From NCBI GenBank assembly GCA_934097085.1, contig CAKONK010000004.1:1907-65906 (forward strand): DNA of 64,000 nucleotides, written 5' to 3'. Under the pieces are notes generated by a model that was not told the DNA's origin, ran no database searches, and saw only the letters and a list, made by a program, of their open reading frames with translations. This document shows, one piece after another, positions 1-64,000 of this stretch. The stretch comes from an uncultured Bacilli bacterium (GTDB lineage Bacteria; Bacillota_I; Bacilli_A; RF39; UBA660). Each line of letters starts with the position of its first letter. Position 1 is the stretch's first letter. Made by a program: the position numbers and the translations under genes.

Positions 1-116
1 CTATATTACTTAGCAAATTTTAATTCAGAAAGTAATAATATGGAAATAAATATGCAAAGAATTTATACAAAAAAATAAAAGATATGATATAATTAAATGG
101 CAAAAGGAGTGATCTT

Positions 117-776
117 ATGCTAGTTTATGGCAAAAATGTTTTATATGAAATTGATAGAAGTAAAATCAAAAAGGCTTATATTTCAAGAAATGATTATATA
201 CCATATTTAAAAGAAAATAATATTAAATATGAATATGTTGATAAAAATAGACTTGATAAATTGGTTGGTGGTGTTCATCAAGGTATAGTACTAGATATTT
301 TTGATTATTCATATTATACTTTTGATGATATCGAAGGCAATTTTATTGTTATGCTTGATCACTTAACTGATCCTCATAATTTTGGTGCTATAATTAGAAC
401 TTGTGAGAGCAAAGGTATTAAAACAATTATTATTCCAAAAGACAGAAGTGTTTTAGTAAATGATACTGTTTATAAAACAAGTGAGGGTGCTATTGATAAT
501 GTTAAAATTGTAATGGTAACAAATTTAATAAATACAATTAACAAATTAAAAGAAATGAATTATTTTGTATATTGTGCAGATATGGATGGAGAAGATTATC
601 GTAAAGTGTCTTATGCTAATAAAAAAGTTTTAGTTATTGGTAATGAAGGTTTAGGAATTAGTTCTGGAGTTAAGAAAAATAGTGATTTTGTAGTGGGAAT
701 ACCTATGAAAGGAAAAATTAATAGTTTAAATGCCTCAGTTTCTGCAGGAATATTAATATATAGGATGGATGATTAA
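117..776 (+). CDS. TrmH/SpoU-family RNA 2'-O-methyltransferase (RlmB-like, lacks N-terminal domain)
   Basis: 219 aa; SpoU motifs (GNEGLGIS); SD aaggag 8 nt upstream; position before sigH as in the Firmicute yacO-sigH arrangement. Confidence 0.75.
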   Translation: MLVYGKNVLYEIDRSKIKKAYISRNDYIPYLKENNIKYEYVDKNRLDKLVGGVHQGIVLDIFDYSYYTFDDIEGNFIVMLDHLTDPHNFGAIIRTCESKGIKTIIIPKDRSVLVNDTVYKTSEGAIDNVKIVMVTNLINTINKLKEMNYFVYCADMDGEDYRKVSYANKKVLVIGNEGLGISSGVKKNSDFVVGIPMKGKINSLNASVSAGILIYRMDD

Positions 777-1399
777 TGGATTATAACGAAATTGATGAGA
801 TGGATCTTATAACTTTGCTTGATGAAAATGATGAAAATGTTAGAAATATCATATATGATAAATATGCATATTTAGTTGATATTTTAATAAAAAAATATCA
901 AAGAGCAATCAGGTATTATAAAATTAATTATGATGAAATAAAATGTGAAGCTTTATATGCTTTCAGTGATGGAATTCATTCTTTTACATCTAATAAATAT
1001 GCCTCTTTAAAAACTTTTCTTTATGTATGTATTGAGAGAAGATTGTTAAAATATATTCGACATGCAATGAGCGGAAAACAACAAGTAATCAATGAATCAC
1101 TATCTATTGACTTTTTAATAAGCGATGATAATATTACACCAAAAGGACTTCTATCTGATGATAATAAAACTAATCCTTTACATAATTTAATGGAAAAAGA
1201 AAATTCTAATAAAATTTATCTACTTGCTAAAAACAATTTGTCAGAATTTGAATATACGGTGTTTAATTATATGGTAAATAACTTTTCATATAATGAAATA
1301 GCAAAAATTATGGATAAATCTCCCAAACAAATTGATAATGCAATAAAAAGAATTAAACTAAAAATGAAAGAATTAATCGAAAAAGAGGGATTAATTTAG
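776..1399 (+). CDS. sigH: sigma-70 family sigma factor, SigH-like
   Basis: 207 aa; C-terminal region 4 HTH (YNEIAKIMDKSPKQIDNAIKRIKLKMKEL) resembles B. subtilis SigH; ATGA overlap with upstream methylase. Confidence 0.6.
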   Translation: MDYNEIDEMDLITLLDENDENVRNIIYDKYAYLVDILIKKYQRAIRYYKINYDEIKCEALYAFSDGIHSFTSNKYASLKTFLYVCIERRLLKYIRHAMSGKQQVINESLSIDFLISDDNITPKGLLSDDNKTNPLHNLMEKENSNKIYLLAKNNLSEFEYTVFNYMVNNFSYNEIAKIMDKSPKQIDNAIKRIKLKMKELIEKEGLI

Positions 1400-1450
1400 C
1401 AAAAGTGCTTGCCAAACACCTTTTTTTTTGGTAGTATAGTAATGTCTTAT

Positions 1451-1527
1451 GGCGGAATTGGTGAAGTGGTTAACACGGTAGATTGTGGCTCTATTATGCA
1501 AGGGTTCGACTCCCTTATTTCGCCCCA
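1451..1527 (+). tRNA. tRNA-His (anticodon GTG), with extra 5' G-1 and encoded CCA
   Basis: Manual cloverleaf fold: 7-bp acceptor, anticodon stem gtaga/tctat, loop ttGTGgc, T-arm aaggg-ttcgact-ccctt, discriminator C pairing with G-1. Confidence 0.8.
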
Positions 1528-1538
1528 TAGATAATATT

Positions 1539-1561
1539 ACTCTCTTTTAGAGAGTTTTTTT
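1539..1561 (+). terminator. rho-independent terminator after tRNA-His
   Basis: Hairpin ctctc-tttt-gagag followed by a 7-T run. Confidence 0.5.
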
Positions 1562-1649
1562 CAACTAAAAATATAGTTAACTCAACTACTAGTTTATTGC
1601 AAAATAATATATATAAAAGTATAATTTTTTTATAAGAGGTGAAAAAATT

Positions 1650-2768
1650 ATGATTTATTTAGATTATGCTGCAAATACTCCGGTAGATAAAAGAGTTTTA
1701 GAAAAATATAATGAAATTACCTTAAAATATTTTGGTAATCCAAATAGTTTGCATGAATTAGGTGTTGAAGCTAAAAAAGAAATTGATAATTCCAGTGAAA
1801 TTATTGCAAATTATTTTAATACAAAAAAAGAAAATATTATTTATACAAGTGGTTCTAGTGAATCGAATAATTTAGTTATAAAGGGAATAGCAGATAGATA
1901 TCAAAATAAAGGTAAACATATAATTGTATCTGAAATTGAGCATTCATCAGTTATAGCACCGTGCAATTATCTTTCCTCAAAAGGATTTGATATAACAGTT
2001 ATTTCATTAGATAAAAATGGTAATGTTGATTTAGAACAATTAAAAAAATCTTTAAGAAAGGATACTATTTTAGTAAGTATTGCTGTAGTTGATTCTGAAC
2101 TTGGAACAATTCAACCAATAAGTGAAATTGCTAAAATTGTTAAAGAAAATTCTAATGCATATTTTCATACTGATGCAACACAGGCAATAGGAAAAGTTAG
2201 TATTGATTATAAATATGTTGATTTTTTAACTTTTGCACCTCATAAATTTTTTGGTATTAATGGTGCTGGCATATTAATTAATTTTAATGATATAAAAATT
2301 ACTCCCTTAATACATGGTGGAAAATCTACTACAATTTATCGAAGTGGAACGCCGGTTACCGCAAACGCAGTTTGCACGGCAATGGCATTACAACTTGCTA
2401 CGAAAGATTTAGAGAAAAAGATTAATTATGTAAAAGAATTAAATAGTTATTTAATAAAAAATTTAAAAATGATAAATGGTATATGCATAAATAATCCTAA
2501 GTATGCAATACCTAATACAATTAATTTTAGTATTAAAAATGCCAAAATAATTGTAAATAAACTTTATGAAAAAGGTGTATATGTTTCAATGCAATCAGCA
2601 TGCTCACTTGGAACAAGCCCCTCAAAGTCTGTTTATGCTCTTACTAAAAACAAAGAAAGAGCAAGTAATTCAATTAGGATAAGTATTGCGTATATAACAA
2701 CTAAAAAGCAAATAAATGAATTTTTGCTTATTTTAAAGGAGGTTATTAATGAAGATAATAATTATTAA
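1650..2768 (+). CDS. cysteine desulfurase, NifS/IscS family (class V aminotransferase)
   Basis: 372 aa; PLP-lysine region FAPHKFFG, overall NifS-like layout. Confidence 0.8.
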   Translation: MIYLDYAANTPVDKRVLEKYNEITLKYFGNPNSLHELGVEAKKEIDNSSEIIANYFNTKKENIIYTSGSSESNNLVIKGIADRYQNKGKHIIVSEIEHSSVIAPCNYLSSKGFDITVISLDKNGNVDLEQLKKSLRKDTILVSIAVVDSELGTIQPISEIAKIVKENSNAYFHTDATQAIGKVSIDYKYVDFLTFAPHKFFGINGAGILINFNDIKITPLIHGGKSTTIYRSGTPVTANAVCTAMALQLATKDLEKKINYVKELNSYLIKNLKMINGICINNPKYAIPNTINFSIKNAKIIVNKLYEKGVYVSMQSACSLGTSPSKSVYALTKNKERASNSIRISIAYITTKKQINEFLLILKEVINEDNNY

Positions 2769-3009
2769 TGCAATGTGGTGTCCAGGTTGTTTAATATCTA
2801 AAAGCATTTGGAATGAAATAAAACTATTATATCCAAATATAGAGTATATTAATTATGATTATGATTTAGATGAAGATAATATTTTAAAATATAATATTGG
2901 AGATATTGTTCCAGTTGTTATATTTGAAAAGGATAATATTGAAATAAAAAGAATCATTGGTGAAAAAAGTAAAAAACAAATATTAGATATAATGGAGAAA
3001 ATTTTATGA
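2749..3009 (+). CDS. small thioredoxin/glutaredoxin-like protein
   Basis: 86 aa; WCPGC redox motif at N-terminus. Confidence 0.6.
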   Translation: MKIIIINAMWCPGCLISKSIWNEIKLLYPNIEYINYDYDLDEDNILKYNIGDIVPVVIFEKDNIEIKRIIGEKSKKQILDIMEKIL

Positions 3010-4193
3010 AAAAGATATTAAGATACATATTATTATTAATAGTTTTAATTCCCCTTAATATATTTGCAATAAGTAAAGAATATACAGATGTTACTTATAA
3101 AATAACTAATTCTAAAATTGAGGAAGGAAAAATCAATTTATATTTTTTTAGAATGGATGGATGTCCTCATTGTGCCGAAGAAGAAATATGGCTTAAAGAT
3201 ATTAAAGAAAAATATAATGATTATTTAAATGTCTATGAGTATGAAGTAAAAAATAATAAAACTAATAGAAAATATTATAATGAGGTAAAAAAAGCTTTAA
3301 ATGATGATGTAACAAAAAGTGTACCTTATACAGTTATTGGAAAAACTTATTTTGTAGGATTTTCAGAAACTGTAGGTGTACAAATTGAAAATAAGATAAA
3401 AGAATTAATTAATGATAATGTAAATAATGAAAATATAAATAATGAAGATGTTAAGATTCCTATATTAGGAAATGTTAATATGAAAAAAGTTTCCATTCCT
3501 TTAGTTGCAATAATCTTGGGAGCAGTTGATGGATTTAATCCATGTGCTATGTGGATACTTTTATTACTTATTAATATGTGTATATCTATTAAAGATAAAA
3601 AGAAAATGAGAATCGTTGGTTTTACTTTTATATTATCTTCAGGATTAGTATATTTTCTTTCAATGTTAGGCATTGGTTTTATTCTAGATTTTTCTACAGT
3701 AATATATATAAGAAACATTATTGCTATTTTAGCAGTTATTTTAGGAATTTATAATTTATATGTATATATTAAAACAAGAAAAGATACTGGTTGCCATGTT
3801 ATGAAAAAAGAAAAAAGAAAAAGTGTTATAAATAGAATAAATAAGATATTAGAAAAGAAAAGTTTAATATTAATGATACTAGGAACAACTATTTTATCAG
3901 TATCAGTAAATTTAGTTGAACTTGCTTGTTCACTTGGATTTCCAACAATATTTTTAGAGATATTAACATTAAATAAAATTATTGGTTTAAATAAAGTACG
4001 GTATTTATTAATATATATATTCTTTTATATTATTGATGATTTAATTATATTAATTTTATCTTTAAAAGCATTTGAGACTAAAGGCATATCAACTAAATAT
4101 AATAAATATGTTAATTTAATCGCGGGTATATTACTTGTACTTATGGGTATACTTTTAATATTTAAACCTGAATGGGTAATGCTTAATTTTTAG
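3006..4193 (+). CDS. thiol:disulfide interchange membrane protein (Trx-fold domain fused to CcdA/DsbD-like transmembrane domain)
   Basis: 395 aa; signal/TM, DGCPHC Trx motif, then polytopic domain with conserved NPC cysteine (DGFNPCAMW). Confidence 0.55.
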   Translation: MKKILRYILLLIVLIPLNIFAISKEYTDVTYKITNSKIEEGKINLYFFRMDGCPHCAEEEIWLKDIKEKYNDYLNVYEYEVKNNKTNRKYYNEVKKALNDDVTKSVPYTVIGKTYFVGFSETVGVQIENKIKELINDNVNNENINNEDVKIPILGNVNMKKVSIPLVAIILGAVDGFNPCAMWILLLLINMCISIKDKKKMRIVGFTFILSSGLVYFLSMLGIGFILDFSTVIYIRNIIAILAVILGIYNLYVYIKTRKDTGCHVMKKEKRKSVINRINKILEKKSLILMILGTTILSVSVNLVELACSLGFPTIFLEILTLNKIIGLNKVRYLLIYIFFYIIDDLIILILSLKAFETKGISTKYNKYVNLIAGILLVLMGILLIFKPEWVMLNF

Positions 4194-4225
4194 GAAGTTT
4201 TATACTTCTTTTTTGTTTTTATTTT
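4194..4225 (+). terminator. putative rho-independent terminator
   Basis: gaagt-tttat-acttc hairpin followed by a T-rich run. Confidence 0.4.
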
Positions 4226-4286
4226 ATTTTAATTAAAATATATATTATAATATATATAGTACTTATTGTACTAAAAAGGAAATATT

Positions 4287-4775
4287 ATGGAATATGATAA
4301 AGAGTTTTTAGAAATTATTAAACCAATTATTAATAATAAAGAGTTTATAAAAAGAAAAGATTTTCATCATCATGAAAATGAATCAGTATATGAACATTGT
4401 ATGAAAGTAGCTTACTTATCTTATTTATATTGTAAAAAACATCGTTTAGATTATAAATCAGCTACTATCGGAGGGTTACTCCATGATTTTTACTATAAAG
4501 ATTGGCAGTTAAATAGAGTCCATAAATCATTTTTTAAAATGCATGGCTTTGTTCATGCTAGGGAGGCTTTAGAAAATTCAAGAAAAACTTTTCCAAACCT
4601 CATGAATAAAAAGATTGAAAATATTATTTTAAGGCATATGTTTCCACTTAATATAGCATTTCCTAAATATAAAGAAAGTTGGGTAGTAACTTTAATGGAT
4701 AAAAAATGTTCTTTTAAAATATTAAAACATCCAAAAAGTTATTTAAAATACTTGGGTATTAGAAAGAAGGGTTAG
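4287..4775 (+). CDS. HD-domain phosphohydrolase
   Basis: 162 aa; H...HD motif (LLHDF) and N-terminal His cluster. Confidence 0.55.
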   Translation: MEYDKEFLEIIKPIINNKEFIKRKDFHHHENESVYEHCMKVAYLSYLYCKKHRLDYKSATIGGLLHDFYYKDWQLNRVHKSFFKMHGFVHAREALENSRKTFPNLMNKKIENIILRHMFPLNIAFPKYKESWVVTLMDKKCSFKILKHPKSYLKYLGIRKKG

Positions 4776-4777
4776 TT

Positions 4778-5542
4778 ATGAAAATTAAGATTTATTTTAT
4801 ATTATTTATGCTTTATTCAATATTTGGATGGATTTGTGAAGAAATAGTTACTTATGATCATAAAAAAGGTTTTATTAACAGGGGATTTTTATTAGGACCA
4901 TATTGTCCAATTTATGGGTATTCTGCAATATTTATGACCATTCTTTTAAATAGGTTTTCAAATTCTTTAGCGATATTTTCTTTAGCACTTATAATATGTT
5001 CGACAGTGGAATATTTATCAAGTTATGTTATGGAAAAATTATTTAATGCTAGATGGTGGGATTACTCTAAAAAACCATTTAATATAAATGGTAGAATATG
5101 TCTTAAAAATGCACTTTGCTTTGGGGTAATGGGCCTTATTCTTATTAAAGTTGTTGATCCATACTTAAGAACAGTAATATTAAGATTTTCTTCACTTAAA
5201 ATCAATATTGCTTTTTATGTAATGCTTATTACATTCATACTTGACAACATTCTTTCATACAAATTAATATTTAAAATAAAAAGTGAAAATACTTTTAAGA
5301 AAAGAGATAATACAAGAGAAATATCTCAAAAAGGTAAAGAAATATTAAGTAAGTCATTACTTGGTAATAAATTTGTAATTATTTTTCCAGAGAAATTAAA
5401 AGAGGGAAAAGAAAAAATTATTAAACAAAAAGAAAAAATTAAAAAGAAACAAGAGAAATTTAAAAATGAGATAAAAAAAGAAAAGAGTAAATTAAAGGAA
5501 AAAGTAAAAAATGAAAGAAGTAAGTCAAAAGGGAAAAAATAA
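4778..5542 (+). CDS. polytopic membrane protein, CmpB-like (putative ABC-transporter type IV family), with poly-Lys/Glu C-terminal tail
   Basis: 254 aa; motifs GFINRGFLLGPYCPIYG and WWDYSKKPFNINGRIC shared with the next ORF; 60-aa K/E-rich tail. Confidence 0.45.
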   Translation: MKIKIYFILFMLYSIFGWICEEIVTYDHKKGFINRGFLLGPYCPIYGYSAIFMTILLNRFSNSLAIFSLALIICSTVEYLSSYVMEKLFNARWWDYSKKPFNINGRICLKNALCFGVMGLILIKVVDPYLRTVILRFSSLKINIAFYVMLITFILDNILSYKLIFKIKSENTFKKRDNTREISQKGKEILSKSLLGNKFVIIFPEKLKEGKEKIIKQKEKIKKKQEKFKNEIKKEKSKLKEKVKNERSKSKGKK

Positions 5543-6071
5543 CTTATTTATTTATATAATGCTTTTCTTTACTTTAGCTTTTATAGGTTGGTGTTTTGAG
5601 GTTCTTAATGAAATTAGAAAAGGTCACGGATTTATAAATCGTGGAGTACTTCATGGTCCTTTGCTTCCTATTTATGGCTTTGGTGGACTCATTATTTATA
5701 TTTTATTAAAAAAATTTTATAAAAAACCAATAATTGTGTTTTCACTATCATTTATAATAAGTGCAGTTATCGAGTATGCAACATCCTTTTATTTAGAATT
5801 AACCAAAGGTATGGTATGGTGGGATTACTCAAAAAAGCCATTTAATTTAAATGGTAGAATATGTTTTTTATATACATTAGTATTTGCCTTATTTGCAACA
5901 ATTCTTTATTATTTTGTTATTCCAAAAATAATAAACTTATTAAAAAAAATTAATTATAAAGTTTTATCAGCAATTAGTATTATACTTCTTTCATTATATT
6001 TAGTAGATAATATTTACTCTACGAAAAAGCCAAACATTGTAAGAGGAGCTCATATTGTAAGAAAAAACTAG
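5511..6071 (+). CDS. polytopic membrane protein, paralog of the upstream CmpB-like gene
   Basis: 186 aa; same GFINRGVLHGPLLPIYG / WWDYSKKPFNLNGRIC motifs. Confidence 0.45.
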   Translation: MKEVSQKGKNNLFIYIMLFFTLAFIGWCFEVLNEIRKGHGFINRGVLHGPLLPIYGFGGLIIYILLKKFYKKPIIVFSLSFIISAVIEYATSFYLELTKGMVWWDYSKKPFNLNGRICFLYTLVFALFATILYYFVIPKIINLLKKINYKVLSAISIILLSLYLVDNIYSTKKPNIVRGAHIVRKN

Positions 6072-6100
6072 AAAGTTTAAAATAATTTTCTAGTTTTTAT
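6068..6100. terminator. bidirectional terminator between convergent genes
   Basis: 7-bp stem ctagaaa/tttctag with T-runs on both strands. Confidence 0.45.
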
Positions 6101-7223
6101 AATATACATTAATATCAACATAATTATTAATTCCATCGACTTTACCATTACTAGCCAGTTGCCACATTACATAATCACCTTTATATGAGGTTTCTTTTGT
6201 ATAGTGTGCAAGCCATATATCATAATCTATAGGAAGCCAAATATATTCAAGATATGATTTACTTGCATAGTGAACTGGTGTGTAGCCTGCATCTTTAATA
6301 GTTTTTAAAAATGCATTTGAGGCACCTCTTAAATCAAATAAATTCATTTGACCAGCATTAAAGTAGTTAAAACTTTCCCAATCAAAGGCAATTGGCATTT
6401 CAATCTTGTAACCTTTTATATTTTCAAGTACGAAATTTGCTTCCTGGGTAGCATCTTTTTCATTTTTAGCATAAGAATAGAAATATAAACCTATCTTAAT
6501 TCCCACTTTAGAGGCTCCCTCAATGTTTTTTTGAAAATAAGGGTCAAGTGATAGCGGTTCATCATAAAAGTATCTGTAACCTAGTCTAATGATGGCAAAT
6601 TCAACACCAGCATCTTTAACTTTTTGCCAATCTATGTTTCCTTGATATTTTGAAACATCAATGCCGACTAAAGTATTATCATTTTTTCTTTCATTATAAA
6701 CATCTTTAAAATCTAGATAATTAGTTAAAGTATTTGAATAAGAACCACCAGCACCGCTACTTTTTTCTTTAACAACTAATTTAAAATCTTTACTTGAACT
6801 ATTACCTGAATAGTCAGTACAAGTAAAAGTTAAATCATAAGTTCCATAGGTATTTATATCAAAATCTCCCGTTATATTTGTTATTGGAGTTCTATCGGCA
6901 TTATCCATACAGGTTAGTTCTTTAGAAATGTCTTCATTATAACCTGGTGTTCTTGTTATCGTACTTCCTATCCATATAATTGGTTTTTCATTATCTATAA
7001 CATTATAACTTATTTGATATTCTTTTTTATTGCAAATCATAGTATCATTATGTTTACCTAACTTTAATGTATCAAGCACTTTACTTTGACATTTAAATTT
7101 CTTATCAGTTATATTTTTTATATCAACTTTAGCTCCATAGTCAAAAGTATCCTTATTTAGGATAATATTTTTTTTACATGAACATAAAAATAATAAACAA
7201 ATTATTAACAAAATCTTCTTCAT
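6090..7223 (-). CDS. lipoprotein with GH25 muramidase (lysozyme) domain
   Basis: 377 aa; lipobox LLFLCSC; GH25 signature GIDVSKYQGNIDWQKVKDAGVEFAIIRLGYR. Confidence 0.75.
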   Translation of the reverse strand: MKKILLIICLLFLCSCKKNIILNKDTFDYGAKVDIKNITDKKFKCQSKVLDTLKLGKHNDTMICNKKEYQISYNVIDNEKPIIWIGSTITRTPGYNEDISKELTCMDNADRTPITNITGDFDINTYGTYDLTFTCTDYSGNSSSKDFKLVVKEKSSGAGGSYSNTLTNYLDFKDVYNERKNDNTLVGIDVSKYQGNIDWQKVKDAGVEFAIIRLGYRYFYDEPLSLDPYFQKNIEGASKVGIKIGLYFYSYAKNEKDATQEANFVLENIKGYKIEMPIAFDWESFNYFNAGQMNLFDLRGASNAFLKTIKDAGYTPVHYASKSYLEYIWLPIDYDIWLAHYTKETSYKGDYVMWQLASNGKVDGINNYVDINVYYKN

Positions 7224-7282
7224 ACACTAATTGTATCAATATTTATTTGATAGTACAATATTTTTATGGTAATATATTATTT

Positions 7283-7966
7283 ATGGAACAGATAGGTAGT
7301 ATAATAAAGGACATCCGTAAGAAAAATAATTTAACGCAAAATGAATTTGCGTCTATTTTGGGTGTTACTTTTCAAGCTGTTTCAAAATGGGAAAATGATA
7401 AAAGTATTCCTGATATTACCATTTTAAAAGATATATCAAATAAATTTAATGTTGATTTAAACTATTTAATTAGTGGTAAAAAAGTAAATATAAATAAAAA
7501 ATCAATTTTCAAAAAAAATATGATAATTATTACAGTTATTATATTTATAATCATAAGTGTTTGTGTATTTTTATTTTTCCATAAACATAATTATGAATTT
7601 AAAACTTTAAATGGAGAAACGAAAGATATAAAAGTTACAGGAAGTATAACTTATGATGAAAGTAAATCATCAATATATTTAAATGTTGATTATAATGCTG
7701 ATGATACTCAAAAATATTCATATATAAAATGCATTTTATATGAAAAACATCAAGATATTTTAAATGTTATTTCTGAAAAAGAATATTTAGAAAATACTCC
7801 AGTTTCCTTAAAAGAGTATTTAAAAATGATATCTTTTGTAATTAATGATTATTCTCCATCATGTAAATATTATAAGGATAGTAGTTTATTTTTAGAAATT
7901 AGTGCTAAAATTGATGAGGAAAAAAGTGTTACTTATAAAGTTCCAATAAAATTTAAAAATTGTTAA
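7283..7966 (+). CDS. XRE-family HTH transcriptional regulator with a transmembrane segment and extracytoplasmic domain
   Basis: HTH_3 (LTQNEFASILGVTFQAVSKWENDKSIPD); TM helix about aa 110-130; start moved to ATG 7283 to avoid overlap with the minus-strand gene. Confidence 0.65.
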   Translation: MEQIGSIIKDIRKKNNLTQNEFASILGVTFQAVSKWENDKSIPDITILKDISNKFNVDLNYLISGKKVNINKKSIFKKNMIIITVIIFIIISVCVFLFFHKHNYEFKTLNGETKDIKVTGSITYDESKSSIYLNVDYNADDTQKYSYIKCILYEKHQDILNVISEKEYLENTPVSLKEYLKMISFVINDYSPSCKYYKDSSLFLEISAKIDEEKSVTYKVPIKFKNC

Positions 7967-8049
7967 GATGTAAAAAGCATCTTAGACTGTTGACAAAAGG
8001 GTATTATTTGAAAATTAATACTTTTGCTTGCTTTAATATATTTTTATAT

Positions 8050-8330
8050 ATGGTTTGAAATATTTCTATACTTCTGTATCTTCTTATATAATTTTATCTT
8101 TATGTACTATAAAAAGACATTTTATCATCCATTGGCAATCCAAAATACCATCTATAAGCCATATTAATTTCACATTCTTCACCTGTTTTTCTCATTGAAT
8201 TTATTTCAAATATATAATTTATTATCAACAAATTAAAAAGTACAAGTAGTGCTATACTTGGTTTTCTAAATGAACTATATAAAGATTTTACTTCATCCTC
8301 AATAAATTTAAATTTGTTGCCTTATTTAGT
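8050..8330 (-). pseudogene. IS5/IS1182-type transposase N-terminal (DUF772) remnant
   Basis: Minus-strand frame translates to ...RKPSIALLVLFNLLIINYIFEINSMRKTGEECEINMAYRWYFGLPMDDKMSFYST...; aYRWfGL is the InsH N-terminal hallmark; no start codon, no DDE domain. Confidence 0.5.
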
Positions 8331-8561
8331 TTTCTAATCAAATGTTCTCTAGGTACTATATCATTTATTGTTTTTAATATAATATAATATAATCATTTAT
8401 AAATTTTTGTCTTGTCATATCACATCCTTAATTTAACCATCTATATTATCTCATTTTTTACATAAAAATAAAAAGACTATTGGCAAAATTTACTTTGTCA
8501 AAAGTCTGAATGCTTTAATTAGCACTTTTTTTATTAGTTTTATATATGTATCTACATTTTT

Positions 8562-9134
8562 TTATTTTAAAGATTCTATAAAGCCATTAATTTCGTCACT
8601 ATTATTAAAATAAAAAGCATATCCTTTATTATTATAACCAACTAATAATATGTCTTCTCTATTAGCATAATTTAATGAAAAAACTTTTTGATTATGCGTT
8701 TCACTTCGATTAGTACTATTAACACTTACATAATATGTAAGTGATTTTGGTGGACAACCCATCCATGAATATGTTATGTCTTTATCAACTGATTTTGCTG
8801 TTTTTAATTTGTTAATTATAGTATCAATTGTATTATTTGATACTGAAATATTATTTTGCTCTGTTTCTGGTGGTTCATTTGCAGTTGTAGTTTTCTCGAC
8901 ACATTTACTAATAAATGCTGTTATATTATTTTTTTGAACTGAAGAATGTAATGTATTTGATAATTCATTAAAATCAAAATCAAGATTTGTACTATTATTA
9001 TTTTTTGTATTATTTACAAAACTTTCTTTCTTGCCAAATATACCTTTATCATAACAAATGAATCCAATTAAACCTAATATTATTATTACACATAATACTA
9101 TAGTTATAATTAAACCTTTAGTTTTATTTTCCAC
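8562..9134 (-). CDS. membrane-anchored hypothetical protein
   Basis: 190 aa; N-terminal TM helix; Asn/Thr-rich ectodomain; no recognisable motif. Confidence 0.35.
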   Translation of the reverse strand: MENKTKGLIITIVLCVIIILGLIGFICYDKGIFGKKESFVNNTKNNNSTNLDFDFNELSNTLHSSVQKNNITAFISKCVEKTTTANEPPETEQNNISVSNNTIDTIINKLKTAKSVDKDITYSWMGCPPKSLTYYVSVNSTNRSETHNQKVFSLNYANREDILLVGYNNKGYAFYFNNSDEINGFIESLK

Positions 9135-9286
9135 ATTTATCCTCCTTCCATTTTAAGTATATCAAAATTAATAAAAAATTAAATATTATTTATCAAGTTT
9201 TTATAAAAATGGATACAAAAATATTCAAATAACATCTTTTTTTTATTAACTTTTTAGTGTATACTATTAATATAATAGGTGAGAAA

Positions 9287-10594
9287 ATGAATAAAGAGGT
9301 TAATAACAATTTAAATGAAAATACTACGCAAGAAGATATTGAGTTTTTAACTACAGCAGTTCCCATAATAAAAGACTTAAATGATGAACAAATTGAAATG
9401 CTTACTACTTCACTTCCAGTTATTAAGGATTATACTGAAGAAGAAATAGATGAATTAATAAAAAAGATTCCTTCATTAAGTAGGGATGATATTGCTAAAA
9501 TTAAAGAAGCTTTAAAACCAGTTGAAAAACAATCTAATAAAGAAAAAATTATAGATTTATTAAAGACAAAAAGATCTAAATTATTAATTATTTTAGGTAT
9601 TTTAATAATTATTTTAACAGTAATAAGTGTTGGAACTAGTTTTGCATTATCCTCACAAAATGAAGAGTATGAAAATTATTTTTTTGAAATAGATAAAAAG
9701 GAAAATCCTAATATGGAAATATATAATATTCCTAAAGATAGTCCAAACTTTATAAAAGATTCTAAAGCCTCACAAATTGTAAGTTGTATGCAAAGTAATA
9801 CTCCAATAGAAAAGTTACCAGAAAGTGTTACTTCAGTTATAAATGAAATAAATGATTACTATAATGAATCAATAAATCGTTTTGCATATAAATATGTTGA
9901 TATTTATACGGGTTTTACTGTTAGTTATAATGAAAATCAGCATATATTTACTGCTTCGACAATTAAAGCACCAACAGACATATATATTTATGAAAATGCT
10001 GAAAATGGATCTATCGATTTAGAGGAAAAACTTTTATATACAAAAAAATATTATAATCCTGGTGCTGGTTATATTAAATTAGGCGAGGAAAATACTTATT
10101 ATACTGTAAGAGAACTTGTTAAAAATTCTGCATATTATAGTGATAATGTAGCTCATACTATGCTTATGGATAGATTTAATAAAGATGATATGCTTGCTTT
10201 TTGGAAAGCTAAGGGTACAAATGCTATATTTACAAGACCAACTATATGGGGTGAAACAAGTGCTCATGATGCCGCAATTTATATGAATGAACTTTATAAT
10301 TTTTATGAAAAAGGTAGTGATATAGCAAAAGAACTTATGAGTTATTTTACTGATAATGGAGGTCAGTTTTTAACTCCTCCACAGGGATTGACCTCTGCGA
10401 ATAAAAGTGGCTGTGCTGGCTCTGTAATGCATGATATATCTATAGTTTTTGATGAAAATCCATATATTGTTATTGCTTTATCAAATTTAGGTTGCTTATC
10501 TGCAGGTTCTTATTTTGAGGATGTATCTAATCTTACTTATAAACTTCATAAAGCATATTGGGATTATAAAGTATCCTCTTGTATTAATAAATAA
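9287..10594 (+). CDS. class A beta-lactamase-like serine hydrolase with N-terminal TM anchor and repeat region
   Basis: STIK (SxxK), SDN and KSG motifs in class-A order and spacing; SD aggtgag before ATG 9287. Confidence 0.55.
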   Translation: MNKEVNNNLNENTTQEDIEFLTTAVPIIKDLNDEQIEMLTTSLPVIKDYTEEEIDELIKKIPSLSRDDIAKIKEALKPVEKQSNKEKIIDLLKTKRSKLLIILGILIIILTVISVGTSFALSSQNEEYENYFFEIDKKENPNMEIYNIPKDSPNFIKDSKASQIVSCMQSNTPIEKLPESVTSVINEINDYYNESINRFAYKYVDIYTGFTVSYNENQHIFTASTIKAPTDIYIYENAENGSIDLEEKLLYTKKYYNPGAGYIKLGEENTYYTVRELVKNSAYYSDNVAHTMLMDRFNKDDMLAFWKAKGTNAIFTRPTIWGETSAHDAAIYMNELYNFYEKGSDIAKELMSYFTDNGGQFLTPPQGLTSANKSGCAGSVMHDISIVFDENPYIVIALSNLGCLSAGSYFEDVSNLTYKLHKAYWDYKVSSCINK

Positions 10595-10760
10595 TTATTA
10601 GAAATTAATTAAATTATTAATTAGATTAATGATTTATATATTTGCTTAGAAAAGCCCATATATTTGGGCTTTTTAATTGTTAAAATGTGGTAATTAGTTT
10701 ACATAATTTGACGATTTGCATATTTTATGGTATAATTATTTTGTTATTCAGGGGGAAAGA

Positions 10761-11411
10761 ATGAATAAAAATGATTATGTCCTCCATAATATATGGAGAA
10801 TGAATAAAAAGGAAATCAATAATTTTAATATAAAAAAAATAACTAATTTTGGTATTGCACTATGTATGATGTTTACAATAATTTTTGCTCCAAGTGTGCA
10901 AAGAGTAAAAGAGGTTAATACTAAAGTATCTTCATTTGATAATTATAATGCTAATATTACTAAAGAAGATAAAGTAGAATACATTTTAAGTAAGTATAAT
11001 TTGACTAAAAATGAATTTAATACTTTAACTGCAATAGTTTTATCTGAGGCACAAAGTAATTCTTATGAAGATGCCTATGCAGTAATTAATACAATTTATA
11101 ATAGAACTCATGCTAAAAATTGGGTTAGAAGTTGTAGTAGTTACTTTGGTAAAAGTAATGGACAAAGTTTATACTATCAAGCAATTATGCCTAATCAGTT
11201 TGTTGTTTATCAACATGGTACTTTTACTAGATATTTAAATAGAACTGATTTAAATGGTTATAATGCTGTTATTGACTTTTTATACGATGAAAAAATAATG
11301 CATAATTATTTATCATTTAGGGCTAATAATATAGTAGTAACTGGTTCTGAAAAATTTAGTACAATGGGTAATAACTATTTTAATACTTTAGAGGAAGGTA
11401 ATAGAATTTAA
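10761..11411 (+). CDS. cell wall hydrolase, SleB-like (Hydrolase_2 family)
   Basis: LTAIVLSEAQSNSYEDAYAVINTIYNRT resembles the SleB catalytic-domain signature; SD gggggaaag before ATG. Confidence 0.5.
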   Translation: MNKNDYVLHNIWRMNKKEINNFNIKKITNFGIALCMMFTIIFAPSVQRVKEVNTKVSSFDNYNANITKEDKVEYILSKYNLTKNEFNTLTAIVLSEAQSNSYEDAYAVINTIYNRTHAKNWVRSCSSYFGKSNGQSLYYQAIMPNQFVVYQHGTFTRYLNRTDLNGYNAVIDFLYDEKIMHNYLSFRANNIVVTGSEKFSTMGNNYFNTLEEGNRI

Positions 11412-12670
11412 CTTTCCTTTTTATTTTGAAAAATATTCATATATTTATTATAAAGTTTTTCATTTTTAGAAATATTTAACTTTTTACATCCATTTTTATA
11501 TATTTTTGCAAGGTTATAGTAGGCATAATAACTTCTCTCAGAAATAGGACAGTTAATTGCTTTATTAAAATAAAACAATGCATCTTTATAATTACCTTCA
11601 TTAATGCATATTTCTCCCATTTTATTTAATGCCCAACTATTTAATAAATCAGCACTTAATTTATAGTAGTTTTTAGCAAGTTTTAAATCATTATTTTTTT
11701 CATAATGCATTCCTAAATTATTATAGGCATATGCATAACCATATTCTGCAGCTTTTTTAAAGTATTTAAGGGCAGTATCTTCATTAATATTTAAATAATA
11801 TCTTCCTAAAGTATTAAGAGCTGCAATACTTCCTAAATCTACAGCTTTATTTAAAAAATTTAACATTATATCAACATTTTTTTCTTTAACTTTATTAGAA
11901 AATATTAAATTACCAATCATCCAAGATGCTTTAGGATGTCCTTTTAAAGCAGCTTTCATATAATATTCATAGCACTTTTCATAGTCTATTTTTCCACTTA
12001 TTAAACCACTATATTCCAGTGATCCAAGTTGTGCATTAGCATACATATTATCTTTTTGTGCAAGAATTTTTAATGAGTTAATATAACTTATTCCTTCATA
12101 AAGATTTATTTTTAAATATTCCTTTAATTCATATTCATTAACATTAATTATAACTTCATCAAATATTGGTTGTTTATTTTCAAGTACTCCATAAAATAAT
12201 AATTCAATGAGAGCTTCATAATAATTGTTATTATCTAAATAATTATTTATTTTTTCTATAAAATTATTGGAAACATTTTCATCCTTTAGATGTAATATAT
12301 CTAAACAAACTTTTTTAATCTTATAATTTTCATTTATTATTTTAATATTAAGATCATCACACTTAATTATTTTTTCCTCTAAAATAGAGATTATATTAGA
12401 AAATATTGGTATAAATACTTCTTTATTATTAGAATAATTTTCTTTTAAATCTAAATATATTTTTTTATATTCTATTCCTATAGGCCTATATCCAATTAAA
12501 TAATTATTTACTGTAGTAGTTTTAATATCATTTATATTAAATACCCCACAAAATACTTCTTTTTGAATACCTGAGGCTTCAACTTTAGAATGTTTTTTTA
12601 TTATATTTATAATATTACCTAAAGATAAATAATTTTTACCATCATTCATTTTAATAAATTTCTTTTTCAT
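11408..12670 (-). CDS. Sel1/TPR-like repeat protein
   Basis: 420 aa; repeated A-x-x-LG-x-x-Y...G Sel1-type motifs in the C-terminal half. Confidence 0.6.
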   Translation of the reverse strand: MKKKFIKMNDGKNYLSLGNIINIIKKHSKVEASGIQKEVFCGVFNINDIKTTTVNNYLIGYRPIGIEYKKIYLDLKENYSNNKEVFIPIFSNIISILEEKIIKCDDLNIKIINENYKIKKVCLDILHLKDENVSNNFIEKINNYLDNNNYYEALIELLFYGVLENKQPIFDEVIINVNEYELKEYLKINLYEGISYINSLKILAQKDNMYANAQLGSLEYSGLISGKIDYEKCYEYYMKAALKGHPKASWMIGNLIFSNKVKEKNVDIMLNFLNKAVDLGSIAALNTLGRYYLNINEDTALKYFKKAAEYGYAYAYNNLGMHYEKNNDLKLAKNYYKLSADLLNSWALNKMGEICINEGNYKDALFYFNKAINCPISERSYYAYYNLAKIYKNGCKKLNISKNEKLYNKYMNIFQNKKES

Positions 12671-12770
12671 ATAACACCTATATTTATTATATCGTGGATT
12701 TATGTGGATTTCAAAATATTCTTTTTTTTATAAATTTAAAATATAATTTTAATAGGAAGGAAGTAAAGAA

Positions 12771-14009
12771 ATGAAAAAAATATTTAAAAATTACAAATCT
12801 ACAATAATTATGTTTATTTCTGTTATTGTAGGAACTATTATTGGAGTTATCTTTAAAGAAAAGGCTACTATATTAAAACCTTTTGGGACTTTATTTATTA
12901 ATTTATTACTTACTATTATAGTACCACTTATATTTTTAACTTTAAGTACCTCTATTGGTAAAATGAAAGAACCAAAAAGACTTGGTAAAATATTAATTAC
13001 TATTATTGGAATATTTGTTTTAACATCACTTATAAGTGTTTTAATAGGTATTGCTTCGACTAATATAACTTTAGTTAATAAAAAAGATAGTATAAAAATA
13101 AAAGAATCATTTGATTATTCAATTACTGATAATGATGAAAAACTTGATATTTTAACAAGAACTGTTAATGCAATTTCCACTGATGATTTTGTAAAAATAA
13201 TTTCTAAAGATAATATTATTGCTTTAATTGTTATATCTATTTTAACTGGTCTTGCTATTCATTTTGCAAAAGATAAAGGTAGAAAAGCTTTAGAAGTATT
13301 AGATAGTTTTAATGATGTGCTTCAAATGCTTATTAAAATTATTATGTATTATGCTCCAATTGGAATAGGGGCTTACTTTGCCTCTTTTGTTGGAGAGTTT
13401 GGTGCAGGTGTTGCCACAAGTTATTTAAAGATGCTTATTATTTATACAGTATCATGTGCATTTGTTTATTTCGTTATTTATAGTTTATATGCCTTTATTT
13501 CAGGTGGTAAAAAAGGATTAAAACTATATTGGCAAAATATAATGGTACCATCAGCTACAGCTCTTGCTACGTGCTCTTCAGCAGCATCAATTCCGGTTAA
13601 TACAAAAGCCGCAAAAAATATTGGGGTTTCTGATGATATAGCAGATACTATAATTCCTCTTGGTACATCATTTCATAAAGATGGTTCAATTATAGGTAGT
13701 GTATTTAAAATAATGTTCTTAGTATATTTATTTGGTATGGATGTTAGTACTTTTAAAGTTCTTGGAGTAAGTATATTAGCAACAATTTTAATTACAGCAG
13801 TACCTATTGGTGGAGGAACTATTTCAGAAATGCTTATTATTAGTTTAATGGGCTTTCCTATAGCAAGTCTTCCAATACTTACAATAATAGCCACAATAAT
13901 AGATGCTCCAGCAACACTTTTAAATGTAGTCGGAGATAGTGCAAGTAGTATGCTTGTTGCAAGAATTATTGATGGTAAAAACTGGCTTAGTAAAAAACAA
14001 AAATTCTAA
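12771..14009 (+). CDS. dicarboxylate/amino acid:cation symporter (DAACS, GltP/SstT family)
   Basis: 412 aa polytopic; typical DAACS motifs (PIGIGAYFASF, SSAASIPV, VGDSASS). Confidence 0.8.
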   Translation: MKKIFKNYKSTIIMFISVIVGTIIGVIFKEKATILKPFGTLFINLLLTIIVPLIFLTLSTSIGKMKEPKRLGKILITIIGIFVLTSLISVLIGIASTNITLVNKKDSIKIKESFDYSITDNDEKLDILTRTVNAISTDDFVKIISKDNIIALIVISILTGLAIHFAKDKGRKALEVLDSFNDVLQMLIKIIMYYAPIGIGAYFASFVGEFGAGVATSYLKMLIIYTVSCAFVYFVIYSLYAFISGGKKGLKLYWQNIMVPSATALATCSSAASIPVNTKAAKNIGVSDDIADTIIPLGTSFHKDGSIIGSVFKIMFLVYLFGMDVSTFKVLGVSILATILITAVPIGGGTISEMLIISLMGFPIASLPILTIIATIIDAPATLLNVVGDSASSMLVARIIDGKNWLSKKQKF

Positions 14010-14031
14010 GATTTATTCTTAGATTTTTTTT
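14005..14031 (+). terminator. rho-independent terminator
   Basis: tctaag-atttatt-cttaga hairpin followed by an 8-T run. Confidence 0.5.
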
Positions 14032-14269
14032 AGAAAAATAATAAATATATAAAACTCTTACAAATCAAGGTATTACCTTGTTCGTATTTTCTTAAATCTT
14101 ATACATTTGAGAAAACATACCCTCGTATTTTCGTACCTTACTACTAAATTATAGCATCAATTTATTTAAAAATCTAGTACCATATTCCGTAAAATAGACA
14201 TTAAATTTTCCTATATGTATAAGATTTAAGAAAAATGACCCCAGTATTTATAAGGGATAGGAGTATAGT

Positions 14270-16126
14270 ATGAATAGAAGTAAAATAACAAAATCGTTAG
14301 CGGTGTTCGCCTCAGTAATATTGATAATCATTATAGGCGTGGCATCATTTGCATATTTTGGAACATTTAGTGTAAATTTAAATAATAATGTAGCAGTAAA
14401 TATAAATTCATCTAGTCCAGGAAATTCAACATTTATCGCAAATGCAACTCAGTTAAATTTAGTAGTCCCAGCGGCAGATATGAGTTTTACTCAGGCAAAT
14501 AATACAGTAGCTGCAAAAGAAGATACAGCATATTTAGATGTAACACTTACAGGTTCACCAAATTTACTTACAACATGTACATATGATATAGTTTATGAAT
14601 ATAATTCGGGAAGTAATGTATATGGACAGGGTACAACAACAAAAACAAGTGGAGCAGATAAAGAAATAACAATAGAAGTAAATGGAATGAATGGAAATAA
14701 TCATTTTGCAGAAGAAACAAATTTTGATTATGCTAATATTCAAAGTTATTATGATAGTACAAATAAATATTATAAGCTAGTTGAAAATGCCACAATAAAA
14801 AGTTTGGGAACAGAACAATCAGTAAGATGGAAAATAATAGGAAGGTATTATAATTTAGATGTAAGTCAAGCACAATTAAGTGGAAAAAACTTTACTGGTA
14901 AAATATATGCAATAAGTAAAGGATGTTCCTCAGAAGATGGTACAACTGTTAAAAAAGGTTATGAAACAATTGTGGCAAATAATGGTGGCTCAGCAAGTAT
15001 GACAACTCTTACATCAACAGATTTTGCAACGGTTACTACAGAAAATGACAAAGGAATGTATAAAGCAACAGATGACTTAGGAACATCATATTATTTTAGA
15101 GGAGCAGTAGATAATAATTGGGTAAAATATGGTAAAGAAACTGCATGTACTTTTAATGGGTCGAAAGTAGTATATGTAGATTCAAAATTTAATTTTAGAA
15201 ATGTAAAAGATGAAGAAGAATGTGTATCCACAACTTTATGCAGTGCTATGGGTGCATATGCAGTAGGATTAAGTGATGATATGTGTACTTCTGCAGGGGG
15301 AGTACCAATAGGTAAAAAAGGTACATATTCTACCCAGGATATGTATTGGCGAATAATAAGAATCAATGGCGATAATTCAATAAGAATGATATATACAGGA
15401 AACGATGCACCAAGTGCTTCAACAAGTGTAATAATGACGGGTTATAAAACTGTGAGTAGTATTAATAGATTTAATACAAATTATGATAGTGCAGAATATG
15501 TAGGATATATGTATACGATAGGAGAGCAACATGGAACAGGAAAAGATAGTACAATAAAAACAGCATTGGATGATTGGTATGCAAATCATACAGATTTAAA
15601 TAAAACTGGAACAAAAATAACAGATCAAATATATTGTAATGATAGAACAGCATCAACTTCAGATGCAGAATATTCAACAACAAATTACACAACACTAACA
15701 AGTTGGAATTCAACTGGAACTACTTATTATTATGGAGCATATGGAAGAATAGCTAAAGATAATAATCCAATGTTAACCTGTGCAGTGGATAGTGATAGAT
15801 TTACAGTTAATAAAACAAATGGTAAAGGAAATAGTGCATTAACATATCCTGTAGGTTTGATAACAATAGATGAGTTGGAAATGGCAGGAAACAATTGGAG
15901 TGAAAGCAACACGAGCTATTATTTACATACTGGAGCTAACTATTGGGCGGGCTCCCCTTATGGATTCGATAGTAATGGTGCTTATGAGTTCCGTGTGGCT
16001 TATGATGGCATTTTGAGCGACTATTTTGTCGATTACAATTTTGGCGTGCGTGGTGTAGTTTCTCTATCCTCTGATGCTAAGTTACTTGGCAGTGGTACAT
16101 ATGATGATGTGTATGTAGTAAGTTAA
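14270..16126 (+). CDS. DGR target (variable) protein: N-terminal TM anchor, large ectodomain, C-terminal C-type-lectin/DUF1566-like variable region
   Basis: 618 aa; C-terminal 40 aa (YWAGSP...GVRGV) contains the VR matching the downstream TR; higher GC than surroundings. Confidence 0.8.
   Translation: MNRSKITKSLAVFASVILIIIIGVASFAYFGTFSVNLNNNVAVNINSSSPGNSTFIANATQLNLVVPAADMSFTQANNTVAAKEDTAYLDVTLTGSPNLLTTCTYDIVYEYNSGSNVYGQGTTTKTSGADKEITIEVNGMNGNNHFAEETNFDYANIQSYYDSTNKYYKLVENATIKSLGTEQSVRWKIIGRYYNLDVSQAQLSGKNFTGKIYAISKGCSSEDGTTVKKGYETIVANNGGSASMTTLTSTDFATVTTENDKGMYKATDDLGTSYYFRGAVDNNWVKYGKETACTFNGSKVVYVDSKFNFRNVKDEEECVSTTLCSAMGAYAVGLSDDMCTSAGGVPIGKKGTYSTQDMYWRIIRINGDNSIRMIYTGNDAPSASTSVIMTGYKTVSSINRFNTNYDSAEYVGYMYTIGEQHGTGKDSTIKTALDDWYANHTDLNKTGTKITDQIYCNDRTASTSDAEYSTTNYTTLTSWNSTGTTYYYGAYGRIAKDNNPMLTCAVDSDRFTVNKTNGKGNSALTYPVGLITIDELEMAGNNWSESNTSYYLHTGANYWAGSPYGFDSNGAYEFRVAYDGILSDYFVDYNFGVRGVVSLSSDAKLLGSGTYDDVYVVS
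15943..16057 (+). repeat. DGR variable repeat (VR)
   Basis: 115-bp match to TR (17038..17152); 21 differences, all at TR adenines; 3' GC-rich ggcgtgcgtggtgta identical in both. Confidence 0.85.
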
Positions 16127-16164
16127 GCTAGAAAGAAGGACTACTTCTCTGAGAAAAGAAAACA

Positions 16165-16183
16165 GCACAATCCTCGATTGTGC
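16165..16183 (+). promoter_or_regulatory. GC-rich perfect hairpin downstream of VR (DGR homing-associated stem-loop candidate)
   Basis: gcacaatc-ctc-gattgtgc, 8-bp perfect stem, about 110 bp after VR 3' end. Confidence 0.5.
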
Positions 16184-16247
16184 GTCGGGCGAAAAATAAA
16201 ACTTAGTGTGGTTGTAGTGTTGAAAAAGTAAAACATACTAAAGTTGT

Positions 16248-16266
16248 ACGCCCCTTTATGGGGCGT
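16248..16266 (+). promoter_or_regulatory. second GC-rich hairpin between target gene and Avd
   Basis: acgcccc-tttat-ggggcgt, 7-bp perfect stem. Confidence 0.45.
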
Positions 16267-16295
16267 ATATTCCACGAAGTGGCAGAAAGGAAAGT

Positions 16296-16637
16296 ATGCA
16301 GTCATTTAAATTAATTAATAAAGCAAATGAATTATATGATTATTCATTTACTTATATTTTAAATAAAATGCCAGGTAAGGCTAAGACTTTTAGGATTGCT
16401 TTGGAAAGTGAATTATATGAGTTAATACATAATATCTATAGAGCAAATATAAATTATGAAAGTGAAAAAATAAGAAGTAAATATCAAAAAGAAGCCTTAG
16501 TGAATTTAAGTACACTTGATTTAATAATAGGTCTTGTGGGAAAGCATAAATACATTAAAATGAAAAGAGTACATGGGTTTTTAGGAATACTTAATGATAC
16601 TAAAAAAATGATGTATGGTTGGATTAAAGAAAAATGA
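16296..16637 (+). CDS. avd: DGR accessory variability determinant (Avd), four-helix-bundle family
   Basis: 113 aa basic protein; MPGKAKTFRIALESELYELIHNIYRAN fits the Avd/four-helix-bundle signature; sits between VR and TR. Confidence 0.65.
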   Translation: MQSFKLINKANELYDYSFTYILNKMPGKAKTFRIALESELYELIHNIYRANINYESEKIRSKYQKEALVNLSTLDLIIGLVGKHKYIKMKRVHGFLGILNDTKKMMYGWIKEK

Positions 16638-16933
16638 ATGATGCACTTTCTAAAATATACGATGATTTGAATGAACTTGTAATGAGAAAAATTCCTCATG
16701 ATAAAGAATTATTAAGTACAAGAATTATTAAAGAACATACTAAGATATGCGAATACACTTTTAATATAATAAATTCTAATAAGGATAAAAATTATATGTT
16801 AGAATTTAAAGTTAGTGTGAAATATATATTATTTGTTCTTGAATACTTTGTTAGTAAAAAAATTATTAATGAAGAAGTTTATAAAACTTTTGAAAAAGAA
16901 TACAAAAATTTATATTTTTTAGTAAACCCTTAA
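16634..16933 (+). CDS. second Avd-like four-helix-bundle protein (paralog?)
   Basis: 99 aa; ATGA-overlapped with avd; IPHDKELLSTRIIKEHTKICEYTFNIIN resembles the same family motif. Confidence 0.4.
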   Translation: MNDALSKIYDDLNELVMRKIPHDKELLSTRIIKEHTKICEYTFNIINSNKDKNYMLEFKVSVKYILFVLEYFVSKKIINEEVYKTFEKEYKNLYFLVNP

Positions 16934-17037
16934 TTTTCTAATTAAGGTAGACATATTATTTTTGGGATTTATGATAATGTGTCTACCATAGTTAAAAAGC
17001 TTTGGGAAGTAAATATTGCTGATAGGGATATGCTACT

Positions 17038-17152
17038 TTGGGCGGGCTCCCCTAATGAATTCAATAGTAATAATGCTAATGAGTTCAATGTGAATAATGA
17101 TGGCAATTTGAACAACAATAATGTCAATAACAATAATGGCGTGCGTGGTGTA
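17038..17152 (+). repeat. DGR template repeat (TR)
   Basis: Asn-codon (AAY)-rich; 16 AAY codons; counterpart of VR; the listed ORF 16979..17215 is an artefact of the TR. Confidence 0.85.
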
Positions 17153-17362
17153 TTTTCCTTACAAAATGAGTATTATTACACAAAGTATTTACTTTATGAA
17201 TGTAATTACTCTTAGACAAATTATGGATAGGAAACAAGCATATTCCTTGGCATTATGCCTAAAATGAAAGTGATGAAGAGAATAGTGTTTATTATATAAT
17301 CGCTTCCTAGTAATACTTTTAATAGCTGTCAGCAATATTTATAAAATTAATGAAAGGAAGGG

Positions 17363-18703
17363 ATGTTTGTAACTGAATTTAATATTGATGAGATATTTAG
17401 TTATGAGAGTGTTGTGTGGGCTTATCATAATGTATGTAAAAATTGTCGGTCATCAATAAAAAAAACTAAGTTTACTTATTTTGCAAATTCTAATATATTT
17501 GATATTTATAATAAATTAAGGGATTTAAGTTATAAATTTTCAAAATATACAATCTTTATAATAAAAGATCCAAAATATAGAGTAATTATGAGCGATACAA
17601 TATATGATAAAATAGTTAACTATTTAGTGGCATATAAAGTGTTACTTCCTGTTTTATCACCAACATTAATTGAACAAAATGTTGCAACTAGGAAAGGAAA
17701 GGGTGCTAGTAAAGCTTACTATTTTTTTGAAAAATATGCAAATAAGTTAAAAGAAAATGGAAGTGTTTATGTTTTAAAAATAGATATAAAAAAATATTTT
17801 TATAATATAAATCATTCAGTGTTATTAAAAATGCTGAAAAAATATATAAGTAGTAGTATGTTAAGTAATTTTATTGTAAATATAATTAATCAGACAAATA
17901 ATGATTATGTAAATAATAATATTAATTATTTAAAAAACAAAATAATACAAGATTTAAATTATAAAAGTATTTCTTTAAAAGAAAAAGAAGAATTAATAAA
18001 AAAAATATATGAAATACCATTATATGATAATGGAAAAGGGCTTTCAATTGGAAATGTTTGTTCTCAAATATTAGCGGTATTCTATTTAAATGAATTCGAT
18101 CATTATATGAAAGAAAAAATTAAATGTAGATGTTATTTAAGATACATGGATGATATAGTAATTTTAAGTAATAGTAAATCATTTTTAAAAGATGTATTTT
18201 ATTTAGCAAATGATAAATTAAAGGAATATAAACTAACTATTAATCCAAAAAGTAACATATATAAATTAAATAATTCTTTTACCTTTTTAGGAAGAACTTA
18301 CTATTTAAAAAATAATATACTTTTATATAGATGCAGAAGCACTACATATAAAAGTATAATGAAAAAATTAAATTATTTAAGAAATAATGATTTCAAAAGT
18401 TATTATTTGAGTAAAATAAGTTACAAAGGTTATTTAAATAAAAATATATATTCTTTAAAAGAAGAGTTCGATTTTTTAAGTAATAAATATAATAATGTAA
18501 TAGTTAAAGATTTTATATATGAAGTTGGGTATGTTATTAGAAGTAATGTTAGTGATGATGTTATTAATGAGGTTTTAGATAATATTGGGATAAGTGTTAT
18601 AAATATTTTTAATATTAAAAGATTTATTAAATATTTTGAATCAAATAATATAAAATATATATATTTAGAAAAAACAAAAATTGTTTTTAAGTATGATTGC
18701 TAG
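17363..18703 (+). CDS. DGR reverse transcriptase
   Basis: 446 aa; motif 4 IGNVCSQ (DGR-specific I/LGxxxSQ) and motif 5 YMDD. Confidence 0.85.
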   Translation: MFVTEFNIDEIFSYESVVWAYHNVCKNCRSSIKKTKFTYFANSNIFDIYNKLRDLSYKFSKYTIFIIKDPKYRVIMSDTIYDKIVNYLVAYKVLLPVLSPTLIEQNVATRKGKGASKAYYFFEKYANKLKENGSVYVLKIDIKKYFYNINHSVLLKMLKKYISSSMLSNFIVNIINQTNNDYVNNNINYLKNKIIQDLNYKSISLKEKEELIKKIYEIPLYDNGKGLSIGNVCSQILAVFYLNEFDHYMKEKIKCRCYLRYMDDIVILSNSKSFLKDVFYLANDKLKEYKLTINPKSNIYKLNNSFTFLGRTYYLKNNILLYRCRSTTYKSIMKKLNYLRNNDFKSYYLSKISYKGYLNKNIYSLKEEFDFLSNKYNNVIVKDFIYEVGYVIRSNVSDDVINEVLDNIGISVINIFNIKRFIKYFESNNIKYIYLEKTKIVFKYDC

Positions 18704-18833
18704 GATAAAGCCTAGCTTTTATTATGTAAATGATTTTACATATTTATATGTGTTAATTAATGTCAAATAAATTATAAAAAAAGTGTCAAAAATGTGTAAA
18801 ATTTTAATTTTTTTTAAGAAATTTATTAAAAAA

Positions 18834-18918
18834 AGGAGGAAATCAGAAATTTACCGGTAATAAATATAATGAAGGGAGGAAATCAGAAATTTACCGGTAA
18901 TAAATATAATGAAGGGAG
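18834..18918. repeat. tandem direct repeat, 2 x 40 bp plus partial third
   Basis: ggaggaaatcagaaatttaccggtaataaatataatgaag repeated exactly with period 40 (18841 vs 18881). Confidence 0.7.
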
Positions 18919-18985
18919 AAAAATACAAAGTTATAAAAAAAATGTGAAAATGTAAACTATTGTAAATTAGAAAGCGAGGTAAAAA

Positions 18986-19330
18986 ATGAACGAATTAGAA
19001 AAAATTAATGAAACTATTTTTGAAAGTATTAAACATGTAGATGATGAAGGTAATGAATATTGGTATGTAAGGGAATTACAATATATTCTAGGGTATAATC
19101 AGTGGCGAAGTATAAATGATTTAATTAAAAGAGCAAAAGTTGCTTGTAAATAAAGCGATAATAATATTCATGACCATTTTGCGGTACAACGCAAAATGGT
19201 TGATATAGGTTCAAAGACACAAAGAGAAGTTCTTGATTATAAACTATCCAGATATGCTTGTTATTTAATTGCTTAAAATGGTGATAGTAGGAAAAAAGTT
19301 TAAAAGAACTAAAAAAAGAAAATAACAATT
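18986..19330 (+). pseudogene. dinD/Bro-N family gene fragment (stop and frameshift), fused to the conserved 3' junction
   Basis: MNELEKINETIFESIKHVDDEGNEYWYVRELQYILGYNQWRS...VACK then stop; continues out of frame ...KLSRYACYLIA. Confidence 0.6.
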
Positions 19331-19363
19331 TAATTATAAAAAATAGAAATGGAGGTAACTAAA

Positions 19364-20197
19364 ATGAATGAATTAGAAAATATTAATGAAACACTATTTG
19401 AAAGTATTAGACATGTAGATGATGAAGGTAATGAATATTGGTATGCAAGGGAACTACAAAAGGTATTACAATACAACAAATGGGAAAACTTTAAAAAAGT
19501 AATTTTAAAGGCAAAATTGTCCTGTAATGCAAGTAGTTGTGAAATTTCAGAACAGTTTCTTGATATCAGGAAACCGATAATAGGTGGTAATGGAAATGTT
19601 CAATATGTATGTGATTATAAACTATCTAGATATGCTTGTTATCTTATTGCTCAAAATGGTGATAGTAGAAAGAAAGTTATAGCTCTTGCTCAAACATATT
19701 TTGCTATTCAAACTAGGAAACAAGAATTATTAGAGAAAGAATATAATAGTTTAACTGAAGATGAAAAAAGATTCTATCAAAGAGATCTAACTAAAAAAGG
19801 AAATTATTCCTTAAATCAAACTGCTAAAAAGGCTGGAGTAAAGAACTTTGATAAATTTCATAATGCTGGGTATAAAGGTTTATATAATGGAGAAACAGCA
19901 AACGATATTGCTAAAAGAAAGGGATTACGGTATAGGGAGGATGTTTTAGATAATATGGGAAGTGATGAACTGATAGCTAATTTATTTAGAATATCTCAAA
20001 CTAATCAAAGACTTAATAATGATAATATTCAAGGTGAAAAAGCAGCTTGCTTAACACATAATAAAATTGGAAAAATTGTTAGAAAAGCTATAAAAGAGGC
20101 TGGTGGTACAATGCCTGAGGATTTACCAACACCAGATAAAAGTTTAAAAGAACTAAAAAAAGAAAATAATAATCTAATAATTAAAAATAGAAAGTGA
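19364..20197 (+). CDS. DNA-damage-inducible protein D (DinD)-like, Bro-N domain protein, copy 1
   Basis: Matches DinD as I recall it (HLSRYACYL..QNGD, GQTYFAIQTR, HMGS.ELAANLFR.TQT, GGTMPE.LPTP); SD ggaggt before ATG 19364. Confidence 0.7.
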   Translation: MNELENINETLFESIRHVDDEGNEYWYARELQKVLQYNKWENFKKVILKAKLSCNASSCEISEQFLDIRKPIIGGNGNVQYVCDYKLSRYACYLIAQNGDSRKKVIALAQTYFAIQTRKQELLEKEYNSLTEDEKRFYQRDLTKKGNYSLNQTAKKAGVKNFDKFHNAGYKGLYNGETANDIAKRKGLRYREDVLDNMGSDELIANLFRISQTNQRLNNDNIQGEKAACLTHNKIGKIVRKAIKEAGGTMPEDLPTPDKSLKELKKENNNLIIKNRK

Positions 20198-20205
20198 GGT
20201 AAAAA

Positions 20206-20560
20206 ATGAACGAATTAGAAAAAATAAATGATACTATATTTGAAAGTATTATACATGTAGATGATGAAGGTAATGAATATTGGTATGCAAGAGAACTGCA
20301 ATATATTTTAGGGTATAATCAGTGGCGAAGTATAAATGATTTAATTAAAAGAGCTAAAGTTGCTTGTAAAGGAAGTGAAAATAATGTTGATTATCATTTT
20401 GCGGTCTACCGCAAAATGATAAATATTGCAAAGGGTGCAACTAGAAATGTGATATAAACTATCCAGATATGCTTGTTATTTAATTGCTTAAAATGGTGAT
20501 AGTAGGAAAAAAGTTTAAAAGAACTAAAAAAAGAAAATAACAATTTAATTATAAAAAATA
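20206..20560 (+). pseudogene. dinD/Bro-N family gene fragment, near-duplicate of 18986..19330
   Basis: 83-aa N-terminal ORF then frame break; same junction sequence. Confidence 0.6.
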
Positions 20561-20578
20561 GAAATGGAGGTAACTAAA

Positions 20579-21418
20579 ATGAATGAATTAGAAAATATTA
20601 ATGAAACACTATTTGAAAGTATTAGACATGTAGATGATGAAGGTAATGAATATTGGTATGCAAGGGAACTACAAAAGGTATTACAATACAACAAATGGGA
20701 AAACTTTAAAAAAGTAATTTTAAAGGCAAAATTGTCCTGTAATGCAAGTAGTTGTGAAATTTCAGAACAGTTTCTTGATATCAGGAAACCGATAATAGGT
20801 GGTAATGGAAATGTTCAATATGTATGTGATTATAAACTATCTAGATATGCTTGTTATCTTATTGCTCAAAATGGTGATAGTAGAAAGAAAGTTATAGCTC
20901 TTGCTCAAACATATTTTGCTATTCAAACTAGGAAACAAGAATTATTAGAGAAAGAATATAATAGTTTAACTGAAGATGAAAAAAGAATATATCAAAGAAA
21001 TCAAGCAAGAAAAGGAAATTATAATTTAAATAAGACAGCTGTTAATAGTGGAGTAAAAGATTTAGCAAGATTTCATAATGCTGGTTATAAAGGCTTATAT
21101 AATGGTGAAACCGCTGATGATATTTTTAAAAGAAAAAAATTAAGATATAGGGAAGATATTTTAGATAATATGGGAAGTGAAGAACTTGCAGCGAATTTAT
21201 TTAGAATAACTCAAACTGAATCTAAATTAAAAAAAGATAATGTAAGTGGTGAAGGTAATGCAATTGATACTCATTATGAGGTTGGTAAAGAAGTTCGTAA
21301 TACAATAGAAAGATTAGGCGGTACTATGCCTGAGGATTTACCAACACCAGATAAAAGTTTAAAAGAAATTGAAAAAGAAAACAATTTAATTATAAAAAAT
21401 AGAAATGGAGGTAACTAA
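20579..21418 (+). CDS. DinD-like Bro-N domain protein, copy 2
   Basis: First ~140 codons DNA-identical to copy 1 across the inspected stretches, C-terminal half diverged. Confidence 0.7.
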   Translation: MNELENINETLFESIRHVDDEGNEYWYARELQKVLQYNKWENFKKVILKAKLSCNASSCEISEQFLDIRKPIIGGNGNVQYVCDYKLSRYACYLIAQNGDSRKKVIALAQTYFAIQTRKQELLEKEYNSLTEDEKRIYQRNQARKGNYNLNKTAVNSGVKDLARFHNAGYKGLYNGETADDIFKRKKLRYREDILDNMGSEELAANLFRITQTESKLKKDNVSGEGNAIDTHYEVGKEVRNTIERLGGTMPEDLPTPDKSLKEIEKENNLIIKNRNGGN

Positions 21419-21419
21419 A

Positions 21420-22247
21420 ATGAATGAATTAGAAAATATTAATGAAACTATATTTGAAAGTATTATACATGTAGATGATGAAGGTAATGAATATTGGTAT
21501 GCAAGGGAACTTCAACAAATACTCGGTTATAAAGAATGGAGGTATTTTTCTGCAGTCATAGAAAAAGCACAAATTGCTTGTTCTCAAAGCAATAACAATG
21601 TTAATTCCCATTTTGGTGTAAACACCAAAATCGTATCTGCTGGTAAAGCTACAAAACCAATAATTGACTATAGATTAAGTAGATATGCCTGCTACTTAAT
21701 TGTCCAAAATGCAAACCCTAAATATGAAGCCGTATCTTTAGGACAGACATATTTTGCTGTACAAACGAGAAAAATGGAATTAACTGAAGAAGAATATGGC
21801 AGATTAACAGAAGATGAAAAAAGACTATATAGGAGAAGGCAAACAAGAGACGGCAATAAAATTTTATATAAAATTGCTAAAGAAAAAGGAGTTAAAAACT
21901 TTGATAAGTTTACTAATGCTGGGTATAAAGGATTATATAATGGAGAAACAGCACACGATATTGCAAAACGAAAAGGTTTAAGATATCGAGAAGATATACT
22001 AGATAATATGGGTAGTGTTGAATTTGGTGCTAATATATTTAGAATAACTCAAACAGAAGCATTACTTGAAAAACAAGAAGAGCCAAATGAAATAATTGCC
22101 ACAAATACTCACTACAAAGTGGGAAAAACAGTTAGAAAAGCAATTGAAGATTTAGGCGGTACAATGCCAGAAGATTTACCAACACCAGATAAAAGTTTAA
22201 AAGAATTAGAGAAAGAAAATAAAAATTTAATAATTAAAAATTATTAA
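21420..22247 (+). CDS. DinD-like Bro-N domain protein, copy 3 (diverged throughout)
   Basis: Same family motifs; start overlaps end of copy 2 via the conserved junction. Confidence 0.7.
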   Translation: MNELENINETIFESIIHVDDEGNEYWYARELQQILGYKEWRYFSAVIEKAQIACSQSNNNVNSHFGVNTKIVSAGKATKPIIDYRLSRYACYLIVQNANPKYEAVSLGQTYFAVQTRKMELTEEEYGRLTEDEKRLYRRRQTRDGNKILYKIAKEKGVKNFDKFTNAGYKGLYNGETAHDIAKRKGLRYREDILDNMGSVEFGANIFRITQTEALLEKQEEPNEIIATNTHYKVGKTVRKAIEDLGGTMPEDLPTPDKSLKELEKENKNLIIKNY

Positions 22248-22506
22248 TGAAATGGTATTTAAAGGGATTAAACATATTGATGAGAATGGAAATGAATATT
22301 GATATGCAAGAGAATTGCAAAATGTGAAAAGGTGGAATAAATTTTGTAATGCACTAGAAAGTGCACAAATTGCCTGTGGTGTTAGCAATAATAATGTGTC
22401 AGACCATTTTTCCCACTTGGGAAAAATGGTCAATATTGGCTCTAATACTTTTAAAAATATAGTTGATTACAAACTGTCGAGATATGCATATCACATAATG
22501 TTTTAA
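22248..22506 (+). pseudogene. dinD/Bro-N family terminal fragment
   Basis: ENGNEY then stop then YARELQ...DYKLSRYAYHIMF; truncated, ends the array. Confidence 0.5.
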
Positions 22507-22613
22507 ACTTAAATGAGAAAAAATAAATAAAGTCACATTAATGTCACTTTACAATGTTATATTATATTTGTATAAATTTATTTTATATAATATAATTTAT
22601 GTAGGAGGAAAAT

Positions 22614-24827
22614 ATGAGTAAAGATAAACCAATACTTAGTTTAAAAAAAGTTAGTAAATTCTATTATAATAAAGGTCTTGTTGCATCAGGTTTTAGTAAA
22701 ATATCTTTAGATTTTTATTTAGGAGAATTTGTTGTAATAACTGGAGAAAGTGGATGTGGAAAAAGTACTCTTTTAAATGTATTATCAGGTCTTGATACAT
22801 ATGAAGAAGGAGAAATGTATATTAATGGCATGGAAACAAGTCATTATAGTAATGAGGAAGCAGAGCATTATCGTAAAAGTTATATAGGTAATATATTTCA
22901 ATCATTTAATTTAGTAAGTAGTTATACTGTGTATCAAAACATTGAGTTAGTGCTTTTATTAAATGGTTTTAAGAAAAAAGATATTAAAAATAAAGTTATT
23001 GAATTAATTAAGGAAGTGGATTTATACAAATATAGAAATAGTAAAGTTTCTCATTTATCTGGTGGTCAAAAACAAAGAGTGGCTATTGCTAGAGCACTTG
23101 CAAAAGATGTACCTATAATAATTGCTGATGAACCAACAGGTAATTTAGATCGTAGATCTGCAGCATCTATAATGAAACTACTTGCAAAAGTAGCAAAAGA
23201 TAAACTTGTAATTGTTGTAACTCATAATTATGAAGATGTTGAGGATCTTGCTACTCGTAAAATTGAAATGCATGATGGAAAAGTTCGTGAGGATATAACG
23301 ATAAAACCTTATGAAGAAAGTAAAATTGAGCTTCATGAATATAAAAATATTAGTTTTTTAAATAAAATTAGACTTGGAGTAAGAAATACATTTAATTTAC
23401 CTATGAAGTTTATTTTACTTTTAATGGTATTCTTATTAATTACTTTTGCTTTCTTAGGAATATATTCTTCATTTAGAAAAGCAGAGTATGAAGAAAATAA
23501 AAATGGTTATAATTATTATTTTAGTGATTTATCTGATGAAAGAATTGTAATTAAAAAAAGTGATAATAGTGTAATAACAAATGAAGAATTAGATAAAATA
23601 AGTAAACTTGATTATGTAAAATCAGTAGTAAAGGATGATATAATTTTAGATGCAACATATAGTTTAACTGATGATAATACTTTTTGGTTTTATGGTAATG
23701 TAAAAAGTATACGTGAACTAAAATCTAATATCGAGGGTCGAAAACCTATTAATGATAATGAAATAATATTAGAAACTAATAAAAATAATTATTATGTTTC
23801 AACTTTAAAAGATAAGTTAAAAGAAACAAAACTTAGTTTAAGAAATACAGATAATATATCAAGTTCAAATAAAGATTTAAAAGTAACTGGATTTGTTCTT
23901 AAAGATAAGGAATATGATAATGATATTTTTTATGTAAGTGATGAAGTATTAGAAAAAATAAAAATAAATAGTTATGAAAACTATAGTAAGGTTACAATTA
24001 CCTTAAATAATCAAAGAGTAGATTTACTTTATAGTGTTAGTGATAAAGTACCTAAAGGAAAAGCAATTGTTCCATATGAACTTAATGTAATGTGTAAATA
24101 TAGTTGGTGTAAAAATAATATATTAAATATTAATGTTAAAAATATTTATTATGAAAATAATGTAGATTTAGAAATTAGTGATATGTATTTGAAATATAAT
24201 TTTGAAAATTTAACAGGTGTAAAAGATTATGAAAATAATAACTCTGTAATATATATTTCAAAAGAGGATTATTTATCTTTATTTGATATGGGAACTTATC
24301 AATCATCAATTTATTTGAAAGATGTAAAGGATATTCCCGAGGCTAAATGTTATCTTGAAATGAATGGATTTAAACCATTATTTATTAAAGATGCCAAAAT
24401 AAATTATTCAAATGGTGTTTTGGAAGTTATTAAAATATTTAAATTAATAGTTATGACTATTATATTTATTGTACTTTTCTTTATAGCATATTTTGTTATT
24501 AGATTAATTGAAAAATCAAGAAATGTTTATTATGCAACATTAAGAATTCTCGGAGCAACTAAAAAAGTATTAAAGAATTTAATTAATATTGAATTATTTT
24601 TAATATATCATATTGCTTTTGCTATAATACTAGGGTTATGTATTTTAGTTAAGAATAATATTATTGTTAATAATAATTTATATGATATGGTTAAATATCT
24701 TGGTATAAAAGACTATATTTTTGTATATGTTATATGTTTTGTAATGAGCATTCTTATATCATTTAGATATTCAAGAAAACTATTTAATTCATCAGCAATG
24801 AAAACTTATAGGGAGGAGGCAGAGTAA
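22614..24827 (+). CDS. ABC transporter, fused ATP-binding and FtsX/MacB-type permease domains
   Basis: 737 aa; Walker A GESGCGKST, signature LSGGQKQRVAIARAL; TM, large extracytoplasmic domain, then 3 C-terminal TMs. Confidence 0.7.
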   Translation: MSKDKPILSLKKVSKFYYNKGLVASGFSKISLDFYLGEFVVITGESGCGKSTLLNVLSGLDTYEEGEMYINGMETSHYSNEEAEHYRKSYIGNIFQSFNLVSSYTVYQNIELVLLLNGFKKKDIKNKVIELIKEVDLYKYRNSKVSHLSGGQKQRVAIARALAKDVPIIIADEPTGNLDRRSAASIMKLLAKVAKDKLVIVVTHNYEDVEDLATRKIEMHDGKVREDITIKPYEESKIELHEYKNISFLNKIRLGVRNTFNLPMKFILLLMVFLLITFAFLGIYSSFRKAEYEENKNGYNYYFSDLSDERIVIKKSDNSVITNEELDKISKLDYVKSVVKDDIILDATYSLTDDNTFWFYGNVKSIRELKSNIEGRKPINDNEIILETNKNNYYVSTLKDKLKETKLSLRNTDNISSSNKDLKVTGFVLKDKEYDNDIFYVSDEVLEKIKINSYENYSKVTITLNNQRVDLLYSVSDKVPKGKAIVPYELNVMCKYSWCKNNILNINVKNIYYENNVDLEISDMYLKYNFENLTGVKDYENNNSVIYISKEDYLSLFDMGTYQSSIYLKDVKDIPEAKCYLEMNGFKPLFIKDAKINYSNGVLEVIKIFKLIVMTIIFIVLFFIAYFVIRLIEKSRNVYYATLRILGATKKVLKNLINIELFLIYHIAFAIILGLCILVKNNIIVNNNLYDMVKYLGIKDYIFVYVICFVMSILISFRYSRKLFNSSAMKTYREEAE

Positions 24828-27223
24828 TGATAAAATTAGAAAAAGTTAATAAATACTTTAATAAAAATAAAAAGAATGAAATTCATGTTATTGATAATAC
24901 CTCTGTTAGTTTTGATTCTACTGGACTTGTATGTCTTTTGGGACCAAGTGGATGTGGAAAAACAACCCTTCTTAATGTTATTGGTGGACTTGATAAAGTA
25001 AAAAGTGGAAAGATTTATGTAAATGGTAAGAAAATTACTAAGAAAAGTACATACTATGTAGATAAAGAAAGAAATTTAAATATTGGATATATTTTTCAAA
25101 ATTATAATTTATTAGAAAACTTAACTGTATTTGATAATGTTGCTATAGCTCTTAAAATGGTTGGTGTAAAAAATAAAAAGGAAATTGAAAAAAGAGTTAA
25201 TTTTGTATTAGAAACACTAAAGATTTATAGATATAGAAATAGACCAGCTGGAATGCTTTCTGGAGGAGAAAAACAAAGAGTAGCTATAGCAAGGGCAATT
25301 GTAAAAAATCCTAATATTTTATTATGTGATGAACCTACAGGAAACCTTGATAGTCAAAATACACTTGAAATAATGAATATTATTAAATCAATATCTAAAA
25401 ATAGATTAGTAATTTTAGTAACACATGAAAATGATATAGCAAAATTTTATGCAGATAGAATAATTGAGGTTTCTGATGGTAAAATCGTAAAAGATTATGA
25501 GAATAGTTATGAAGGATCACTTGATTATAAAATTGATAATAAAATCTATTTAAAAGATTTTAAAACTAAAGAGGAAAATGGTAATATAACATTATATTTT
25601 GATAATAAGATTAAATCTAATATAACAATAATTGCTAAAAATAATAATATTTATATTAAAACAAATGGTAGTGAGAAAATTGAGGTTGTTGATGAAAACT
25701 CTAATATTGAACTAATAAACGATCATTATAAACAAATAGATAAATCAATTTATGAAAAATATGAATTTGATTTTAAAAATATTGAAACTACTAAACATAA
25801 GTATAGTTCTATATTTAATGTATTTAAAGTAATATTTTTAGGTTTTAAAAAGATACTTGATTATTCCTTTATTAAAAAATTATTATTACTAGGCTTTTTA
25901 GCCTCTGGAGCCTTTATTATGTATGCTGTAAGTAATACTTTAGGAATATTTAATGTAAAAGATAGTTACTTTATTGAAAAAAATAAAAATTATCTTGAAG
26001 TAAAAATGCAAAAAATAAATATAGATAATTTTGAAAAATATGAAACATTAAATGGAATAGATTATATTTTACCTGGCAGTGGAAATGCAAATTTTAAAAT
26101 TACATTTGATAATTACTATCAAACTAAAAATGCTAGTTCAAATATTTCTGGCACATTGGTTAATAAAAATTATATAAATGATTCTGATATAATTTATGGT
26201 AAAAAAACAGACAATGATTTTGATATAGTTGTGGATAAATCAACACTTAATAATTTATTTACAGGTGAAGAAAAAATAGGTATTCAAACTGGTTATTCAG
26301 TTCAAGATTTAATTGGATATAAAGTTAATTGTGGTGATTTAATATTTACTATCACAGGTATTACTGATATTGGAGATTATAGTATTTTTACAAATAAAAA
26401 ATACATGATTGATATATTATATAATAGTTTAGGTACTGATGAAACTATGGTTTATGATGCTGAAACAAGTGATAAATATTTAAATTATAAATTAATTGAT
26501 AATTTGAGTATAAAAAAAGGTAGACTTCCAGAAAATGATTATGAAGTTGTTATTAACATTAATAAAGAATTAGATAATCCACTTAATAGCAAATTAGAAA
26601 ATAAAATTAATAATAAACAATTAACTGTAGTAGGTTATTATGATGGAAAAAATATGCTTGTTAATGAAAATATGATTAAATATGAATTAATAAGTAAATC
26701 TAAAAACTTAACTATAATGCCAAGTGATAGTGAAATTGCTATTGAAAGCTTAAATAATGAAAATTTAAATGTTGTAAAATCTTATGATACTGCTAAAGAA
26801 AAATATTTAGATTCAAGGGAAACTGTTGTAAAATCTGGTCTTATTGCATCTGGAGTTATTTTATTTATTTCTTTTGTGGAAATTTATTTAATGATACGTT
26901 CTTCATATCTTTCAAGGATAAAGGAAATTGGTATATATAGAGCAATAGGTACTAAAAAAAGTGATATTTATAAAATGTTTTATGGAGAAATTATTGCTAT
27001 TACAACTGTAGCATCACTTCCTGGTATTTTATTTACAACTTATGCTTTAAAAACACTTCAGACAATAAGTTATTTTGAAAAAAATTATTTGGTAAATCCA
27101 TTTACAATTATATTAAGTATTGTAATTGTATATCTATTTAACATAATCGTAGGACTTTTACCAATTATGAAAATTGTTTCAAAAACTCCAGCTTCAATAT
27201 TAGCAAGGAAAGATGTAGATTAA
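24827..27223 (+). CDS. ABC transporter, fused ATP-binding and FtsX/MacB-type permease domains (paralog)
   Basis: 798 aa; GPSGCGKTT, LSGGEKQRVAIARAI; same architecture; ATGA overlap with upstream gene. Confidence 0.7.
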   Translation: MIKLEKVNKYFNKNKKNEIHVIDNTSVSFDSTGLVCLLGPSGCGKTTLLNVIGGLDKVKSGKIYVNGKKITKKSTYYVDKERNLNIGYIFQNYNLLENLTVFDNVAIALKMVGVKNKKEIEKRVNFVLETLKIYRYRNRPAGMLSGGEKQRVAIARAIVKNPNILLCDEPTGNLDSQNTLEIMNIIKSISKNRLVILVTHENDIAKFYADRIIEVSDGKIVKDYENSYEGSLDYKIDNKIYLKDFKTKEENGNITLYFDNKIKSNITIIAKNNNIYIKTNGSEKIEVVDENSNIELINDHYKQIDKSIYEKYEFDFKNIETTKHKYSSIFNVFKVIFLGFKKILDYSFIKKLLLLGFLASGAFIMYAVSNTLGIFNVKDSYFIEKNKNYLEVKMQKINIDNFEKYETLNGIDYILPGSGNANFKITFDNYYQTKNASSNISGTLVNKNYINDSDIIYGKKTDNDFDIVVDKSTLNNLFTGEEKIGIQTGYSVQDLIGYKVNCGDLIFTITGITDIGDYSIFTNKKYMIDILYNSLGTDETMVYDAETSDKYLNYKLIDNLSIKKGRLPENDYEVVININKELDNPLNSKLENKINNKQLTVVGYYDGKNMLVNENMIKYELISKSKNLTIMPSDSEIAIESLNNENLNVVKSYDTAKEKYLDSRETVVKSGLIASGVILFISFVEIYLMIRSSYLSRIKEIGIYRAIGTKKSDIYKMFYGEIIAITTVASLPGILFTTYALKTLQTISYFEKNYLVNPFTIILSIVIVYLFNIIVGLLPIMKIVSKTPASILARKDVD

Positions 27224-27357
27224 CTATATCTTTTTTTGTGGACTAAAAACTTTATATAATAATTTATTTACAAAAAAGGTAAAAATCATATCATAAAATG
27301 TAAAGTAGTGACAAATAAGTTTGTTAATATTTAACTAGTGTTATATAATTATACTAG

Positions 27358-28563
27358 GTGATAAAAAATATGAGAAATGTAGGAACAGTAGTAAGGGGAA
27401 TAAGAACTCCTGTAATTAAAGAAAATTCTAATTTAGAGGACATTGTTGTAGATAGTCTTTTGAAAGCTAGTGAAAGTGATAATTTTACTTTTCACGATAA
27501 AGATATTGTTGCAGTAACTGAAGCAGTAGTAGGTATTGCAATGGGAAACTATGTAACAGTTGATGAAATTGCTAAAGATATTAAAAATAAATTTGGTACT
27601 AACCATATAGGTGTGGTTTTTCCAATTCTTTCAAGAAATAGATTTGCAGTACTTTTATCTGCAATAGCAAGAGCAATGGATAAAATAACTTTACAAATAT
27701 CTTATCCATCAGATGAAGTAGGTAATGATATTTTAGATAAGAAAAGGTTAAAAGAAAGTGGAATAAATCCATATACTGATGTTATTGATGAAAAAACATA
27801 TTATGAAAAATTTGGTGATTTTAAACATATTTTTACTGGTGTTAATATGGTTGATTTCTATAAAGATTTAGTAAAAAAAGAAAATTGTGAAATAGAAATT
27901 ATATTAGCAAATGATCCTAAAAAGATTTTAAATTATGAAAAAGATGTTCTTGTTTGTGATATTCATACAAGATTTGAAACAAAAGCTACTTTAAAAGCAA
28001 ATTCAGATGGTATTATTTTAGGCCTTGATGATATTTTAACTAGTCCAGTTGATGGAAGTGGATGTAATGAAAAATATGGTTTACTTGGCTCTAATCGTTC
28101 TACTGAAGAAAGAGTTAAATTATTTCCTAGTAATGCTCAAGGTTTAGTAGATAATATTCAAAGAAAATTATATGAAAAAACTGGTAAAACTATTGAAGTA
28201 ATGATTTATGGCGATGGTGCGTTTAAAGATCCAATTGGTGGAATATGGGAACTTGCTGATCCAGTAGTATCTCCATATTATACTAAAGGCCTTGAGGGAA
28301 GCCCAAATGAAATAAAACTTAAATATATATCTGATAATAAATTCAGTAATTTAAGTGGGGAAGAGTTAAATGAGGCTATTAAAAATGAAATTAGAACTAA
28401 AGATTCTAACCTTAAAGGAACAATTGCCTCACAAGGAACAACACCTCGTAGATATGTTGATTTAATAGGTTCACTATGTGATTTAACCTCAGGTTCAGGT
28501 GATAAAGGAACTCCAGTTGTATATATTTCAGGCTATTTTGATAATTATAGTGTAGACAATTAA
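27358..28563 (+). CDS. hypothetical protein (weak CofE/F420-ligase-like N-terminal similarity)
   Basis: 401 aa; no confident motif. Confidence 0.3.
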   Translation: MIKNMRNVGTVVRGIRTPVIKENSNLEDIVVDSLLKASESDNFTFHDKDIVAVTEAVVGIAMGNYVTVDEIAKDIKNKFGTNHIGVVFPILSRNRFAVLLSAIARAMDKITLQISYPSDEVGNDILDKKRLKESGINPYTDVIDEKTYYEKFGDFKHIFTGVNMVDFYKDLVKKENCEIEIILANDPKKILNYEKDVLVCDIHTRFETKATLKANSDGIILGLDDILTSPVDGSGCNEKYGLLGSNRSTEERVKLFPSNAQGLVDNIQRKLYEKTGKTIEVMIYGDGAFKDPIGGIWELADPVVSPYYTKGLEGSPNEIKLKYISDNKFSNLSGEELNEAIKNEIRTKDSNLKGTIASQGTTPRRYVDLIGSLCDLTSGSGDKGTPVVYISGYFDNYSVDN

Positions 28564-28592
28564 AAAAAATTATGGTAATATGTTAATGGCTT

Positions 28593-28669
28593 AGCCCGTT
28601 GGTGAAGTGGTTTAACACACTGCGTTCTCAGCGCAGCATTCAGGGGTTCGAACCCCCTACGGGTTACCA
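28593..28669 (+). tRNA. tRNA-Glu (anticodon CTC) with encoded CCA
   Basis: Manual fold: acceptor agcccgt/acgggtt, anticodon stem ctgcg/cgcag, loop ttCTCag, T-arm agggg-ttcgaac-cccct. Confidence 0.6.
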
Positions 28670-28756
28670 TTGTTAATATAAAATCTCTCTTGTAGAGGTT
28701 TTTTATTTTGCCTAAAATACTTTTCAACACATAAAAAAACTCAAAAATTGAGTTTG

Positions 28757-28897
28757 TTATTTAAATAGTTCACTATGACTTCCTGTGGCTACAAGCAAAA
28801 GAATTAATTTATCATCTTTGTATCTATAAACTAATAACCAGTTGGGTTCGATGTGACATTCTCCACATTCTAAATATTTATATGACAATGTAATGAC
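28757..28897 (-). pseudogene. YafQ-family (RelE/ParE superfamily) toxin C-terminal remnant
   Basis: Minus-strand frame: ...LSYKYLECGECHIEPNWLLVYRYKDDKLILLLVATGSHSELFK then stop; matches YafQ as I recall it (AHVEPDWILIYK...TGTHAALF); no start codon. Confidence 0.5.
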
Positions 28898-28928
28898 TAT
28901 GTCAACATCTAATAAAATTATTATAAAT

Positions 28929-28953
28929 AAAAAAGATGCTATTTTCTAGCATC
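28929..28953 (-). terminator. typA terminator (hairpin overlapping last codons)
   Basis: gatgcta-gaaaa-tagcatc followed by a T-run on the minus strand. Confidence 0.55.
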
Positions 28954-30747
28954 AAATTTCTTTCTAAGTTCTGTATTTAAAATTTTCTTTCTCATTCTTA
29001 AATGATGAGGAGTAATTTCAACAAGTTCATCTTGATTAATAAAGTCAAGTGCTGCCTCTAAAGTGAATATTCTAGGTCTTTTTAGAACTACAGTTTTATC
29101 TGCATAAGCACTTCTTGTGTTTGTAAGTTCTTTTCCTTTAACAACGTTTACAGCAAGGTCAACATCTTTATTACATTCACCAACAATCATACCTTCATAA
29201 ACTTCTTCATTTGGTTCAACAAACATTGTACCACGGTCCTCAAGGCCACCAAGAGAATAAGCAGTTGCTTTTCCTTCTTCACTAGCAACAAGAACACCAA
29301 GTTTTCTTTCACCAATATTTATATTTTCAACGGGTTTAAATTCAGTAAATGTATGGTTCATTATACCATAACCTTTAGTTAGTGTCATAAAGTTTGTAGG
29401 AAAACCAATAAGTCCACGAGATGGAATTTCGTAATTAATTCTAATTAAGTTTCCCAAATGTGTCATATTTCCCATTATGGCGCCTCTTTGAGATAGTTCT
29501 TCGAAAACACCACCCATATATTCATCAGTTATTTCTATTTGTAAGTCTTCATAAGGTTCACATTTTACACCATTAATTTCTTTAATAATAACTTTTGGTT
29601 TAGAAACCTCAAGTTCGAAACCTTCACGGCGCATATTTTCAATTAAGATAGATAAGTGAAGTTCTCCACGACCTAATACCATAAAGTTTTCACTATCAAT
29701 TTGTTCAACTTTTAAACTTACATCTCTTTGTGTTTCTTTGAATAATCTTTCACCAATTTTTCTTGATGTTAAGATTTTACCATCTTTTCCAGAAAATGGA
29801 GAAGTATTAACTCCAAAAGTCATTTGAAGTGTTGGTTCATCAATATGAAGTATTGGTAGGGCATTATGATTACCAACCTCAGTTAAAGTTTCACCAACTG
29901 AAATGTCCTCGAGTCCCGCAACAGCAACTATATCTCCGACTGTGGCACTTTCAATTTCTATTCTTTTTAATCCAACATAACCAAAAAGTTTTTGAACTCT
30001 AAAACTTTTTTCAGTACCATCAAGTCTTATACAGTTAACCATTTGACCAACCTTAATTTTACCATTAAATACTTTACCAACACCAATTCTTCCTACATAA
30101 TCATTGTAGTCAAGTAGGGCAGGTTGAAATTGAAGGGGAGCATTTTCATCTCCAGTAGGTTCTGGAATTTCAGAAACTATTAAATCCATAAGTGGTTTGA
30201 AACCTTTTTCTTGATCAGAAGGGTTATTTGAAAGAGAACTTGTTCCATTAGCGGCACTTGTATAAACTGTTTTAAATTCAATTTGTTCATCTGTAGCACC
30301 AAGTTCAATAAATAATTCAAGTACTTCATCAACTACAGAGGTAACTCTTTGAGTTGGTTTATCAACTTTATTAATAACAACGATTGGTTTACAACCAGCC
30401 TCTAAAGCCTTTTTTAAAACAAATCTTGTCTGAGGCATTGGACCTTCATATGCATCGACTACTAAAAGGACTCCATCAACCATTTTCATAATTCTTTCAA
30501 CTTCGCCACCAAAGTCAGCGTGACCTGGAGTATCAAGAATATTAATCTTATAACCATCATAGTCAACTGAAGTAGTCTTAGCAAGTATTGTTATACCTCT
30601 TTCTTTCTCAATATCATTTGTATCCATACTTAAATTACTAATATCCTCATTTTCTCTAAATGTATGAGTATACTTGATAATTTCATCTACTAATGTAGTT
30701 TTACCATGGTCTACGTGAGCAATAATTGCAACATTTCTTTTTTTCAT
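28939..30747 (-). CDS. typA: translational GTPase TypA/BipA
   Basis: 602 aa; G1 AHVDHGKTTL, DTPGHADF, NKVD; EF-G-like domain order. Confidence 0.9.
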   Translation of the reverse strand: MKKRNVAIIAHVDHGKTTLVDEIIKYTHTFRENEDISNLSMDTNDIEKERGITILAKTTSVDYDGYKINILDTPGHADFGGEVERIMKMVDGVLLVVDAYEGPMPQTRFVLKKALEAGCKPIVVINKVDKPTQRVTSVVDEVLELFIELGATDEQIEFKTVYTSAANGTSSLSNNPSDQEKGFKPLMDLIVSEIPEPTGDENAPLQFQPALLDYNDYVGRIGVGKVFNGKIKVGQMVNCIRLDGTEKSFRVQKLFGYVGLKRIEIESATVGDIVAVAGLEDISVGETLTEVGNHNALPILHIDEPTLQMTFGVNTSPFSGKDGKILTSRKIGERLFKETQRDVSLKVEQIDSENFMVLGRGELHLSILIENMRREGFELEVSKPKVIIKEINGVKCEPYEDLQIEITDEYMGGVFEELSQRGAIMGNMTHLGNLIRINYEIPSRGLIGFPTNFMTLTKGYGIMNHTFTEFKPVENINIGERKLGVLVASEEGKATAYSLGGLEDRGTMFVEPNEEVYEGMIVGECNKDVDLAVNVVKGKELTNTRSAYADKTVVLKRPRIFTLEAALDFINQDELVEITPHHLRMRKKILNTELRKKFDARK

Positions 30748-30893
30748 AAATAAATCACACCTTTTTTTCTTTTGGTATTATAGCACTAATTATTTGAAAT
30801 AATCAATAGAAAGTAATGATTTTCTATTTATAAATGCTAATTTTTGTGCTAAAATGAATGTGTTAAGAGTATTTTGTAGTATAAGAGGTTTTT

Positions 30894-31319
30894 ATGAAAG
30901 ATGTCACTAAGGAAATGATTAAAATTTTTAGATTAAAGAAACTAGGTTGTGACTTTATGGGCTATGAGTTTGTCAATCCAAATGAACTTAGTTTTCATCA
31001 TTTAATAGTGGCTAGAAAAGATTCTCAAACTTTAGGCATTGGTGATGGTTATTTATTTTGGAATGGTGCAATACTTAGACAAAAAACTTCTCACGATTAC
31101 CTTCATTTAATTGAAAGAATTGATCGTGATAGATTTAATTATATTACTTGTCAAATGATTGATGAAAATACTGCAAATATGATTATGTATGAAAATTTAA
31201 AAAAGATTAATGATTGTTTAGAGGGCTTTGAAAAAGAACACTGTGGACATTATAATAAAAAACATCCTAAAGATCCTCTTATAAAGGAAGCTTATACACG
31301 TAGACTTATAAAAAAATAA
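30894..31319 (+). CDS. hypothetical protein
   Basis: 141 aa; His/Cys-containing; no confident family. Confidence 0.3.
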   Translation: MKDVTKEMIKIFRLKKLGCDFMGYEFVNPNELSFHHLIVARKDSQTLGIGDGYLFWNGAILRQKTSHDYLHLIERIDRDRFNYITCQMIDENTANMIMYENLKKINDCLEGFEKEHCGHYNKKHPKDPLIKEAYTRRLIKK

Positions 31320-31377
31320 ACGATAACTTGAAAATGGTTATTTTTTTTTATATAATGTTATTAGAAGGTAGGTATAT

Positions 31378-31941
31378 ATGAAAAAAAGTTATATTATAGG
31401 TATTGTAGTGGCTGTTATAGTGATAATTGGTGTATCACTTGGTAGTGGCTATAATAAAATGGTTAAAGAAAATGAAAATGTTGAAAGTGCAGCAGCACAA
31501 ATTGATGTTCAACTTAAAAGAAGAACTGATTTAATTCCAAATTTAGTAAATACTGTTAAAGGTTATATGACTCATGAACAAAAAGTTATTGATAGTATTA
31601 CAACTGCTCGTGAAAATTTAGTAAATGCAAGTACTGTTGAGGATAAAGCTAGTGCTAGTGAAGAACTTACTAAAGCATTAAATAACTTATATGTAATTGT
31701 GGAAAATTATCCTGATTTAAAATCAAATACAAATTTTATAAATCTACAAGATGAACTTGCAGGAACTGAAAATCGTATTGCTGTTGCAAGAAAAGATTAT
31801 AATGATGCTGTTAAAGAATATAATAATCTTGTTAAAACATTCCCTAATAATTTAACTGCTTCTTTATTTAATTTCAAAGAAAAATCTTATTTTGAGGTTA
31901 GTAACTCCGATAAAGAGGTTCCAAATGTATCTTTTGAATAG
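31378..31941 (+). CDS. LemA family protein
   Basis: 187 aa; N-terminal TM; LemA signature (QLKRRTDLIPNLVNTVKGY ... ENYPDLKSN). Confidence 0.8.
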   Translation: MKKSYIIGIVVAVIVIIGVSLGSGYNKMVKENENVESAAAQIDVQLKRRTDLIPNLVNTVKGYMTHEQKVIDSITTARENLVNASTVEDKASASEELTKALNNLYVIVENYPDLKSNTNFINLQDELAGTENRIAVARKDYNDAVKEYNNLVKTFPNNLTASLFNFKEKSYFEVSNSDKEVPNVSFE

Positions 31942-32800
31942 AATTAAGTTTTTAATTCTATTTCTTTTATTAGGTATTTTAAATGTAAATGCAATAGTTA
32001 GTCCAACAAAAGAGTTTTATGTTAATGATTATGCAAATATTTTATCTTCGGAAACAGAAAGATATATTGTTGATAAAAGTAGTCAACTTGCAAATGTTGA
32101 TGGTACGCAAATAGTTGTAGTTACCGTAAATAATTTAGATGGTGATACAATCGAAAATTATGCAAATACCTTATTTAGAAATTTTGGTATAGGAGATAAG
32201 ACTAAAAATAATGGATTACTTCTTTTACTTGCTCTTGAGGAAAGACAATTTAGAGTAGAAGTTGGTTATGGACTCGAAGGAATTTTACCTGATGGTAAAA
32301 CCGGTAGATTTCAAGATACTTATATTATCCCTTATTTAAAAAATAATAAATGGGATGAAGGTATTAAAAATGGTTATGATGCATTTTATAAAGAGATTGT
32401 TGTTCAAAACAATTTGAATTTAAATTATAATGAACCATATGCAAATGGCTATAGTGATTCTACATTTATTATAGGAATAGGTATGTTTCTTGGATTTATA
32501 TTAGGCTTAATAATTCGATATATGGGATTTAGTAAAATAGCTATTTTTACAATTATTTATTTTTTCGCAAATATTTTTATATCTCAAACTGGAATTAAAG
32601 TAATATCTGATTTATTTTCAATTTATAATTTAATGGGTTATTTCTTTGGCTTATCTATTAATATTTTATCAGGAATAGATTCTGGTTCTAGCTATTATGG
32701 AGGTGGTTCATCTTTTGGAGGATCATCAGGTGGTTCATCCGGAGGATTTTCTGGAGGAGGAGGTTCTTCAGGTGGCGGAGGCTCAACACGAGGATTTTAA
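31925..32800 (+). CDS. TPM-domain protein (TLP18.3/Psb32-like phosphatase) with TM and Gly/Ser-rich C-terminus
   Basis: YVNDYANILSSETERYI...GTQIVVVTV TPM motif; common LemA-TPM gene pair; start taken at ATG 31925. Confidence 0.7.
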   Translation: MYLLNRIKFLILFLLLGILNVNAIVSPTKEFYVNDYANILSSETERYIVDKSSQLANVDGTQIVVVTVNNLDGDTIENYANTLFRNFGIGDKTKNNGLLLLLALEERQFRVEVGYGLEGILPDGKTGRFQDTYIIPYLKNNKWDEGIKNGYDAFYKEIVVQNNLNLNYNEPYANGYSDSTFIIGIGMFLGFILGLIIRYMGFSKIAIFTIIYFFANIFISQTGIKVISDLFSIYNLMGYFFGLSINILSGIDSGSSYYGGGSSFGGSSGGSSGGFSGGGGSSGGGGSTRGF

Positions 32801-32880
32801 TAAAAAACACTTGCATTTTATAAAAAAATATAGTATATTATAAATGAACACGAAAGAGTGTTTTTTTATTGGAGGAATTA

Positions 32881-33125
32881 TGACAAAAGAAAATGAAAAA
32901 ACAAAAAACGTTAAAAAAGTAAATACTACTAAGAAAAAAAATGTAAAAGTACCTAAGGAAAGTTATTTAAAAGGCGTTAAAAAGGAAATGAAACTTGTTA
33001 AATGGCCATCTTTTAAAGAGGTAATTAAGTATACTATTGCCACAGTTATTATGTGCTTAGTTGTATGTGGATTTTTCTTATTACTAAATTTACTTTTATC
33101 TTTAGTGAAAGGATGGATTAACTAA
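32881..33125 (+). CDS. secE: preprotein translocase subunit SecE
   Basis: Small basic N-terminus, KWPSFKEV motif, single C-terminal TM; directly precedes nusG. Confidence 0.7.
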
Positions 33126-33667
33126 TGGAAGAACAAAAAAAAGAATGGTATGTGGTAAATACCTATTCTGGACATGAACTTGCAGTAAAACAAAAACTTG
33201 AAATGCGTACTGAAAGTATGGGTATGCAAGATTATATTTTTAGAGTAATAATACCAGAAACTACTGAAGTTGAAGTAAAAGATGGTGTTAAAAAAGAAAA
33301 AGTTAAAAAAATGTTCCCAGGTTATATTTTAGTGGAAATGATAATGACTGATGAAGCGTGGTATATTGTTCGTAATACACCAGGTGTAACAGGATTTATC
33401 GGTTCAAGCGGAAAAGGTGCAAAACCAACACCACTTCCACCTCAAGAAATTGATAGAGTTCTTGCTACTATGGGAATGAGTAGAGTAAATATTGATAATG
33501 AAATGAAAGTTGGCGACAATGTTAACATTATTGATGGACCATTCAATGGTATGAGTGGTAAGATTGATAGTATTGATGCTGAAAATAATCGTCTTACAAT
33601 TATTATTGATTTATTTGGCCAAGAAACTTCAGTTGATGTTGAAAATTATCAAGTTAGTAAATATTAA
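33125..33667 (+). CDS. nusG: transcription termination/antitermination factor NusG
   Basis: 180 aa; WYVVNTYSGHE NGN domain, KOW motif GDNVNIIDGPFNGMSGKI. Confidence 0.9.
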   Translation: MEEQKKEWYVVNTYSGHELAVKQKLEMRTESMGMQDYIFRVIIPETTEVEVKDGVKKEKVKKMFPGYILVEMIMTDEAWYIVRNTPGVTGFIGSSGKGAKPTPLPPQEIDRVLATMGMSRVNIDNEMKVGDNVNIIDGPFNGMSGKIDSIDAENNRLTIIIDLFGQETSVDVENYQVSKY

Positions 33668-33745
33668 AATTAATCTTTATAGGTTAATTTTTTTTTTACA
33701 TTAATTTTTAAATATAGTATAATATTAATGTAGAAAGGTACTTTT

Positions 33746-35062
33746 ATGAAGAAAAATTTAATAATTGGAATAATTTGTTATATAATTACTGGATTATTAA
33801 CAATACTTTTTTTAGCAACATCGGTTAGTGTAAAATTAATTATGCCTGAACTTGAAAAAGTAATAGTTTTATGTGTTGCATCAATATTTACTTACTTTGG
33901 CGGAAGATTTTTAACTAAATACCATAATTCAAAGAAATATATGAAAGTAAGTATTTGGGTAATGTTTATTCTTTATTTATTATTACTAATTAATTTTATG
34001 ATTTTAGGAAATAATTTTGGTAGAAATTTTGAATTTATTTTCACAGCCTCAAAAGAAACGATTAAATCTTATTTTGACAATAATTTAAATGTTATTCCAT
34101 TTAATACAATTAGAAATTATTTAGATAATTCAGGAATTTATTTTGATATTAAGTTAGTTTGTATAAATTTATTAGGTAATTTAATATGTTTTATGCCTTT
34201 TTCATTTTTCTTAAAGTATTTATTTAAAAGAGAAAACAAATTTATTAACTTTTTATTAACAATTATATTAATAGTTATTTTTTTTGAACTTATTCAATTA
34301 TTAACCCTTTCTGGATCATTTGATGTTGATGATATTATATTAAATACCTCTGGAGCAATACTTTTTTACCTTTTCATTAGTTTAAAAGGCATTGATAAAC
34401 TACTTAGAAATATATTCTTTTTAGAAAAAAATAAAATTAATGGGAAAGATTTTGTTATACCTATATTAGCTTTATTTACTTTTATTCTAATAATAAGTTC
34501 TATTATATTTATATTTATTAAAAAAAGTAATGTTAGTAATCAAAAATGGAATGAAATTTATAATCCTTTGATAGAATTTAGTTATGATAAGACTTGTGGT
34601 GAAAATAATATGTTTTATGAAGATGAGCTTTTTGAATACCATTTTAATTGTTATGATAAAGAAAAATTTTATTTAATTGTTAATAAAGAAGATAAACTTT
34701 TAATAAAGGATTTTTTAGACAACTCTAAATATGTTTATAATATAGAAAAGCTAACTTGGAAGTTAAAACAAAATAATATTGAATATTATACTAAACATAA
34801 AAATCCTAATTATATTTTACATTTACCAAAGTTTGAGACAGATTTTGGTTATAAAGGTGTAAAAAATGATTATGTAAATTTAGTTGTTAAAGGAGTAAAT
34901 AATTCGATATATGATTTAGATTTAAATTTTATACCTTTAAAAGAGGGAAAAACCACTATTGATTTTATGGTTACAAATGAGGGTAAAGTTTATACATATA
35001 CATTTGATATTACTATAGATAAAGATTTAAATTTAAAATATGAAATAGAATTAGAAAATTAA
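33746..35062 (+). CDS. VanZ-like membrane protein with additional C-terminal extracellular domain
   Basis: 438 aa; VanZ-type segment (NVIPFNTIRNYL...NLLGNLICFMPFSFF). Confidence 0.5.
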   Translation: MKKNLIIGIICYIITGLLTILFLATSVSVKLIMPELEKVIVLCVASIFTYFGGRFLTKYHNSKKYMKVSIWVMFILYLLLLINFMILGNNFGRNFEFIFTASKETIKSYFDNNLNVIPFNTIRNYLDNSGIYFDIKLVCINLLGNLICFMPFSFFLKYLFKRENKFINFLLTIILIVIFFELIQLLTLSGSFDVDDIILNTSGAILFYLFISLKGIDKLLRNIFFLEKNKINGKDFVIPILALFTFILIISSIIFIFIKKSNVSNQKWNEIYNPLIEFSYDKTCGENNMFYEDELFEYHFNCYDKEKFYLIVNKEDKLLIKDFLDNSKYVYNIEKLTWKLKQNNIEYYTKHKNPNYILHLPKFETDFGYKGVKNDYVNLVVKGVNNSIYDLDLNFIPLKEGKTTIDFMVTNEGKVYTYTFDITIDKDLNLKYEIELEN

Positions 35063-35137
35063 CTATGAACATTAACTTTAATTTGTTTTAATAATTAAAA
35101 TTGTGAAAAAAATTTACTAAATAGGTAAATTTTTTTA

Positions 35138-35165
35138 TTGACATTAATATATAATATGGTATAAT
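35138..35165 (+). promoter_or_regulatory. sigma-A type promoter for higB-higA (TTGACA-16-TATAAT)
   Basis: ttgaca at 35138, tataat at 35160; AT-rich palindromic spacer may be the operator. Confidence 0.5.
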
Positions 35166-35203
35166 TAATTTACCAATTACGTTAATTAAAAAAATGAGGG
35201 TAA

Positions 35204-35536
35204 ATGGTATTAACGTATAAAAATAATAAACTTCGTAAGTTATGTGAGGACTCACAATCTAATAAAGAGTTGTTAAAGAAATATGGTAGTGATGTTGCAA
35301 TTAAGTTACCAAAAAGAATTATACAATTGAAGTCATTTGCTTGTTTAGCAGATGTTCCTGTTGTTCCTCCTTTTAGAAGGCATAAATTAAGTGGTAATTT
35401 AAAAAATTTGTATGCAATTAATATTAATGATCAATACAGATTAATTTTTAGACAAGTAGAGAATAATATAATAGTAGAAAATTTAAAAGATATAAAAGAA
35501 ATAGAGATAATGGAGGTGTCTAAACATTATGAGTAA
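35204..35536 (+). CDS. higB: type II toxin HigB (RelE/ParE superfamily, plasmid-maintenance killer protein)
   Basis: 110 aa; FRRHKLSGNLKNLYAININDQYRLIF matches the HigB family core. Confidence 0.65.
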   Translation: MVLTYKNNKLRKLCEDSQSNKELLKKYGSDVAIKLPKRIIQLKSFACLADVPVVPPFRRHKLSGNLKNLYAININDQYRLIFRQVENNIIVENLKDIKEIEIMEVSKHYE

Positions 35537-36596
35537 TTTAAAAAATTATGATGAATATATTATAGCTCCTGGTGAAACAATAGAAGAGTTATTAGAATGT
35601 AATTCTATGACACAACTTGATTTAGCAGATAAAACTGGAATAAATAAAAAAACAATTAATGAAATAATAAAAGGAAAAGCTCCAATTTCAACAGTAACAG
35701 CTTTAAAATTAGAGTATGTATTTAATATTCCGGCAAGTTTTTGGAATAATTTAGAAAGTAATTATAGAGTTGCTTTAGAAAGAAAAAGAGACTTAGAATC
35801 TATTAAAAATGATGAACAGTATTTAGAAAATATTCCATATAGTGAAATGGCTAAACGTAATTGGTATTTTATTGAAAAAACAAGAGATCCTTATGAAAAG
35901 GTTGTTAATTTAAGAAAATTCTTTTCTGTTGCATCTTTGTCATTTAATACAGAATTAAAAAGAAAAATGGCATTTAGAAAGTCAAATAATGAAAAATTTT
36001 CTTTTGAATCATTATATTGCTGGATTAGATATGGGGTTATAAAATCTAATAAAAATGATTATTCAAAATTTGATGTTGACAATCTAAAGGAAATCGTTAA
36101 TAATTTGCGAATGTTAACAAATAATACTTTTTTATCACAAATAAATAAAATAGAACAATTATTAAAAAACTGTGGTGTTGCGATAGTTTATGAACCACAT
36201 TTACCTCATACTTATGTCAATGGTGTTGCATATAAAATTAGTAGTGATAAGGCTATGATAATGTTAAGCGATAAAGGTAAAAGAGATGATATTTTATGGT
36301 TTACATTTTTTCACGAAATTGGTCATTTGATAAAACATAGTAAAAAGGGAATTTTTATTGATGAAGATGGAATTGTACGAAACAATCTAGAAAAAGAGGC
36401 TGATGAGTTTTCTAAAAATGTTTTAATTAATAAAGATAATTATATTAACTTCTTGAAAAATGGAAATTTTACAAAGAATAAGATAAAAACATTTGCAAAA
36501 GAAAATAATATTACTCCAGGAATTTTAGTTGGAAGACTTCAAAAAGAGTCATTAATAAGTTGGAATGAATATAATGATTTAATAGATAGAATTTAA
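35529..36596 (+). CDS. HigA-like HTH antitoxin fused to ImmA/IrrE-family zinc metallopeptidase domain
   Basis: 355 aa; N-terminal HTH_3; C-terminal HEIGH (HExxH); overlaps higB stop. Confidence 0.65.
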   Translation: MSNLKNYDEYIIAPGETIEELLECNSMTQLDLADKTGINKKTINEIIKGKAPISTVTALKLEYVFNIPASFWNNLESNYRVALERKRDLESIKNDEQYLENIPYSEMAKRNWYFIEKTRDPYEKVVNLRKFFSVASLSFNTELKRKMAFRKSNNEKFSFESLYCWIRYGVIKSNKNDYSKFDVDNLKEIVNNLRMLTNNTFLSQINKIEQLLKNCGVAIVYEPHLPHTYVNGVAYKISSDKAMIMLSDKGKRDDILWFTFFHEIGHLIKHSKKGIFIDEDGIVRNNLEKEADEFSKNVLINKDNYINFLKNGNFTKNKIKTFAKENNITPGILVGRLQKESLISWNEYNDLIDRI

Positions 36597-36610
36597 AATA
36601 TGAAATAAAA

Positions 36611-36640
36611 AATTAATCTTCGCGGATTAATTTTTTTTCT
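36611..36640. terminator. bidirectional terminator between convergent genes
   Basis: ttaatc-ttcgcg-gattaa hairpin followed by a T-run. Confidence 0.45.
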
Positions 36641-37404
36641 ATTTTGGAAATAATAAAATATAATAAATAAGAAAATATTAAGAGTATAAATACACCAGAT
36701 ATTACTAAATCTAAATCAAATATTTGAGAACCATACATAATTAAATAACCAATACCTTTTTGACAAGAAAGAAATTCTCCAGTTATAACACCTATTAATG
36801 TTAAAGATATATTTAATTTTAATGATGAAATAATTGTTATGTATGATGAAGGAATAATTAATTTAGTAAGAGTTTGAAATTTATTTGCATTAAATGTTTT
36901 AAATAATTTGATTTTTATTTTATCAGTATTTAGAAAACCATTATACATTGAAAGAGTAGTTACAATTAAATTTATTAAAAGTGCCATAATTATAATACTT
37001 TTCATATTTGCTCCGAATATAATTAAGATTATCGGACCTAAAGCAACTTTAGGAAGAGCATTTAAAATTACTAAAAATGGTTCAAATATTTTAGAAAAAA
37101 TAGGGTATTCATAAAAGATAATTGCAATTAATATACCAATTATTCCTCCGAGTAGAAATGAAAGTAAAACTTCATATAGTGTTGTAAATATATGTGAAAG
37201 TAAATTACCTTCGATACATAGTTTTTTAATAGTTAAATATATTTTTGATGGACTTGAATATATAAATGAGTTAATTATACCTTTTCTAGTTAAAAATTCC
37301 CATATAAATAATAAAAAAAATACAATTAAAATTCTAGTTAGTTTTATTAAAAAATTTTTTCTTTTCATAGTTTTTAAATATAAAGTTTGATTACTATATT
37401 TCAT
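36613..37404 (-). CDS. ABC transporter permease (NitT/TauT-type)
   Basis: 263 aa, 6 TM, EAA-like loop region. Confidence 0.65.
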   Translation of the reverse strand: MKYSNQTLYLKTMKRKNFLIKLTRILIVFFLLFIWEFLTRKGIINSFIYSSPSKIYLTIKKLCIEGNLLSHIFTTLYEVLLSFLLGGIIGILIAIIFYEYPIFSKIFEPFLVILNALPKVALGPIILIIFGANMKSIIIMALLINLIVTTLSMYNGFLNTDKIKIKLFKTFNANKFQTLTKLIIPSSYITIISSLKLNISLTLIGVITGEFLSCQKGIGYLIMYGSQIFDLDLVISGVFILLIFSYLLYFIISKIEKKLIRED

Positions 37405-38140
37405 CTAAATCCCTCCATATTTTATCGTAATAATCACTAAATTCTTTACATTTACGATTATTTATTGGGGTGGATTTATTTTCCATTTCAATGTCATAAA
37501 TTTTTTTGACTATACTAGGTCTTTTCGAAAGAACTATTATTTTATCACTTAAACTTATGGCTTCGGCAATGTCGTGAGTAATCATAATAACAGTTTTCTT
37601 TTCTTTTTTAATTATATTATAAACATCTTCAGAAACACTTAATCTTGATTGGTAGTCTAGAGCGGAAAAAGGTTCATCTAAAAGTAGTATATCCGGTTTA
37701 ATAGCAAGTGTCCTGATTAAAGCAACTCTTTGTTTCATACCACCAGAAAGTTCTTTCGGATATTTATAGATAAAGTCCCTTAAACCATAAGTTTCTAAAA
37801 GTTTTTTTGTATAATCAATATTTTCTTTTGTTTTGATTTTCTTTAAAGATAAACCTAGTGTTGCATTGTCAAGAATATTTAAATAAGGAAGAAGAGCATC
37901 TTCCTGAAGCATATAACCAATTACAGGATTTTCTTTATAAAATTTTATTGTGCCATTTGTTTTTTCGAGTAAGCCAGAAATAATATTAAGTAGAGTTGAC
38001 TTTCCACATCCTGATGAACCAACAATTGCAATAAAGTCTTGATTATTTACATCAAAAGAAATATTTTTTATAGCATTAATTTCTCCATTTAAAGTGTTAA
38101 ATGTTTTAGATATATTATTAATTTCTAATAATTTTTGCAT
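37394..38140 (-). CDS. ABC transporter ATP-binding protein (NitT/TauT-type)
   Basis: GSSGCGKST Walker A, LSGGMKQRVALIRTL signature. Confidence 0.8.
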   Translation of the reverse strand: MQKLLEINNISKTFNTLNGEINAIKNISFDVNNQDFIAIVGSSGCGKSTLLNIISGLLEKTNGTIKFYKENPVIGYMLQEDALLPYLNILDNATLGLSLKKIKTKENIDYTKKLLETYGLRDFIYKYPKELSGGMKQRVALIRTLAIKPDILLLDEPFSALDYQSRLSVSEDVYNIIKKEKKTVIMITHDIAEAISLSDKIIVLSKRPSIVKKIYDIEMENKSTPINNRKCKEFSDYYDKIWRDLDEI

Positions 38141-38285
38141 TTTATCACCTATGATATTTTATGCACTAATAAATTTATAATCTATTTAATTAGTTTAGAA
38201 TTCAACTGATAGTTGAGTAAATTCAATGATTAGTTTATTGTTTTTATTAATATCTTAAAGTATGATGAATATGAAAGGAGTAGAA

Positions 38286-38960
38286 ATGAAAAAAATAATT
38301 TATTTAATAATTGGTATTTTAGTAGGAGGATTGCTTTCATATTTTATTTTTAATAAAGTTGAAACTTTAGAAAAACTTCCTAAACCTGAAGTAACTGAAG
38401 GTGAAAGGGGAATGCTTGGCATTGATAAAAATATTAATGAAAAAACTATTGATAAGTATCTAAGAAGAAGTGATTCAGTTTATCGTGATATGAGAATGCT
38501 ATCAGATCCTGGTAATTATGAAGCTATTGGTGGTGATTCAATGCTTTCTGGAACAATAAAAGGTTTTGAAGTAATTCCTTATCCATATTTAACTAAAGTA
38601 AAAGGACTTCCTGAGGCTGTCGGAAAAACATATGATGGAAAAACTTTATTTACAGAAAATGAAGATGGAACTTATTCACCAAATTATAAAGAATCTATGG
38701 AATTTTTAGAAATGTATTTTCCTAAAGATAAAAATATTTTCTTAATGTGTGGTGGAGGCGGTTATGCTGGCATGACAAAGAAGCTTTTAGTATCACTTGG
38801 ATGGGATGAAAATAAGATTTATGATATAGGTGGATATTGGTTCTATGATGGTGATAATAATGTTCAAATTAAAAAAGAAGAAAATGGCAAAACTATTTAT
38901 GAATTTTGGAAAGTAACTTATCATGAAATAAATTTCGATAACTTTACGGAGATTAAATAG
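38286..38960 (+). CDS. membrane-anchored rhodanese-like domain protein
   Basis: TM helix then C-terminal FLMCGGGGYAGMTKKLLVSLGW...GGYWFY, which resembles a rhodanese active-site loop. Confidence 0.4.
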   Translation: MKKIIYLIIGILVGGLLSYFIFNKVETLEKLPKPEVTEGERGMLGIDKNINEKTIDKYLRRSDSVYRDMRMLSDPGNYEAIGGDSMLSGTIKGFEVIPYPYLTKVKGLPEAVGKTYDGKTLFTENEDGTYSPNYKESMEFLEMYFPKDKNIFLMCGGGGYAGMTKKLLVSLGWDENKIYDIGGYWFYDGDNNVQIKKEENGKTIYEFWKVTYHEINFDNFTEIK

Positions 38961-39403
38961 TGAAAAAAATATTGATAATAATATTTTTTTTACTGGTATT
39001 ATGTGGTTGCCAAAAAGAAGAGAAAATAGAAAAGTTTTATTTGAATGATGATTATTACGGTTTATCAGGATTAAAAGAAGTTAAGTCAGATGAATTAAAA
39101 GATGATGATAGTTTTTTACTCTTTACATATAACTATTATTGCTCATTAGCGATACCATGTGATGAGATATTTAAAAGTTTTTCAGAAAATAATAATGTGG
39201 AAATATTATCTATGTCAATTGATGAATTTAAAAAAACTTCATATTATAAAACAGTAAAATATGCTCCTTCAGTATTAATAATTAAGAATGGTAAAATTGT
39301 GACTTTCCTTGATGCAGAAAAAAATAGTGATATTGAAAAATATCAGGATGTTGAAAAATTTACTGAATGGATAAGTAAATATATTTATTTAGCAAAAGAT
39401 TAG
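38960..39403 (+). CDS. lipoprotein, possible thioredoxin-like fold
   Basis: Lipobox LVLCGC; 147 aa. Confidence 0.35.
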   Translation: MKKILIIIFFLLVLCGCQKEEKIEKFYLNDDYYGLSGLKEVKSDELKDDDSFLLFTYNYYCSLAIPCDEIFKSFSENNNVEILSMSIDEFKKTSYYKTVKYAPSVLIIKNGKIVTFLDAEKNSDIEKYQDVEKFTEWISKYIYLAKD

Positions 39404-39501
39404 AATTAACTTTCTAATTTTTTTTGACAATACTTATTGAAAATAAAAATAATTGTTGTTATAATTGATATGATAGATGATAGTATCAAAGGAGGATAAA
39501 A

Positions 39502-40272
39502 ATGGGAAATATTAGTGCATTTATTAAAAAAACTATAGCAAATAAAAATACAGTTACTATTTTGCTAGTACTTGCGGGGGTTGTAGTTTTGTGGTTCTTT
39601 TATAATATGAGGGTTAAAGAAGCAACAACGCCTATTAAGGTACCTTATGCAAAAGAAGAACTTCATGCTACTGATGAAATAACAGAGGATAAAATAGGAA
39701 TGGTTGAAGTTAATAGTAAACTATTAAAAACTGCAGATATAATTCAAAATCAAGGTTCATTAATAGGATATTATGTTACAACTGGAACCTCTATTCCAAA
39801 GGGTGGACTATTTTATAAAGCTCAAGTAGTAACTAAAGCAGAACTTCCTAATTCAGTTTTTGATGATATTCCTGATAAACATACAATTTATAGTATGTCA
39901 GTTAATAATCATACAACATTTGGAAATTCAATATATCCTGGTGATAAAATTGACCTTTATTTAAAGGCTACAGATGATTCAGGAAAAATCATGTTTGGTA
40001 AGTTTATTGAAAGTATTTCTGTTTTAGGTGTTCGTGATAGTAGTGGTAAAGATGTTTTTGGTTCAACTGAAACAAGAACACCTGCTGAACTTTTATTTGC
40101 GGTACCAAATGATATGTATGAACTTTTAATGAAAGCTGGTTATGTATCTGGAATTACTCTTGTACCAGTTCCTAGAAATAAACATTATACTGATTTAAAT
40201 GCTGATACAGTTACAATAGAATACTTAAAGAATTTCATTTTAGCAAAGACTGCTACATTACCAACAGAATAA
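39502..40272 (+). CDS. Flp pilus assembly protein CpaB/RcpC-like (SAF domain)
   Basis: 256 aa; N-terminal TM; precedes the Tad ATPase. Confidence 0.5.
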   Translation: MGNISAFIKKTIANKNTVTILLVLAGVVVLWFFYNMRVKEATTPIKVPYAKEELHATDEITEDKIGMVEVNSKLLKTADIIQNQGSLIGYYVTTGTSIPKGGLFYKAQVVTKAELPNSVFDDIPDKHTIYSMSVNNHTTFGNSIYPGDKIDLYLKATDDSGKIMFGKFIESISVLGVRDSSGKDVFGSTETRTPAELLFAVPNDMYELLMKAGYVSGITLVPVPRNKHYTDLNADTVTIEYLKNFILAKTATLPTE

Positions 40273-40288
40273 AAAGGAGTGATATTTT

Positions 40289-41407
40289 GTGAAAGATACA
40301 ATATTTTCACAGTTAGATTTTGGCCCTATTACAGAGTTTTTAAATGATGATAATATTACCGATATTTCATATTCAAATGGAGGAAATGTTTGGTTAAAAA
40401 CTCTAGATAAGGGTATATACATGGTCAATAGACCGGAAATAAATAATGCTTTAATGGAAAAACTTGCTTTCCAATGTTCAAATGTTATGGGAACAACATT
40501 TAATATGGCACACCCATTTTTGGATGCTGAAAGTACAGAACTTCGTCTTAACTTCGTTCATGAAAGTATTGCCACTAATGGAATAGCATGTGTTATAAGA
40601 AAAACACCGGCAAAAATAAGATTAAATAAAAATAAATTATTAAGTGAAAAATATATTACAGAAAATGTTCATAATTTTTTAATATCATGTGTAAAAGCGC
40701 ATTGTAATATACTAATTTCTGGAGAAACTGGTTCAGGTAAAACCGAACTTGCTAAATATCTTGCTTCGAATACTGAAGAAAATGAAAAAATTATTACAAT
40801 TGAGGATACACTTGAACTTCACCTTGATAGAATATTTCCTCATAGAGATATTGTTGCAATGAAAACTAATAATATTGCATCATATTCTGATGTATTGGTT
40901 ACTTGTATGAGACAGAACCCCAAATGGATATTACTTTCCGAAGTTCGTTCTGCAGAAGCAGTTACCGCTGTTCGTAACTCAATATCATCAGGACATAACA
41001 TTATATCAACAATTCACTCAGATAGTGCAAGCCACATTCCAATGCGTATGTATTCACTACTTGAAAGTAACCAAGATATTGAACAATTTTTGAAATCTAT
41101 TCATAGATATGTACAAATTGGTATTCATGTTAAGGGTTACATGAGTGCAGAACTTCAAAGATTTCAGCGTGAAATAGTTGAGGTTGTTGAATTTTATGTT
41201 GACGAAAATAATGAAGCAAAGTCTAATAAGATTTTTTCTAAAAGCTTAGATGGAACAATTAGTTATAATATGCCAACTAAATATTTAAAAGATTATTTTG
41301 GAGCACAAGGAAAAATTTTGGATGAATCTTTATTTAGTGAGGTAAATAATAGTGTTCCAAAAGAAACAAATAATATAAATCAAAATGTTGAATTAGATTC
41401 ATTATAG
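40289..41407 (+). CDS. Tad/type II-IV secretion ATPase (CpaF/TadA family)
   Basis: Walker A GETGSGKTEL, Asp and His boxes. Confidence 0.8.
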   Translation: MKDTIFSQLDFGPITEFLNDDNITDISYSNGGNVWLKTLDKGIYMVNRPEINNALMEKLAFQCSNVMGTTFNMAHPFLDAESTELRLNFVHESIATNGIACVIRKTPAKIRLNKNKLLSEKYITENVHNFLISCVKAHCNILISGETGSGKTELAKYLASNTEENEKIITIEDTLELHLDRIFPHRDIVAMKTNNIASYSDVLVTCMRQNPKWILLSEVRSAEAVTAVRNSISSGHNIISTIHSDSASHIPMRMYSLLESNQDIEQFLKSIHRYVQIGIHVKGYMSAELQRFQREIVEVVEFYVDENNEAKSNKIFSKSLDGTISYNMPTKYLKDYFGAQGKILDESLFSEVNNSVPKETNNINQNVELDSL

Positions 41408-41419
41408 AAAGGAGTTTTT

Positions 41420-42316
41420 ATGATAGAATTTATTATATTACTATTTTTAGGAATTTTTATAATACTATATCGTAAAAATCCTGGAGAAAATGTATATAAA
41501 TTTTTTATTACGACAGCATCTAATGCATATGAAAAATATGCACCTTATTCTTTTAAAACAGTTAGAGCTAAAGCAAAAGAATTGGGACAAGAATTTACAA
41601 CTAGGCAGTATATTTCTCAAATAGTTATTTTTGCGGGATTTGCGGGTGTTGTTGCATATCTTTACTTTTATAATATTTTACTATCAATTTTATATGCAAC
41701 ATTAGCTATTTCAGTAATTCCATATTTAGCATATTTAAGATGTCAAAGAATTTATTCAGAGTTTATTTTTGAACAAATTGAAACATATACTACAAATGTT
41801 ATAATGGAATTTAATACTACGCAAAGTTTTGTTAAATCCCTTGAGGGTGTTAGAGATTCTGGTATTATTGAGGATCCTGTCCTTACTGATTTAAGAAAGA
41901 TGATTGATATGTCATATCAAAATGGAACAATTGATGAATCGATTGATTATTTTAATAAAAAATATCCATATTATATGGTCAAAAACATGCATCAATTATT
42001 CTTTCAAATTACAAAAGAGGGTGCTAGAGATGCAGGCCAAAGTTTGGAAAATATGGCAATGGATATCGATGCTCTTGTTGAGGGCGTTTATAGAGATCAA
42101 ATGGATAGAAAACAATTCCATTCTAAATTTATTAGATTTGGACTTGCACTATTTTTCTTAATTTTGGCAGTTCAGTATATGTATGGTTCTGAAAGATATA
42201 TAGAACTTTTGGATTTATGGTACATACAAATAATCTTACATGCAATTATAATAGTTAACTCTTTATTCTTATTAAAGGGAGAAAAATATTACAATGAAGA
42301 TGTGGGGGTAGAATAG
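41420..42316 (+). CDS. TadB-like (T2SS F-domain) membrane protein
   Basis: 298 aa polytopic; follows the ATPase. Confidence 0.5.
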   Translation: MIEFIILLFLGIFIILYRKNPGENVYKFFITTASNAYEKYAPYSFKTVRAKAKELGQEFTTRQYISQIVIFAGFAGVVAYLYFYNILLSILYATLAISVIPYLAYLRCQRIYSEFIFEQIETYTTNVIMEFNTTQSFVKSLEGVRDSGIIEDPVLTDLRKMIDMSYQNGTIDESIDYFNKKYPYYMVKNMHQLFFQITKEGARDAGQSLENMAMDIDALVEGVYRDQMDRKQFHSKFIRFGLALFFLILAVQYMYGSERYIELLDLWYIQIILHAIIIVNSLFLLKGEKYYNEDVGVE

Positions 42317-42317
42317 T

Positions 42318-43109
42318 ATGTATTATGAAATAGTTATTTTAGGAGTTATTATTTACGGAATAATGTTTGCTACTGGACAAATTAGTTTTAGTAAATTAAT
42401 TAGTGATAACGAAGCCATTTTTAGAAAATTAAAGGAAAGTGATTGGGACTTCTATGTTAAAGCAAGGTATGGAAATGCCGTAAACCCTGATATTTTATTT
42501 AATCAAAGAGTAAGAAATGGTTTAATTACTTTAATACTTGCATTTTTATGGTCAATTACAGGTGGATTTTCCACAATAAAAATAGTTTTAGCCTGTGCTG
42601 CAGGGTATGGTGTATTCAAGTTAACATATATTAATTTACAGTCTTATTATAGAAAACATATTTCTCAAATTGATTCACTTTTACCACATTATTTAAAAAG
42701 TATTGAAATATTAATTCAACACTATACAGTTCCTGTGGCGATAGGTAAATCAATTACTGATGCACCAGAAATATTTAAACCAGGATTACAAGATTTAATT
42801 AATGCTATTAATTCAGGTGATGATTCAATTCAACCATATATGGAGTTTGCTAAAACATATCCAGTAAGAGATAGTATGAGAATGATGAGACTTTTATATA
42901 GATTAAGTTTAGGAAGACAAGAAAGAAAACAAGAACAATTACTAACTTTTTCTAAGTCAATTTCATCACTTCAACAAAAGGCAAGAGAGACAAGATATAA
43001 AAATAGACTTGATAAAATGGAAAGTATGACAATGAAGATGCTTATAACCACGGGTGTTGGTGTTATGATTGTTTTAGTACTAGCCGTTTTACAAATGATT
43101 AATTTATAA
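42318..43109 (+). CDS. TadC-like (T2SS F-domain) membrane protein
   Basis: 263 aa; same placement. Confidence 0.45.
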   Translation: MYYEIVILGVIIYGIMFATGQISFSKLISDNEAIFRKLKESDWDFYVKARYGNAVNPDILFNQRVRNGLITLILAFLWSITGGFSTIKIVLACAAGYGVFKLTYINLQSYYRKHISQIDSLLPHYLKSIEILIQHYTVPVAIGKSITDAPEIFKPGLQDLINAINSGDDSIQPYMEFAKTYPVRDSMRMMRLLYRLSLGRQERKQEQLLTFSKSISSLQQKARETRYKNRLDKMESMTMKMLITTGVGVMIVLVLAVLQMINL

Positions 43110-43177
43110 TGTAAATTATATTGATAAAAATAAAAAATATTGTTATAATAAAAATATAAAGTAAAGGAGGTAAGCAA

Positions 43178-43444
43178 ATGAAGGAAGCTACAGGTGAATT
43201 AAGTACAACAGTTATTACTGTAGTTGCTATTGCAGCTGTTTTAACATTATTTACTGTTTTCCTATATCCATCTTTAAAAGGTGCTATTTTAGCAAGAGTA
43301 CATTGTTCTCAAGCTGTTGCGTGTGAAGGTACTGGTAAAGATAGAAAATGTAAATTTTATGAGGATGATGGGACTACTTTAAACAATACGCCAATAATTT
43401 GTCCTGAACAGGATGACGAAGCCAATAATAAACAAAAAAAATAA
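43178..43444 (+). CDS. Flp/Tad-type prepilin-like protein 1
   Basis: 88 aa; MKEATG then ELSTTVITVVAIAAV (class III signal, G-E cleavage-like motif), strong SD. Confidence 0.45.
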   Translation: MKEATGELSTTVITVVAIAAVLTLFTVFLYPSLKGAILARVHCSQAVACEGTGKDRKCKFYEDDGTTLNNTPIICPEQDDEANNKQKK

Positions 43445-43476
43445 AGATAAAACTTATTAAAAAGGAGTAAGAAAGT

Positions 43477-43698
43477 ATGAAAAATGCTACTGGGGAGCTA
43501 TCAAATCTAATAGTTGTTGTAATTTGTGTGGCTATTCTAGTAGCCTTTTTTTACTTTACTATTTGGCCAATGATTAAAAATAATTATATTATGCAAACAA
43601 GTTGTGAAAAGGCTAAATGTTCAACTGAGCCTGATAGTGATGGTTTGGTGAAGTGTTATTTAGATGGTAAAGAGTTTATGTGTAATTATAAGGGGTAG
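43477..43698 (+). CDS. Flp/Tad-type prepilin-like protein 2
   Basis: 73 aa; MKNATG then ELSNLIVVVICVAILVAFF; 4 Cys in C-terminal half. Confidence 0.45.
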   Translation: MKNATGELSNLIVVVICVAILVAFFYFTIWPMIKNNYIMQTSCEKAKCSTEPDSDGLVKCYLDGKEFMCNYKG

Positions 43699-43701
43699 AA
43701 G

Positions 43702-44220
43702 ATGAAAGAAGGAATAGGTGGAATACAATTATTTTTAATTGTTGTTATATTGGTTTTAACTTTTGCGGGAATTATGTCACTTACGATTAATCAATCCAAT
43801 GCATTTGCAATCAAAGATCAACTTGTATCAATTCTAGAAACTGCTGGAGGACTTGATCTATCTTCAGAATGTGTAAGTGGAAATTGTAATACAAGTATAA
43901 AGGATCAGGAAACTTTACAAAAAATTATTGATTCTTTGGATAGCAACTCATATAGACAAACTGGAGATTGTGAAAAAATAGCGGAAAATTTAAGTAGTAA
44001 AGCTGTTGTAGCTGGTTATACCCGAACTGGAGAAAAAACTTTAAGTGGTAAAAAAGATTCGTTTTGTATTGCCAAAATACCAGCTCAAAAAACTAATAGT
44101 GAAGATACTTTAAAGGGATATTATTATCAAATTTATGTTTTTTATCAACTTGATATTCCAATTATGAATGCTTTATTTAATTTTAGAGCAATAGGAGAAA
44201 CAAAATTATTATATAAATAG
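43702..44220 (+). CDS. prepilin-like/minor pilin candidate
   Basis: 172 aa; MKEGIGG then IQLFLIVVILVLTFAG. Confidence 0.35.
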   Translation: MKEGIGGIQLFLIVVILVLTFAGIMSLTINQSNAFAIKDQLVSILETAGGLDLSSECVSGNCNTSIKDQETLQKIIDSLDSNSYRQTGDCEKIAENLSSKAVVAGYTRTGEKTLSGKKDSFCIAKIPAQKTNSEDTLKGYYYQIYVFYQLDIPIMNALFNFRAIGETKLLYK

Positions 44221-44229
44221 GAGAAAAGA

Positions 44230-45228
44230 ATGAATGTAATTATTTCAAATAAAAATGAAAGTATTTTAATGAGTTTGGGAATTGATGTAATTAAAACATT
44301 AAATGGTGTTTTTACTGTGGATGATTTAGCTGCAACATTTAAAAACTTTTATTATAATAGAATGATACTTGATATTACAGCAATTGAGGATTATGAAAAC
44401 ATTAATACCATGCAAAATCTATCTGTTGCTTTTGATATGTCTAAAGTAATTATTTTGTTGGATGATTCAAATGTTGTATCTTCACCTATGTATTTATCAA
44501 GTTTAGTATCTATGGGCATTTACAATTTTACTAAAAATGCTGATGCAATTCCGTTTTTAATTGATAATCCAAATTCATATAAGGATGTTGCAAATTATCA
44601 AGATTTAAATATGCGTATGGAGGAACCTAAGCTTAATGATAATGCAAAAACAAATAATGTTGGATTTATAGGTCAAAGAATTATTGGAATTAAAAATGTT
44701 ACAGAACATGCTGGAGCAACAACTCTTACATATTTATTAAAAAAACACTTAGAAAAGAATTATAAAGTTAAAGCATGTGAACTTGATAAAGGTGATTTAA
44801 TATATTTTAATGATAATAATCTAGATATTAATGTTAATAGTTTTGAATTAAATAAGTATTTAAGTAATTTAAATAATAATGAAACTGAAGTTATATTAAT
44901 AGATATGAATAATGCTGATGTTGAAAGTTATTTTACGGATGTTTTATATTTAATTGAACCTGGGCTTATTCAACTTAATAAATTAATAAAGTTAGATAGG
45001 CAAGCATTTAGTAAATTAAAAGGGAAAAAGATTATTTTAAATAGAAGTGTACTTTCACAAAGCGATGTAACTGATTTTGAAAAAGAAAGTGGAAGTAAAG
45101 TATTTTATAATATGCCAAATGTTGATGACAAAATTGATGATAATATTGTAATAAAAAAACTTCTTAAGGAGCTAGGGTTTACAAGAATTGATGATCATGA
45201 ATCAAAAGGATTTAGTATATTTAGATAA
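44230..45228 (+). CDS. hypothetical protein, possibly TadZ/CpaE-like pilus localisation protein
   Basis: 332 aa; weak degenerate P-loop region; locus context. Confidence 0.3.
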   Translation: MNVIISNKNESILMSLGIDVIKTLNGVFTVDDLAATFKNFYYNRMILDITAIEDYENINTMQNLSVAFDMSKVIILLDDSNVVSSPMYLSSLVSMGIYNFTKNADAIPFLIDNPNSYKDVANYQDLNMRMEEPKLNDNAKTNNVGFIGQRIIGIKNVTEHAGATTLTYLLKKHLEKNYKVKACELDKGDLIYFNDNNLDINVNSFELNKYLSNLNNNETEVILIDMNNADVESYFTDVLYLIEPGLIQLNKLIKLDRQAFSKLKGKKIILNRSVLSQSDVTDFEKESGSKVFYNMPNVDDKIDDNIVIKKLLKELGFTRIDDHESKGFSIFR

Positions 45229-45301
45229 ATAATGTAAAGTGTAAACTTAATTATTGACATAATTAGGTAAAAAAGGTAAAATAAAGGTATGTAAAGGAGA
45301 G

Positions 45302-45658
45302 TTGTATATGTCAGGTATTGATAATGTTGGAAATGGTGCTTTTTGTTCTACTACTGCTGAGGTATGGCAATTCATTGGAAGAATCGTTTTAATTTTAAAG
45401 ATAGTTATTCCTATTATGCTTATTGTTTTAGGAATTATTGGACTAGGAAAGGCTGTTCTTGCTGATGATGATAAAGAGATTAAAACACAAGTTAATAAAT
45501 TAATAACTAAATTTATTGCTGCAGTTGTTATATTCTTCTTACCAAACCTTGTTACAGCATGCTTCAAACTTGTTAATGGATTTAGTGAAGTTGAAGCTGA
45601 CTACATGATTTGTGTTAATTGTATAAGTAGTCCAAGTAGTTGTCAAGTTAGTAAATAG
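45302..45658 (+). CDS. small 2-TM protein with Cys-rich C-terminus (paralog A)
   Basis: 118 aa; core KIVIPIMLIVLGIIGLGKAVLADDDKEIK shared with the next ORF. Confidence 0.4.
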   Translation: MYMSGIDNVGNGAFCSTTAEVWQFIGRIVLILKIVIPIMLIVLGIIGLGKAVLADDDKEIKTQVNKLITKFIAAVVIFFLPNLVTACFKLVNGFSEVEADYMICVNCISSPSSCQVSK

Positions 45659-45738
45659 CCATTATATACAAAATAATGGTTTTTATTTGTAATTTTTCCT
45701 GATATATGGTATAGTATTGTTACCAAAGGGGTGAAATT

Positions 45739-46113
45739 ATGAACATTGGGACAGAAAATGGATTTTGTGCAAGTACTATAACTATTTGGCAAGGACTTGG
45801 TTATGTACTGTTAATATTTAAAATAATACTTCCTATAGTGCTTATTGTGTTAGGCATAATAACATTAGGAAAGTCTGTTATTTCTGATGATGATAAGGAA
45901 GTTAAAAAAGGTATCAAGGGACTTATAACAAAATTTATAATTGCAGTTGTAATATTTTTCTTACCAAGTATTATGAATGGTATTTATCCACTTATAACTG
46001 GGTTTGATATGGTAGAAAAAGATTATGATGTTTGTATGGAATGTTTTACACATCCAAAAGGAAGTTATTGCTTAAAAAAAGTTGATACTTATAATGAGAA
46101 TAATAGTAAATAA
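45739..46113 (+). CDS. small 2-TM protein with Cys-rich C-terminus (paralog B)
   Basis: 124 aa; KIILPIVLIVLGIITLGKSVISDDDKEVK; CMECFTHP...C. Confidence 0.4.
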   Translation: MNIGTENGFCASTITIWQGLGYVLLIFKIILPIVLIVLGIITLGKSVISDDDKEVKKGIKGLITKFIIAVVIFFLPSIMNGIYPLITGFDMVEKDYDVCMECFTHPKGSYCLKKVDTYNENNSK

Positions 46114-46240
46114 AACTATTATTTTTTTTATTTAAAATATATCGAACAAGTGTACTTGATTTATCTTTTTAAATATGTTATATTAATTATGCAAAAAATT
46201 TAATTTTTGTGGTAGAATAATAAAAGCAAGAAGGGATAAT

Positions 46241-49042
46241 ATGGATAAAATTATAGTAAAGGGAGCAAGAGAAAATAATTTAAAAAATGTAAATATTGAA
46301 CTTCCTAAAAATAAATTAATTGTAATGACTGGTGTATCAGGAAGTGGTAAAAGTAGTTTAGCATTCGATACTATTTTTGCTGAAGGACAAAGAAGATATG
46401 TTGAAAGCTTATCTGCTTATGCAAGACAGTTTATTGGTGGTACAGAAAAACCTGATGTTGATTCAATTGAAGGTTTATCTCCATCAATTAGTATTGATCA
46501 AAAATCCACGAATAAAAATCCTCGTTCAACAGTGGGAACTATTACAGAGATATATGATTATTTAAGACTTTTATTTGCTAGAATAGGTGTACCTTATTGT
46601 CCAACTCATAAAATTCCTATTAAGAGTCAATCTATTGAAGAAATGACTAATAAAATTATGGAATATGATGGCAAAAAAATAAGTATTTTATCTCCAATAA
46701 TTCATGGCGAAAAAGGATTGCACGAAGAAGAAATTGAAGATGCAAAAAAAAGTGGCTACACAAAACTTAGAGTGAATGGAAGTTTTGTTAATGTTGATGA
46801 TGATTTTACTTTAGAAAAAAATAAAAAAGATAATATTGATATAGTAATTGATAAGTTAACTGTTGCTAGTGATGAAAGAAGTAGAATTTTCGAAGATATC
46901 GAAGCATCTTGTAAAATGGCTAATGGTAAAGTAGTATTCTTAATTGATGATGAAGAAATAATAATGAGTGAAAAATATGCTTGTAATAAATGTAATTATT
47001 CAATTCCTGAACTTGAACCAAGACTTTTTTCATTTAATTCACCTTATGGTGCTTGTGAAGAATGTAAAGGCATAGGTACTAAACTTAAAATAAGTGAAGA
47101 TCTTATTATGCCTGATAAAGATAAAACTTTAAATCATGGAGCACTTCTTCCTATAAATAATGATAATAACTTATATTTTAGTGCTTTAAAACAAGTATGT
47201 AAAAAATATGATATAGATATGGACACTCCAGTTAAAAATATTTCAAGAAAAAAACTTGATATTATATTTTATGGCACAAAAGAAAAAATGGATTTTAAGT
47301 ATGAATCAAAAACAGGAAATGTAAGGTATGTAACTGACTATTATGAAGGTGTAGTTAATTTACTTCAGCGAAGGTATATTGAAACATCTGCATCTTGGGT
47401 AAGGGATTGGCTTTCAAATTATATGGTTGAAAGTACTTGTGAAAAATGTAAGGGTACAAGACTAAAAAAAGAAGTTTTAAATGTATTTATAAATAAAAAG
47501 AATATTTATGATTTAACTGATATGAATTTAACAAAGTTAAAGAATTTTTTAGAGAGTTTAAAACTTAATGAAGAAGAAAAAAATATTAGTTTACTTGTTT
47601 TAAAGGAAATTATTAATAGACTTACATTTTTAGAAAATGTTGGGCTTAATTATTTAACATTAAATCGTAGTGCAGAAACATTATCAGGTGGTGAAGCCCA
47701 AAGAATTAGGTTGGCTACTCAAATAGGAAGTAAACTTTCAGGAGTCCTTTATGTTCTTGATGAACCTTCAATTGGTCTTCATCAAAGAGATAATCAAAGA
47801 CTTATAGATAGTCTTAAAGAAATGCGTGATTTAGGAAATACTTTGATTGTTGTTGAACATGATGAAGATACAATGCGACAATGCGACTTTTTAGTGGATA
47901 TTGGTCCCGGTGCTGGCGAAAATGGCGGTAATGTTGTTGCTTTTGGTACACCAGAGGAAGTCATGCAAAATAAAAATAGTTTAACTGGTAAATATTTAAG
48001 TGGAGAACTTAAAATTGAAGTACCTAAAACTCGTAGAAAAGGTAATGGTAAATTCTTGACTATTAAGGGAGCTAAAGAAAATAACTTAAGAGATATTGAT
48101 GTAGATTTTCCTTTAGGTAAATTTGTTTGTGTAACTGGTGTTTCTGGAAGTGGTAAAAGTACTTTAGTAAATGAAATACTTTATAAGACACTTCAAAATT
48201 ATGTATATAAATCAAAAGTTATTCCGGGTAAATGTGATAAAGTCGAGGGCCTTTCTAATATTGATAAGGTTGTAATGATTACACAAGATGCTATTGGTAG
48301 AACACCACGAAGTAATCCCGCAACTTATGTAGGTGTTTTCGATGATATTAGAGATTTATTTACAAATACTAAAGAGGCTAAAATTAAGGGCTATGATAAA
48401 GGTAAATTTTCTTTCAATGTAAAAGGTGGAAGATGTGAGGCTTGTCAAGGTGATGGTGTTAAGAAAATTGAAATGCATTTTTTACCTGATGTTTATGTAA
48501 CTTGTGATGTATGTCATGGTAAAAGATATAACAAAGAAACTTTAAGTGTTACATATAAAGGGAAAAATATTGCTGATGTACTTGATATGCGAGTAAGCGA
48601 GGCTCTAGAGTTTTTTGAAAATGTTCCTAAAATATATAATAAATTAAAAGTTTTAAATGATGTAGGCCTTTCATATATTAAACTTGGGCAAAGTGCTGTA
48701 GAACTTTCTGGAGGTGAAGCTGGTAGAGTTAAACTATCTAAAGAACTACAAAAGAAAGCAACAAGTAAAAGTGTATTTATCTTAGATGAACCAACTACTG
48801 GTCTACATAGTGATGATATTAAAAAATTACTCGAAATTTTAAATAGTATTGTTGATAATGGTGATACTGTTATTGTGATTGAACATAATTTGGATGTAAT
48901 TAAAGTTGCTGACTATATTATTGATCTAGGACCTGAAGGAGGAGATGGAGGCGGTAAAATTGTTTGTACTGGTACTCCTGAAGAAATAATAAAAAATAAG
49001 AACTCTTATACAGGTTTATATCTAAAAAAATATTTAAAATAG
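46241..49042 (+). CDS. uvrA: excinuclease ABC subunit A
   Basis: 933 aa; two ABC modules (GVSGSGKSSLA twice), zinc-finger CxxC pairs. Confidence 0.9.
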   Translation: MDKIIVKGARENNLKNVNIELPKNKLIVMTGVSGSGKSSLAFDTIFAEGQRRYVESLSAYARQFIGGTEKPDVDSIEGLSPSISIDQKSTNKNPRSTVGTITEIYDYLRLLFARIGVPYCPTHKIPIKSQSIEEMTNKIMEYDGKKISILSPIIHGEKGLHEEEIEDAKKSGYTKLRVNGSFVNVDDDFTLEKNKKDNIDIVIDKLTVASDERSRIFEDIEASCKMANGKVVFLIDDEEIIMSEKYACNKCNYSIPELEPRLFSFNSPYGACEECKGIGTKLKISEDLIMPDKDKTLNHGALLPINNDNNLYFSALKQVCKKYDIDMDTPVKNISRKKLDIIFYGTKEKMDFKYESKTGNVRYVTDYYEGVVNLLQRRYIETSASWVRDWLSNYMVESTCEKCKGTRLKKEVLNVFINKKNIYDLTDMNLTKLKNFLESLKLNEEEKNISLLVLKEIINRLTFLENVGLNYLTLNRSAETLSGGEAQRIRLATQIGSKLSGVLYVLDEPSIGLHQRDNQRLIDSLKEMRDLGNTLIVVEHDEDTMRQCDFLVDIGPGAGENGGNVVAFGTPEEVMQNKNSLTGKYLSGELKIEVPKTRRKGNGKFLTIKGAKENNLRDIDVDFPLGKFVCVTGVSGSGKSTLVNEILYKTLQNYVYKSKVIPGKCDKVEGLSNIDKVVMITQDAIGRTPRSNPATYVGVFDDIRDLFTNTKEAKIKGYDKGKFSFNVKGGRCEACQGDGVKKIEMHFLPDVYVTCDVCHGKRYNKETLSVTYKGKNIADVLDMRVSEALEFFENVPKIYNKLKVLNDVGLSYIKLGQSAVELSGGEAGRVKLSKELQKKATSKSVFILDEPTTGLHSDDIKKLLEILNSIVDNGDTVIVIEHNLDVIKVADYIIDLGPEGGDGGGKIVCTGTPEEIIKNKNSYTGLYLKKYLK

Positions 49043-49285
49043 TTATGGATATAGAAAAAATATATAATGAGGAACTAATAAAAAAAAGATTTTTGGTACA
49101 AGTATGCGATTCACTTGCACATAATCCAAATAAACTTGCCAAAGAATAACATATTTACAAACAACTTTGAATAAATTTAAAAACAAGACAATGAAATATT
49201 AGAACTAATTACAAGAGTCTAATATTTTTTTATTTAAAATTGCCTTTTTATATAATTTATTTTATAATTTAATTGGTGATGAAAA

Positions 49286-50134
49286 ATGCTTATATCTAAT
49301 TGGAAAGATTATAAAATTATAAAAGCTAGTAATGGAGAAAAATTAGAAAAATGGAATAATATAAAATTATTAAGACCAGATCCTATTGTTATGTGGAATT
49401 TAGGAAAAATTAGTGAAAATGAGTGTGATGCTGTATATTATAGGTCTAACACTGGTGGTGGTTACTGGAAAAATATTAATAATATTCCTTCATATTGGCA
49501 AATTAAATATAAAGATTTAATTTTTAATATTAAACAAATGGGATTTAAACATACTGGACTTTTTCCAGAACAAGCTGTTAACTGGGAAAGAATGATTAAA
49601 AAAATTAAAGAAAGTAATCGCGATGATATCAAAGTTTTAAATTTATTTGCTTATACTGGTGGAGCTACTGTAGCTTGTTTATCTGCTGGCGCAAGTGTTG
49701 TACATGTTGATTCATCAAAGGGAATTAATGATTGGGCAAAAGAAAATGTAAAATCATCTGGATTTGAAAATAGATCAGTTCGCTTTTTAGTTGATGATGT
49801 TAAGAAATTTGTACAAAGGGAAATTCGAAGGGGCAATAAATATGATGCGATTATTATGGATCCACCAAGTTACGGAAGAGGTAGTAATAATGAGGTGTGG
49901 TCTATAGAAAAAGACTTGGACGGTCTATTGACGGATTGTAAAAAAATTCTTGCTCATGATTTTTTATTTGTTTGTGTCAATACTTATACAGCAAATTTAT
50001 CTCTTTTAACACTAGAAAATATTTTAAAAGTTCATTTTAATAACAAAATAAATGTCGATGAAATAGCTTTGCCCATAGAAAATACTAATTTATATTTACC
50101 TTGTGGAATAACAGGTTGGATAGATAATGACTAA
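49286..50134 (+). CDS. class I SAM-dependent methyltransferase (RlmI/YccW-like catalytic domain)
   Basis: 282 aa; SAM-binding LNLFAYTGGATVA, DPPSYG motif. Confidence 0.6.
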   Translation: MLISNWKDYKIIKASNGEKLEKWNNIKLLRPDPIVMWNLGKISENECDAVYYRSNTGGGYWKNINNIPSYWQIKYKDLIFNIKQMGFKHTGLFPEQAVNWERMIKKIKESNRDDIKVLNLFAYTGGATVACLSAGASVVHVDSSKGINDWAKENVKSSGFENRSVRFLVDDVKKFVQREIRRGNKYDAIIMDPPSYGRGSNNEVWSIEKDLDGLLTDCKKILAHDFLFVCVNTYTANLSLLTLENILKVHFNNKINVDEIALPIENTNLYLPCGITGWIDND

Positions 50135-50771
50135 ATTAAGTGTATTATATGAAGATAATCATATTATTGTAGTTTTTAAGCCTGCAGGTTTTTTATCTCA
50201 AGGAGATAAAACTGGTGATGAGGACATGCTAACAATAATAAAAAAATATTTAAAAGAAAAGTATAATAAACCAGGTAATGTTTATTTAGGACTTGTTCAT
50301 AGACTTGATAGACCAGTAAGTGGTATAATGGTTTTTGCCAAAACATCGAAAGCAGCCTCAAGATTATCCGATGAAATAAGAAATAACAAAATGCACAAGA
50401 AATACATGGCAATTGTACATGGGTATTTAGATGAAAAAGAGGGAACATTAAGAAATAAAATAGAAAAAATTGATAATAAAAAAGTTGTAGTTGATTCACC
50501 AAATGGCAAAGAGGCAATTTTAAATTATAAAGTAATCAAAGAAAAAAATAATCTTTCTTTAGTAGACATTGATTTAGTTACAGGAAGATATCATCAAATT
50601 AGAATACAGTTTGCTAATATTAAACACCCTTTATATGGTGACTTTCTTTATAACAAAAAAGATAGCAATCCACTTGCATTAGTATCATACAGTTTATCAT
50701 TTATTCATCCTGTAACTAAAGAAAATATGACTTTTACATTAGATTCGATAGAAAAATACATAAATTTATAG
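50127..50771 (+). CDS. RluA-family pseudouridine synthase
   Basis: 214 aa; catalytic HRLDRPVSGIMVFAKT. Confidence 0.8.
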   Translation: MTKLSVLYEDNHIIVVFKPAGFLSQGDKTGDEDMLTIIKKYLKEKYNKPGNVYLGLVHRLDRPVSGIMVFAKTSKAASRLSDEIRNNKMHKKYMAIVHGYLDEKEGTLRNKIEKIDNKKVVVDSPNGKEAILNYKVIKEKNNLSLVDIDLVTGRYHQIRIQFANIKHPLYGDFLYNKKDSNPLALVSYSLSFIHPVTKENMTFTLDSIEKYINL

Positions 50772-50837
50772 TTTTTTTGTAGACTTGTGGTTTCTTTTGA
50801 GACATAAGTCTTTTTTTGCGGTATAATTATATTTGGT

Positions 50838-51920
50838 ATGAAAGAAATTGATAATGAATTAGTTGGAAAGTTTATTGAGACTTTAAGAAAAGAAAAGGGA
50901 TTGACTCAGCAGGATTTAGCCGACAAACTATCAGTTACAAGCCAAGCAGTATCAAAGTGGGAGATGGGAAAAAATTTACCTGATATTGCGACTCAAAGAA
51001 TGATATGTAATGCGTTTAAAATAACACTCGAAGAACTTCATGCTGGTGAAAGAGATTTAAAAAAGAGAAATAAATCCAAACAAATGAAAAAAGAAAATAA
51101 AATTTTTTCTATTATTTTAATTTGTATAATTCCAGTAATGGTTTTCTTTGTGGTATATTTTATAATAAATTTTAGAGCCTTAAAAATTTATTATTCCAAT
51201 AGTAAAATAACTAACGAAGAAAATAGTGTTAGAGCTAATCTTTTAATATTAAAGCTTCCTAGAAAATTAATAATTTTTATAAATAATATTGAGCCATCAA
51301 ATTATGAAGTTAAGGATTCTGACTTGTTAGAATTAAATCTATATTCTGGTAAGAAAAAGCTTTTAACGACTAGCATGGTTAAAAATGACATTTTTGAAGT
51401 TAACACATTAACTTTTGAACCAGATAAAGTAAAATTAGTTTTGACGGTTGATAGTGCAGATGGTACTGCTAAAAATTTTGAAAGAAAATTCAAATTAGTT
51501 AAATATACTAATAAAAATAGAAATGATGACGATTATACGGATAAAGCATTAAACTATTTGTCTAGTGACGTTATTGCTAAAAAGCTTGAAAAAGATGGCT
51601 ATACATTAACAGATACAAAAGTTTATGAAAAAACTGAGGAAGATAATGGAGTAACAATAAGAGTTAAATATGATTTGGCACATGAAAAAATTGAAATATT
51701 ACATGTTCATAACAGTTTTACGGAAAAAGTATCGGTTGATTATCAACTAAAAATGTTTCAAACAGTAGTTTTTAATAATAATGACATTGATAATATATCC
51801 GAAAAATATGTTTATGATTTAAAAACTAAAAAAAATACTTGTGAAATTGGACAGTGTACAACACTTAAAAATACCCGTAAACTTGTAGAAAAATACCTAA
51901 TACAACTTCAGGTTGAATAG
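50838..51920 (+). CDS. XRE-family HTH regulator with TM segment and extracytoplasmic domain
   Basis: LTQQDLADKLSVTSQAVSKWEMGKNLPD; TM at about aa 90-110. Confidence 0.6.
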   Translation: MKEIDNELVGKFIETLRKEKGLTQQDLADKLSVTSQAVSKWEMGKNLPDIATQRMICNAFKITLEELHAGERDLKKRNKSKQMKKENKIFSIILICIIPVMVFFVVYFIINFRALKIYYSNSKITNEENSVRANLLILKLPRKLIIFINNIEPSNYEVKDSDLLELNLYSGKKKLLTTSMVKNDIFEVNTLTFEPDKVKLVLTVDSADGTAKNFERKFKLVKYTNKNRNDDDYTDKALNYLSSDVIAKKLEKDGYTLTDTKVYEKTEEDNGVTIRVKYDLAHEKIEILHVHNSFTEKVSVDYQLKMFQTVVFNNNDIDNISEKYVYDLKTKKNTCEIGQCTTLKNTRKLVEKYLIQLQVE

Positions 51921-51988
51921 AACTCAACTTACAATATCTTGCATTTTTCGACCTTTTGGGTTTATGATAATCTCGAAAGGAGGTAAAG

Positions 51989-52858
51989 TTGAAGATAAGA
52001 TTTGTAATTGCTGCATTTCTTGTAATCTTATTTGTTCCATTTAGTGTTGTCAAAGCACAAAACATGAGCGAAGACATTAATTATATTACAACTCAAAGTG
52101 GTGTAAGAATAACTACCGAAGACTATAATAAATTAATTGTTATTTATAGCGATGCTTATATTCAAACAATGACAAATGAAGATTATGAAAACTTCAAAGC
52201 AAAAAATATTAATATTAACAACTTAGTAAAAACTGAAAAATATTACAAAACAACTTATAATAATTTAACTCACGAAGTTACAAATACTGAAGTATCTGAA
52301 AATGAATTTAATAATTATAATCCAGATGTTGAAACATTAGGATCCAGTCATTTTGTTGAAACTCAGTATAAAAGACTTAATGTATCTTTATCAGCTAATG
52401 GTAATGGATATGGCGATATATTTGTTGGATTATTATGGAAGATGATACCAAGTACTAGATCATTTGATGTTATTGCTGCAAGATATGTTGGTATGAGCGA
52501 TGTTGATGGTACTCAATCTGGAAAACAAATCTGGGGAACTAATGGAAACTATACATATGTATTATATGGATGGAATGGGACAAATATTAATAGACAAGAT
52601 AATGGTTTTGGAATATCAATGAATATAACTAATGATAGTACAATTAATTATCTTGAAAATTATATTGAATCCGCTGTTAAGTTTAGTGGAAGTTTCCAAT
52701 GGATTGGCGCTAGTTATCAACATGCTACAAGAACAACAACACTTGCTCAATCAAAGAGTTATACTTTAGCAGAGAATGGTAAAAATGGTGTAATATTATT
52801 TACAGGTAACATTGGTGAAAGATATGATAATATGCCTGGAGTTTATGCAGAATTATAG
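51989..52858 (+). CDS. secreted hypothetical protein
   Basis: 289 aa; signal peptide; TTG start after aggaggt SD. Confidence 0.4.
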   Translation: MKIRFVIAAFLVILFVPFSVVKAQNMSEDINYITTQSGVRITTEDYNKLIVIYSDAYIQTMTNEDYENFKAKNININNLVKTEKYYKTTYNNLTHEVTNTEVSENEFNNYNPDVETLGSSHFVETQYKRLNVSLSANGNGYGDIFVGLLWKMIPSTRSFDVIAARYVGMSDVDGTQSGKQIWGTNGNYTYVLYGWNGTNINRQDNGFGISMNITNDSTINYLENYIESAVKFSGSFQWIGASYQHATRTTTLAQSKSYTLAENGKNGVILFTGNIGERYDNMPGVYAEL

Positions 52859-53378
52859 TCTAGTGGCTTCAATAAAAGTAATGTTGTGGGTATGCCCTTA
52901 AATATATATTATTTACTTAGTAATTCATTAATTACAGTTAGAGAAAAAAATTATTTAGATAATTAATCAATAAAATATCATTTTATAAAAAACAATTAAC
53001 AATTATATAAATAATAATGATATTATGTGTAAATAAATCCCAATTGAACACGAATGTTGATTATAAAAATTATTATTACGAAGATGTTAAAAGTAAAAAA
53101 ATATATTTAATTAAGTTCCCAAAGACACTAATTAACTATTTTATATAATTTTGAATTATTTAAAATAGTACTCTTAAGCAATGTAAATTGCTATATACTA
53201 CTTAATAACTTGAAAAAAACATGTTATTGATAATGGATAGAAAATATTTTTAATAAGTTTCTCACACAACCATTATTATAATGTGTTTTTTTTTTAATGC
53301 TATTAGCATCAATTTTTTCTATTATTTAGTTAAAAAAATATAAAATTATCAATAATTATAAAAAAATGTAAAAATTAA

Positions 53379-53407
53379 TTGACATATTAAAAAATATTTA
53401 CTATAAT
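53379..53407 (+). promoter_or_regulatory. consensus sigma-A promoter (TTGACA-17-TATAAT) for tRNA-Asn
   Basis: ttgaca 53379-53384, tataat 53402-53407, tRNA begins at 53425. Confidence 0.6.
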
Positions 53408-53424
53408 TAAAAATGTATTGAGAA

Positions 53425-53500
53425 GCCCAATTAGCTCAGTCGGTAGAGCGCATGGCTGTTAACCATTAGGTCGTAGGTTCGAGTCCTACATTGGGCGCCA
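53425..53500 (+). tRNA. tRNA-Asn (anticodon GTT) with encoded CCA
   Basis: Acceptor gcccaat/attgggc, anticodon loop ctGTTaa, T-arm gtagg-ttcgagt-cctac. Confidence 0.8.
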
Positions 53501-53579
53501 TTTAAAAAATTAAGTCGCTAATTGTGGCTTTTTTTTATGTCTGAATAATGATATAATCTTTAATGAAGGGTGATAAACT

Positions 53580-54497
53580 ATGAATGAAAAAATTAGTATG
53601 CTTGAACGATATGGAGAAAACTTAACAGCAAAAACATATATAACAGATCCTGCGATAGCAAGAGAAAACGAAATAAAAGATTGTATGCTTATTCTTATGA
53701 CACCAGAAAAAAGTGCTCTTTTAGTTGGTAAAGCTGGTATAGGTAAAACTGCTATAGTTGAGGGTATTGCTTATAGAATTCAAAAAGGGATGGTTCCAAA
53801 TGCCTTAATGGGATGGACAATCATTAAAATTAATATTACAAGCTTAATTGGTGAAACTCAAAGTGAAGGACAAACAGAAAATAGAATTGATTTACTTGTA
53901 CAGGAACTTGCAAGAAGTCCAAAAACAATTCTTTTTATTGATGAAACTCACTTACTTGTAAATAGACAAGGCGGATTAGACTTTGCTAATATGCTTAAAT
54001 CTGGCCTTGATAGAGGAACAATTAAAATGATTGGTGCCACCACAACTGAAGAATATGAAACATATATCTTAAGAGATAGAGCATTTTTAAGAAGGTTCCA
54101 AAAAGTTGATGTCCTTGAGGCATCACAAGATGATTGTGTTAAGATTTTAATGGGAACATATCCTAAACTTGAAAAACAAATAGGGGTAAAACTTACTTAT
54201 ACTCCATTTATAATTGAAAAAATAATGCGTTTTATTGTAGAAATGACAGATGAATACAAAAGAATTTATGAAATAAGTAATAGATATCCTGATATTTGTT
54301 TAACAATAATTGCTAATGCTTTTACTTATGCTCTTTTTGATAATAGTCCAGTTGTAACTATTAAACATTTTTATAAAGCAATATGTAATGCAAAAAGTAT
54401 TTATCCTGATGCACTTGCAAAAGAAAAACAAAGATTTATTACAGTTTTTGCTGATATGATTAGAAATGAAAATGTTGATATCAATGATACAAAGTAG
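53580..54497 (+). CDS. AAA+ ATPase resembling the D1 domain of ClpA/ClpB (standalone, 305 aa)
   Basis: [21 protein letters not shown] Clp D1-type Walker A region, LFIDETH Walker B. Confidence 0.5.
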
Positions 54498-55565
54498 GTG
54501 CTTATGAATATTGTGGTTAATAATTTTAATATAATAGAAATACTTTTAGTTACATATTTAATAAGTTTTATACTTGTATTTTTAACTAAAAAAATTGCAG
54601 TTCATGTGGGGGCACTTGATATGCCAAACGAAAGAAAGGTTCATAAAAAACCAATGCCAAGACTTGGTGGTCTTGCTATTTATGCATCTTTTCTATTTGG
54701 TTATATGGTTTATGGTACTGTAACTACTCAAATGTTATCAATTCTTATTGGTTCATTTATACTTGTAATGCTTGGAGTATTTGATGATATAAAACCAATT
54801 AGAGCAAAGGTTAAACTACTTGTACAAATTATAGTCGCGGGAATTGTAGTATTTTATGGTGGCCTTTATTTTAGAGAAATATCATTTTTAGGTTTAAAAC
54901 TCATATTTCCAACTTGGCTTAATGAGTTTATTGCAATATTTTTTATAGTCGGAGCAATTAACGCTATTAATCTTATTGATGGTTTAGATGGTCTTTGTGC
55001 AGGAATTAGTTCAATATATTTTGTTACTATTTCTGTAATAGCTTTAATTTTAAATAAAATGGGTGGTCTTGATATAATATTATGCATTATTATGCTTGGA
55101 GCAACACTAGGATTCTTAACTCATAATTTTCCTCCGGCAAAAACTTTTATGGGAGACTGTGGATCAACATTTTTAGGTTATATGATTGCGGTTATTTCTC
55201 TTTTAGGTTTTAAAGGAGCAACATTTACATCACTTGTTATACCAGTTGTTATTTTAGCAGTTCCAATATTTGATACGTTATTTGCAATACTTCGAAGAGT
55301 TATTCATCATAAAAGTATTGATGAACCAGATATGAATCATTTACATCATCAACTTTTAAAAATGAAGTTTTCTCCAAGAGTAACAATTTTAATTATTTAT
55401 GGTATCGATATTTTGTTTTCAGCAGTATCAGTATTCTATGTTTTAGGAGATAACCAAGTATCAATGATTGTTTACTTAATTATGATGACATTACTTTTAT
55501 ATATTGTTGTTAACACAGACATTCTATATGATAAGAAAGATAAGACTAAGAAATTAAAAAAATAA
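54498..55565 (+). CDS. UDP-HexNAc:undecaprenyl-phosphate HexNAc-1-P transferase (WecA/TagO, GT4 MraY-like)
   Basis: 355 aa polytopic; NAINLIDGLDGL motif. Confidence 0.8.
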   Translation: MLMNIVVNNFNIIEILLVTYLISFILVFLTKKIAVHVGALDMPNERKVHKKPMPRLGGLAIYASFLFGYMVYGTVTTQMLSILIGSFILVMLGVFDDIKPIRAKVKLLVQIIVAGIVVFYGGLYFREISFLGLKLIFPTWLNEFIAIFFIVGAINAINLIDGLDGLCAGISSIYFVTISVIALILNKMGGLDIILCIIMLGATLGFLTHNFPPAKTFMGDCGSTFLGYMIAVISLLGFKGATFTSLVIPVVILAVPIFDTLFAILRRVIHHKSIDEPDMNHLHHQLLKMKFSPRVTILIIYGIDILFSAVSVFYVLGDNQVSMIVYLIMMTLLLYIVVNTDILYDKKDKTKKLKK

Positions 55566-55624
55566 TTCTTAGTTTTTTTGTTTTTTTAGTATTTTTGATA
55601 CCATATATTTGAAAGAAGGTTATT

Positions 55625-56278
55625 ATGATTACATATATTTTCAGTGCATTTGATAAAGATATTCATTTTAATGAAGTGGCAAATTATTTTAAAAATGATA
55701 TGGGTGGCTATAAAAATATAGTATTTGTACCCACTAATTTTGAAAACATGGAAAAAGTTAATGGCTATGCAAATATTGATGTATCTTGGTTTAAAGAAAT
55801 TGGGATTAATTTAACTGGAATAACTGTTTTAAATAAAAAAATGTCCAAAGAAGAAATGTTTAGAAGTATAGAAAATACTGATATAATTTTTTTAATGGGT
55901 GGAGATACTTTAAAACAAAATGATTTTTTAATGAAAAATGATTTAAAGCCTATTATTAAAAAGTTTAAAAAATTTGTTATAGGAATAAGTGCTGGAGCAA
56001 TTAATTTATCAAATATTTCATTATGTTCTAAAGATGAAGAAGATGAAGTTGAAAAGACAGTTACTTATGAAGGCATTGGAAGAATAAATTATACAATTGA
56101 ACCTCATTTTGATATAGAAAATAAAATTCTTTTACAAAATGAACTTTATCCTTTATCAAAAGATATTACTATATATGGTCTTCCTAATAATACTGGTGTT
56201 AGAATAATTGATAATAATTTTGAAATACTATATGGTGATTTTTATAAAATATCAAATAATGAAGTAGAGAAAATATAG
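55625..56278 (+). CDS. peptidase S51-like (type 1 glutamine amidotransferase-like) protein
   Basis: FLMGGDTL...GISAGAINL motif. Confidence 0.4.
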   Translation: MITYIFSAFDKDIHFNEVANYFKNDMGGYKNIVFVPTNFENMEKVNGYANIDVSWFKEIGINLTGITVLNKKMSKEEMFRSIENTDIIFLMGGDTLKQNDFLMKNDLKPIIKKFKKFVIGISAGAINLSNISLCSKDEEDEVEKTVTYEGIGRINYTIEPHFDIENKILLQNELYPLSKDITIYGLPNNTGVRIIDNNFEILYGDFYKISNNEVEKI

Positions 56279-56345
56279 GGGATGGTTGTTTTAAGTAAAA
56301 AAATAGTTTATAATATTTATAGAACGGATAAAGGAGATTAAATAA

Positions 56346-57158
56346 ATGAATTTTTTAAAAAATATTTTTGCAAATATAAAAAAGTACAGATTTTTATTAT
56401 CTCAATTAGTTATAAGAGATTTTAAAGTAAAATATAAAAGAAGTGTATTGGGTGTTTTGTGGAGTGTTTTATATCCACTTTTGATGATGATGGTAATGGC
56501 TATTGTCTTTTCAAACATGTTTAAATTTAGTATGGAAGGAGTAAATTACTTAGTATATTTAATGACTGGTTTAGTTGTTTTTAATTACTTTAGTGAAGCA
56601 ACAAATAATGCTATGGGTTCTATTTTTGGAAATTCATCTTTGATAAATAAAGTTTATATTCCAAAATATATTTTTCCAGTAGCAAAATGTTTATTTGTTG
56701 GAATTAATTTCTTGTTTTCTCTTATTCCATTATTGCTAATTATAATTTTTTCTGGAAATCCAGCAGAGGGAACAAAATGCGTAATTAATATTTACTATTT
56801 GTTACTTCCATTTATTTATGGTTGTATGTTTATGTTTACCCTAGGAGTTGGTTATGTTTTAGCAACCGTATCAGTATTTTTAAGAGATATGGTATACATA
56901 TGGGGAATTTTATTAACAATACTAAATTATTTTACACCATTATTTTATCAAATTTCAATTTTACCAGAATCATTACAATCTATATTTAAATTGAATCCAC
57001 TTTATATTTATATTAATGCTTCAAGAGAAATAATTTTAAATGGCACAATGCCAACACCACTTTATTTATTAGCTTGCTTTGGTTCAGCATCAATAATGTT
57101 AATAATAGGCTTATTTGTATTTAGAAAAAAACAAAATAAGTTTGTGTATTATTTGTAG
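56346..57158 (+). CDS. ABC-2 type polysaccharide/teichoic acid export permease (Wzm/TagG-like)
   Basis: 270 aa, 6 TM. Confidence 0.7.
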   Translation: MNFLKNIFANIKKYRFLLSQLVIRDFKVKYKRSVLGVLWSVLYPLLMMMVMAIVFSNMFKFSMEGVNYLVYLMTGLVVFNYFSEATNNAMGSIFGNSSLINKVYIPKYIFPVAKCLFVGINFLFSLIPLLLIIIFSGNPAEGTKCVINIYYLLLPFIYGCMFMFTLGVGYVLATVSVFLRDMVYIWGILLTILNYFTPLFYQISILPESLQSIFKLNPLYIYINASREIILNGTMPTPLYLLACFGSASIMLIIGLFVFRKKQNKFVYYL

Positions 57159-57169
57159 GAGGATTTTAC

Positions 57170-57913
57170 ATGATAGATTTAAAAAATATAGGAATGCGTT
57201 TTAACTTAGGTGTTGAAAAGGACAATTCTCTTAAAATGGTATTTATTAGAATGTTTGATAAAAGTAAAAGAATAAAGAAAAGTGATTTTTGGGCATTAAA
57301 AGATGTAACATTTCATGTAGAAAAAGGTGATGTTGTAGGACTTATAGGTTCAAACGGAGCTGGAAAATCAACACTTTTAAAAGTTGTAAGTGGTGTTATG
57401 AAACCTACGGAAGGAACTGTTACAGTAAACGGTGCAATATCTCCAATGATTGAACTAGGTGCCGGATTTGATGGCGAATTAACAGCAAGAGAAAATATAT
57501 TTTTAAATGGAGCAATTTTAGGTTATAGCAAAGAATTCTTATTAAGTAAATTTGATGAAATAGTTGAATTTTCTGAATTAAGAGAATTTTTAGATGTTCC
57601 TGTTAAAAACTTTTCTTCTGGAATGGTAGCAAAACTTGCATTTTCAATTTCCACTATAGTAGATCCGGAGATATTAATAGTTGATGAAATATTATCTGTT
57701 GGCGATATAAAATTTCAAGAAAAAAGTAAAAATAAAATGATGTCTATGATAAACGGTGGTACAACAGTGTTATATGTTTCTCATTCACTTAGTTCAATTA
57801 GAGAATTATGTAATAAAGTTATATGGCTTGAACATGGTAAAATAGTTATGATGGGAGATACAAAAAAAGTGTGTGATGCTTATTATAAAAAACAATTAAA
57901 AAGTGATAAATAA
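57170..57913 (+). CDS. ABC transporter ATP-binding protein (Wzt/TagH-like)
   Basis: GSNGAGKSTLLK, FSSGMVAKLAF. Confidence 0.8.
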   Translation: MIDLKNIGMRFNLGVEKDNSLKMVFIRMFDKSKRIKKSDFWALKDVTFHVEKGDVVGLIGSNGAGKSTLLKVVSGVMKPTEGTVTVNGAISPMIELGAGFDGELTARENIFLNGAILGYSKEFLLSKFDEIVEFSELREFLDVPVKNFSSGMVAKLAFSISTIVDPEILIVDEILSVGDIKFQEKSKNKMMSMINGGTTVLYVSHSLSSIRELCNKVIWLEHGKIVMMGDTKKVCDAYYKKQLKSDK

Positions 57914-57932
57914 TTATTGGAGGAGGAAAATT

Positions 57933-58910
57933 ATGATTATAACAAGAACACCATTTAGAGTTAGCTTATGTGGAGGTGGAAGTGACATTAGGTCATTTTA
58001 TGAAAAGCATGGAGGATGTGTTTTAAGTACAACAATTAATAAATACATGTACATTACATCCCATCCGTCATTTGATAAAAAAACAACTGTTTTAAAATAT
58101 TCAAAGACGGAAATAGTCCATAATATTGATGAAATTGAACACAATATTTTTAGGGAATGTTTAAAAAAGGAAGGCATTGAGGGTTTAGAAATTACCTCAA
58201 TTGCGGATGTGCCACAAGGAACAGGTCTTGGCTCATCAAGTTCATTTACTATAGGACTTATAGAAAATTTAAAATGCTATAAAAGAGAGTACATTTCAAA
58301 GTCAGAAGTCGCAGCAGCAGCGTGTGATATGGAGAATAATATTGTTCATACAACAAATGGAAAACAAGATCAATATGCAGCAGCATTTGGTGGACTAAAT
58401 TTTTATAAATTTAATAAAGATGGTTCTGTAGATGTTGAACCAGTATTAATGAATCATGAAGCATTTAAACAATTAGAAAAGAATCTAATAATGTTATATG
58501 TTGGTGGAGAACATAAGGCTTCTTCAATACTAGAGGAACAATCAAAGAATATTGTTACAGCAAAAGACAAAGAAGAAGGTCAAAAGAAGATAATGGAAAT
58601 GACTTATGATTTAAAATATGAGTTAGAACATAATAACATTGATGCTGTTGGAAAAATATTAGATGAAAACTGGAAAATAAAAAGAACGCTTGCAAGCGGA
58701 ATAAGTAACCCACAATTTGATGAATGGTATGAAAGAGCTATCAAAGCTGGAGCAACTGGTGGAAAACTTTTAGGCGCTGGTGGTAGTGGTTTCTTCTTAT
58801 TCTATGTTCCAGAGGAAAAACAAGAAAAATTTAGAAAGGAAATGTCAGATTTGCCTGAGATGGAATTTAAATTTGACCATCAAGGTACAACTGTTATATT
58901 TGTAAGTTAG
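57933..58910 (+). CDS. GHMP-family sugar kinase (D-glycero-D-manno-heptose 7-phosphate kinase HddA-like)
   Basis: PQGTGLGSSSSFTIGL GHMP motif; in operon with gmhA/gmhB/hddC-like genes; SD ggaggagg before ATG 57933. Confidence 0.6.
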   Translation: MIITRTPFRVSLCGGGSDIRSFYEKHGGCVLSTTINKYMYITSHPSFDKKTTVLKYSKTEIVHNIDEIEHNIFRECLKKEGIEGLEITSIADVPQGTGLGSSSSFTIGLIENLKCYKREYISKSEVAAAACDMENNIVHTTNGKQDQYAAAFGGLNFYKFNKDGSVDVEPVLMNHEAFKQLEKNLIMLYVGGEHKASSILEEQSKNIVTAKDKEEGQKKIMEMTYDLKYELEHNNIDAVGKILDENWKIKRTLASGISNPQFDEWYERAIKAGATGGKLLGAGGSGFFLFYVPEEKQEKFRKEMSDLPEMEFKFDHQGTTVIFVS

Positions 58911-58920
58911 GAGGATTTTT

Positions 58921-59868
58921 ATGAGAATATTAGTAACAGGTGGAGCTGGGTTTATAGGAACTCACTTAGTAAGAAAATTATTAGAAATGGGAAATGAAGT
59001 TGTTTGTGTTGATAACTTTACTTTAGGAAAACAGGAAAACGTTGATTGTTTCCTATCTAATCCTAGTTATAAATTTTATAAATTAAATATTGAGGAAACA
59101 GAAAATTTCTGTAGTGCTTTAGCTGACGAAAAATTTGATATGGTTTATCATTTAGCCGCTAATTCCGATATTCAAAAAGGAGGAAAAAATCCAAGCGTAG
59201 ATTATAATGATACTTTTATGACTACATATTCAGTACTTGAATATATGAGAAGAAATGGTATTAAAAAATTATTTTTTGCTTCAACTTCAGCAATTTATGG
59301 AGAAAAAACTGAACTTCTTACAGAGAATGCAGGAGATTTACATCCAATTTCATATTACGGTGGTGCAAAATATGCTAGTGAAGGATTTATTTCATCATAT
59401 AGTTATATGAATGATTTTTCAACAGTTATATTTAGATTTCCAAATGTAATTGGACCTAATTTAACACATGGAGTAATATTTGATTTTGTTAAGAAATTAC
59501 ATAATAATCCAAATGAATTAGAAATTTTGGGAGATGGAACTCAAACTAAACCATATTTATATGTACTTGATTTAGTAGATGCAATCGTAGCATTTACTCA
59601 AGAAAAAGAAATGCAAAGAGGTATTGAAATATATAATGCTGGTGTAGAAAGCACTACAAGTGTAACAAGAATTGCAGATATTGTTTGTGAAGAATTAGGT
59701 TATGAAAATGTAGATTATAAATATACTGGAGGGAATGTTGGTTGGAAAGGCGATGTTCCAAAATTCCAATATGATCTAACTAAGATTCATAATGCCGGAT
59801 GGACAGCACATCATACTTCAGATGAATCTGTAAGAGAAACTGCAAAGTACATTAAGGAACATTTATAA
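58921..59868 (+). CDS. NAD-dependent sugar-nucleotide epimerase/dehydratase (SDR extended family)
   Basis: TGGAGFIGTHL Rossmann motif, YxxxK. Confidence 0.75.
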   Translation: MRILVTGGAGFIGTHLVRKLLEMGNEVVCVDNFTLGKQENVDCFLSNPSYKFYKLNIEETENFCSALADEKFDMVYHLAANSDIQKGGKNPSVDYNDTFMTTYSVLEYMRRNGIKKLFFASTSAIYGEKTELLTENAGDLHPISYYGGAKYASEGFISSYSYMNDFSTVIFRFPNVIGPNLTHGVIFDFVKKLHNNPNELEILGDGTQTKPYLYVLDLVDAIVAFTQEKEMQRGIEIYNAGVESTTSVTRIADIVCEELGYENVDYKYTGGNVGWKGDVPKFQYDLTKIHNAGWTAHHTSDESVRETAKYIKEHL

Positions 59869-60866
59869 TGAAACAAAGGAACTGTTTATTAGATATTTTT
59901 AAACTATTACTTTCCTTTTTTGTTGTATTCATACATACAGGACTATTAAGTTATGTTAGTTATGGAATTTTTATTAAGGATATAGTTTTTAGAATAGCTG
60001 TTCCTTTTTTCTTTGTGTGCTCAGGTTATTATTTTTCTAAAAATGAGAATAAGTCAAAAAAATATTTTAAGAAGTTAATAATTCCTTATGTTATTTTATC
60101 ACCAATATATACGTTAGTTAGTAAATTTCTTTTTAATTATAATTTTTCATTTATAAAAAGTGAGTTTGTAAGATTTATATTTGGTTGTCCACAAAATATT
60201 ATGTGGTATAGTGGCACTTTATTTTTAACTTTGGTAATATTAAAAAAAATTAAATTAAAAAAGGTATTAATTTCCAGTATATTAATAAGTTTAACATTAT
60301 ATGTTATAGGATTATCTTTTACAACATACAATTGGATTTTAATTTTATATTATCCAAAATTAAGTTCATTTTTTTCAAAAATATTTTTAAGTAATAGAAA
60401 CATTTTATTTGTAGGATTTTTATTTACTTCGATTGGTTATTATATGGGTAAATATTTAAAAAATACTAAAAATACACAAAAGCAAATTGTTGCACTAATT
60501 ATTTCATTTATTTTTTTAGTATTAGAAGTTTGTATAGTAAAATCACATATAGATTTGGTTATAGAACATGATTTTTATTTTTCTCATATAGTCTTAATAC
60601 CCACTTTATTTTTAATTATAAGTAATATTTCAATTGAATTTAAGTATGATACTAGAATATTTAGAGACTTATCATCATTTGTTTATTATTTTCATTTTTT
60701 AATTATATATTTATTTATATATTTGAATGATTACAAAAATATTAAATCAGAGTTTTTTCAAGGCGTGCATTATCTAAAATTTAGTTTTGCAGTCTTGTTA
60801 TTTACTTTAGCAATTGGTATACTATTGTTAGGGGTAAGAAAAAGGAGATTAAAATGCAAGCAGTAA
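59868..60866 (+). CDS. membrane O-acyltransferase (acyltransferase 3 family)
   Basis: 332 aa, about 10 TM, His-containing N-terminal motif. Confidence 0.55.
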   Translation: MKQRNCLLDIFKLLLSFFVVFIHTGLLSYVSYGIFIKDIVFRIAVPFFFVCSGYYFSKNENKSKKYFKKLIIPYVILSPIYTLVSKFLFNYNFSFIKSEFVRFIFGCPQNIMWYSGTLFLTLVILKKIKLKKVLISSILISLTLYVIGLSFTTYNWILILYYPKLSSFFSKIFLSNRNILFVGFLFTSIGYYMGKYLKNTKNTQKQIVALIISFIFLVLEVCIVKSHIDLVIEHDFYFSHIVLIPTLFLIISNISIEFKYDTRIFRDLSSFVYYFHFLIIYLFIYLNDYKNIKSEFFQGVHYLKFSFAVLLFTLAIGILLLGVRKRRLKCKQ

Positions 60867-62170
60867 TTCAGGCGGGTGGTAAAGGTACAAGAGTATCTTC
60901 CATAACAGGTGATACGATACCCAAACCTATGTTAGAGGTTTCTGGATATCCTATTTTGTATCATCAAATAATGAATTTGAAAAAATCCAATATAAAAGAT
61001 ATTACAATTATTATTGGTCATCTTGGAGAAGTGATAAAAAATTATTTTAAAGATGGAAAAGAGTTTGGCGTAAATATTACTTATATTGAGGAAAATCCTT
61101 TAGTTCCTCTTGGAACTGCTGGTTCACTATATTATCTAAAAGATAAAATTAAAGACGATTTTGTTTTTCTATTATGTGATGTATTTATTGATATTGATTT
61201 TCAAAAAATGTATGATTTTCATAGAGAAAATAGTGCGGATGTTACACTTCTTACTCATCCTAATGGACATCCATATGATAGTGATTTAGTTGTTGAAAAA
61301 GATAATGTTGTAACTTCATTTGATCATAAAACAAATGATAGAACAAAGTATTATTATAAAAATTTAGTAAATGCTGGTATTATGATTTTTTCACCTAGAG
61401 TATTTGATTATATTAAAGAATTAAAAAAATATAGTTATGAAAAAGATATTGTAGATCCTTTGATAAAAGAAGGAAGAGTACTCTCTTATAAATCTAGCGA
61501 ATATGCAAAAGATATGGGAACTGTAGAAAGATATGCTAAAGTTCAAGAAGATTATAATAGCGGAATATGTTCTGAAAAAAATCTTTCAAAAAAACAAAAA
61601 GCAATATTTTTAGATAGAGATGGTACAATAAATGAATATGTAGGTTTTCTAAGAGATACCAAAGATTTCAAATTACTTCCTGGAGTTAGCGAAGCAATAA
61701 AGAAAATAAATGATTCTGGTTATTTAGCAATTGTTATTACAAATCAACCAGTTGTTGCAAGAGGAGAAGTAAGTTTTGAAAAACTTGATATGATACATAA
61801 CAAAATGGAAACTCTTCTTGGAATGGGTGGTGCATACTTAGATGATATTTATTATTGCCCACATCATCCAGACAAAGGTTTTGAAGGTGAAATACCAGAG
61901 TTAAAAATTAAATGTGATTGTAGAAAGCCTAATATTGGTTTAGTAAAAAAAGCAGCATTAGAACATAACATAGATTTAAATAATTCAATTATGATTGGTG
62001 ATACAACATTGGATATTAAAATGGCCGAAAATGCTGGTATGGAAAGTATTTTAGTAGAAACTGGCCAGGCAGGTCTTGATGGTAAATATAAAGTTAATCC
62101 AACTTATGTTGCTGAAGATTTAATGCAGGCAGTTGATATAATTTTAAAATCAAAGAAAAGAGGTAGATGA
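60854..62170 (+). CDS. bifunctional sugar-1-phosphate nucleotidyltransferase (HddC-like) / D,D-heptose 1,7-bisphosphate phosphatase (GmhB-like HAD)
   Basis: N-terminal AGGKGTR nucleotidyltransferase P-loop; C-terminal FLDRDGTIN ... CDCRKP GmhB-type HAD motifs. Confidence 0.65.
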   Translation: MQAVIQAGGKGTRVSSITGDTIPKPMLEVSGYPILYHQIMNLKKSNIKDITIIIGHLGEVIKNYFKDGKEFGVNITYIEENPLVPLGTAGSLYYLKDKIKDDFVFLLCDVFIDIDFQKMYDFHRENSADVTLLTHPNGHPYDSDLVVEKDNVVTSFDHKTNDRTKYYYKNLVNAGIMIFSPRVFDYIKELKKYSYEKDIVDPLIKEGRVLSYKSSEYAKDMGTVERYAKVQEDYNSGICSEKNLSKKQKAIFLDRDGTINEYVGFLRDTKDFKLLPGVSEAIKKINDSGYLAIVITNQPVVARGEVSFEKLDMIHNKMETLLGMGGAYLDDIYYCPHHPDKGFEGEIPELKIKCDCRKPNIGLVKKAALEHNIDLNNSIMIGDTTLDIKMAENAGMESILVETGQAGLDGKYKVNPTYVAEDLMQAVDIILKSKKRGR

Positions 62171-62171
62171 A

Positions 62172-62780
62172 ATGGTAGATTTTAAAAAAGCAATTAATGA
62201 GTATTATGAAAGGGAAATAAACATTATTAAAAATCTTAACTTAGATGAATTAAATGAATCTATGAATGCGATTCTTGATACATATAATAATGGTGGAACA
62301 ATTTATGTATGCGGAAATGGTGGAAGTGCATCAACAGCATCACACATGCAAAATGATTTTAATAAAGGTATCAGTGAGTATACTGAAAAAAAATTTAATT
62401 TTTATTGTTTAAATGACAATGTATCAACAATGATGGCTGTTGCAAATGATATTGGTTATGAAGAAGTATTTAGATTCCCTTTAAGAGGTAAAATAACATC
62501 AAATGATTTATTTGTTGGAATTAGTGGATCTGGAAATTCAAAAAATGTTGTTAATGCAGCAGAGTATGCAAAAGAATGTGGCGCAAAAGTTGTTGGAATT
62601 ACTGGTTATAAAGGTGGTAAATTAAAAGAACTTGCTGATTATAAAATGCATGTTGATGAATGTGATATGCAAATTGATGAAGATATTCATATGACCTTTG
62701 ATCATATGATGATGAAGATTTTCTATAATTATTTAACAAAAAATGAAATTACAGGAAATAATATAGCTGATACACATTAA
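62172..62780 (+). CDS. gmhA: phosphoheptose isomerase (SIS domain, GmhA)
   Basis: 202 aa; VCGNGGSASTASH SIS motif. Confidence 0.75.
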   Translation: MVDFKKAINEYYEREINIIKNLNLDELNESMNAILDTYNNGGTIYVCGNGGSASTASHMQNDFNKGISEYTEKKFNFYCLNDNVSTMMAVANDIGYEEVFRFPLRGKITSNDLFVGISGSGNSKNVVNAAEYAKECGAKVVGITGYKGGKLKELADYKMHVDECDMQIDEDIHMTFDHMMMKIFYNYLTKNEITGNNIADTH

Positions 62781-62870
62781 AAAATAAATTTAAAGCACAA
62801 TATTAGTGCTTTTTCTTTTGGTTTATGGTAAAATTATTTTATGTGAATAATTATTAGGAGTGAGGGTTTT

Positions 62871-64000
62871 ATGAAAAAAGAAAAAAAAGAATTAGCAATA
62901 GTTTTTGGAATAACAAAAGATTTAGATTTTGCTTTGGCAAATGTTTTGATTGGAATAAAAAAGCATTTTAGTTATAAGAATAAATTTGATATTATAGTTT
63001 ATCATGACGGTCTTACTGAAGAAATAAAAAGTATGTTAAGTAATATTTATCCATGTGATTTTAAGCTGTTTAAAAGTAAAGTTTCTGAAAGTAAATTATC
63101 AACAGAAAATTTAAAATTATACTCTAATCTTTGTTTGGCAAGATTTGAGTGTTTTGATTTACTTAATATTTATAAAAAAATTGTTTGGCACGATGTTGAT
63201 ATATTAATTCAGAATGATTTTAAAGATTTATTAAATTATGGAAATAAATCTGGACTTGCAATGACATATAGTGATATTGGATTTTTAACTGAATCAAATT
63301 TTAACGAACCAATTTCAAATTATAATATGTTTTTGCCACTTTTAAATTCAGGCATAATTGTATTTTCAGATACATTAAAAGATTATTCATTAATGACCAA
63401 ATGGTGTTATAAAAAACTTGAAGAACTTGGAGATAAAGTTAGATATTTAGATCAGGGAATATTAAATTTACTTGTACAAGAATTTGATATAAGTATTGAG
63501 ACAATAGACATAAATAAGTATTGTTGTCATCCAATGAGAAAAAATTATAAAGAAGCAGCAATAATTCATGCATATGGTTATGATAAGTTTTGGAATGCAA
63601 ATTATTTATATGAAAAATTTCCCGAATGGAATGAGAACCTTTTGGAATGGGCAAAAATAAAAAAAGATTATTATTTAATTAATAATGAAATGAAAAAGCC
63701 AGATATTTCTGTAGTTATGTCAATTTTTAAAAGAGTTATATTTTTAGATGAGGCTATTGAAAGTATTTTAAATCAAACTTTTACTAATTTTGAATTTATA
63801 ATTGTGATTGAGCATTCTGATGAACAAGAAAAAATAAATAAGTACATAACAAGTAAATATAATGATAAAAGGATTAAGTTAATTAATAATAAGACAAAAT
63901 TGGGTTTTGCTGAATCACTAAATGTTGGTATAAAATTAGCTAAAGGTAAATATATTGCAAGAATGGATGATGATGATATTTCATTACCTTTACGTTTTGA
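62871..64000 (+). CDS. bifunctional glycosyltransferase (GT8 N-terminal + GT2 C-terminal), 3'-partial at window end
   Basis: Open frame from ATG 62871 to window end; GT8-like N-terminal segment; GT2 start ISVVMSIFKRVIFLDEAIESILNQTFTNFEFIIV. Confidence 0.6.
   Translation, partial: MKKEKKELAIVFGITKDLDFALANVLIGIKKHFSYKNKFDIIVYHDGLTEEIKSMLSNIYPCDFKLFKSKVSESKLSTENLKLYSNLCLARFECFDLLNIYKKIVWHDVDILIQNDFKDLLNYGNKSGLAMTYSDIGFLTESNFNEPISNYNMFLPLLNSGIIVFSDTLKDYSLMTKWCYKKLEELGDKVRYLDQGILNLLVQEFDISIETIDINKYCCHPMRKNYKEAAIIHAYGYDKFWNANYLYEKFPEWNENLLEWAKIKKDYYLINNEMKKPDISVVMSIFKRVIFLDEAIESILNQTFTNFEFIIVIEHSDEQEKINKYITSKYNDKRIKLINNKTKLGFAESLNVGIKLAKGKYIARMDDDDISLPLRF

Follow-up and report, generated by a model that had tools for sequence, protein, structure and literature searches.

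The window, a 64,000-nucleotide stretch of DNA from an uncultured low-GC human-gut bacterium, carries at positions 18986-22506 three intact DinD-family genes along with two fragments that have internal deletions and a tail fragment truncated at its 5' end; all six lie head-to-tail on the forward strand. We read this locus, with a probability of about 0.65, as a long-standing tandem cluster whose DinD-family genes diverged long ago and which is reshuffled by homologous recombination, has an inferred DNA-binding role, and carries a conserved hairpin. Among SOS genes DinD is a classic, and the candidate defence genes related to it are unvalidated; here the family is seen, in a gut bacterium, as a cluster of several paralogues that recombine. 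In importance we rank above the array the hairpin itself, as it points to a very widespread domain whose coding sequence has regulation or nucleic-acid recognition built in.

Architecture of the array

The intact open reading frames (ORFs) all run in the same direction, at 19349-20197, 20564-21418, and 21405-22247. Their true starts are likely the second ATGs (19364, 20579, and 21420; MNELEN...), which have GGAGGT 7 to 8 nt upstream and match the DinD-gene calls of 275 to 277 aa in other strains. Counted from these starts, copy 1 (19364-20197; ORF open from 19349, stop TGA) encodes 277 aa, copy 2 (20579-21418) encodes 279 aa, and copy 3 (21420-22247) encodes 275 aa; copy 2 therefore ends 1 nt before the start of copy 3, without overlap. 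The SD sequence (GGAGGT or GTGAGGT) of each intact gene sits in the last codons of the preceding unit. All three copies match the NCBIfam DinD equivalog model NF008573 (also PRK11525) over profile positions 3 to 275 of 288, with 325, 347, and 314 bits for copies 1, 2, and 3 against a curated cutoff of 242 bits, and all three contain Bro-N (PF02498) at residues 20 to 116 with 38 to 40 bits (cutoff, 25.6 bits). An exact-protein look-up of copy 3 matched no record.

The repeated unit is not the single gene but a 1215-bp module of fragment plus gene, which is duplicated and which TRF did not report because its longest period is 500. The two modules share a tract of 534 bp that is exactly identical between 19238-19771 and 20453-20986; it takes in 126 bp ahead of the likely start plus the initial 408 bp of the gene. 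Beyond it, copies 1 and 2 fall to ~70 to 85% identity per 50-nt bin, and copy 2 combines an N-terminal half equal to that of copy 1 with a C-terminal half of a different block type. This tract is the footprint of recent gene conversion or duplication within the 1215-bp unit. A chance origin of the repeats, which are hundreds of bases long at 77 to 100% identity, is ruled out.

The remaining units are dead copies. Fragment A (18986-19363) has TAA at codons 56 and 97 and an internal deletion of ~470 bp and keeps the 3' junction, in which the next gene's SD lies; an intact counterpart of its allele type is present in a related locus (L001:10845-11672). Fragment B (20206-20578), of the same origin as A, carries a 5-nt deletion and also keeps the junction; common to both fragments are a CAA-to-TAA stop at codon 97 and the ~470-bp deletion, which rejoins the 3' junction. 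The tail fragment (22248-22506, beginning at ~22225/22248) is fused to the end of copy 3 and retains only the N-terminal ~90 codons, without the first ~10 codons or a start codon and with TGA at a conserved Trp codon; it was found in every strain. Genetic code 4, considered for the TGA in place of the tail Trp codon, was rejected; the long ORFs are intact under table 11, TGA terminates only 2 of 52 long ORFs, and the tail has other lesions common to all strains.

An earlier note on this DNA had described most of this layout, and its three intact head-to-tail DinD/Bro-N genes, its assignment of them to that family, and its three fragments with stops and frameshifts are borne out. Its figure of ~430 bp of identity between copies 1 and 2 is correct if counted from the upstream ATG, and copy 3 does differ throughout, with 64% protein identity to copy 1. 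The repeated SD-bearing junctions likewise stand, except that copy 2 does not overlap the start of copy 3.

The presumed location of the array promoter is the spacer that separates the array from the RT gene of a neighbouring DGR (18704-18985). The last ~115 nt of this spacer are 92 to 96% conserved across strains, and a 40-bp tandem duplication at 18835-18922 is specific to the window, other strains having one copy of the 40-bp unit. A promoter scan of this AT-rich DNA was at chance level (64 sites versus 54.7 expected). The intact genes are probably co-transcribed and translationally coupled, and they would form a unit separate from the DGR because a terminator-like hairpin follows the RT gene at 18699-18716.

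Recombination and selection

Six syntenic loci of the same species contain 3 to 4 intact genes and 0 to 2 internal fragments in differing order and block combinations, the differences seen being between samples. Their flanks are 96.5 to 98.3% identical, whereas the array is 89 to 92% identical and structurally different; the cluster lies in a hypervariable island made up of the DGR and the DinD array. Therefore, the locus varies by unequal crossing-over and gene conversion, as the earlier note had proposed; a fixed, identical array in related strains, which it had named as speaking against its proposal, is not what these loci show. One of them (L017) has the window's exact architecture, with collinearity at 90% identity along the full 3.5 kb, and its two genes carry different N-blocks. 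In all strains compared, copy 3 is the intact gene that closes the array.

Between copies 1 and 2 on the one hand and copy 3 on the other, dS is 0.07 in codons 1 to 30 and 0.9 to 1.9 elsewhere, in line with concerted evolution of the gene ends, and dN/dS is 0.1 to 0.35 throughout (0.11 to 0.36 for copy 3 against its orthologues), values that denote purifying selection. The paralogues are old (dS of ~1) and under purifying selection, so there has been no recent expansion, and the idea of an expanding family is not supported; the paralogue types are also shared with other organisms. At no point does dN/dS rise above 1, and diversifying selection thus leaves no direct sign. We propose that the array evolves by ordinary homologous recombination between paralogues, with the nearly identical ends of every unit (~90 nt on the 5' side and ~60 nt on the 3' side) serving as crossover substrate. 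Unequal crossing-over would alter copy number and may have duplicated the fragment-plus-gene unit, and gene conversion would create mosaics, including the 534-bp tract.

In its conserved ends, mosaic interiors, pseudogene members, and between-strain copy-number differences, the array is like tandem multigene families homogenised by gene conversion and unequal crossing-over and like pilS/pilE. Programmed cassette switching, in which silent fragments would frequently overwrite one or a few expressed DinD genes and so vary the protein within a population, as happens in pilE/pilS or vlsE, would fit the silent fragments with conserved junctions between expressed genes, the mosaic block combinations among strains, the fresh conversion tract, and the structured DNA element (the hairpin) in every unit. 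We nevertheless consider such switching very unlikely. The internal fragments of all strains share the same stop and ~470-bp deletion and therefore have one old origin, so that no diverse reservoir feeds a single expression site; 3 to 4 intact genes coexist, all under purifying selection and seemingly co-expressed. The products look soluble and of cytoplasmic type rather than surface exposed or secreted, with a soluble two-domain structure model and an N-terminus (MNELENINETLFESIRHVDDEGNEYW) in which no hydrophobic leader is seen when it is read from the sequence without a signal-peptide predictor. The syntenic loci have no annotated recombinase within ~8 kb, and identical-tract ends do not cluster at the hairpin (in a crude analysis affected by shared gaps). 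Unlike silent-cassette systems such as pilS/pilE, the array gives no sign of a dedicated switch, of expression from a single site, or of a product at the surface, and the earlier suggestion of a dedicated recombinational variation locus is not supported. Nor does it resemble an integron-like cassette array: no integrase is annotated in the syntenic neighbourhoods, and the hairpin, unlike attC, lies inside an ORF and has a stem of only 8 to 15 bp. That the repeats and the identical tract are an artefact, one or two genes of mixed strains having been wrongly assembled, seems to us scarcely credible. The sequence data are of metagenome type, one related locus (L011) begins inside the array, so at least one assembly breaks there, and the 534-bp exact repeat exceeds a short read. 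Independent assemblies from different samples, however, give multi-copy arrays between the same flanks, L017 repeats the window architecture, and the paralogue types differ by a dS far beyond strain variation. A long-lived cluster reshuffled by homologous recombination remains our preferred reading.

Family, function, and the neighbouring DGR

Each gene is predicted to encode, as the structure model (made for copy 2) shows, a soluble protein of two domains, Bro-N/winged-helix at the N-terminus and a helical bundle at the C-terminus. E. coli DinD (b3645) has the same two-domain architecture and ~47 to 49% protein identity to the array proteins over its full length; it is a single chromosomal SOS-induced copy, in contrast to the 3 to 4 divergent copies and dead fragments found here beside a DGR. 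The array proteins also match, over the full length of the HMM, the PADLOC candidate PDC-S13 (PDLC04919; E value of 1e-94 to 1e-100, 1e-96 for copy 1), a candidate defence gene only, of which our literature search found no mention, and they match the N-terminal 270 positions of the HsdS model PDLC03083.

DinD is listed among proteins ensuring RecA filament removal, with Uranga 2011 as the source (PMC4849656); the E. coli protein is the only one known to inhibit RecA filaments on duplex DNA or take them apart (Uranga 2011, cited in PMC4849656). Elsewhere, members of the DinD family lie at prophage ends, adjoining an integrase, and in Streptococcus satellite phages, and a dinD-domain CDS within a type I R-M operon has been noted (PMC9881135). 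With EcoKI Hsd probes, which have limited sensitivity to other type I families, Hsd genes were found adjoining DinD in 3 proteobacterial loci (L003, L004, and L006) and in none of the 160 gut and viral loci closest to the clade. No R-M genes were found near this array; with PDC-S13 and with DinD-like genes that sit inside type I R-M operons or form fusions with HsdS it has the HMM matches in common, but not the R-M neighbours. The prophage, satellite, and type I R-M settings suggest a possible role in conflict with phages. The array proteins may be DNA-binding factors acting on damaged or foreign DNA, and several divergent paralogues could provide several specificities through variable blocks at residues ~31 to 88 and ~141 to 245. 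A recombining paralogue cluster argues for specificity diversification and offers a natural variant panel; among the loci compared, arrays of at least three copies occur only in this species, and the multi-specificity idea is therefore without a parallel elsewhere.

The copies could instead be housekeeping modulators of RecA and the SOS response that do the job of E. coli DinD, their multiplicity and shuffling being neutral by-products of tandem duplication. We regard this as unlikely. The full-length matches of the three genes to the equivalog model are in keeping with it, as is purifying selection on all copies with no sign of positive selection, but every strain retains distinct, old paralogue types next to one another instead of collapsing them, the family is often found on prophages, satellites, and R-M loci and not in core positions, and this locus lies in a variable island. 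A second possibility ties the array to the adjacent DGR (14270-18703, forward strand), which is not part of the array and comprises a target gene for 618 aa (14270-16126) bearing the VR (15943-16062), Avd (16296-16637), the TR (17038-17157), and the RT gene (17363-18703). The TR matches the VR with 21 of 22 mismatches at TR adenines. The array as a DGR target was rejected: this VR is the sole TR match, and the array holds no VR-like sequence, its matches to the TR being at chance level only (28 nt, E=1.5). That the DinD genes are an accessory module of the DGR, for example handling cDNA or RecA in mutagenic retrohoming, would agree with the position of the array directly downstream of the RT gene wherever that side is assembled (the window, L001, L015, L016, and L017), with the action of E. 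coli DinD on RecA-DNA filaments, and with the joint variable island, in which RT identity is 80% or 99.7% between strains with ~97% identical flanks. This, too, is quite improbable in our view. The terminator-like hairpin stands between the RT gene and the array, VR-like sequence is absent from the array, and the closest single-copy homologues (L013 and L014) and 2-copy loci have no DGR. DinD is also not known as an accessory gene of DGRs. The neighbouring DGR reported earlier is real, but nothing indicates a functional link to it.

The nearest fold to the predicted DinD model is that of DdrC from Deinococcus radiodurans (PDB 7qvb, 7udi, and 8u0g). DdrC binds and compacts broken DNA, and it and DinD are both DNA-damage-induced DNA-binding proteins. 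Sequence identity between DdrC and the array DinD proteins is only 13 to 16%, and TM-scores against the model are low (0.25 to 0.47) because the inter-domain arrangement differs; homology of the two is suggested by the predicted fold rather than proven. DdrC has been described as Deinococcus specific and without known structural homologues (PMC9303277). The fold match, if true, would link a factor of radiation resistance in Deinococcus with a superfamily that spans bacteria and phages. On the phage side, actinophage antirepressors (Bro-N plus KilAC) are 35 to 48% identical to the DinD N-domain over their N-terminal 120 residues and differ in the C-terminal domain (KilAC); they are lysis-lysogeny genes and are not arrayed.

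A hairpin in the coding sequence

Every array copy contains a conserved 8- to 15-bp hairpin at codons ~64 to 72. It lies at 19173-19200 in fragment A (11-bp stem, -18 kcal/mol, z=-5.6), at 20391-20422 in fragment B (14- to 15-bp stem, -18.6 kcal/mol, z=-7.0), at 22402-22431 in the tail fragment (13- to 14-bp stem, -21.1 kcal/mol, z=-5.3), and at 21610-21631 in copy 3 (9-bp stem, -9.1 kcal/mol, z=-3.9). The hairpins of copy 1 (19555-19574) and copy 2 (20770-20789) are identical, with an 8-bp stem that includes one G-U pair (-8.1 kcal/mol, z=-1.6), and are weak taken alone. The element was absent from the observations of the earlier note.

Across many phyla, 83 distinct homologues keep a ~13-bp hairpin, with compensatory changes, and its hosts include E. 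coli K-12 dinD, prophages, satellites, and actinophage antirepressors (at the same codon position in all 3 examined, L180 to L182); it is a family-wide candidate cis element. The hairpin falls on the codons for the motif D-H-F-x5-K-M-V, and its pairing would be kept by compensatory changes that dictate the protein sequence, in the combinations H..M, Q..L, C..T, Y..I, A..R, and P..G. Rfam gave no relevant match at E<=1 in window positions 16000-23000 or at E<=10 in E. coli dinD, and literature searches on DinD listed no paper whose title or abstract concerns the hairpin.

Several known kinds of element were considered. An intrinsic terminator was rejected: on either strand the T-run precedes the stem on its 5' side and the A-run follows it on its 3' side, and these two runs are base-paired. 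A -1 frameshift stimulator was rejected as well, with no slippery heptamer upstream and the T-run belonging to the stem, as was a hairpin hiding an internal start codon: an ATG in the 3' arm is common but is absent from the three intact copies (KP, KP, and KI) and many homologues. A simple double-stranded DNA operator of two half-sites is unlikely, the complementarity continuing through the variable centre. Mismatch types (G-T/T-G 32 versus A-C/C-A 15 in the inner stem and ~47 A-C/C-A in the outer stem) do not decide which strand folds.

We think it fairly probable that this undescribed, anciently conserved, cis-acting hairpin is a functional RNA or single-stranded-DNA element and not a by-product of protein constraint and, as part of the same proposition, that DinD is a widespread relative of the "orphan" DdrC. 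The hairpin could serve in autogenous control, through the structure-binding protein that the gene encodes, could act on translation or mRNA stability, or could form a cruciform. The E. coli K-12 dinD hairpin lies at NC_000913.3 3817934-3817963, the same codon position as in the array copies, so the element is directly testable in a model organism.

Organization of the DinD array

Six DinD-like units lie head-to-tail on the forward strand (window 18986-22506), bounded by the reverse transcriptase (RT) gene (17363-18703) of a diversity-generating retroelement (DGR) and an ABC-transporter gene (22614-24827). The tandem DinD/Bro-N array of the earlier note is thus confirmed, with three intact genes and three fragments. 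The intact open reading frames (ORFs), copy 1 (19349-20197), copy 2 (20564-21418), and copy 3 (21405-22247), all match Pfam Bro-N at 38 to 40 bits (cutoff, 25.6) and match the NCBIfam equivalog NF008573 (“DNA damage-inducible protein D”) over their full lengths at 325, 347, and 314 bits, respectively (cutoff, 242 bits). Their true starts are probably ATG 19364, 20579, and 21420, because DinD products called in related strains are 275 to 277 aa long and begin with MNELE. A GGAGGT motif sits 7 to 8 nt upstream of each of these ATGs, inside the final codons of the unit before it, and with a start at 21420 a single base lies between the copy 2 stop (TAA, 21416-21418) and copy 3. G+C content is 25.8% across the window, and the standard genetic code applies, TGA terminating only 2 of 52 long ORFs.

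Self-comparison indicated that a 1215-bp unit consisting of a dead fragment and an intact gene occurs twice (18964-20183 and 20184-21400). The two are ~89% identical overall and exactly identical over 534 bp (19238-19771 and 20453-20986). Internal fragments A (18986-19363) and B (20206-20578), both on the forward strand, have in common a CAA-to-TAA change at codon 97 (“ACYLIA*”) and a ~470-bp internal deletion that rejoins the conserved 3' junction; in the window, fragment A carries an additional TAA at codon 56 and fragment B a 5-nt deletion. Four other assemblies have the codon-97 stop and the ~470-bp deletion in their internal fragments as well; the fragment therefore had a single origin and was copied together with the neighboring gene. 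In strains other than that of the window, the truncated ORF of 96 aa remains uninterrupted (L011:327-617, L012:413-703, L015:3600-3890, and L017:9623-9913 and 10843-11133) and encodes a truncated Bro-N domain with the same ending, which could be a functional small protein.

The tail fragment (22248-22506, forward strand), found in every strain, is joined directly to the copy 3 end, has no start codon, and carries TGA at a conserved Trp codon. This fusion, common to all strains, also creates the copy 3 stop (TAA in “...AAAAATTATTAATGAAATGG”; window 22245-22260), where “ATTAATGAA” (I-N-E) of the tail fragment is read in another frame. Upstream of the array, a 40-bp unit, GGAGGAAATCAGAAATTTACCGGTAATAAATATAATGAAG, is repeated 2.2 times (window 18835-18922) and is present as a single copy in other strains.

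Strain variation, concerted evolution, and the neighboring DGR

A genome-collection scan recovered a syntenic locus (L001) in a human-gut MAG (“uncultured Mycoplasma sp. isolate MGYG-HGUT-04242”), and close-homologue look-ups added five from other samples (L011, L012, L015, L016, and L017). The flanking ABC gene of these loci is 96.5 to 98.3% identical to that of the window, so they represent strains of one species. The arrays align to the window at only 89 to 92%, and, rather than being fixed and identical in related strains, they differ in structure. The order is fragment, gene, fragment, gene, gene, and tail in the window and L017; gene, fragment, gene, gene, and tail in L015; three genes and a tail in L016; a fragment, four genes, and a tail in L011, whose contig begins inside the array; and a C-terminally truncated gene, two genes, and a tail in L001. 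All 39 units were classified in 30-nt windows, which distinguished at least five N-terminal and several C-terminal block types in various combinations, and L001 has an intact gene (10845-11672) of the allele type found in the window fragments. Within the duplicated unit, the N-terminal blocks of the two genes are types A and D in L017 but both type A in the window, and the 534-bp tract therefore reflects a conversion or duplication event in the window lineage. The proposed recombinational origin and strain-level variability are accordingly borne out in order, copy number, and block combinations. Beyond the array, a 239-aa HTH gene (HTH_19/HTH_3) lies between the second ABC gene and an F420-ligase-like gene in L015 and L016 (L016:16737-17456); it is absent from the window (site 27241-27256) and is cut to 84 aa in L017.

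The intact DinD genes are under purifying selection, with Nei-Gojobori dN/dS of 0.11 to 0.36 among copy 3 orthologues and 0.24 to 0.35 among paralogues. Comparison of copies 1/2 with copy 3 gives a dS of only 0.07 in codons 1 to 30, against 1.2 in codons 31 to 88, 1.5 to 1.9 in codons 89 to 140, and 0.9 to 1.2 in codons 141 to 245. Such homogenized gene ends and junctions are a signature of concerted evolution, and they would supply homology for unequal crossing-over. Among 179 loci examined, arrays of at least three copies were restricted to this species and two copies were seen in 4 loci; L002, from another organism, has two tandem copies, and at the homologue loci L013 and L014 a lone copy lies in other surroundings, with Zip, dockerin, and cadherin-like neighbors. 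The suggestion that the family is expanding recently does not hold, as the paralogues are old (dS of ~0.9 to 1.9 outside the ends) and some block types are common to other organisms. A dedicated variation mechanism, also raised in the earlier note, is wrong or unsupported, the internal fragments carrying one shared set of lesions. The locus is a recombining multi-paralogue DinD/PDC-S13 cluster.

The neighboring DGR is genuine. Avd and RT are present, the template repeat (TR, 17038-17157) matches the variable repeat (VR, 15943-16062) at the 3' end of a 618-aa target gene, and 21 of 22 TR-VR differences fall at TR adenines. The window RT gene is 99.7% identical to that of L001 but ~80% identical to those of L015 to L017, where the flanks are ~97% identical; together, the DGR and the array thus make up a variable island flanked by conserved genes. 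Their colocation is constant across this species. The connection drawn earlier between the DGR and the array is nevertheless not supported: after the RT gene, a terminator-like hairpin (18699-18716) separates the two, a TR-match search found no VR-like sequence within the array, and DinD homologues elsewhere (L013, L014, and the two-copy loci) have no DGR. A functional link seems unlikely. The DGR site is occupied by either of two divergent alleles, whose targets are 618 and 594 aa long. Just upstream of the TR, an imperfect palindrome (window 16927-17008; self-complementary part, 16935-16998) gave weak both-strand matches to an unrelated miRNA model and may play a structural part in the DGR RNA.

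A conserved hairpin within the Bro-N coding segment

In every array unit, whether intact or dead, a palindrome occupies one and the same codon position, that of the motif H-F-x5-K-M, which in the Bro-N domain lies between “KAxxxC” and “LSRYACYL.” On the forward strand it lies at 19173-19200 in fragment A, 19555-19574 in copy 1, 20391-20422 in fragment B, 20770-20789 in copy 2, 21610-21631 in copy 3, and 22402-22431 in the tail fragment. The inner sequence varies between units while complementarity is kept, with stems of about 9 to 15 bp. Five of the six hairpins are far more stable than shuffles (z, -3.9 to -7.0), and the hairpin common to copies 1 and 2 is by itself weak (z, -1.6); perfect hairpins with stems of at least 11 bp number six in the 64-kb window, three of them being the DinD fragments. 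Escherichia coli K-12 dinD has the hairpin GACCATTTCGAGGAGATCCTCGATATGGTC (NC_000913.3 3817934-3817963; L018:5935-5964), and the same hairpin occurs in dinD of Gallionella, Pseudoxanthomonas, Dyadobacter, Veillonella, and Zoogloeaceae, Chloroflexia, and Tenericutes MAGs. Three actinophage antirepressors with a KilAC C-terminal domain and one DinD from an Akkermansia phage likewise carry the hairpin at the corresponding position, and it is therefore a property of the N-terminal domain segment and not of DinD proper. It is displaced in the Planktothrix phage PaV-LD homologue and absent from a Riemerella phage homologue. No Rfam 15 family matched the hairpin in window 16000-23000 or E. coli dinD, and among the papers listed by text searches no title or abstract pointed to a description of it.

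The alignment used to examine pairing was protein anchored, with ungapped codons, and was not fitted to any structure. Of 96 distinct segments of 60 nt, 73 to 95 show Watson-Crick pairing at each of 13 consecutive pairs, and only 5 to 46 do so at the next 16 “pairs” outwards. A formal covariation test on 83 distinct sequences from many phyla found 91.7% of cells paired versus 73.2% in shuffles (0 of 500 shuffles reached the observed value), and sliding the partner by 1 to 3 columns reduced pairing to 32 to 48%. In these sequences, changes occur on both sides in 11 of 13 pairs, compensatory cells number 195 versus 47 expected, and the covariation score is 0.507 versus 0.155 in the control. Covariation extends into the conserved outer stem, where it alters the protein sequence, through the codon pairs CAT/ATG (H..M), CAA/TTG (Q..L), TGT/ACA (C..T), TAT/ATA (Y..I), and GAT/ATC (D..I). 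Exchanges such as GCG/CGC for GTC/GAC also occur in nature.

The encoded residues form one beta-strand (E65-73) in an AlphaFold2 model of copy 2, and we know of no protein-level reason for antisense-complementary codon pairs. Complementarity through the variable center argues for intrastrand pairing, as an RNA hairpin, single-stranded DNA hairpin, or cruciform, and not for two protein half-sites; the mismatch types do not discriminate which strand or molecule folds. The reading we place first is that the hairpin may be a structural element of the mRNA or DNA that either serves as a recognition target for the encoded, putatively structure-binding protein or adjusts the expression of that protein. 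Ranked second is an element acting purely on stability or translation pausing. The hairpin might also be a functionless by-product of self-templated (quasipalindrome) repair, which we place last and consider unlikely because the hairpin is conserved across phyla.

Protein family and genomic context

No solved structure matched the DinD copies by sequence. The model of copy 2 was built from a 34-sequence alignment (mean pLDDT, 83). DdrC is a DNA-damage-induced dimer that binds and compacts DNA, with a winged HTH N-terminal domain and a four-helix-bundle C-terminal domain, and its authors reported no known structural homologues (PMC9303277). The fold relationship to DdrC predicted from modeling and the conserved hairpin are likely to be of most interest to specialists, and both are testable in E. 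coli.

E. coli DinD is mentioned in PMC4849656 (citing Uranga et al. 2011) as ensuring removal of RecA filaments, and a type I restriction-modification (R-M) operon containing a dinD-domain coding sequence has been described (PMC9881135). In PADLOC-DB, the DinD sequences are classed as the candidate defense gene PDC-S13 (E values of 1e-94 to 1e-100), and a type I HsdS model is matched by this sequence as well, over its first 270 positions. EcoKI-type Hsd genes adjoin DinD in three proteobacterial loci and in 0 of 160 gut or viral loci. Among 80 IMG/VR contigs (L099-L178), DinD lies within 3 kb of a contig end in ~55, and at least 11 have an integrase-like gene no more than 1.5 kb from it; in INPHARED, full-length homologues annotated as DinD occur in Streptococcus (Javan) satellite phages, mostly ~1.3 to 2.3 kb from the record start. 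Such locations near element ends and integrases are typical of accessory or defense cargo. Prophage and satellite ends, integrases, and R-M neighbors therefore lead us to favor a role of the family in phage-host conflict or damaged-DNA handling. About 200 Mycobacterium and Gordonia phage records in INPHARED match the N-terminal domain alone, and those sampled are mostly annotated as antirepressors.
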